This document shows, piece by piece, positions 1 through 64,000 of a DNA stretch of 64,000 nucleotides. The stretch is from Zygnema circumcarinatum SAG 698-1b (lineage: Eukaryota > Plantae > Zygnematophyceae). Made by a program: the position numbers and the translations under genes. Position 1 is the first letter of the stretch, and every line of letters starts with the position of its first letter. Where the stretch lies: contig CM074810.1 of assembly GCA_037447605.1 (NCBI GenBank), positions 898,760 to 962,759 of the forward strand, given 5' to 3'. Below the pieces are notes generated by a model. It saw only the letters and a program-made list of their open reading frames with translations, ran no database searches and was not told the DNA's origin.

Positions 1-775
1 GTGAATCCTTGCCTCTCTCCTGACTCCTTTGCTGGCTGCACCTGCAAGTCCGCTGATGGCTCCTCCTCCTCGGGTGCTTCCTCCTCAAGCGGTCCCTCCT
101 CAGGTACAGAATCTAGCGGATTAGTGACATGCTCCATCGGTGGGCTATGCTGAATATCTGGCCGTGGTAATGCTGCTTCCTCAGCCCTTCCTGAATCTTC
201 TGGAACCCATGGAAACACAAGCCTTCTCGTGTTCACGTCCTTCTCTCCATCCAGCTTCTCTGAATACTTGTGGAATTCTTGCACAATTATGTCACGACTC
301 CTTTCCACCTTCTTTGTGACTGGGTTCCAGATCCGGTAAGTCTGGCTATCTTCATTGTAGCCAAGGAAGTATCCTTCCACAGATCGAGGACTGAACTTCA
401 GCGCTTGCTTGTGCTTTGGAACGTGAATAAAGCACTTTGAGCCCCAAACTCGAAAGTGCTCAACAGTCGGCTTCTTGCCTGTCCACACTTCCTCCGGAAC
501 TTTATCCTTCAAGACAGATGTAGGGCACCTGTTCCGAATATACGCTGCCGCCGTGATCGCCTCAGCCCAAAACGATAGCGGAAATGGCGACTCATTCAGC
601 ATAGTCCTTGCCATATCTCCTAGCGTCCTATTCATCCTCTCAGCAACTCCGTTACTTTGAGGAGAGTAAGGGGCAGTGAACTCATGTTTCACTCCGAGGG
701 ACTTCAGGTAATCTCTAAACTGGTGAGAAGTGTACTCTCCACCATTGTCTGACCTTAGAGTTTTTAGTTTCATCC
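1..775 (-). pseudogene. Frameshifted continuation of copia pol (rest of integrase core and linker)
   Basis: Removing one base near 776 restores ETGMKLKTLRSDNGGEYTSHQFRDYLKSLGVKHEFTAPYSPQSNGVAERMNRTL...FWAEAITAAAYIRNRCP...HFRVWGSKCFIHVP, which is canonical copia integrase. Confidence 0.88.
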
Positions 776-2469
776 ACTGTCTCCCTCTCGGCCTGCAGCT
801 GCCACTCCTTGAAGGCCTGAAAAGCTTCCGATTTCTTGGTGAGCGTTTTCACCCATACTTTCCTTGAGCAATCATCAAGAAAGGTGATGAAATAGTTAGC
901 TCCACCTTTGCTTGTAGGGGTAACAGGGCCGCACAAGTCTGTGTGCACCAGCTCCAATCTCTCCCGAGAGATTTGCGCCACCGCTCCTTGACCAAACGGC
1001 CGCCTATGAGCTTTTCCTACGACACAATCTTCACAAGTCCCGTGTCCTTCTCCCCTTACACCTTCCACATCCAATCCTCTGACTAACTTCTCATCTGCAA
1101 GGCGCTTCAAACCTCTGAATCCAAGGTGTCCAAGTCTGCGATGCCAGAGTCTCACCTTGGGGTCCTCTTCAACTGAATTGACCACCTCCACCGGCTTCCC
1201 ACCCCAATTCAGATAATAAAGGCCATTCTTTTGCATGCCTCTACATAGGGTCCTCCCGGTATTCTCGTCAACTACTGCGCACGCCACTCTATCAAACCAC
1301 ACCTTGCAGCCTTCCTCGCAGATTTGACTCACAGAAAGAAAGTTATTCTGTAGTCCCGGGGTGTGCAGCACATTCCCTATGGTCAGCACTGCCCCTACAC
1401 CCCCATTGAGTACCTCCAGCTCGACCGATCCTCCTTGCGTCACCTCAACTCCATCTCCGGTGGCAGAATAAACAGAACGTGCATGCTGCAGCGCCTTCTT
1501 CTCCACGAAAAGTGACTCATCCACGCACATATGCTTGGATGCTCCCGAATCAATCAGCCAAGGCCTCAATCCATAATCCCGCACTTGGATTCCATTCGCA
1601 AACTCTGAATACTCGCCTTCAGCAGCCATTAGAGTCTTCTCTGAATTTCCGTCAGGACAGTTTGCCTTGAAGTGGCCAAACTTCCCGCACTTGTGACACG
1701 CTCCTTTGACCTTCTCCTTTGCGGCTAACTTAGAAGGGCCTGCTCCACTCGCATTATCCTTCTTCAGCTCCGGGCAGTTGGTCTTCACGTGTCCTGGCTT
1801 TCCGCAGTTGTAGCAACTCAGTCCCGAGCTGCGCTTGTCCACCTTGGGTCTCCCCCCTCCTTTGTGCTTTTGCTGCGACCACCTTAGCGCCAGCACCTTG
1901 TCACTCGAAACCTTAGCCTTTGCCTGCCTTTCATCCTCCTCCCTCACTCTGCCCTTCACCTCGTTTATGGTTAGATTGGCAGTAGTGAGAAGTGTCTTAA
2001 TGGAAATGACAGCAAACTCAAATCTTTTGGGCAGACCCTCTAAGAAGACGCTGATCTTATGATCTGAGTCCAACGGCTTACTTGCAAGAGCAAACCTCTG
2101 CATCAAGCTATCAAACCTCTGCATATAATCTGCCAGCTCTTCATCTTCGGACATTCTCAAATTGCCTAGTTCTGAGTACAAGTGGACAACCGTGGTATGA
2201 GATTTGACATCATACACATCCTCTAGACTCTTCCACATTTCAGCACTAGTCTCTAACTCTTGCAGTGCAAGCGACTGCTCATCCTTCACAGTTAAGGCGA
2301 TAAGTGCTTGAGCTTTCCTGTCCTTTCGAAGCCACTCCTTGATATCTTCAGCACCGGTGGTTGGTCTCTCCTCCGTGCCATCAACAACTCCAAGAAGGTC
2401 TCGGCTCGACAGCACTTTCTTCATTCGCCACCTCCACGTCTTGTAGTTATGGCCATCAAACAATGGCAC
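715..2469 (-). CDS. Copia gag-pol polyprotein, N-terminal part: gag, two CCHC zinc knuckles, aspartic protease, GAG-pre-integrase, start of integrase core
   Basis: FDGHNYKTWRWRM (gag N-terminus), CYNCGKPGHVKTNC and CHKCGKFGHFKANC, WLIDSGASKHM (protease), LWHRRLGH, LELVHTDLCGP...YFITFLDDCSR (integrase). Homology is lost after AERET because of a frameshift at ~776. Confidence 0.93.
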   Translation of the reverse strand: MPLFDGHNYKTWRWRMKKVLSSRDLLGVVDGTEERPTTGAEDIKEWLRKDRKAQALIALTVKDEQSLALQELETSAEMWKSLEDVYDVKSHTTVVHLYSELGNLRMSEDEELADYMQRFDSLMQRFALASKPLDSDHKISVFLEGLPKRFEFAVISIKTLLTTANLTINEVKGRVREEDERQAKAKVSSDKVLALRWSQQKHKGGGRPKVDKRSSGLSCYNCGKPGHVKTNCPELKKDNASGAGPSKLAAKEKVKGACHKCGKFGHFKANCPDGNSEKTLMAAEGEYSEFANGIQVRDYGLRPWLIDSGASKHMCVDESLFVEKKALQHARSVYSATGDGVEVTQGGSVELEVLNGGVGAVLTIGNVLHTPGLQNNFLSVSQICEEGCKVWFDRVACAVVDENTGRTLCRGMQKNGLYYLNWGGKPVEVVNSVEEDPKVRLWHRRLGHLGFRGLKRLADEKLVRGLDVEGVRGEGHGTCEDCVVGKAHRRPFGQGAVAQISRERLELVHTDLCGPVTPTSKGGANYFITFLDDCSRKVWVKTLTKKSEAFQAFKEWQLQAERETVDETKNSKVRQWWRVHFSPV

Positions 2470-2509
2470 TCCAATCTTCCGATCGTCATCACCTTCTGCT
2501 CGGTCTCTA

Positions 2510-2521
2510 GCTCTGATACCA
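2510..2521 (-). promoter_or_regulatory. Primer-binding site (tRNA-iMet) of copia element 1
   Basis: Minus strand reads TGGTATCAGAGC, directly upstream of gag. Confidence 0.93.
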
Positions 2522-2523
2522 CT

Positions 2524-3182
2524 TGTAGTGTAGGAGCCTCCGGTCTAGTAGAGGATCCCTCGAGGATGACATCCCACTACTCCTTGGACTAGGAGGCGCC
2601 AGCCTTAGCGGAAACACAGAATCACACTCACAAAGCACAGACTGCCCCAAGCAAAGAATGAATGAACAGATCGAAGATTCAGAAGATAAGAGAATGCACA
2701 AATGCTGAAAACTCTTAACTTCAAAACGGAGTACAAGAACACAACAAGAGCCCCTCTGGCGCTCTCTGCTCCACCTCTAGAGTGTCCCTTATCTTGTAGC
2801 TTCACCACACAGCAGCAGGCACTCTACTCTTGCACCTAGCAGCCTGCACTAAGGGTTACAACTTCCGGCTCATTTGCATGCGTAATTTATTAGTCCGCGG
2901 TGTGGCGTGACTTAGAACACTCTCCGTCACGTCAGCATGCTGTAGCGCCTTACAAGCAATAATTTTCGGCAAAAGGAGCGCTGCGAGTTTCTGGGCTCCG
3001 TCGTGCAATCACGTACATCTCCGGCGCCAGTAACCACGACCCAATCCGCAGCTCGGCGCTTTATCACGGCGGGCAATCGAGAATCGCCATGCTCCACCTG
3101 ATGTGTAGATCCTAGACAAGCATGCGAGCTAGACTCCGAAACAACTACATGCTCTTCATGAACTATGTACCACTCACTAACA
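2524..3182 (-). repeat. Probable 5' LTR of copia element 1
   Basis: The inner end is ...CACTACA at 2524. The candidate outer end TGTTAGTGAG at 3182 forms an imperfect inverted repeat with it. Alternative TG starts exist at 2860 and 2919. Confidence 0.5.
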
Positions 3183-3959
3183 CCGGTGGCTCCCACTTAT
3201 GGTAAGTGGGGAACGTGTTCGGAGCTCCACCCTTTGTCTTCTGGGCGTTCCGCTGTTTGACCACCAGCTCGTCGTAGAGCTCAAACAACACGTTCGTGTC
3301 GATGGTGTCATAGATGGCCGTGAGCTTCTGCCACACCTCGCGTGCAGATTGCAGCTCTCGAAGCATCTTTGCCGGATTCCCCTTGACACTTGAGGATCTG
3401 AGCATCCTCACTTGAACGTCCTCCTTCGACCACGTCGTCTGCTCCAGCTCGTCTGGAGGCAGGGTGGTGAAGTTGGCCGGTGGTGTGATCGTCCCGTTGA
3501 TGTACTTCAGCAGTCCCTTGCTCTGAAGTAAGGTTGTCATCTGCCACCGCCAATCCTTGTAGTCAGTTCCCCGAAAGATAGGGATGGTAAGCCGCACGTC
3601 ACCTTCAGCTCTGATACCACTTGTTGAATTGGTTTCCCCTGAAGTGGTTCTGAAACCACTCGTAGAGGATAAGGGGTCGTAAACCGAGCCCCCTCTGGTC
3701 GTGTCTTCTCCCGTATTCATCTCGGCCATGATGACTACCGTGAGCCAAGCAAGAACTGTGAGACAAAGTGTAAGAGAAAAGCCCACCGGCCGAAAACCTC
3801 TTCTTTATACAATGAAAGATACAACAGGTGCAGGCAGTATTCTACTCCTGACTCTGGCTCTATCCTACGCTCTACTAAGCGTTGCTTGCGGCTGCCCCTG
3901 ACTATCTCACCCTTCCTCAGCTTACTACCCACAGTCGGGAAGCACTGCTCCCTTGTGCA
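3183..3959 (-). mobile_element. Second, truncated copia element (LTR, PBS, partial gag)
   Basis: Second TGGTATCAGAGC PBS at 3608-3619, LTR inner end ...CAACA at 3622, and gag N-terminus IFRGTDYKDWRWQMTTLLQSKGLL...AREVWQKLTAIY. Gag homology stops near 3260. An N gap follows at 3960. Confidence 0.85.
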
Positions 3960-3969
3960 NNNNNNNNNN
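3960..3969. other. Assembly gap (10 N); others at 4756-4765, 5667-5676, 15209-15218, 58144-58153, 63990-63999
   Basis: Runs of N, several adjacent to low-complexity sequence or repeats. Confidence 0.99.
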
Positions 3970-4289
3970 CGTCGCGCGTCGCGGTCGTCCGTACGCCCGA
4001 ACAAATGTTCGGTTCGTCACGTCACGGTCCCATGAACTTAACTTAGAACTTTCCCGCGTCCGCGCCCGCGCGACCAACCTTGTCGCTTGGCGTCCGCGCC
4101 CAAGTTCTTCATGTCATAGAGAGACTATGTCCCATAAGTTGTACGGTCTCTATAGCCGTACAACAATCCATACGATCAAAGGTCTCCGGATTCACGACTC
4201 TTTGCGACGGTTTTCCGACCGTTGCGCCTGCTGCCGCCGCCTCTGCCGCGGCCACGTGGCAGCCTCTTGTCGTTGTCTTTGCGTTTTCC

Positions 4290-4755
4290 TGTCGCGTGTC
4301 TTGCTGCATTGCTCTGTTTTTGTTGTTTGTGCTTCTTTTCGTTTTTTGTTTTTTGTTTTTGGTTGTTTTGCTGCTGTTTTGCTGCGGTTTTTTCTGTTCT
4401 AACGTTTCTCGCCTTGTTTTCTGACATTTTCTGCCGTAGCTTGTCTTGCTGTGTTGCGTTTTCCCTTTTGTCTCCCCCTTTGCGTCTCTTCGTCCTTGTG
4501 CTTCTTCTTTTTGAGCTGCTCTCGCCTTTTATGCCCTTTCCACCCTTTTCTGCTGTTTTTCTCCTTCCTTTCCCTTCTCCCTTCCCGTCGCCTCCCTGGT
4601 CCCTTCCCTTCCCTTCCTTTCCTTATTCCTCCACCTCTGTTTCCCTATCCCTTCCCTTCCAATCCCTTCCTTTGTCCTGCCCCTTCCTTTTCCTTCTCCC
4701 CCCCCCCCTTCTCATTTCCCCTCCCCTTCCTTTCTCCCTTCCCTTCCCTTCCCTC
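4290..4755. repeat. Low-complexity T/C-rich tract
   Basis: GT/T-rich then (CCCTT)-like pyrimidine runs. The overlapping ORFs are L/F/P/S-rich artefacts. Confidence 0.8.
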
Positions 4756-5103
4756 NNNNNNNNNNCGTTGTTGTGCCTAGGCGTAGTTTTCCGCTCCTAG
4801 CTTTGTTTTATTGTGTTTCGGTCCTTTGTGACCAGTCCTTCGTGGTTCCACATTTTGCCTTTATCCATGTACATTTGATGGCCTCGCCATCGCGAGTTCA
4901 ATGAAAGTTTGCTCCCTTTGCTAACACTTGACAAGTGTAACTCCATCCGTATAATTCCGTTTATGTTATCCGTACATATGCTTCGTACAGCTCCGTCTGA
5001 CTCTACGGATCACAACAATAGAAAGGCAAAATTTTCAGTTGCAGTGGAGATTGGCATTGGCTGGAGGCGAAGAGAAATAGAGCGAAGAGAAAGACTTGCA
5101 ATG

Positions 5104-5278
5104 ACTGGCCTTCGCGGCTGCTTCTAGGGAGGGCTGCGTTGTTGAGCCTACGAGTTTTCTGCTTCTAGCTTTTTGCTTTTGTGCTTATGTCCTTTGCAAC
5201 CAGTTCCTCGTGGTTCCCCATGTTGCTTTTGTCCATGTACATTTGATGGCATCGTCGCCATAGTGAGATCAATGCCAC
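5104..5278. repeat. Dispersed ~170-bp repeat family, copy A (partial direct copy at 4821-4902; inverted copies at 11695-11870 and 16401-16484)
   Basis: The reverse complement shares GATGCCATCAAATGTA, GGACAAAAGCA-CATGGGGAACCAC and CAACAACGCAGCCCTCCCT-GAAGCAGCCG with 11695-11870. Confidence 0.85.
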
Positions 5279-5493
5279 TTCCTCCCCACCCTTGCAATGT
5301 AAATGGAGTGTGGAAGGGAGAGAGAGACGGGGGAGGGAGAGACGGCTTAGGGCTTCAAACAAGCTGCCCGCCGCATGCATGCATGCATGCACGACTTGCA
5401 AAGCGGTGCATGGCATGGCGGTCACAGGGCCCTTCTGCTGTCACGCCCACTCGGCTTGCTTGCTCGCTCGGTCTCAGAAAAGTCTTAAAGTTA

Positions 5494-5849
5494 GGGTAAC
5501 TCTACTGCACCCCCGCGTTTTGTCTTCCGCACCCCCCTTTTGAAAATTTTGCCTGCCCGTTTTGGTACCCCCCAGTTTTGAATATTTCGGGAAAAAAACA
5601 ATTTCCCGCCCCTCCCGTCCCCTCCGCTCCCCCCCCTCCCCTGCCCTCTCCTCCCCTCCCCTCCCCNNNNNNNNNNGGGGAGGGGAGGGGAGGAGAGGGC
5701 AGGGGAGGGGGGGGAGCGGAGGGGACGGGAGGGGCGGGAATTTTTTTTTTTCCCGAAATATTCAAAACTGGGGGGTACCAAAACGGGCAGGCAAAATTTT
5801 CAAAAGGGGGGTGCGAAAGACAAAACGCGGGGGTGCAGTAGAGTTACCC
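5494..5849. mobile_element. Long-TIR foldback / MULE-like non-autonomous DNA transposon with a gapped interior
   Basis: ~170-bp near-perfect inverted arms GGGTAACTCTACTGCACCCCCG...CGGGGGTGCAGTAGAGTTACCC that differ at a few positions. Flanked by TAAAGTTA / TAAAGTTC (7 of 8 identical, candidate TSD). Confidence 0.75.
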
Positions 5850-5905
5850 TAAAGTTCAACCCCCGCTAGAGCCGCATAGCACGACTGCCAGGTCACACAC
5901 ACACA

Positions 5906-6281
5906 CACGTGGTCACATGAACCACGTGGGCGAATCAGTTTGCGCCACGCACACATGCCACGTGGACATGTCGCTGTAGATTCCAGAACAGTGCCCGTAC
6001 CACGTAGCTCCAAGATTTCATTCGTTCCTAGCGATTAGCGCACAGTGGTTTAGGACAAAGGCACCTCCCAAAATTCATCTTCGTACAAGAATACGGTACA
6101 GTACGGTCCTTAAAATGGAATGGTCCAACCCACAGCAAGCGGCACCGACAGGCGGCCTCAGACAGGGCCGGGGGCCGTACAGGGAAGGCTGCCTCCGTAC
6201 ACAATGGGAGGCCGGATCGTACCATACGGACAGTGGACAGCAGCCACTCAGGATTCTCGGAGACACGCGCGAAGACACGTG
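5906..6281 (+). promoter_or_regulatory. G-box (CACGTG) cluster upstream of the PGM-like gene
   Basis: CACGTG at 5906, 5923, 5959 and 6276. Confidence 0.45.
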
Positions 6282-6933
6282 GTGAGTTAAAACACGGACA
6301 CCTGGCAGCTGGTCACGAAACACGGGAGGGGAAAGCCGGGGAGGAGAGAGGGGTCGTGTTGTGAGCTGTAGGAGCGGGAGACAGAGAGGGAGAGAGGGAG
6401 AGGGAGAAGGGAGGAGGAGAAGTGCAAGTTCGCAGCTCTGTCGTCGCTGCATTCACATTTATACTGCGTTGCAAACAGTGAGTTTTATGGCTCGCTGTGC
6501 ACCAGGCTCAGGCCTGCTGGTGTACTACACGGGAGGGGGGGAACTGCAGCTGGATGGACTGGACGAATACAGCAGTGGCATTTCATGATATGCTGTTCAG
6601 TTCCGTTGGAATTTTTGAAAGATCATATTTGATATGTTGGATACTTTCTTGAATCACGTTTTTTCCGCTTTCTGTTTTGGACAAGTGGGTTTATAGTCTT
6701 CTGGCGGTCCATTTGTTAAGTGTTTCTTTTAATGGCGCAGACTGGCGTAAGGACGAGTGCGGCCTTGGTTCTGCTTGCTTTCGTTTCTCATGTCTGAAAT
6801 TTGAGTCCCATTTTCAACTTTTTCTTTTCCTTCTAAGCTTAGGCATCAAAAGCTCTTCGGCTTAACTGCAGCGACTGATGTGTTTATTTGTGTTTTGTTC
6901 TTCTGCAGTTTTTTGAGCAAGCACATATTTAAA

Positions 6934-9900
6934 ATGGTGCCACCTGCTGCAGTCATGCCGGCAATGTTTCCGCTCCATCGCTGCAAGTTCATCCACTTGG
7001 TGCGCAAAACAGGCCACTAAAACCACTAAAGCCCAGGAAAAGTACTCAGATTGTTGCTTCCGGCTGCTTCATTGAGATGGATATTGGATTCAAGGTCTTC
7101 TAGGAAAGCATTTGATGACGATAGAAAGTTTGCAGCAAAGATCAGAGAAGTTTTTGTGCTGAAGAGATGATCGGAGTTGTTTAAGTCAAAGGTACAAAAA
7201 ATACCAACGCACATGTCTTAGTGAGATCCTGAACAAAGCGGCATGGAGCCGGTAGATAAAGGTTAATTTGATGCTAAAGCTGAAGCATTTGGTCCAAGCT
7301 CAATGTGTGCGCCTGTTCGCGTTAAGATTTGTTCAGCTGCCCAGTGCCTACTGGCTCCTCTTTTAATAATGTCCTGCTCAGGATTTCAGGCATCAAGCTT
7401 TCCATGATTTTTTTTTGTTCTATGATTGAAGTTGCACGAAGGTCTTCCATTATGAGGTATGTCTACATGTTGTGAATGGAGGTAGGATGTCAACTGTCTA
7501 GACCTTCCTTTTAGTAGCGGACACTCGCTCCTAAGTGGTCATGTTGTTTCTTGGGGAGCATCAGGTGCGCCATGGGCAGGGATATCATAATGTTGCAGGC
7601 GAAAACAACTATGAAGCCTACATGTCTATGGAGTATCTGGATGCCTGTCTCACTCCTACAGGCTGGCAACAGGTACGCGCCGACTTTGCAATGGTGCTTT
7701 CCTAATTTGAGCTTCAGATTCGTGGCTTTGAGGCTTTGACAGTACGGTAGTGGACTTACGGCATTTGTCGAACAGCAATACACTTAGTTTCTTTTGGTTT
7801 TCAAAGTCGTAGATCACAAGCTAATACGTACGAAAACCTTTTGATGCCGGTTTTGGGTTAATTATTGAAACGTGCGATACCTACGTGGCTACTTGGTAAA
7901 CTGCAGGCCTTCGCTCTCAAAAAGCATATAGCTCAAGTTCCAGATGGTTTAGGGGTGGAGCTGGTTGTCACATCACCTCTAATGAGGTAAGCCACGTGAG
8001 TGAGAGCATCCAATTCGTACCACAACGTTTTGCTTTTCAAACTTGTTACGTCCACTGCCTCACTAGGCCCTTAGGCTGCAGACTTTGGTTGTAAGCTTCA
8101 TTTGAGACCATTTGCGATAGAAAGCATGGTACTCGCTTCATCATTTCTTGGATCCAGGACTTTCATCTGCTGAAGTGATGACAATTACTGAAACTCGTCG
8201 AAACTATCGACTTTACATTTGGGTTACTGTTGGAATTCTTTGCATTTTCTGAAAAATCATCGGCTTGCATCAGTATTGCCAAATAGCTGTAATGTGTAGT
8301 GGTGCACCTTTTTTTTTTTTGCCAGAACCATGCAAACTGCTGCAGGAGTGTTTGGATCGCAAGCAGAAGACTCTGCCGTTCCTTTCATGCTTGAAGGAAC
8401 AGGCAAAAGCGCAGTCGGGAAGATCTCAAGCAGCGGGTCTCCACCCATAGTGGCAGTGGAGATGTGCAGAGAGCATTTGGTCAGTTTCTTTACATGTATA
8501 ATTCAACTTGTTGCTCTATTTCAATATCGGAGACTCTATGAGTTTTGAAAGGCATGTTTGGTTGGCATGGTCCAGGGCTTGGCGCAAAAATTAAGTAATG
8601 GGTTTTTCTTTCAATGCAATGTTGTCTGCATGGCCAGTTCTTGTGTAAAACGACTCGAACTTTGCTCATCCTAAATCGCATATCACATCTCTGAGGAAAC
8701 GTGTTAAAGCATCTCTTGAAGGCGTCCTTTTCTCTATAAGATGCATGGCATGGGAATTGCGATGTGCATTCAAACGTCAAAATATTTTGGCTCAACGCAG
8801 GGCAGGCATCCTTGCGATAAGCGATCATCGGTGAGTCAATATCGACAGCAGTTTCCAGCTATTGACTTTTCCCAGGTAAGGCCTTTTACCCACTTTATAA
8901 CTTTATCGTCTGTTGTTGTGCTGAAGCTGTATGAATTTGTCTATGTTCTCAATTTTGTCATGCCTTCGTTTTAATGTAACTGTTGTCAATGCTTTGAACA
9001 TCCTCGTGCAGTGCACTCACGTAAGTGTGCAAAGTACTGTGTCAAGTTCCTAAAGGATTAGTCTTGGACACTTGTGCAAAGAGGAGCCGGTCAACATGTT
9101 AAGATTACATGAAACACAGTCAGCCAGTCACAGTTTCGCATGTTTTTGGTGTTGAAATTTTTGGGTTTCGTCAAGCCTGCATGCTCATGCATGTATGTTG
9201 ATTTCTGGTTTAGTCATCGGAACGCTGAGGCCCAGTCCGTGAAAGGCGTCAGAAGGCCAGAGTTGCTTTATGAATTGGTTGACACAACACGTTTTGGACG
9301 TCTGTTAAGGTCGTCGATGCCTATTCTTTGGCACTTTGTAAATCTGAGGAAAACTTCTATGCCGCTGGACTGCTTGCAGGTCGAAACAGACGAAGATACA
9401 TGGTGGGAGCCTGATGTGCGGGAGACTGAGGACGACTTGACTGAGCGTGGAAGGAAATTTGTCAGCTGGTGAGCTCTTTTGAATGGAAGCGTCCCGCAGA
9501 TGTCATGTGTCCATACCGGGGCCCCGACTTGACTTCACTGCCTGCTCAAATTAGTATTGGTACTAGATTCACATGATATTCAATGTGTAAGTGTGGAGAA
9601 TTATATCCTGGTGGTGTCCTCAATGTCGAGCTTACGGATGCATAGAGAGAACCAAAACCTTGCTATCATCCGCACTTCGTTTCACAATGGACGATTCAGT
9701 TGATGAACTGAGAAGCCTATCCGTTCCCTTGTTCGAAACAAGAATGCCTAGCCCGATTGTACTCCGTATGAATGTCAAAAGAAGTTGAATATGTGGATAC
9801 CCACTCCAGTCTTTATGTACCTAACAGCTCTGTTCGTCTCCTTATGTCGAAAGTGGAGATGTTGTGGTTCTAATGCGGCTGGTGAAGGGTTTTTGCTGAT

Positions 9901-10914
9901 GCAGGTTGATGGCGCGCAAGGAAAATAGAATTGCTGTTGTTTCTCATAGCAGTTTTTTGATCCATCTCCTTGCACTGTTTGCTGCTGACTGTGGAACCGT
10001 TGTCCAAAAGGAGGTTCGCTCTGGGTATGTTCAATTTCCCTCTGGAGAATTTGAAGTTTTTAGCTGTTCATTGATGTCGCTGCTGTATGCGGTGATTATA
10101 AACTGCTTAGAAGAAAGCCTGCCATCATTAGACGGGTGTATTAATGCTGTTTGTTTCTACATCTTGGCTCAAGGGGTGGATGCGTGAATGTTCCTGGCTG
10201 GTTTTTCTTATGTTGACGAGGTAGTTACAGTGTCCTATATGTACGACGCATCTTGATATACAGCATAGTCGTTCTTGTTATACGTGTATCGGAGCATCGA
10301 TCTGGACGTTTATCGATACATTGAGCTGCATGCTATAAACATATCGGCTCTTATTATGTCGCTTGTTTAAATGGGGTGGGAAAGAACAGCTATAGCAACT
10401 GTGAGATGCGCTCTTTAGTGCTCGTTGATCGCGAGTACGACCTGCCACCCTTCAAACCCCATGCATGCTTCGTCTTGTGCCCTGCATCATTTTTTCATCA
10501 TCCCTACGCACTCTCGATCTCGGTCTATGCCCGTGCAATTCACTTTGGCTCCTCTATTGAGCAAGTTGTGTGCCTTTCGACAGGTTACGTGTCTTCCAAG
10601 TGGGCAGGAATAGATAGATGGTGTGAATCGTAAGGCACAGTTTTCACATCTTGAGATTCAAGCATTTCTAGGTTCTGCTCTCTACTTTTGTTCCAATCGT
10701 CGCAATAGTGTTTTTCCAGCACTCAGCAGTTTGTTGATTCTCATCTGATGTAATGTCATGTAACTTCACTCTTGCAGTTTATTCTTAGCTCAGTGCTCAT
10801 GGTTACGAGCAATTAGCATTTCCGTGTCCAATTGGTGTGGGCCCAAAAGAATACAAAAATACTAACCTTTTCCTTATGGTGTATCCTTCTTGCAGGGGCG
10901 GGCCTCCATTCTGA
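6934..10914 (+). CDS. Histidine phosphatase / phosphoglycerate mutase-like protein (plant At5g64460-type), spliced
   Basis: GT-AG exons 6934-6999, 7565-7672, 7907-7986, 8326-8479, 8801-8875, 9380-9468, 9905-10024 and 10390-~10433 give KFIHL|VRHGQGYHNV...DACLTPTGWQQ...VVTSPLMRTMQTA...CREHLGRHPCDKR...IAVVSHSSFL...NCEMRSLVLVDR. The last exon and stop (10914) are uncertain. Confidence 0.9.
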
Positions 10915-11694
10915 CCATCTCATGTATTCCTACAGACCATCCCGACAGCTGCTGACCCAAATCTACCCACATCAATCCCCCCCTTTCTTTTTTTTCCGAA
11001 CACTATATACCATGTCTCTGCTGTTCTGCATTTTTTCCTTCAATAGCCCTTTTTTTTATTATTATTTTTTATTTTTTTCACTACACCCGGTCCTCTTTGC
11101 CAATATGAAGTTCAACGGGAGGGGGATGAAGTATGTTATATACTCTACTGAACACACATATCACCCTTGTGGCCTCACGCTACACGGTCGTACTGGCATT
11201 CACTGATTATATCCACATGAAAGACCATTTGTTTCTGCTTGTTTGATACCTTTTTTTCCTTGCATGGGTTATATAATATATCATTGGTTCATAAACATAC
11301 GGTACAATTTTTAACGGATTTTATATTGTTACAGTCACAGGAAGACGAAGCGCCCGTGCGAGGTGACTGGATAGATGATGCTGGCTGGGGAAATGGTCGC
11401 CACAATGATTCAGAATCTCGGACACAAGAGTTGTCGAGGCCCAACACTCCATTCGAGGGCCCTCGTCCTCATAATGTGAACAGGATTGCGCCGTGCGGTA
11501 GTGTCAAAGGTACCAGCGTACAGGTAGGGGGTACCCGGAGGGTAAGGCCTAGGTTTTGAACATAGCATCTCGCCACACAATTAATTTAAAAGGGGGGCAA
11601 CAAGGAAGCGCTTCCAGCGACTAGGGATGGATACTATAACGCACTGTCATGTACTAGAATTCCAATCAAAAATTCTAAAAGTCAGGCGAAGGAA

Positions 11695-11870
11695 AATGGC
11701 ATCGATCTCATGCTGGCGATGATGCCATCAAATGTATACGGACAAAAGCAGCATGGGGAACCACCAGGAACGGGTCGCGAAGGACCTAAGGACAAAAGAA
11801 AAAAGCTAAGTGCGGGAAACTACGCCTCGGCGCAACAACGCAGCCCTCCCTCGAAGCAGCCGTGACGGTC
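11695..11870. repeat. Dispersed ~170-bp repeat family, inverted copy
   Basis: Reverse complement aligns along its length with 5104-5278, with scattered substitutions. Confidence 0.85.
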
Positions 11871-11964
11871 ACCGATGTGCGGCACATCACATCGCGAGGA
11901 GGGAGCGACGGAAGTCCACCAACAGGGTCACCAACGAAAGTCAGGCCGTTTTATAAGGAATTTA

Positions 11965-12079
11965 CTATTTTATACACCTTTTTGGTTAGGTTCGCACCTT
12001 AAAAAAAATCAAAATCCTAAATTAAAATCTGACCGGCTAGAAAAGGTGCGAATCTAGCCAAAAGAAGGTGTGAAAATAG
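11965..12079. repeat. Short AT-rich imperfect inverted repeat (MITE-like)
   Basis: Arm 11965-12000 CTATTTTATACACCTTTTTGGTTAGGTTCGCACCTT pairs with 12043-12079 AAGGTGCGAATCTAGCCAAAAGAAGGTGTGAAAATAG. Confidence 0.7.
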
Positions 12080-12228
12080 ACCCTAAGTTTTATAAAACAT
12101 TTTCAGTCGTGGCCTCTTCTATTTTGTCTTTATAGACGCCCTACTGACGATTTTTAAATGGAAGAGATGTACTTCAACGAATGTGTGTCAGATGCGTTTG
12201 GGCATCACTTGCTCAAGGTTTCAGTTCC

Positions 12229-12253
12229 GGGTTAGGGTTTAGGGTTTAGGGTT
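12229..12253 (+). repeat. Interstitial plant-type telomeric repeat (TTTAGGG)~3
   Basis: GGGTTAGGGTTTAGGGTTTAGGGTT. Confidence 0.75.
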
Positions 12254-12851
12254 GAAGGGCCATCGCGAACAAGCGTTTCCAAGCGGCTTTGCATCAAGCA
12301 CATGGCCATTTTGAGAGGAGTTTAAAGTGCTACTACAATCGTCTCTACTTATTACGAGTCAAGTTCCACGAGGTCCCGCTTAATTGCTTTGTTGAACACT
12401 GCGCAACCACTGGTCGAACATGTCATGGCCTATATACATGGGGTGTCTGTCCGCATTGATCCATGACTGCTCGCCATGAGCTTCCACTTCATGGAGGAAA
12501 CCTTGTTGCAAGGCCATCCATACCACTGATAAAAACCCAATGAATAAGAATCAAACTTCATTTTTTTTCCCTTTTTGTTTTTTTTTTTTTTTGAAAGTTA
12601 ATTTTGAAAGATTTCACTCTCGGCTCCTCCCGAGTTCCAAACGTACAGCGAAAGCATGTGCCCTGAACAAGCTGCCTACTCCTAAGCGCACTTCTAGCGC
12701 CCTGTGGGCAATACTTTCACAGATAACATGCATAGAGTCGCCACCGAGAGAGACCCCCTCCCTTCCTTTGGCCCGACTCTGCTGCCTCTCACGTTACCTA
12801 CTGTTGCTCATCAAAAAACGACAAATCCTGCAACGAACTGCAGAACCAGTC

Positions 12852-15800
12852 TTACGTATTCCTTTTCTTCTTTGCCTTGACAGGCTGAGAGGTGTACTTT
12901 GGCTGCTTCTGAGTAAGAGCCGTGCCCTGCATTGAACAGACAACAGCAGCATAACGGAGAACGAGAGTCATCCAACTGCATGGGGAATAGATGAAAAAGC
13001 GAGGAAGGAGATGAAGATTGAAGAGGGAGAAAAGGCGTAAAGGGAAAGGTGGAAGAGCCTGTACTCCTTTAGATAACATAAAAAAAGGGATGGTTGCTCC
13101 AAAGCTGCAGGACAATATCCTACCCAGCAATTCGTCCTCTCCATTCTCCAGCCCAGTTTCTAATCTAACAGGTGCAGGAAGCTACTTTTGAAGCAAGATT
13201 GAACGATGAATCAGCTTACCTGCAGCCATTCATTGTCCGCCACCTCGGATTCCTTTGTGCCGGTTTCAAGCTTCTTGGCTCGTCGAGACTTCTGCTTCTC
13301 CCAGCCATGGCCCATCCAACACCAGCTTATCAGGTGCTTGTTGAAAGGCGTGCATTGTTTTACTTTAAGAAATACCAAACAATTGCGCAATACAACACTA
13401 CTCAGGCACTACAATGCCTAGCAGGTTTTCCCATTGCAAGGAACATCTAAGAGACAGGTGAGAACAAGCTCCCAAAGCCACTTTCAGAATGGCGCGAAGG
13501 AGCATAAGGAGGGCTTGGGACAGCATGAAGAAACTGATCTTTTGCAAAGCAGGGCCAGCATTATCAGTTTCCTTTCCGACCACTTGGGAGAGAAGTTCTT
13601 CAGTTACAATGATTTGCAAAGTAGAGCCGGAAACAGACCTTGGAGAACTTCTGCAGCTGTGAGTATCCCCACATGCCGAGGAGGCCGAGCAGAGCGGACG
13701 CGAGGAGAAGAAGGAAGATGGACTCTCCACTAACAGAACCCCTCGGCTCTGTGATTTCTATGGTGCCGTTGTACCCAACACTCATATAAGGAGACGAATC
13801 CACCTCATACAAAAGGAACGTTGACAATCCAAATTCACGAGGCTGCAAGACAGCATCGAAGAGGCCGCATAAGTCCTGCCCAACTACATGCTTACAACCA
13901 AATTGGAAGGCAGGTATGTGAGTTGAGAGAAGTAATACTGATATTATTCATTATACGGAATATGAGAATTACCAGCAGCTGCCTTTGTGGGGTGAAGGTG
14001 TAGAAAAAGGACGCCTGCACACCAGGGGGTACTGTAGAATTGAACTCCTGAAACCCACAACAGCCCGAACCATGTCACCATTAGGAGTGGAACGCATCAT
14101 AGAGCCCAGAGACTCAACAAAACGTAGTTCAGGTCAGACTTTCTGTATTTAACTCTCCATGAAATGTGCTGCAATCACAGCTAGGAAAACAAAACCTACA
14201 GCATAAGGCCCTAAACGCACAACACAGAAAAATGACAGACCGACGGACAACAACGATCCTGCTGAACGTACTCTGGATACCCGCACACAGTGATCATGAT
14301 TGCCGTGAACAGTGGAAAAAGACAAACACCGACCTGGATGGTAAAGTTCTGTACAACAACACGGAAGTCTATAGGATGCACAAGTGCTCCCTTGATGCCA
14401 AGCACCTTCACCTCAGACTGTCCTGATCCCGCCACCCTTCACTCGTACCCATCAGACATTGCCTTGAATGTAGAGCTGCAAATGATACGTCTGACGAACT
14501 TTAAGCATTTAACCGCAAACGAATAGTACGAGGAGAACAATATTTTAACTGCAATAAGACAAACGCTTTTCTTCTTTCTCTGTTCCTATAGCTTGAACCT
14601 CCTGCATCTACTCTCTCAAATCGATTCCCCCGAGTTAAAACACACATACGGTGATCTTCGTCCCAGTGACTATCCAACTGAGAGAGTAAAACTATCTGAT
14701 CATTCCGACTCCAGCTCACGACTGACTTTCCGTGACTACCCTTGCCTATTTCCCTATGCTTGTTATATTTATCTTATTCATTTCTGCTTTCTTTGACTTC
14801 AATTTCCATCTGCCAGCTCCGAGTCTCACGATTCCACTTGTTTTCGCCTGCTTGACCTCATTTCCTCACTCCACCAACTGTACTCCTACTTTTCTCGTCA
14901 CTTATATGCGCATCTTCCCAAAGCTAAACAATCCCAACACCTTAAGATCTAAACAGGTCAGGTTTCTCAATAAAGTGGAACTGTTGCAATCCCTGCTAGA
15001 TTATCCCCTCGAACTGTCCACTCAGTTTGTCTTCGCAATGAGGGCATTTTCATACACCTATGGATCCTAACCTGCATATCTCTAAAATTCCTAAAGACCC
15101 TTAAGAGTCTTTAGGGCACGATGAGAGGACAGAGAGAAAGGAAGTGAGAGAAAGCGAGAGCGAGAGAGAAAGAGAGACAGAAAAGAGGGCATTGGGGGGG
15201 GGGGGGGGNNNNNNNNNNGGGGGGGGGGGGGGGGGGGGGGGGGAATTTGCGCATAAGAAGTGGTCTCACCGCCGTTGCTGAGTCCAACCACAAGTTCTGT
15301 CGTCTGGCCTGCAGGGATAACTGCCGCTCCCCAAAACGGCAAAATAATAAACAAATCAATGCAAGTCACCACTTAACTCCTCGAATTCAGATACTTCTGC
15401 CAATCCAGCAATCAACCAAGCATTCCAACTGCCAAACTCAATAAAAATCTCAATGCCAACAACCACTCTCCATTGTTGGCATTGTCAATGCTGCTTGTAA
15501 GGCGCTTACAAAACTGCTCGAACCGAAACCAAATCATCACATTTCAAATATGCGGCTACAGAAGACGCTGGCATCATGGAGCTGTTCTTGCTAATCACCT
15601 TTATCAGGATTTCCAGGAAACACATATACAGTCTGTATGCCAGGCGCCGGGGAGAGCACAGGCTCCTCCTCTATGGCCTCGTCAGGACCTCCTTCCGTTT
15701 CCACGGGAACGACATCGCTTATATCAGAACCGCCTTCAGAGTCCGGAAGGACTTCAGTAAGGTCCTCATCATCCTCCACGGAAGAACCCTCCTGAGCCCA

Positions 15801-16101
15801 AGCAACTGTTCACAGCACCCCCAATACACGTCACTAACGATCCTGAAAAGTCCAGCATTTCAAAAATCTGCAACTTGCATGTGATGGGGAGGGTCAGGGT
15901 ACAGGCAGGGAGGCAGCGAGTGGGAGGGAGAAGGGCAACGGAGTGCGTGGCGGAAAGGGAGGGCAAGAGGGAGGAAGAATGAAGGAGAATCATCGGGAGC
16001 AATTCCACCTGCATACCTTCAGACGCAGCAAGGGAAGCGATGAGAAGAAGTGCAGCGATGGCGAAAAACCGCCATGAAGTGGCCCGGATTCCCCTCACCA
16101 T
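12852..16101 (-). CDS. SSR1: Translocon-associated protein subunit alpha (TRAP-alpha/SSR1), spliced
   Basis: Signal peptide MVRGIRATSWRFFAIAALLLIASLAASE, acidic stretch, LSPAPGIQTVYVFP, VIPAGQTTELVVGLSN, VVVQNFT, ASFFYTFTP, PREFGL...YNGTIEITE...SGESIFLLLL (TM), ...DNEWLQGT and a basic tail ending KKKRNT*. Confidence 0.92.
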
Positions 16102-16400
16102 GACTGATCCCAGCCCGACGCAGGCCTCTGTATGACGAGGGGCCTCAGAAGCCCCTGCCTCCGCAGGAAGGCGCGGCGGTTAAGAGGGGGAGAGGCCGCA
16201 AAATGGGCTCAGAGGGAGAGAGGAGAGGGAGAGGGAGAGAGAGAGGGAGAGGGTGAGTCCACCTTCACCGGAGGTCAAGATCAACGAAATATCAGAGTCA
16301 GCAACCGTCCAGCGTCAGATCTCAAGGGTGGAATCCACGAGTTGTTGCTCCGCCGAAACCACGAGTTACGGTGCGGTAGGCCCACTAGGGATGATGGGGT

Positions 16401-16484
16401 TTGGCATTGGTCTCGCCATGCACATGCACAAGATGGAGAACCACGAGGAACTAACCGCTCACAGAGGACCCAAGGACGTAAGTA
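16401..16484. repeat. Dispersed repeat family, partial inverted copy upstream of TRAP-alpha
   Basis: GGCATTGGTCTCGCCATG...GGAGAACCACGAGGAACT...AAGGACGTAAG matches the reverse complement of 5189-5277. Confidence 0.7.
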
Positions 16485-17604
16485 AAGAGCTTCGAGCGGA
16501 ACTTTGCTTTCAGCTTACGCGTATAAATTTGAAAATCAGATTCCGTACTGCTCGAACTTTGATCTTCATCTTGTAAGAATATACGGAGTCCAATTTCGCC
16601 TCTTACGGTTTTGCTACAAATGAGAGCCCCCTCCTACCGTAGGGTAGGGAACTTCAAGCATCACAATAGTGAGACACGTTGGAGAGAGTGAATTGGCACA
16701 TTGGTTCGATGTTATGTCTTCGTCCGCGTTCATTACATGGTGTCATCAACATGACTTAAACAAAAGGGGATGTCAGTTTTAGCTTCTTGACATGGAATCC
16801 GAATCTGCCCGTAACAGGCTACTAGAGTCCGGGGGTCAAAACTCATAGCAAGCAAATTTGGATTCCATAACGCAAAGCCAAGTTCTAAACCTCCTACTCT
16901 TAAACGAGAGACGGAATGCACACTGGGGGATACAAATTCTAGTCCTTTGTGGCCGTGAATTATTGCGGCAAAATTTGCCGATTTTCAATAGTTTTTAACG
17001 GCAATGTTTTCCTGAAGTCCTGAAGTTTCCCTCACCCGGTCCTGAGAAAATTCCAAAGTTCGTCGAGCCAATTTCATACGGCCCTATTTCTAAATTTCAC
17101 AGAGAATGTGAAGTCTGAAACCCCTCATTGCTGCGTGTTGTTGTTCCTAAAACACATGCTTTGTAGGGATGGTGATTGAGGCACACGGGGCACTGTAACC
17201 AGTCCCAGAAAGACAGAGAGACAGACAGACCGACAGACAGAAACACAGACAGCGGCATGACCTGCGCAATTGGATGCTGCACGCGGCATGCTTTTAATCT
17301 TAGGAACGAGACTGACTGCCAAAGCCCGCTACTACCTCCACCATCCTATTCTATCTCCTACCATCGGATCATACTCGACGTCAAGGGCATTTTGACATCA
17401 GTGAGAGCCTGGATATCTTCCTTGCCCCTAACTGTTTCCTTGTTACTTATACACTATTAACACCAACGCTTTTCCTGTCCCAAATTTTTCCCCATCTTCA
17501 CTTTTGGGGCATGTCCTATGTACAGATATGCAGCTCCAATTGAATAACCTAATCTCCATTCTCAGAGAACGGGGTCCTCCTGCTTAGGCCCTCTTCTCTT
17601 CACT

Positions 17605-28102
<10,498 letters not shown>

Positions 28103-28290
28103 CAAAGGACCTCTCCTTTGCCACGTGTACTCAAAACTAGTCCAATTGTGACTTGACACGTCGGCAATTTATACACGTGACGCGTCGCCATTGGAAGATG
28201 CGCGACCATAGTGCGCAGGGGTGACTTGTGCAGGGGGCTCTCTCTCGCTCTCTCTCTCTCGCCTGCCAGCTTGCAAGCTTTGAAGCCGCA
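28103..28290. promoter_or_regulatory. Probable bidirectional promoter shared by the F-box/SNF2 gene and CSN5
   Basis: Divergent ATGs at 28102 (-) and 28291 (+) with 188 bp between them; CACGTG at 28122 and 28174. Confidence 0.7.
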
Positions 28291-30816
28291 ATGGATGCCG
28301 GGGCCTCCAGCAGTGGAGCCATGGCGCGCACGACCTGGGAGATAGAGAACACCATAGAGGAGGTGGAGGACGACGCAGTGTTTCGCTACAGCGAGGCGCA
28401 GCAGTCGGCAGCGCAGGCGGCCAAGCCGTGGGCGAAAGACCCTCACTTCTTCAAGACAGTGCGCATTTCGGCGCTGGCTCTCCTGAAGATGGTGGTGCAT
28501 GCTCGATCGGGGGGCAACATTGAGGTCATGGGTATCATGCAGGGGAAGCCTGATGGAGACGCGTTTGTGGTCATGGATGCCTTTGCTCTGCCTGTGGAGG
28601 GAACAGAGACACGTGTGAACGCGCAGGCAGACGCATATGAGTACATGGTTGCCTACGTGCAGACGAATAAGTCGGTATGGCCAAACAACCCTAAAGATAC
28701 AGTAGTGTCAGTAAGGTTTGAAACAATTGTTATACGCACGATACCCTGCACTAGCTTAACCCTGCACTTAGAAAAACAAATGATTCAGGTTCTGAATAAT
28801 TCTTGAGGGTAATGTATAATGAGTTTGTTTTCATGCACAGGGTTACAGGCTTTTGACATGTGGATGCAGGATCTTTTTAGATATGGTACAGGCGATGTGT
28901 GTTCAAAGTTTGTGGTCTAGGTATTTAGTTAAAGTGATCTGCTTGATGATGTTTGAAGGAAATGTGAAGTCATGGCTTAGGTATGGTGTATGGCGTTAAG
29001 GCTGAATTTTAGAAGTCACGATTTCGTCATTTCAAAAGTTATTGAGGAGCAGCCTGCCAGCAGTTTACCAGCCTTGGTGGAACGAAAAATTGTCATTTCA
29101 AGTTAATGATGTCGTGGGCCATCGAGGCAGTGTCAACAACCTGTTGGTTTACGACAACCAAAATGATATCGTTATGCAGAAACTAATACATGTCAGCTTC
29201 TTGCGGATGCAGGTAGGACGGTTAGAGAACGTGTGCGGTTGGTACCATTCTCATCCAGGCTATGGCTGCTGGTTATCGGGCATCGACGTGTCTACCCAGA
29301 TGCTGAACCAGCAGTTTACGGAGCCTTTTTTGGCCGTTGTGATAGATCCCACTCGTACAGTCTCTGCTGGCAAAGTAGAAATTGGAGCTTTCCGCACCTA
29401 TCCTTCTGGTTACAAACCGCCGGATGAGCCAGCCTCAGAGTATCAGACTATTCCCTTGAACAAGATTGAAGACTTTGGAGTGCATTGCAAACAGGTGAAG
29501 AACATATACGCTGCGAGGAATTCCTGAGGATTTCGGCACAACCTTCGTTGCGCTAACTTGTTTCCGGCAGGCCCCATGAGAGGAAGGAGAAACGACAGGT
29601 GAGGTTAAGGCATAACCAAACAAGCAGGTGGTTCATGGGCGCAGTATTATTCTCTTGATATCACATACTTCAAGTCATCCTTGGACTCACATCTGCTGGA
29701 CCTTCTTTGGAACAAATATTGGGTGAACACCCTCTCGTCTTCGCCATTACTAGGCAACCGGGATTACGTGGCGGGTCAGATATCCGATTTGGGTGAGCTA
29801 TCAAGCGCCTTTAACCCCTCTGAAAAAGAATAGTAAACGATGAGGGATGCTCAAGCGATATTTGGTCTCCACTCAGCAGCTCCCTTAGAAATCATAAAGC
29901 TGCCATTCTGGATTATATTGTCAGTTCTGTCAGCTTTAGGTTTAGGAGCTCACTCTATTCGTGATGGGTATACTGAGGCAGCGGAGAAGCTTGAGCAAGC
30001 GGAGGCCCACTTTGCACAGTCAGGGCGAATTGGAGGCTTCTTCATGCCGCCACAGCGGAAAAAGGAGGTAGGAACTCTCTATGAAGTCGTAGCATCTGTG
30101 TTAAGCAGGGGAAGTCTTATTATTGTCGTGTCTGTAGATGTCTGCATATGTCCATTCCCTCTACGGAGAAGAGTAGATGCTGGAAGCTGATTTCTGTTCT
30201 AAGACAAAGTTGTCCTTACGGTTAGAGTACGAAAGTGTCTATTTGAATCACTCTGTGGAGTTCAGTGTTGGCGGTTGTAACTGGTGGAGGGAACCCAGTC
30301 TCATTGGCTGCTGTTGGGATCAATTCTGATTGATGCCTCCTCATTTGACTGTCCTCCTGTTAATTCTCTTATAGTTGCCTGTGTCGCGGCTGTTTCCATA
30401 AAGTTTGAAACTTTCCATGGGTGCAGGAGGAGTCCCAGTTGGCGAAGATTAGCCGGGACAGCTCAAAGATCACTGGGGAGCAGCTGCATGGCCTCATGGC
30501 ACAGGTGGGTATTTACACAACATAAACATTCGTATGTGATGTACGATGTAAAGACTAACAAATGTTCAGTCAATGAAGTTCCTTAGAGCGATAGGGCCCA
30601 AGCTTGCAATATAAATGAGAAAACTCTTTAACTTCTCTGCTTGAAACTTCTCTTCTCTTCTCTGCTTGCTGCTCGAACCCTAAACCCAGTTGCGGAGTGT
30701 TGGCGGGGGGACAGGTCATTAAGGATGTGCTGTTCAACTCTGTCGTTCCAACGCATTCCTTGACCTCTTCAACTTCCAGCGATCCGTCAGGGCCTGAACC
30801 GATGGTAGAAGCGTAG
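28291..30816 (+). CDS. CSN5: COP9 signalosome subunit 5 (JAMM deneddylase), spliced
   Basis: Exons 28291-28674, 29213-29494, 29645-29792, 29982-30067, 30427-30504, 30715-30816. Motifs [76 protein letters not shown]. Confidence 0.97.
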
Positions 30817-31430
30817 GCAATTGAACATATTCGAAAGGAAAAAAAAAGAAAAAGTGTACAGATATCTTTTTTGTTCTGTAAAGTGTTTTCACCCTCCCCT
30901 AGACTCTCAATGGTGTGCCATGACATCAGGGCTATGGTGATGCATGGGTGCAATTGGCCCTGCCGGCTTTTGACACTTTCTGCCATGCAACTTGACGAAG
31001 GGCTAATCCTGAAATATCAATGCTAAGTCTACAAAGCTGAAACAGTGGGTCAGAGAATCAAGGGTCAAGGATTGGCGTTGACCTCAGGATGGCGACGCCG
31101 CCAAATGTGTATAGAAAGCGCAATAGGAGGCAAGGGAGGGCCTGCTCTCATTTTTAGTGTTCCCTCGTTCTCAATGTGAAGTGGGGAGTTGCTGAAAACC
31201 ACGAACACTCCAAAAAGCAGCCGCAACGGTTCTATGCTCTAAACACAGGACACGACCATAGAACAACCGTTTCCCTGTTACAGCGCAGTTACTGTTCACA
31301 CAAAGCAACGCCGTTCAACATGGAGTTCGCCGTCCTGTTGAACAGCGAACCAACAGTGCGGGCAACACAGAACAGGGTCTGGGAGCACAAAAGTCAACGG
31401 ATGGCACTTTTTTTTGTCATTTACCTGGCC

Positions 31431-33839
31431 ATGGCGGCACTCCTCCGCTCCCTCTCCCTCTTCCTCTTCCTCTCCCTCGCCCTCTCCCTCTTCCCCTCGT
31501 TGCTATGGGCAGCAGCGACGCCCTCTCTTCCTCCTCGCGATGGAGCGCAGCCGGCATGGCCCGGGGCAGTGCGCGCGCTGGCGGCGGGAGGGGACCGGCA
31601 GTTCAGGGCCGTGGCGTGGCCTCTCGCGCAGATGTGCGCGAACGCGTACCGCCTCCCCGCCATGGTGGAGGTGGAGGGATGGCATCCTGCGGCGCGGGTG
31701 GCTCCCGTCATGCCTCAGCATGGCGGAGTGCACGCAATCGCGTATGAGGTGAGTGAGAGGGTGGGAGAGGAGTGAGGATTGCTGAAGAGTGGAGATAAGC
31801 ACTCTGCTGTTCTGCTTCTTGGAGAAAATCAAAGTAGTCGGTGTTCTGTTGTATTGCGAGTTTTACGGTAGATTCAGTTTTCAAGTTTATTTTATCTTTT
31901 TTTTGAGAAATTGGAGGAGAGGGTGCGGTATACTATGAGCTTTTAGTGTCTGTAGTTGAGAAACGCTACAATGCAGGAGATACAGTAGAGCTTATGGAAT
32001 GATTGGACTTGCAGGAAAATTTATCAACGGCGTACGGTCGTATTGTAGTCGCTTTCCGTGGAACAAGTTTGACATTGACAGAGGATGGGAGAGCAGACCT
32101 CTGCGCTGACGTGCTGCTGTGGGGAGATGAGGGGGAGCCTCTGCCTGAGTACTGTGCGGATTTTAGTAGCGACACACTTGACTACTATACACAGGCTGTC
32201 AGGTACACGGAAGAAGTATGTACATGCACATTTTTTAGCATTTACATGCACATTCGTTTTTTTTATGGACATAAGCACATATCCGGGTGGTTAAGTTCAC
32301 ACTTATGATGGATCGGATGGCTACTCGTCGTTTCTAATGATTGCGTGAAGCCTTCATGTACTATGCATAACTGTATAGTGTCTGTGCTGGTTACAGGTGA
32401 TCCAGGCGTATCCAAACGCGTCAATATTGCTCACTGGTAGGCATACTTTAGTACACTATCTCAAGACCACACTCTGATCGGCTGGATCACTGTAAAGAAA
32501 AATTCTTTGGCGGTTATAAACATAAGCGAGAGTGAAGAATTCAAGCAAACACAAGTTGTGAAGTTGTAGGAATCATCACAGGTGTGAGTGTATGTACACA
32601 GCAGGAGCATCACAATACTCTCATCTTCTCGCTAGTTTTTTTTGTGACTTTGCCTTCACTCCTCTTTTCCCTTGAAATGTTTTCGTAGTTCTCCTCTCCT
32701 TTTTTATGTATCTGTGTCACAAAAAAGCGTTGGGGATGAAATGGTCTTCTTAAAGTAGAATTATAATGTCTACCTTAAGCGCTTTCAAAGAATCATCAGA
32801 TCTAACAGACACAAATGGAGTATGTATGTGTACAGGACACAGCCTTGGAGCAGGTCTTGCAATATTGGTTGGAGCCACACCTAATCTTTCAGATTCCGTA
32901 CTTCCCATTGTGGTGTTTGGGTAATTTCTCAGGCCTTCCTGCGTTGTGTTGTGAATGCGAAATCCAAATGAATTTTCAATTATATGTCAGAAACATTTCA
33001 ACCACTGTGTGCTTTCTACACCGGTTTCACGGTGTGGTTTCTCCCTACCAGGATTCATAATTCTATGCCCTTTTTTTTTCTTCCTTTCTTTCTTATCTGC
33101 AGGGCAGTGGGTACTAAACGGGTTCTAGCTACACGAGGTTTGGAACTTGGGAAGGAAATGGATGGCCTTGTGTACACCATAGGAGACATGTACGTTTATC
33201 TCTCTGAAACTGCGCGCACTAGAAGGGCATGAAGAGGGGGAGGAGAGTGAGAAATGGGGGAGGGATGTGAGGCAGAATGGGGAGGAGAAGGGAGGAAGGG
33301 GGGAGGGAGGAGCGGGAGGGTGGTGAGGAGCGGGAGTGGGGAAGGAGGGCAGGGGGGAGAGAGGGAGGAGAAGAAGACAAAGGGAGGAACTAGTTATGAA
33401 TTTTTGCGAGTTTGATTTATCATGGAAACAATTCGGGCTGTGCAGGTGGGACTACGTAATGCGCACCACGTGGCAGAATCTTGTCGGCTGCCTATGCCTT
33501 TACCCACGTCCAGAGCCTCTCAGCTGCGCTGCATGCTACAGCGTCCCTAAGGAGAGCAGAGAGGCCTTCTATTCTCCGGTTCCTCAGAAAACGAAAATCG
33601 CCCGCCCTTCTTCTCTCGAGTGGGCCAACTGGCTGCTCTCCCTTGTCAGCAGCAGACTTCAAGAAAGCAGAAGCGGAAACGGAAACGGAATCAGTGCGAA
33701 TGGTCTGTCACCAGAGTGCGTATCGTGTTTCTTAGAGACGCATTACTTCAAGCACATTATGTCCCTTGTTGAGAGTGCGACAAGACCCTCCTGCGCATCC
33801 CTTGGCTTGACCGTTGGGGGGCTCCTGGACAAGTCATGA
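31431..33839 (+). CDS. Secretory class-3 lipase (alpha/beta hydrolase) with Atg15-like motifs, spliced
   Basis: Signal peptide; LAQMCANAY; IVVAFRGTS; YYTQAV...YPNASILLTG|HSLGAGLA (GHSLG elbow split by an intron). Exons 31431-31748, 32015-32215, 32397-32436, 32836-32920, 33102-~33188, 33447-33839. An alternative ATG is at 31401. Confidence 0.8.
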
Positions 33840-34501
33840 AGGCCCTTGCCTTTTCTTTCGTGCGCAATTGCAGCTCGTCCACTTTTTAGCGTTGTTAGTG
33901 GTTTTCTCTGAGGCAGAGTTATGTGGAAAGGACATTTCGTTCTGGCAGGTGTCGAACTTTGCGATGCACACATCTCTCAACGGTTTTTTTTTGAAAGAAA
34001 CCAGTTTCAGCCATGGTTTTTTTTTACCAGCGTGACCAAGCAATGGCTACTTGTTTGGAGATTCTGCATTTAAGTTTTTTCTGCATTGTATATTTTTTAC
34101 GAAAGTCAATTTGGAGAGTTGGAATTCAATCACCTAGCGCATAAAGTTGGACCTTCCGTTTGGGGGGGGGTGGGGGGGGGGGGTGGGAGGGGCGGGGGGC
34201 GAGGGGGGGGAGGGGAAGCGAGAGTGAGAGAGGGGGATGAAAGAGCCAGAAAAAGAGGGGAAAGGGGAAAGGAGAGGGGAGGGAGAGACATAGAGGACGG
34301 GAGGGAGAGGGAGGGAGAACGAGAGAGGAAGAAACGTACCATGCATGTTGTGCACCCTTTCGAAGTACAACCACCACATTCTCTAACGCATGCATGATTG
34401 AATCACACATATCACTCACCATCATCATCTTTCAATCTAAGAGGACACTGTTGACCACGGGAACTGCCAACGAGACTGTGTACGAGGGGGTAGCATTCTG
34501 G

Positions 34502-41279
<6,778 letters not shown>

Positions 41280-41846
41280 CTGATGCCAATACAGAGTCTT
41301 CAAAGGGCCTGCAACATCATAAAGGAAAGACAAATAGCTTAAAGCATTATTATGAAGTCATGTATGTTTGAGAGATATTATGTGATGATGCGACGAAGCT
41401 GTCAACAGACTGTGTAGTCACTGGTTGAATGACATTCAATTGCACGTAGTCAGCTATCAGTAGAGCTAAATGACTCTACCGTCTGGCTTAACCAAAACGG
41501 CTTCATGCTATGAGAGTGTTAGTTCAGCATCCCAAATTAGGCTATGTCTCTATGCTTCCCCCTTCTCCCCAACCCCCTCTCTCTCCCCGACCTCCCTCAC
41601 TCACTCCCTCCAACTTTCCCCTCTCACTCTCGCTCGAGACGGGAAGCGTGCTTCGCTTCGCACACGTTTCCCAAACAAAGGGGCGCCACAGAAACGCTGT
41701 CAAAGCAAACCTATATGCGTGGCGAGTATAAAACGAGCCATTGCTTTCAAGAGCTTGCCAACTTGCAACTCTCGCATGCCTTCTCTTCCATGCACCCTAT
41801 CCTTCAGTTCACAGCTGTCCATTTGTCCCTTGACCTCATGCCCTCC

Positions 41847-41852
<6 letters not shown>

Positions 41853-41882
<30 letters not shown>
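41853..41882 (+). repeat. (CAG)10 trinucleotide repeat upstream of the GINT1 CDS
   Basis: Direct reading of the sequence. Confidence 0.9.
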
Positions 41883-41884
<2 letters not shown>

Positions 41885-43280
41885 ACGCAAACCATTACAT
41901 TACACCTCAACTGTACTTGCCCCCAGTCCCCCACTCACCTCCTTCCTGCTCAACGCCCTCCCTACCCTAGCAAGCCCTCCCTCCCTCCCTCCCTGTAGCC
42001 CAGCCAGGCCACGCCTCGGCCTGCACCCAGCCCACGCCCTAACCCTAAATCTGCCCCACCCCGCCCCCGTTCGCGCCGAGCGCTTGCCCTCGCCCCCCCC
42101 CCTCTCTCCTCCCCTGCAGCAGCAGCAGAAGGGCGAGCGGGCGGGCGGGTCTCCAGAGGCAGGCAGGCAGGCAGGCAGGCAGGGAGGGAGGGTCTCCTCG
42201 CAGCCCGAGAGCAGGTTCGCTGCAGGACTGCCGGCACGTGTCCACGCGGCACGTTCTCAGTCGTCGAGCAAAGCAGTCGCCACGTGGCATGCTCTCATTC
42301 GTTGTGCAGAAGCCATACTCCACGTGAAGCGTTCCCATTCGTCTGGAGCGGACCAGTTCTGACGAAAGCAAAGCGCATGCGGCCGCCGCCCTTGCGCGGG
42401 GGAGCGACTTTATCCACGCGTCCGGTGAGTGACGTCATCTGCCCATCTGCACGGCTGTAGCGGCCGCCTTTGGAGGTTCGCGATTGTTCTGAGGCCACTC
42501 CGATTTGTACGGACCGCAGGAAAGGTCGCAGTTCTGCATTGCGAATGACGTCACGCAGGACGGCTGTAGCCGCAAGGCATTTTCCGCGTGGGAATGTCCG
42601 GATTCCCGGTCATGATGACTGACGGATGGCGGATCCGAATCTGGCTTGTCGTTTTTAGTGAGGGCCGAACGTGCCATCGTACGGACACGTGTTGGCTCGC
42701 CTGTAGGAGAATCTTTATTGTACGAACACAATGTCGGAGCGTGTCAGACAAAGAGCGCCGACCAATCAGAAGGCGCAGATGGCACGCGAGGCCAGGGCGG
42801 CAATTTTGTCGTTTTCTTCCACGCTTGGACGTATCAAGCCCTCGAAAGTCGTCGATGCAGCCGCTGCCGCCGGTTCCGTACGCCCTCGCCGGCGGCCGCC
42901 ACATGGAACCGTAAATATTAGGGCCACCCGTTAAAACCGTACAACGCAACTGCGAGTACGTGAAAGAGGCGCAGGGAGCCGCTGGAGGGCCATCCTCCGA
43001 GCGCAAGCCCTAGGCGCGGTGGCGACTGTGCCATGTTCATGTTCATGTTCATGTTGCTCGCATGCATGCATGCCCAACTCTGTCCCCGCTTTGTGCAGGT
43101 CTAGGAATTGACCTCGAGTAAGTCAACTCACAGCAATCCAGACGGGTGCTAGATAGTCTATGACTACGTAGGCTATGATTTATCGCCCGTTTTATGGAAA
43201 AAAAATGAGCAAGGCTTGTCTGTTAGGGTTTTTAGGGTTTGTAGCAGTCAGTAACGTGCGCATGGTCGCAGGGCGAGAAC

Positions 43281-43841
43281 GTGCCATTTGTGCTTTTGAA
43301 TCTGTTGCAAGCTTTGCTGTTGCCGCCCTGTTTGGATTCGGTAACGGCAAGTGCTTTCAGGCAGAAGCAGCACAACGCTCCGCCTGCCAGTTTTTGGAAC
43401 AGTGGTAAAGGCGCCACTTTTGCTATCAAAACCTTAGAAAAAGAAGCAGCCAAAAAATCGCCACCGTCACCTCTTATCACCTCTACTTTACAACAAGCAG
43501 TCGGCAGTAAGCTGCGCTTTTCTGTTACGCGTACAATGCTGTTGACCCAGCCCCTCTGCGAGGCGGGTAAGAGCACTGGCTCGGTAAACTTCTCCCAAGA
43601 AGCTGTGGCAGGCGCACAGCAGAAAGTTGATGCTGCTTATGGGGCTGATTACTTTCGACCGTACAGGCCGTACAAGACCAAGTCAGCCACAGCCCAAGAA
43701 GCCAACGAAGCGATTCGGCCTCTACAGAATTTTCCAAAAGGGCAGTGGACAAAAAAAATTGGAGAGCAGCGGCTCTATGCATTCATTGCTTCGCAGATGG
43801 CTGATGCGGCAGCTAGAAAACACAGTGGCTGCAATAGCTAG
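43281..43841 (+). CDS. Hypothetical protein or terminal exon, no recognisable family
   Basis: Non-repetitive 186-codon open frame preceded by a plausible acceptor (TCGCAG, 43270). The first ATG is only at ~43536. Confidence 0.3.
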   Translation: MPFVLLNLLQALLLPPCLDSVTASAFRQKQHNAPPASFWNSGKGATFAIKTLEKEAAKKSPPSPLITSTLQQAVGSKLRFSVTRTMLLTQPLCEAGKSTGSVNFSQEAVAGAQQKVDAAYGADYFRPYRPYKTKSATAQEANEAIRPLQNFPKGQWTKKIGEQRLYAFIASQMADAAARKHSGCNS

Positions 43842-45089
43842 TTCCACAACGCCGCATACTCTAGCAGCCAGGGGAAGTAATCAAATTTGAAGGTTTTTCA
43901 AAGGTTTATGTCGCTGCACAAGACAAAGAAGAGTTGTCTGAGGAGAACCAGGGTGTGCTACCTCCCTTGCCCATAGGCCCTAAAAACCCTAAAAACCCAA
44001 CTCGCTCTAAGGTCTTAAACCCTCCCTCAATCCTCGCCTCCATATTCAAACGACGTCAACGGGACGACCCTGAACCCTAACGACGTCGCGCCTGCTTCAT
44101 GTTTCGTACGACTCGACCGTACAATGGACAGCCTGCCATATTGTACGACAAGAACTCCGCTGAATTGACAGGACTCAGGAGTGAGCGTGGACCCGGTCCC
44201 GTACGGACGCGTCACCTCGAGGCGCTGGCAGGGCGAGGGGCATCGCTCAATATATCGAACCGATACGAGAGGGGGGGGGGGGACGCGCGCGCCTGGACGC
44301 TTGTTTCCATGTGCGCCGTTCCACGTTCCGTTCGGGGGCACGACACGGCGCCACCAACGGGCTGGGCCCTAGCGTGGTTGTTCACGCACATCACATGGCA
44401 TGACATGACATGACATGGGGCATGCAGGCACTTGGGTCAATTACGGTACTACATTTTGGGAGTATTTGAAAAGAAGCAGAATCATACACTCGAACTGCGA
44501 CAAACATGGAAGTGTATGCTAGGAAAGAAAACATTTGTAGAATGGAAATGCTTTCAAAGATAGATAGTAGCTACACGAATAGAAATTACATGCTGGGCAA
44601 AATAATGCATGCAACTAGAAAATGGTGCCAACCCTCGCCACTGGTTGCAGCCGTTGGTTGTTGAGACGTGAGTTGCAGTTGCCAATTGTCGTGTCATTTT
44701 GTGCTTTCTAGGTGAAGGTTCCAGCCATTGCCAATGTTTGGCAGCCATTGGAAGGTTGATGGATGGACCAGCCAACCAGTGGTAATGGTTGGAACCAACC
44801 ATTGGACTGAACAGTGCGCGCGCCCTGGCGCCTGCCTCCAGTGCAGCGCCAGACAGGCAGGCTCCGTGCAGGGCAGGGCGCCGGAGAAGAAACGAGCACT
44901 GTAACTACTACTGCCTGTCAAACATGCAGCGCAGTCCTGCCCTTGCCTGAGCAGCTGAGCCTCAGGGTTCGCTGTTCGTTGGGTTTAGCAGGCAGCGATA
45001 ATTCATGGCTGACAGTGTTGCCATGGCAGCCAGGGAGCAATCCGTAGGGGAAATGGAGATTTGCTTCCCGTGAAGCTCGTTCTGGTAGA

Positions 45090-46428
45090 ATGGTTCTTAA
45101 AGCAGGGCTTGTGGCGAGTCGCTGCTGCGGAGCTGCTCCCGGAAAGGCTGTTCCGTCATGGTTGGGGGTGATTGCAGTCTCTGGGAAGAACATCAGTCCC
45201 ACTGAAGGAGATCGGAGTTGTTTCATGCTCCTTCCACAGATCTCGCATAGAGTCTCAGTTAGGGTTGTGAGTGTCGGAGAGAAACCACGGGTGCCTGGCC
45301 CTGCATTCGCTGGGTGGAGAAATCGTGCGTATCCTGATGAAGCCTCGCCTCAACCAAGCGCGTCCTCAAGCTATGGCTTGCAACTGGATGTGTGCGACAG
45401 TGTGCAGAACAGTGTGCCAGGGCTAGTGCCAGTTTCAGGTTGCAGTAATGCAGATTATTTTCGAGGAGCTACAGCAGTAGGGATCATATCTTCGTTTGGA
45501 CTTATTCTGGCGACACCGAGTGATGCGGCAGAGCTCATTGACGTTACAAATGGAGGCAGCGATCTTTATCTTTCCCTTCAGGGATGGCTGAGTTCAGAGC
45601 CGCTGTCAGAGTCTATGGAAGCTGTGCAGGTGTCTCTCCAGGCCTTGGGCAGCGCTGCTCAAGCTTTCGATTCCTTTCCGCCGTTCCAGCTGGTACGGTC
45701 TTCTCTTGAGAAAAAAAATTCTTAATGATCCAAAGGGAAGTACGCATGTGAGTCAGTTAACTTTCTGAAATGTCCTTGGCATGGTGGCTCTGATCCAATA
45801 ATTCAGCGATCACCTAAATTCGAGCAAATAGCATACAAGTGCTATACCCTGAGCGCACGAAAGAGGCTAGTTGAAAAGTCCTTACATTGATACAGTAAAG
45901 TATACAGAATAGTGAAGTAGTGCTGCTTGACCAGTGAAAGCATACGTTGATTGACAGCCGAGCTACCATTTATGTCTGGTAATCACCGTTTCAAAGGTCT
46001 GTAGATGCACAAGACGTGGTTGTCTGATCAAGGACATACGGCAGTATCGTGAAGTCTCTTGTTTGAGCAGAGTGAAGTTGCATTAAAAAAGATTCACCTC
46101 AGTAAGCAGAACGTTTCATTCCTATTTGCTCCATTAAAGAAGCATGGTTGATTGCTTGATGTATCTTAATGGTAGGGAATGATGTTCGATGTCACCATAC
46201 CACTGTAATTCTCATGCCTGAGCTTTGTGCCTTTGTGCCGTGCAGAGTGTACCAACAAATGAGGCAATATTTTCTATGTACAGTGGCATCTTCTCTTCCA
46301 TTGCTGCTCTGTCTTCGGCCGTTTGGGCTGGACTGAAGCTGTCCCAAGGAGGAGCTGCTCCATCTATCGCTTTCTATGCTTCTATTAGCCTCCTGCTCTT
46401 GGCTATTCTGAATCAGCCTCGAGATTGA
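45090..46428 (+). CDS. Hypothetical, probably plastid-targeted membrane protein (two exons)
   Basis: Exon 45090-~45693 (S/R/A-rich transit-like N-terminus, hydrophobic stretch then PSDAA|E) spliced to 46246-46428, which encodes two hydrophobic helices ending NQPRD*. Confidence 0.55.
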
Positions 46429-46766
46429 AGCACGCCATGGCCATGGCGTTGAGATACGATTTTGAAGTCCTTCTGAATGCATAGGTTCACATGTTTTTAT
46501 TCCAGTCATTTCTGCCCTGTGAAGTGTGGTAGTTGACTTTGACCTACCGCGATCATTATAGAAAGGCTAGGTGAAATCTGGGACGTCTTCTGTCAATAGG
46601 CCCCTTGTCCTCACCCCATCATTCATTTCCAGTAATAAATTCAGAGCTGCCAAGCAGAGAGAACAAGCTTAAATAGGGCACCCCACGGAGCTGAATTCAT
46701 GTTGTTTTTGAATGTTGACAATGAAGCATTTTTTTAGGCCCAATTTGCGTTTTGCTTTTGGCTCTG

Positions 46767-46914
46767 GAGGGTTTCAGACTTAGAAAAGTTTCACACATTT
46801 GAGAAAATCAAAATCAGTAAAAACGTTTTCTCGTTGTTTAAGTAGTAATCGCGGAATAAAAGTTAAGGCTTTCAAAACAGATATGGTATCGATTTTTTCA
46901 CGTCTGAAGCCCCC
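46767..46914. mobile_element. MITE, same family as 35266-35402
   Basis: Left GAGGGTTTCAGACTT, right ACGTCTGAAGCCCCC (12/15); 148 bp. Confidence 0.7.
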
Positions 46915-46944
46915 ACAATGTTTTGGACCTTGTATTGTTGCGTT

Positions 46945-47190
46945 GTGTTGTGCATGTGCTATTGTATGTTGTGGTCCTAGCGAAGGATGCGTGTTGTGGA
47001 TTGTCCTGTGCATGCTGTACATTGTATTGTGCACTGTGTTGTGCATTGTTTTGTGCATGTGCTATTGTATGTTGTGGTCCTTGCGAAGGATGCGTGTTGT
47101 GGATTGTATTGTGCATGTTGTGCATTGTATTGTGCAGTGTCGTGCATTGTGTTGTGCATTGTTTTGTGCATGTTGTTGTGCATTGTGTCC
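46945..47190. repeat. Tandem repeat, ~103-bp period, built from TGCATTGT-like subunits
   Basis: TGCATGTGCTATTGTATGTTGTGGTCCT-GCGAAGGATGCGTGTTGTGGATTGT recurs at 46951 and 47054. Confidence 0.85.
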
Positions 47191-47670
47191 CTCCTAATGG
47201 TGCTTCCTCCCTCCCTCCGTCCCTCTCTCCCAGCTCCAAACCGGTCCCGCAGCAGCCCCCCCCTGCGGTAATTACTAACAGGGCCCGCTGTAGCTGGCTG
47301 TAGCCGCCAATCTGTAGCGCCCTGCCTGTACTGTACGGTACTGTAGCAGCGCGGCCGAAAGTTCCGCCGTCTGCCCTCCGCAGTCCAACGCCCCCTACGG
47401 CGCCACGTGGCAATCTAGAGCGGTGCCACGTGGCAGCTTTGGGCGCGTGGTAATCTAAAGTGGCGCCACGTGGTACTCCCTTTCGGAAGCCTGCTCCGGG
47501 GCAATTAGGGTTGGGGGAGCTCTGCGGTGTTAGTGGGAAGGTTAGGGGAAGGGGGAGGAGGGGTACTGAGCGAGATAGGGACAGAGAGAGAGAGCAGGGG
47601 ACAGGGAGGCGTTTCCTGACCATTTAGGGGCTCAGGGTCAGCAAGGGCGGGCTTGGAAGGGGGAGGAAGG

Positions 47671-49836
47671 ATGGTGTGGCTGACAATGGCGGCCGTTGTT
47701 GCTGCTGCCTTCTGTGGCATGGCGGCGGCTGACTACCCCGATGAAGGTAACAAGGCACTCATTTGCAGCAGCGTTTTCAAAAACTGGACAGCTGGCATTC
47801 GTTCAAATCATGCAGGACGATTTTATGCTCTGTTTTTTTCAATTACTGATGAAAGCATATGGTGAAGAAATCAAATATGCCGCTCCAGACCTCTAGTAGC
47901 TATTTTCTGGCAGCTTGGAACTCATATCATGGTGTTGATAGCGTTATGCACCAGCATGGGCCGCAAAGTACTGTATCTTTTGTTTCCCACCGTCATTACT
48001 CTCTTTGAAATGTTTTAGAAAATCGCCAGGTTCCTAGCCCTTTATGCATTGCGAGGTTTTTAAGCCATTGCGTATAAGTGAGGACGAGGAAGAGGGAGGG
48101 CGATAAAGAGGTTTGCAAGAGAGGGTTTGAGTGCAAGGCACTTCCTTCAATCTGTTTAGGGAGCTGCCCCGGTATGTCCTTTTGCTGTTTCCTGTCGGCC
48201 GTAAAGGAAGACACGTAGCCCGCAATGCACAGTTGGTCCTGCTCTTGGAAAAGCATCTGGCGTCGACTTCTAATAGAGATTGCTTCGCACTGACGTGAAC
48301 AATTGGATATTTTGAAGGATGAAGATGCTGGTGAGGTGATGTGATGTGAGCAGGTTGCTTCTGGACCGGCAGTTGTGTGAGCGGTTGGTCGGGAGGATGC
48401 GGCGAGAAGCGAGTGATTGTAGCCAAGTCGCAGAACTGCGCAGGCCTCTGCCCTTCTCCGCAGTACCCTCCCTGCCCCCTCTTCACCACTCACTTCCAGT
48501 GCTGCAACCAAAGTGAGTGGAAAAAGCATAACTACTTTGTGCTATCTTCCTTTTGATGGTTTTTCAAGACAGTGGATCTTCCTGATCATCCCTGGGAAAA
48601 ACACAGTTTGTGGTGCTTCAATTCCAGGTGCTAGGGCATTGATGGAAAATCTGCGGCCTGCTTCTTGTTGTGGGTTTCGCAGTGAAGCCGCGAGTAGGTG
48701 CGGTCTGCCCTAATTGTGATCGGAGGGTCGACTTTGGCAAGGCATACATCTGCTGCGAGGATTGTTCTGAGCCTGTGATCACTGATAAGGAGACGGGAGC
48801 AGGCTTCTGCATGACGGGGGCACGACTAGCATTGACACTTAAACCTGTCGGTGAGTTTTATGATGGGGAAATTTTAAATGATTTTTCGCAGATTGAGGCA
48901 TGATCCGGAAATGCGAATAAGGAGAATTACAGATTGTAAAGTTCATGGAAGAGGAGGACATGGTTTCTGCCTTCTGTTAGGACCTTTGAGCAATGAGAGA
49001 GAAGACTCCGCAAAGCACGTTATGTATACTTCTGTATATGCTACATGTTAACCTCATGCATTTTTCATTGACGTCGAAACATCATGAACCTGTTTTTTAA
49101 ACGTCTGTAATATCGTTAAGCACAATTCAGTGAAAGTTGCGTTTTGCTGTCAGTAAGCTCTCCATTAGAGAGGGCGACATGTGTATTCAAGTTCTGAAAC
49201 TTGTATGGTTGGTTTGCAAGTCTGGACCCAGTTATCCTTCTTGCACGGAATGCTTACATGAAATCAGCATCCCTTGACATGTCATGTGCAGATGTGTTCA
49301 AATGGGACACTGGAGCATGGGAAAACTGTTCATCATCATGCGGGGGGGGCACAAGGAAGCGAAAGGTGGCATGTCGTAAGGTGGACCACCTCTCCGGAAA
49401 GCTTTCAGGTCCGAATGTGGACTCTGAAAATTGCGGCGAGGCGGTAAGATGAACAAATCTTGCGACTTCAGCCTTCCTTTGCCTCAGGCCTTCAGGCTCG
49501 TGCATGTTTTTGTTTTTTTCGGTACGTCAATGCCTTACTTTGAGTACGATTATGACAAATGTTTTTCTCATTTCAATTATGATTACTGCTGCTGTCCAGC
49601 CTGCTATGGAGGAAGCTTGCAATCTGCATCCCTGTTCACAGAAAGAGGTGAAGAAGCTTCATACCAGCCAGGGAACGGAGAGGAAGAGACGGCACATGTC
49701 AGGATGGCTTATTGCACTTATCTCGATTTTTTCCTTTGCCGCTGTGGCGGCCATGGTGGCTGCAGGCTACGTTTACTATCAAAGGTTTGCACCTCCTTTT
49801 GGAGCTTCTCTTCCTTATGTGTCATTGGTGGGTTAG
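47671..49836 (+). CDS. Cys-rich type-I membrane protein with a thrombospondin type-1 (ADAMTS-like) repeat, spliced
   Basis: Exons 47671-47746, 48354-48512, 48683-48850, 49292-49443, 49600-49836. Signal peptide; CFWTGSC...CC; CPNC...CCEDC...C; FKWDTGAWENCSSSCGGGTRKRKVAC...C...ACNLHPC; TM helix WLIALISIFSFAAVAAMVAAGYVYY; short tail. Confidence 0.85.
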
Positions 49837-51437
49837 GGAAGTCTTGGATCCACTAATGCTTGGGGATGAAGCAGGAGTTGAGTGTTTATGCTCGGCGGCA
49901 AAAACGAAGAAGATCATTTGGGGCATGACTGCTTAAACTGTGAATTTGCAAAGGGTAGTGGCACGTAGTGACACAACGAATATGAGGAAAGGTTGAAAGG
50001 TTTTCTCTTTCCCCCTTTGATTTAGTCATTTGTTGGAGGGGTTGGCAGTCTAGGCACCCGTAGTGCACTGATAGTTTTAGAGTTAATCTAATCGTGCTTT
50101 GTGGAGGGGATGCAGGTATCAAACCAAAGATCAGGGATTCGTCTATGTCATGCTGGAAGGCTACAACTAGCTCCATGGCAGGAGTTAGTTTACATATAGG
50201 CATGAGAGCTGCTGCCAAAGAGCAGCCCTGTACAGAGATGGCCTGTTCCTTATTCAGTTCCGTAACGGTGGTCAACTGAATGGGGATATGGCGTAGAGCA
50301 CATTCGGCTACTTTATGCAACATTCTTATATCCTTCAATCAAGCAACGACCTGTACGGTCGAGGGGTAGACTGCTTCTTATTTCTGGGCATACCGCATTG
50401 CTTTAGGGCACACTCTTCACTGGAGATGTCAGTTGTATCGCTTCCGTCCGATGACCCTTCACAGTTGGGCTCCTTGTTTTGTTTTTGGCCCTTCAAGTTT
50501 GAACATCCAGGAAGGCAACGTATTTACCATAGTAGTCCGTTGCCGACCCTCTGACTGGTGGAGAAGTTGTAGGATTGAGCTTGGATACAAGAGTGCAATG
50601 CACACATTGTCAAGTTCTCCCTTGGTATTTTTAGAATATGGGATCTGGAAACTCTCTTCTTTAAAAAAAAAAAAAAAAAATCATGAGGGGTGGTGTGAAG
50701 GTGACGTTGAGAGAAGTCACAGCTAATGAAAAAAGAGAGCCTAGAAGTAGGGTTCCAGGCAATAGGGGGTTGTAGACTTAGAAAGTTTCACTTTTGGTAT
50801 TCGAAATTATTATACGCTTTCACACGATATGAAGAGAACTAGAAAAAAACAAATTCCACATCAACTTTTTCAACTCTCAGGCTTCCTAAGGGTTGATCTG
50901 GAAAATGAATGCCAGTTTTCACATGGGTAAGCTCCTGCTGCCGCTGCTGCTCACCCCCCGTCCAAGTGAACGGTGTTTCCGCCCCGAAAATATGCAAATT
51001 AGCGATCAGAGGAGGAACTAAAGACGGAGGGGAAACTGAAGCCTGAAGCCGCTCCCCAATTGAAAATACGGGGTTTATGGTTTAAGGGTTTTGAGGTTTA
51101 CGGCTTGGGGTGAAGGGTTCAGGTTCAATGTTTAGCCATGTAAGCGATGTCGCAAATGCGGCCGTTGGATGTGCCACGTGGACGCACGCGACATCCTGGC
51201 CGTTGGAGCTGCATGCCACCTCTGTGAGAAGGCCTGCCAGCGTGGCGGGCTGCGATTGGCCCCACCCAACAGGTAGCGAGTGGGCCACCCGCCATTGGAT
51301 CGCCAACCATTGAAAACACATTGGCAATGGTTGGCAGTGCGGTGGCTCGCAACCATTGGCACTGGTTTTGCAACCATTGGCAATGGTAGATCCAATGGCC
51401 CGACCTGTGCATCGCTGCTATGCTTTAAGCGGCAGCC

Positions 51438-54400
51438 ATGGCCATGGAGGGCTGCCCATGGCTGCTTCTCGCTGCGCTCCTCCTGCTGGCAGCCTCATCT
51501 TCCTGCAGCGCAGACCTTTTCAACGGGGAAGCAGAATATGAGCAGGAGGACCCTGACTATGGATATGGTTTGCAAGAAGACGACGGCAGCCATGGCAAAC
51601 AGGATGCTTCGTTCTTCGAAGTGTTCGACGGAGAGGAATTGGAGGAGGAGTTTTCCGGATGGGATTATGCATATGGGAAGGAGGGAGAAGAGGGGGCCTC
51701 CATCTTGACGCGTATTCAGAGGCCGCGGCCAGATCATCTCAGACGGCGGATATCGGAGAAGGATGTGCAGGAGAGTGTTGCAGTCGACGAGCTGCTTCAG
51801 TGGATGCATGCAAATGGGGCCGGGGGAGTCGCGATGTCTGACAGGAAGCTGGAGGTAAGACTGCATTGGTAAGTTTATGGACATAATTTCCTTCATCTCT
51901 GAAGAGGGGTGCTTTTTGGAACGCTTGATGCTGATCCAGCAGCAGCCCTTGTCCTTACCGTATTTCTAGCTTGCATCTCGGAGGCTATACAAATGAGTTA
52001 TTTCACAAATGTGGATTCAAGCTTGAAAAACACGTCTCTTCTTATCGTCTTTTCTGTCTCTTTCTTCCCCCCTTCCTTCTCTCCCTCTCTCGAATTTCCG
52101 AATGTTGCTGGCTTTAAAACATTTGAAAAGAAGATTGCCACATTGTGAAGCCGTTTTTCGCCCTACATTGCTGTTGGGACAGGTGGCAGTAGTAATCGAC
52201 TCGGGAGTCTTTGCGGAACCACAGTCAGTTGAAATACCAAAGCAGAAATTGAGAGACGGCGGGGAGCGCTCGGAATTTGGACTCAGTGCAGCTGCGGATT
52301 TTGTGAAGGGAGAAACACTTTTCTCTATTCCCAAAAGCTTGTGGGTATCGGATCAGCATGTTGCCAATGAAGTCCTCCCTTATGAAGGAGCTCCCTATGA
52401 TGTTGTTTTGGCGGGGTGGATTTTGCGTGAGGTGGCAAAAGGACGCTCCTCGTTTTGGGCCCCCTTTGTAAACATCTTTCCAAAGAAGATTCAACTACCG
52501 ATATTTTGGACACCAGCTCAACTTGAGGAGATTGACTATCCTTCAGCCATTAAAAAGGTGACTTTGTGCTCATGTTCAAGATGGAAATGTATGCTCTGAA
52601 ACCTTCCCATTATCCTTAGGGATGAGACTGGAAAGGATGTTTCTGTCTCTGTTTTCAGTCTGTACAAGCAATTTCGAATGCAATGTGCCCCCTCTCTAAC
52701 TTGATATCCTGTCCAAGTCACTAAATGTTTTAGGTCGCCGATGCCATTCCAGAAGGCTAATTGAATAGCTTCTCAAATTATTGCTTACTGATGCTTACAC
52801 GGTTTATTGATTTTTTATCAAGTTGAAGAAAGTATGATTTTTGTTGTCGAATTCATATCACAAGCATATATCCGGCGGCACAATTGTTCTCTGAATGCTT
52901 CCCACAAATTGCAGTTTTGCACATGCGAGCATATACTCTTAGTGACTCTCTAACTGAGGGCTATGCATTCGATAGTCATAATTGGTTACTAGACTAATGC
53001 ATCTATTAGTAATTAACAATCAAAGATAGAAAATTAACAGTAGATTTTTTGATAACGATCAGTAATGAACAATAGATCTAAAAGACAGTAGCAATAGAGC
53101 AATAGAATTCTCATCCAAGTAGATGGGTTGTGCTGTGAGGCACTGCATGCATGCTTGTGAAAAGCAGCTACTGTTCTTGTTGACCCATATTGTGACCGAA
53201 GGAAGGAGCTCTGCAACCTCAGTGATTCTATTTGAATTTGAGCCAACCACATGTATGTAGTTTCTGAATGGACGATCTTGTTGTGCAGGTGAGGAACATG
53301 CGTGCTTATCTTGCAAGCGAGCATGCAAAGTACAAGCGGGGAACGGATAGCTCCACTTCATACGATGAGTTTGCGTGGGCCATGGCCCTCGTTTGGACGC
53401 GCTGCTTTCATCTCGAGTTTCTTCAAGGGGGGGGGGAGGGAGAGGGAGTTGGTGCAAGGGAAGCTTCATTTTTGCTTCCATTTCTCGACTTGGCGAACCA
53501 CGGCTTTGAGGCTCAGGCACATTGGGAGGTGGGGCAGACTCTTCTTCTGATAAGGGAATTACAGTTCACATTGTAGAGATGCATGAATGGGAGAGAATTG
53601 ATGCAATTGACATCAACATTCTAAAGAGGACATGGAAGCTATCCCAGCCATCGCATGTAAGAAAAGGACGCTTGTTTTGCAATTCAGCTGTATGGTTGTG
53701 AGGTAGTGGGTGGGGTCACGAGATTGAGACTCTGCTTAACTGCTTGAAGAACTTCAAGCAAGCTGAGAGATGAAAATGAAACGAAAGGGAGAGAAGGCTA
53801 ATAAAGCAACTCGAGGTTGTGGGAGGGCTTCAGGAGCATCCTAGTGGTGACACGGTGACAGTAAAAGCAATTGCGGATGTCGAAAAGGGCATGCAAGTGC
53901 ACCTGCTATATGGGTCGGAAGACAACGAGTGGTTTCTGACAGAGTATGGCTTTGTTCCTGAACCCAACCCACACAATAGCTTCCCTCTATTCAAGAGGGT
54001 TTCAGACATGGTCCACTGGTACAGCAGCACTTATTGGAGTCAAATGGAAGAACAAGCTCTCCTGCTTTCTCCAGAACGTGCAGTGGATGCGGCAGAAGTG
54101 GAAGCGAAAAAGGCAATTGCGGCTGTAGTGAAGCATGTGGGAGGGAGGGAAGAGCCGAAGGAGAGAAATGGACCCGAATTTGAGCTTCAAGATGGGGCAG
54201 GGTTTGCCCTGTGGCCGGAAGCTCACATTGACCCGCGAGCTTTAGCGGCGATTGCTGCAACTTATTTCAGCTATTCGAAATCTGCAGGTGCGACTAAACT
54301 AACCCTAATTGCTCCTTGGGGTCTGGTCCTGACTATCAATTATGCAGATGGGTGGGTCTGAAACCATAGGCATAACCTGCACCCAATGAAAGTTCTTAGT

Positions 54401-55055
54401 TTCAAAGTTTCCTTCTCTACCTGCATGAAGAAGTGTATTCAAGACTGGATGTGTTTTTTGACATTTTGAAATATTATCTTGTGCTGTAGGGCTTGCTTCT
54501 ACAGCGGATATTCTGAACCCAGATCTTGATTATGCCGAGCTTGCGTTCTATGCTGTCAATTTTGGATGGCATATTGACGGAATCGCTTGCAGTTCTGTCG
54601 AACAGTCAGCCTCGAGTGCAGTTGCCTCCTCCTTGGAAGCCGCCGCTGCCGTGTTGTACGATCTGATAGTGGAGACTTTACAAACGTTTAAAACAAGCTA
54701 CGAAGAAGACTTGGAGCTCTGGAATGGCTCTTTATCTGCCCAAGAAATCTGCACTCTTGACGAGAAATCGAAAGAGTGCGAATTGGCTTCAGGGAGCAAG
54801 CTTTCGCCGGAAATGGCGGCAGCCCTGCTATTCAGAATGTCGAAAAAAGCACTTCTCGCCGCCGTGGGGCACCGCATAAAGGACGATTGCGGCTCGAGGG
54901 GTGGGAGGAGGGGGAGGGAGGGAGAGGGAGAGGGAGAGGAGGGGGAGGGGGAGGAGGAGGGGGAGGGGGGTTGGCAACTGGGGGGGGCGGAGTTTGAAAC
55001 CACGAGTCAGCTTGAAACGGACCATTATGATAACGAGGCCTTTGCGGACTATTAG
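51438..55055 (+). CDS. SET-domain lysine methyltransferase of the Rubisco-LSMT/SETD3-6 class with a predicted N-terminal signal peptide, spliced
   Basis: Exons 51438-51854, 52183-52557, 53289-53528, 53834-54287, 54490-55055. Motifs ELLQWMHANG, FGLSAAADFVKGETLFSIP, SSFWAPFVNIFP, LPIFWT, FAWAMALVWTRCF, LLPFLDLANH, LYGSEDNEWFLTEYGF and C-terminal TFKTSYEEDLEL (substrate-binding domain). Confidence 0.88.
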
Positions 55056-55196
55056 GGGGGTGTCAGACTTAAGGAAATCTTACGAACAAAAAAGTTACTG
55101 AAGGACTACTCTAAAAGCGCACGGTATCGCGAGTTGTCACCGGAGTTCTCGTTTTGGTGTCATACTTATGAACAATTTGTGAAGTCTGACACGCCC
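55056..55196. mobile_element. MITE, same family, immediately after the SET gene stop codon
   Basis: Left GGGGGTGTCAGACTT, right AAGTCTGACACGCCC (14/15); 141 bp. Confidence 0.78.
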
Positions 55197-56480
55197 TGTT
55201 GAAAGGAAGGGAGGGAGGCTCTGATTTGACCTGCTTTGGGCGAGAAGAGGGCTGGATGATGGGGGAGAGAGTACGGATTAGGGTTTCAGAGCTGTGAAGA
55301 AGTTCTGAGGTTTTAGGGCAGGTAGGGAAGTGAAGTCGATCTTCTGGAGAGTGGTGTGTAGATTTTTGGTACTTAATGAAAACGTTTTGCGGTGGATTTG
55401 GGAGCGCTGCTGCTCACTTTATTTGGGGGATTTCAAGATTTTTTTTTTAATAAAAAAAGTTTCTTGTCTGTCGCTTATGACTTCTTTCCTGGTGGGTGTG
55501 TGAGCGAGCCATGGAGTTCACCAAGTTTTTGTTCCAAGGTGCACATCCAACATGGGCATATGTGAGGCGTTTCCATGTGGCGGTAAATCCTGTGCATGCA
55601 GACGGCAACTGCGATCAGTTTCCGTTAACAGTTGCTGTTTTTTCCAGAAGTCAAACGATCAAAAATTGCCGATCTACTATTACAAAGGGAGCGATCCACC
55701 CTTGTTACTCATTGAGAAACAAATATCCAATCATGATTTGCCACGTGTACTCACGTATGACGTGGCGATTTCTGTTTGGTCCATGTTTTTTACATCTTAC
55801 CGCACGTGTCAGATGGTGCGCACGTTTAAATGCGATTGTACAAACCATGGAACTGTACCTTCCTACAGCAACGCGCCGCCGAAGGCTGTTAAACTGCAGA
55901 GCATAGAACGACACAGGCGGCCAATCGTGTAGACGCGTAACCGCCCGTTTGTCGTTTCCTGCCGCCCACGCGGCCGGTCCCGCCGCTCGGATGCTGCCGC
56001 CCAGCCCGCCGCCAACCGCCGCTGCCGCCTCGCACAAAACGACAAATATTCCCGCCCGGGCGCGCTGTCGCGGCGTTAGGGCTTGGCCTCCTCGTACCGA
56101 ATCCGATCTCGCCACGTGGACCAGTTTTCACACGTGGTGCGTTTCCATTGGAGGATGATGATGACAATTGGTTCGAGGCCCTTTCAACGTTTCTCTTTCG
56201 CTCCTCTTTTGCTCCCTCCCTCCCATCTTCCTCTCTCTCTCTCACTCCCTCGCCCTCACCCTCTCTCCCTCTCCATCTCCCACTCTCCCCCTGGGCCTTT
56301 TTCCCACTCCCTCTCCCTCTCTCCCTCTCCCTCTCCCTCTAACGGCGCCCTCTCTCGCTCGCTCATCTCGCGTACGGCAGCGATGGTAGCTACAATGTCG
56401 GAAAGTGCGCTCCGCCGTCGATTCGCGGCGCGGGGATCTTGACGCGTGTGCGGCGCTGAGAGGGGCGGGGAGCGGAGGCC

Positions 56481-62934
<6,454 letters not shown>

Positions 62935-63489
62935 GTATGTCTCAGTTTGCTTGCGTTAGGATGTGTTTGTTCTATTTTTGTATTATCCTTTGAACGATTC
63001 GAGTTAACACATGGATTCTGTATAAACCAATGGATCGTGAAAAGTCATTGTTATTGGCGGTTACTCTATTTTGTATTACATTTTTTTTTCTATATCCATC
63101 ACCACTCTTTTTAGTGACTCATCAAATGGCACTAAGCCTATGCTTGTGAAATCAAAAAGCTTTGTGTTGAGCGAATGCAAGGTTAGAGAACAGCAAACTG
63201 TGTAAACACAGTTATCAATTCGGGGAGGGCTACCCACCTAAAGGAGACCCCTTTTGCTGCCCTCCCTCACAACACAAACGATGTGGTGAATTCTACCATC
63301 AACCATTTTTGGTATCTATGTAGTGAACTATAAGATAGTTTATGGTAGGGTAGAGAATAAGCAAGTAATGCTGGCTACGTGGAGAGCGTGCAAAATAAGC
63401 GATGCGTAAAGTTGACGAAATGAGCTTCGAGCTTGCTTCGCGATGACAACGGCTTACAATACCTAACAAATGTTTGCTGGAAGCTTGCT

Positions 63490-63989
63490 AAGTTTCACCG
63501 TATGCACTCATAAGGTGAAACAGCCGACCGATGGGTGACGAAGTCACAGGCGACCTAAGGGTGACGAAGTCACAGGAGCGCAGCGAGCGCCGCGACCAGA
63601 GGGAGCAGGCGACCAAAGGGCCGTAGGCAAGCGACCGTAGGGAGCGCAGTAAAACAAGCGAGCGCAGCGAGCGCCGCGACCATAGGGCGGAGCAGGCGAC
63701 CGAAGGGAGCAGGCGACCGAAGGGAGCGCAGTGAAACAAGACCTTCGCTCGCCCGGCGCTCACTGCGTTCGCTTGTTTCACCGTAAAACCGAGCGAGCTT
63801 GCTCGCGAGTCGAGCGCAGGAAAACAAGCTCGCTCATAGCGCTATGCACTCTGCGCTACCTTCGGTAGCCTGTTCGCTGCGCTCACCCTTCGGTCGCCAG
63901 CTCCGCCCTTCGGTAGCTTGTTTCACCGAGCGCCGCGACCGAAGCGAGCAGGAGCGTAGCGCGGCGCTCACTGCGTTCGCTTGTTTCAC
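63490..63989. repeat. GC-rich shuffled short-repeat / hairpin array
   Basis: Recurring modules GGGTGACGAAGTCACAGG x2, GAGCGCAGCGAGCGCCGCGACC x2, GGAGCAGGCGACC x3, GCGCTCACTGCGTTCGCTTGTTTCAC x2, and many CCGAAGG/CCTTCGG. Ends at an N gap. Confidence 0.8.
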
Positions 63990-64000
63990 NNNNNNNNNNA

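What the first reader, a model, noticed from the sequence alone, without database searches (positions are those of the whole stretch)
51438..55055. SET/LSMT lysine methyltransferase apparently routed into the secretory pathway
Seen: MAMEGCPWLLLAALLLLAASSSCSA|DLF is a textbook signal peptide (Leu-rich h-region, small-residue cleavage site), not a plastid transit peptide. An in-frame TAA lies 12 nt upstream of the ATG. The peptide is followed by an acidic D/E/Y segment, then intact SET motifs (DLANH, YG...EYGF) and the LSMT substrate-binding domain. There is no TM helix or HDEL. Known: LSMT-class enzymes act in plastid, cytosol or nucleus and need SAM. Inference: lysine or histidine methylation inside the ER/Golgi lumen or apoplast, which would be an essentially undescribed pathway. 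Best candidate in this window.
Basis: partly seen in the sequence, partly recalled or inferred. Interest (0 to 1): 0.72.

Follow-up and report, generated by a model that had tools for sequence, protein, structure and literature searches.

The report
Signal-peptide SET/LSMT methyltransferase gene
A green alga close to land plants has an intact gene for a protein-methylating enzyme of the SETD3/Rubisco-LSMT type that starts with a secretion leader shared by its relatives, which points to protein methylation inside the secretory pathway; this is still untested at the bench.

Summary
Window 51438-55055 (+) is an intact five-exon gene of about 689 codons. It starts at an ATG in good context, with an in-frame TAA 12 nt upstream. 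It encodes a leader (MAME, a Leu/Ala core, SSSCSA|D), a roughly 90-residue acidic linker, and then a SETD3/SETD6/Rubisco-LSMT-class SET domain with a C-terminal lobe.

The SAM and catalytic motifs are intact (EFGL, TRCF, DLANH, LLYG). The pocket residues are of the lysine type, not the histidine type.

The gene falls in a zygnematophyte clade (Spirogloea, Closterium, two transcript-like contigs; support moderate, SH-aLRT 80). Nine members whose N-terminus runs well upstream of the SET domain carry a leader plus an acidic linker. Of the rest, those I could judge are truncated or miscalled, and none could be confirmed as leaderless. One Closterium member ends in HDEL. Four clade-specific cysteines in the C-terminal lobe, all present here, suggest disulfides.

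The secretory reading is therefore supported by comparison but not proven.

This scan had already flagged other signal-peptide SET genes elsewhere in this genome (s1-397008, s1-332352, s1-343942). The idea is also not wholly undescribed, because diatom BacSETs are a partial precedent. I class it as a new variant of a known kind.

The parts
51241..51259 (-). Exact ERSE-I-like element (CCAAT-N9-CCACG), 180-197 nt upstream of the ATG. It may be an unfolded-protein-response promoter element, but it is weak evidence.
   Evidence: three exact copies in the window against 0.08 expected. The consensus is given in PMC3645738. It is not conserved upstream of the Closterium homologues.
51290..51400 (.). 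Cluster of CCAAT/ATTGG (CCATTGG) boxes arranged as direct and inverted repeats. This is probably the proximal promoter.
   Evidence: AACCATTGGCA occurs 5 times against 0.8 expected.
51426..51428 (+). In-frame TAA stop codon that closes the reading frame 12 nt upstream of the start codon.
51438..51512 (+). Predicted cleavable signal peptide (residues 1-25): n-region MAME, h-region GCPWLLLAALLLLAA, c-region SSSCSA, with predicted cleavage before D26.
   Evidence: The same feature is present in relatives.
51513..51791 (+). Acidic D/E/Y-rich linker (residues 26-90) followed by the basic patch TRIQRPRPDHLRRRIS (residues 91-106). It is probably disordered. Possible roles as a propeptide or a tyrosine-sulfation substrate are speculative.
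   Evidence: In the relative P0004 the equivalent residues 1-68 have pLDDT below 50.
51792..51854 (+). End of exon 1: the N-SET helix motif LLQWMHANG and the start of the SET domain. The donor is GTAAG at 51855.
52183..52557 (+). Exon 2: N-terminal part of the SET domain, including the SAM-binding EFGL and the WILREVAKGRSSFWAPF block.
   Evidence: Pea LSMT matches at E 5e-5. The representative search gave 119 hits.
53289..53528 (+). Exon 3: inserted region plus core SET motifs TRCF (53397-53408) and DLANH (53487-53501).
53816..54287 (+). Exon 4 (alternative acceptor at 53834): catalytic Tyr in LLYG (Tyr codon 53909-53911), EYGF (53942-53953), and the start of the C-terminal lobe.
54490..55055 (+). 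Exon 5: LSMT-type substrate-binding lobe. It holds four clade-specific Cys (54588-90, 54750-52, 54777-79, 54888-90), one NGS sequon (54723-31), a Gly/Glu-rich tail and the stop codon TAG at 55053-55.

Best explanation
This is a genuine, intact nuclear gene of a zygnematophyte-type streptophyte alga. It encodes a soluble two-lobed SET methyltransferase of the SETD3/SETD6/Rubisco-LSMT class.

Inferred steps: a cleavable N-terminal signal peptide takes the protein co-translationally into the ER. The leader is removed after Ala25. The C-terminal lobe is stapled by two disulfides. Because the protein has no H/KDEL signal and no membrane span, it moves on to the Golgi and beyond, to the wall or the vacuole. 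Where SAM is available, which in plants includes the Golgi lumen, it would methylate lysines of other secretory-pathway proteins.

Shown here: the gene structure, membership of the enzyme class, intact SAM and catalytic motifs, a lysine-type pocket, and conservation of the leader plus acidic linker in relatives.

Inferred only: translocation, cleavage, disulfides, the compartment of action, and the substrate.
For: - Gene model and motifs.
- Class membership: a profile of the relatives plus the window's exons matches SETD3 at 1e-30, LSMT at 1e-23, pTAC14 at 1e-18 and SETD6 at 1e-15. Single exons also hit LSMT, pTAC14 and SETD3 on their own.
- Fold: the AlphaFold model of relative P0004 matches SETD3, SETD6 and LSMT over both lobes, with TM-scores of 0.61-0.71.
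- Pocket: Phe sits at the SETD3 Asn255 position, Leu at the Trp273 position, and Tyr312 is kept. The best PDB hit is the N255F/W273A lysine-converted SETD3. PMC6684798 states that SETD6 and LSMT have Phe at this position.
- Leader in relatives: it is present in P0003, P0004, P0006, P0008, P0015, P0016, P0022, P0057 and P0086, each followed by an acidic linker and the LLxW[LM] helix.
- P0004 comes from a 2.25-kb transcript-like contig whose ORF is closed by an in-frame TAA upstream of the leader's ATG.
- Tree: exons 2 and 3 sit in a 23-row zygnematophyte clade.
- Retention signals: the Closterium clade member P0057 (and its 90%-cluster members P0125 and P0126) ends in HDEL. P0068 (Closterium, not placed in the tree) ends in HDEL. 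P0078, in the other main clade, ends in RDEL.
- Cysteines: four Cys columns are specific to this clade and all are present in exon 5. C1 and C4 are lost together in the P0120 group while C2 and C3 are kept.
- Charge: the flanking charges favour a luminal C-terminus, and the hydrophobic core is only about 12-14 residues long, which is too short for a membrane anchor.
- SAM supply: import into the plant Golgi is documented (10.1101/2021.07.06.451061).
- Promoter: one exact ERSE-I-like element lies upstream.
Against:
- No dedicated signal-peptide predictor was available, so the call rests on simple rules.
- The n-region has no positive charge.
- The closest Spirogloea gene models (P0001, P0002, P0120) show no leader. 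They start at or near the SET helix, and I could not check their loci.
- This protein has no retention signal, so its compartment of action is open. SAM is not known to be available outside the cell.
- The ERSE evidence is weak. The other two exact copies precede an unidentified gene with no ER signature, and none is found upstream of three Closterium homologues.
- The window's own full-length protein was not found in the protein collections.
Confidence: 0.6

Rival explanations
1. The 5' end is mis-read. The real mRNA would either use an upstream coding exon spliced to the CAG at 51433-51435, or start translation at a later Met such as Met122 in QWMHANG. Either would give a cytosolic or nuclear LSMT-like enzyme, and the leader-like stretch would not be part of the protein.
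For: No transcript data could be obtained. Some relatives' gene models start exactly at the N-SET helix (P0002, P0103). The n-region lacks basic residues.
Against: - The in-frame TAA lies 12 nt upstream, and the ATG context GCAGCCATGGCC is good.
- A CCAAT-box cluster lies 40-150 nt upstream, as expected for a promoter.
- The same leader and acidic linker precede the SET helix in at least nine relatives, including an ORF on a transcript-like contig that is closed upstream.
- P0023 looks leaderless only because of a TTG-start ORF call made just after an intron.
Confidence: 0.12
2. The hydrophobic N-terminus is an uncleaved membrane anchor that tethers the enzyme to the ER or Golgi membrane. The catalytic lobes would face either the lumen (type II) or the cytosol.
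For: - The uncharged stretch from G5 to A25 is 21 residues long.
- Some relatives have longer cores or long basic n-regions: P0022, P0042 and Bigelowiella P0026.
- An earlier scan note on sister genes mentions 'signal peptide or signal anchor' (s1-397008).
Against: - The strongly hydrophobic core is only about 12 residues long. It is followed by a polar SSSCSA c-region that fits the -3/-1 rule.
- The very acidic downstream flank favours translocation of the C-terminal side.
- HDEL on a clade member, and the conserved Cys pairs, make sense only for a luminal soluble domain.
Confidence: 0.12
3. It enters the secretory pathway but does not methylate protein lysines. It could be a pseudoenzyme or binding protein, or it could act on a small molecule, as the SET enzyme BurB does on methionine.
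For: - At least one Closterium paralogue (P0008) has lost the NH motif, reading DLFDTD instead.
- A SET enzyme that methylates a small molecule exists (PMC12542666, listed).
- No luminal methyl-lysine substrate is known in plants.
Against: - In the window's protein all SAM and catalytic motifs are intact: EFGL, TRCF, DLANH and LLYG.
- The LSMT-type protein-substrate lobe is retained.
Confidence: 0.12
4. It is a plastid (or dually targeted) LSMT/PPKMT-type enzyme, and its N-terminus only mimics a signal peptide.
For: Most characterised plant LSMT-class enzymes are plastidial. pTAC14/PAP7 is among the PDB hits.
Against: - The N-terminus has a Leu-rich core and no Ser/Thr-rich, basic, uncharged-tail character.
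- It is followed by a strongly acidic segment, which is atypical for transit peptides.
- Hits with a transit-peptide-like N-terminus, such as P0089 and P0063, fall in other clades.
- Clade members carry HDEL.
Confidence: 0.04

Closest known systems
Human SETD3 (actin His73 methyltransferase), SETD6, and pea Rubisco LSMT. These have solved structures, for example 6MBJ, 3QXY and 1MLV.
   Same: They share the two-lobed architecture of a split SET domain plus a helical substrate-binding lobe. They share the SAM and catalytic motifs: the Arg of TRxx, the NH motif and the catalytic Tyr. Profile E-values run from 1e-30 to 1e-15, and the fold match covers both lobes. The pocket has Phe, as in SETD6 and LSMT.
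   Different: The known enzymes are cytosolic, nuclear or plastidial, and none has a signal peptide. The window's protein adds a leader, an acidic linker of about 90 residues, four clade-specific cysteines with a Cys-bounded loop in the C-terminal lobe, and a Gly/Glu-rich tail. Identity to the known enzymes is only about 17%.
Zygnematophyte hypothetical proteins: Spirogloea SM000133S26835/26836 and SM000074S21642; Closterium CAI5474679, CAI5515827, CAI5472921 and GJP78844 (the last ends in HDEL); and Logan contigs ERR12684110_14937 and ERR2041121_1732.
   Same: They belong to the same clade and are 36-50% identical to exon 2. They share the layout of leader, acidic linker and N-SET helix, and the four-Cys signature.
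   Different: All are unannotated and uncharacterised. GJP78844 has HDEL where this protein has no retention signal. Some are probable pseudoenzymes (P0008). Some are truncated or fused gene models.
[quoted passage not shown] 2020, Mar Biotechnol 22:551, doi 10.1007/s10126-020-09976-1).
   Same: They are SET-domain methyltransferases that have been proposed to modify cell-wall-forming proteins made in the secretory pathway. They are co-expressed with silica-deposition-vesicle genes (10.1101/2020.11.23.393678; PMC11151724). That they carry ER signal peptides is my recollection only. The paper is not held, so I could not check it.
   Different: They come from a different lineage (stramenopiles) and a different biological setting (silica walls, silaffin lysines). 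No sequence comparison was made here, so homology at subfamily level is unknown.
Golgi-luminal SAM-dependent methylation in plants (pectin and xylan methyltransferases supplied by GoSAMT transporters).
   Same: This shows that SAM reaches the lumen of the plant Golgi, so a luminal SAM-dependent enzyme is feasible (10.1101/2021.07.06.451061).
   Different: Those enzymes are type II membrane proteins with a Rossmann-type fold, and they act on polysaccharides. They are not SET-domain protein methyltransferases.

Membership tests
SETD3/SETD6/Rubisco-LSMT class of SET-domain methyltransferases | Sequence homology of the split SET domain | tested here: met
   A profile of the relatives plus the window's exons against PDB gives SETD3 at 1e-30, LSMT at 1e-23, pTAC14 at 1e-18 and SETD6 at 1e-15. 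Exon 2 alone hits LSMT at 5e-5. Exon 3 alone hits pTAC14 at 0.02. Pfam SET passes its threshold on relatives P0004, P0086 and P0120.
SETD3/SETD6/Rubisco-LSMT class of SET-domain methyltransferases | Intact SAM-binding and catalytic residues: the GxG-like EFGL, the Arg of TRxF, the NH motif and the catalytic Tyr of xYG | tested here: met
   EFGL is in exon 2. TRCF and DLANH are in exon 3. LLYG is in exon 4. All align to SETD3 residues 104-106, R253, N277-H278 and Y312.
SETD3/SETD6/Rubisco-LSMT class of SET-domain methyltransferases | C-terminal helical substrate-binding lobe (Pfam Rubis-subs-bind) | tested here: inconclusive
   Exon 5 alone scores 17.5 bits, below the 21.6 cut-off. Relatives P0008 (24.3 bits) and P0086 (33.1 bits) pass. 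The model of P0004 aligns over both lobes with SETD3, SETD6 and LSMT. The spliced protein of the window itself was not searched or folded as one piece.
SETD3/SETD6/Rubisco-LSMT class of SET-domain methyltransferases | SAM-dependent methyl transfer to a protein Lys or His | not testable with these tools
   This needs an enzyme assay. Lysine is inferred from Phe at the SETD3 Asn255 position and Leu at the Trp273 position.
Secretory-pathway proteins with a cleavable N-terminal signal peptide | Tripartite n/h/c leader with small residues at -3 and -1, at the very N-terminus of the ORF | tested here: met
   The leader is MAME, GCPWLLLAALLLLAA, SSSCSA|D. This was tested by rule of thumb only, because SignalP and TargetP were not available. 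The n-region lacks a basic residue.
Secretory-pathway proteins with a cleavable N-terminal signal peptide | Leader conserved in orthologues and paralogues | tested here: met
   Nine relatives in the clade and its sister groups carry a leader before the SET domain. One of them sits on a transcript-like contig whose ORF is closed upstream. Three Spirogloea models lack it and could not be checked.
Secretory-pathway proteins with a cleavable N-terminal signal peptide | Demonstrated translocation, cleavage or localisation | not testable with these tools
   This needs GFP fusions or microsome import.
ER-resident luminal proteins | C-terminal H/K/RDEL retrieval signal | tested here: not met
   The protein ends ...DNEAFADY. 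HDEL is present on the Closterium relatives P0057, P0068, P0125 and P0126, and RDEL on P0078.
Plastid LSMT/PPKMT enzymes | N-terminal chloroplast transit peptide that is Ser/Thr-rich, basic, and lacks a hydrophobic core or acidic residues | tested here: not met
   The N-terminus has a Leu/Ala core followed by a segment with 22 D/E in 65 residues.
Diatom BacSETs | Sequence membership of the diatom-specific SET clade | not tested

The most novel reading that the evidence does not exclude
Streptophyte algae at the base of the land-plant lineage would run a so far unrecognised protein lysine-methylation system inside the ER, Golgi and secretory pathway. It would use an expanded family of signal-peptide-bearing, disulfide-stabilised SETD3/LSMT-like enzymes. 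Some would be retained in the ER by HDEL. Others, like this one, would be released further along the pathway to modify wall, vacuolar or secreted proteins. Double-SET relatives in bryophytes hint that part of the system survived into land plants.
Probability: 0.35. Interest if true: 0.8.

Novelty: new variant of a known kind. Interest (0 to 1): 0.6.

Why it matters
SET-domain enzymes of the SETD3/SETD6/LSMT class are known as cytosolic, nuclear or plastid enzymes. A conserved clade addressed to the secretory pathway would imply that methyl-lysine marks are placed on luminal, wall or secreted proteins in the closest algal relatives of land plants. My literature searches found no report of this.

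The idea is directly testable. Useful experiments include localisation of a tagged protein, in vitro methylation by the mature enzyme, and methyl-proteomics of secretome and wall fractions of Zygnematophyceae. It also links to the open question of what besides polysaccharide methylation uses SAM imported into the Golgi.

The value of this particular locus is tempered in three ways. The scan had already flagged sister genes in the same genome. This copy lacks a retention signal. All the evidence is comparative.

Tried and rejected
Expression and the 5' end are therefore untested.
- Word search with exon 1 among short proteins found nothing. This is uninformative for longer relatives.
- Word searches with the family profile and with Spirogloea P0120, SET region only, returned only 3-4 proteins and not the window's own product. 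Low-complexity words probably swamped the candidate lists.
- Pfam on single exons is weak, because the SET domain is split over exons.
- The ERSE lead was pursued and downgraded. None is found upstream of three Closterium homologues. The other two exact copies in the window precede an unidentified gene with no ER signature.
- P0023 looked like a leaderless full-length relative. Its ORF is in fact a TTG-start call immediately after an intron on an unspliced contig, so I rejected it as evidence.
- The Spirogloea P0002 locus could not be fetched.
- Disulfide geometry could not be checked, because model coordinates are not exposed.
- A search of our findings by sequence was blank.
All searches of the window's product were made exon by exon, by reference.
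Full report
**1. What is in the sequence**

Window 51438-55055 on the + strand reads as a five-exon gene:
- Exon 1: 51438-51854
- Exon 2: 52183-52557
- Exon 3: 53289-53528
- Exon 4: 53816-54287, with an equally in-frame alternative acceptor at 53834
- Exon 5: 54490-55055

All junctions are GT/AG. The pieces add up to 2070 nt, or 689 codons before the TAG stop.

The ATG sits in the context GCAGCCATGGCC.

Exon 1 begins MAMEGCPWLLLAALLLLAASSSCSA|DLF. It has a 12-residue Leu/Ala/Trp core (the best 11-residue hydropathy mean is 3.07) and a polar c-region with Cys at -3 and Ala at -1. Residues 26-90 hold 22 Asp/Glu, 2 Lys/Arg and 5 Tyr. A basic patch follows (TRIQRPRPDHLRRRIS), and then the helix LLQWMHANG that opens LSMT-type SET domains.

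No other segment reaches membrane-span hydrophobicity. The protein ends ...NEAFADY, so it has no H/KDEL.

**2. What enzyme it is**

Pfam hits on single exons are weak, because the SET domain is split across exons. Each exon nevertheless finds the same class by itself:
- Exon 2 hits pea Rubisco LSMT at E 5e-5.
- Exon 3 hits pTAC14/PAP7 at E 0.02.
- Exon 4 hits SETD3 at E about 0.8.
- Exon 5 hits Rubis-subs-bind at E 0.007.

A profile built from full-length relatives plus the window's exons (A1) gives SETD3 at 1e-30, LSMT at 1e-23, pTAC14 at 1e-18 and SETD6 at 1e-15.

I folded the relative P0004 with a 16-row alignment. Mean pLDDT was 75, and residues 1-68 (leader plus linker) were below 50. The model matches SETD3, SETD6 and LSMT over both lobes, with TM-scores by target of 0.61-0.71.

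In the window's protein the SAM and catalytic residues are intact: EFGL, the Arg of TRCF, the NH of DLANH and the Tyr of LLYG. At the position of SETD3 Asn255, which hydrogen-bonds the histidine substrate, it has Phe. At the Trp273 position it has Leu. PMC6684798 states that SETD6 and LSMT have Phe and Ala at these positions, and that removing Asn255 shifts SETD3 towards lysine. The best PDB hit of the profile is in fact the N255F/W273A SETD3 mutant. I therefore infer lysine methylation rather than histidine methylation.

**3. Is the leader real? Evidence from relatives**

I searched 1.84 billion representative proteins with exon 2. There were 119 hits, only 13 of them below 1e-10, and the best was 50% identical. 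The source look-ups place the closest ones as follows:
- Spirogloea muscicola: P0001, P0002, P0003, P0120
- Closterium species: P0006, P0008, P0016, P0022, P0057, P0103
- Two Logan contigs of transcript size: P0004, P0015
- More distant: Mesotaenium (P0086), the liverwort Riccia (P0005) and Bigelowiella (P0026)

A maximum-likelihood tree of the SET region was built with the quick search, which gives SH-aLRT support only. It puts exons 2 and 3 in a 10-row subclade with the Spirogloea proteins and Closterium P0016/19/22. That subclade lies inside a 23-row zygnematophyte clade (support 80), which in turn lies inside a 37-row clade (support 98). Exon 4 is short and was not placed reliably.

Nine relatives carry a hydrophobic leader, followed by a net-acidic linker of 11-234 residues and the LLxW[LM]xxxG helix. 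These are P0003, P0004, P0006, P0008, P0015, P0016, P0022 and P0057 within the 23-row clade, and P0086 just outside it. Their N-termini all run well upstream of the SET helix.

For P0004 the contig has 78 nt of leader sequence, with an in-frame TAA at 25-27 before the ATG of the signal peptide. In P0015 an upstream in-frame ATG would only lengthen a basic n-region.

Clade members without a leader fall into several groups:
- Truncated models: P0019, P0036, P0007.
- Models that begin exactly at the SET helix: P0002, P0103.
- Models that look fused or have odd N-termini, which I did not check further: P0013, P0018, P0024.
- One ORF-calling artefact. P0023 'starts' at a TTG straight after an intron on an unspliced contig.
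- Spirogloea P0001, P0120 and P0121, which lack a leader as modelled. I could not fetch their loci.

**4. Further signs of a luminal life**

- *Retrieval signals.* The Closterium clade member P0057 ends in HDEL, as do its 90%-cluster members P0125 and P0126. So does Closterium P0068, which was not placed in the tree. P0078, in the other main clade, ends in RDEL.
- *Cysteines.* Four cysteine columns in the C-terminal lobe are a signature of the 23-row clade, and all four are present in exon 5 (GIACS, EICTL, KECEL, KDDCG). In the P0120/P0001/P0121 group the first and fourth are lost together while the second and third stay. The second and third bracket a variable loop that SETD3 lacks. This fits two disulfides, C1-C4 and C2-C3. 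I could not measure distances, because model coordinates are not exposed.
- *Charge.* The flank after the core is very acidic and the N-flank is neutral, which favours translocation of the C-terminal side.
- *SAM supply.* SAM import into the plant Golgi is documented (10.1101/2021.07.06.451061). Cofactor supply is therefore not an objection there.

**5. Promoter**

A cluster of CCAAT/ATTGG boxes lies 40-150 nt upstream of the ATG. One exact CCAAT-N9-CCACG element is at 51241-51259. This matches the plant ERSE consensus CCAAT-N10-CACG (PMC3645738). The window has three exact copies against 0.08 expected.

I give this little weight. The other two copies lie in a G-box-rich stretch before an unidentified gene with no ER hallmark. 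None is found upstream of three Closterium homologues.

**6. Mechanism I consider most likely, and its rivals**

Most likely (0.6): the leader takes the protein into the ER and is cut after Ala25. The C-lobe forms two disulfides. The soluble enzyme lacks a retention signal, so it passes to the Golgi and beyond, and it methylates lysines of secretory-pathway proteins where SAM is present. The acidic Tyr-rich linker followed by RRR could be a propeptide or a sulfation substrate. That last point is speculation.

Rivals:
- A mis-read 5' end (0.12)
- An uncleaved membrane anchor (0.12)
- A secretory protein without protein-lysine activity (0.12)
- Plastid targeting (0.04)

**7. Comparison with what is known, and novelty**

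The enzyme class is well known (SETD3, SETD6, LSMT, pTAC14). What is unusual is the address.

A full-text search for SET domain + HDEL + methyltransferase found nothing relevant. A broader search on ER-lumen SET enzymes also found nothing relevant.

A partial precedent exists in diatoms. [quoted passage not shown] 2020) are co-expressed with silica-deposition-vesicle genes and have been proposed to modify cell-wall-forming proteins. That paper is not held. My memory that BacSETs carry ER signal peptides is therefore unverified.

This scan had already flagged sister genes in the same genome. There is a head-to-head pair 126 kb beyond this window (s1-397008), and a signal-peptide plus HDEL gene on another piece (s1-332352, s1-343942). 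Those notes gave me the lead to look for HDEL. I then found HDEL and RDEL relatives independently in public proteins.

I class the finding as a new variant of a known kind, with interest 0.6. It is a real, coherent and testable oddity. It is also comparative only, not unique to this locus, and this copy lacks a retention signal.

**8. Limits and omissions**

All work on the window's product was done exon by exon, by reference.
- No signal-peptide predictor was available.
- The window's own full-length product was not found in the protein collections.

Noticed in passing
window 55727-56151: There are two more exact CCAAT-N9-CCACG (ERSE-like) elements here, at 55727-55745 (+) and 56133-56151 (-). 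They lie in a stretch rich in CACGTG and TGACGTGG motifs, between the SET gene's stop codon and a CT-rich leader of the next + strand gene. That gene has coding pieces near 57719-57846 and 58313-58600 and has no Pfam match.
   Followed up: partly
window 36872-39884 and 59560-60806: There is a 3-kb almost pure (AG)n microsatellite of about 1500 repeat units, with GC and AT skew near +0.94. There is also a 1.2-kb (TC)n tract. CT-rich and proline-like low-complexity runs lie at 56212-56748 and 57909-58266.
   Followed up: no
window 58145-58154: A run of ten N marks an assembly gap. It lies inside the CT-rich stretch of the neighbouring gene.
   Followed up: no
window 51060-51130 and 57130-57360: Degenerate telomere-like or telobox-like repeats are present (GGTTTA/GGGTTT; TTAGGGTTCCAAT repeated several times). 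They flank the SET gene's promoter and also lie in the next gene's upstream region.
   Followed up: no
window 53816 vs 53834: Exon 4 has two in-frame AG acceptors 18 nt apart (ctcgag|GTT and gcttcag|GAG). Homologue alignment does not decide between them. This could be a NAGNAG-like alternative acceptor pair.
   Followed up: partly
P0008/P0006/P0124 (Closterium; L005): These paralogues keep the leader, the linker and the cysteines, but the SET NH motif is replaced (DLFDTD instead of DxxNH). They are probably catalytically dead members of the family.
   Followed up: partly
P0005 (Riccia fluitans KAL2609007.1) and P0011 (Logan contig): These proteins of about 1070-1084 residues each carry two tandem SET-LSMT modules. 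P0011 starts with a clear signal peptide (MEAMLLLLLLLQGALSCAAAPG). They suggest that land plants (bryophytes) retain a related secretory double-SET protein.
   Followed up: partly
L003 1-540 (Logan SRR8128906_27110): The 583-residue ORF of P0023 is called from a TTG codon directly after an acceptor-like TAG. The contig is unspliced at its 5' end, so the apparent lack of a leader is a calling artefact.
   Followed up: yes
P0039, P0065, P0092, P0115, P0087, P0078 (ENA, Logan and JGI contigs of unknown organisms): A second, separate clade of LSMT-like proteins also has signal peptides placed directly before the FxxWFxxNGG helix. One member ends in RDEL. Their source organisms were not identified. 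They may include the diatom BacSETs or other protist families.
   Followed up: no
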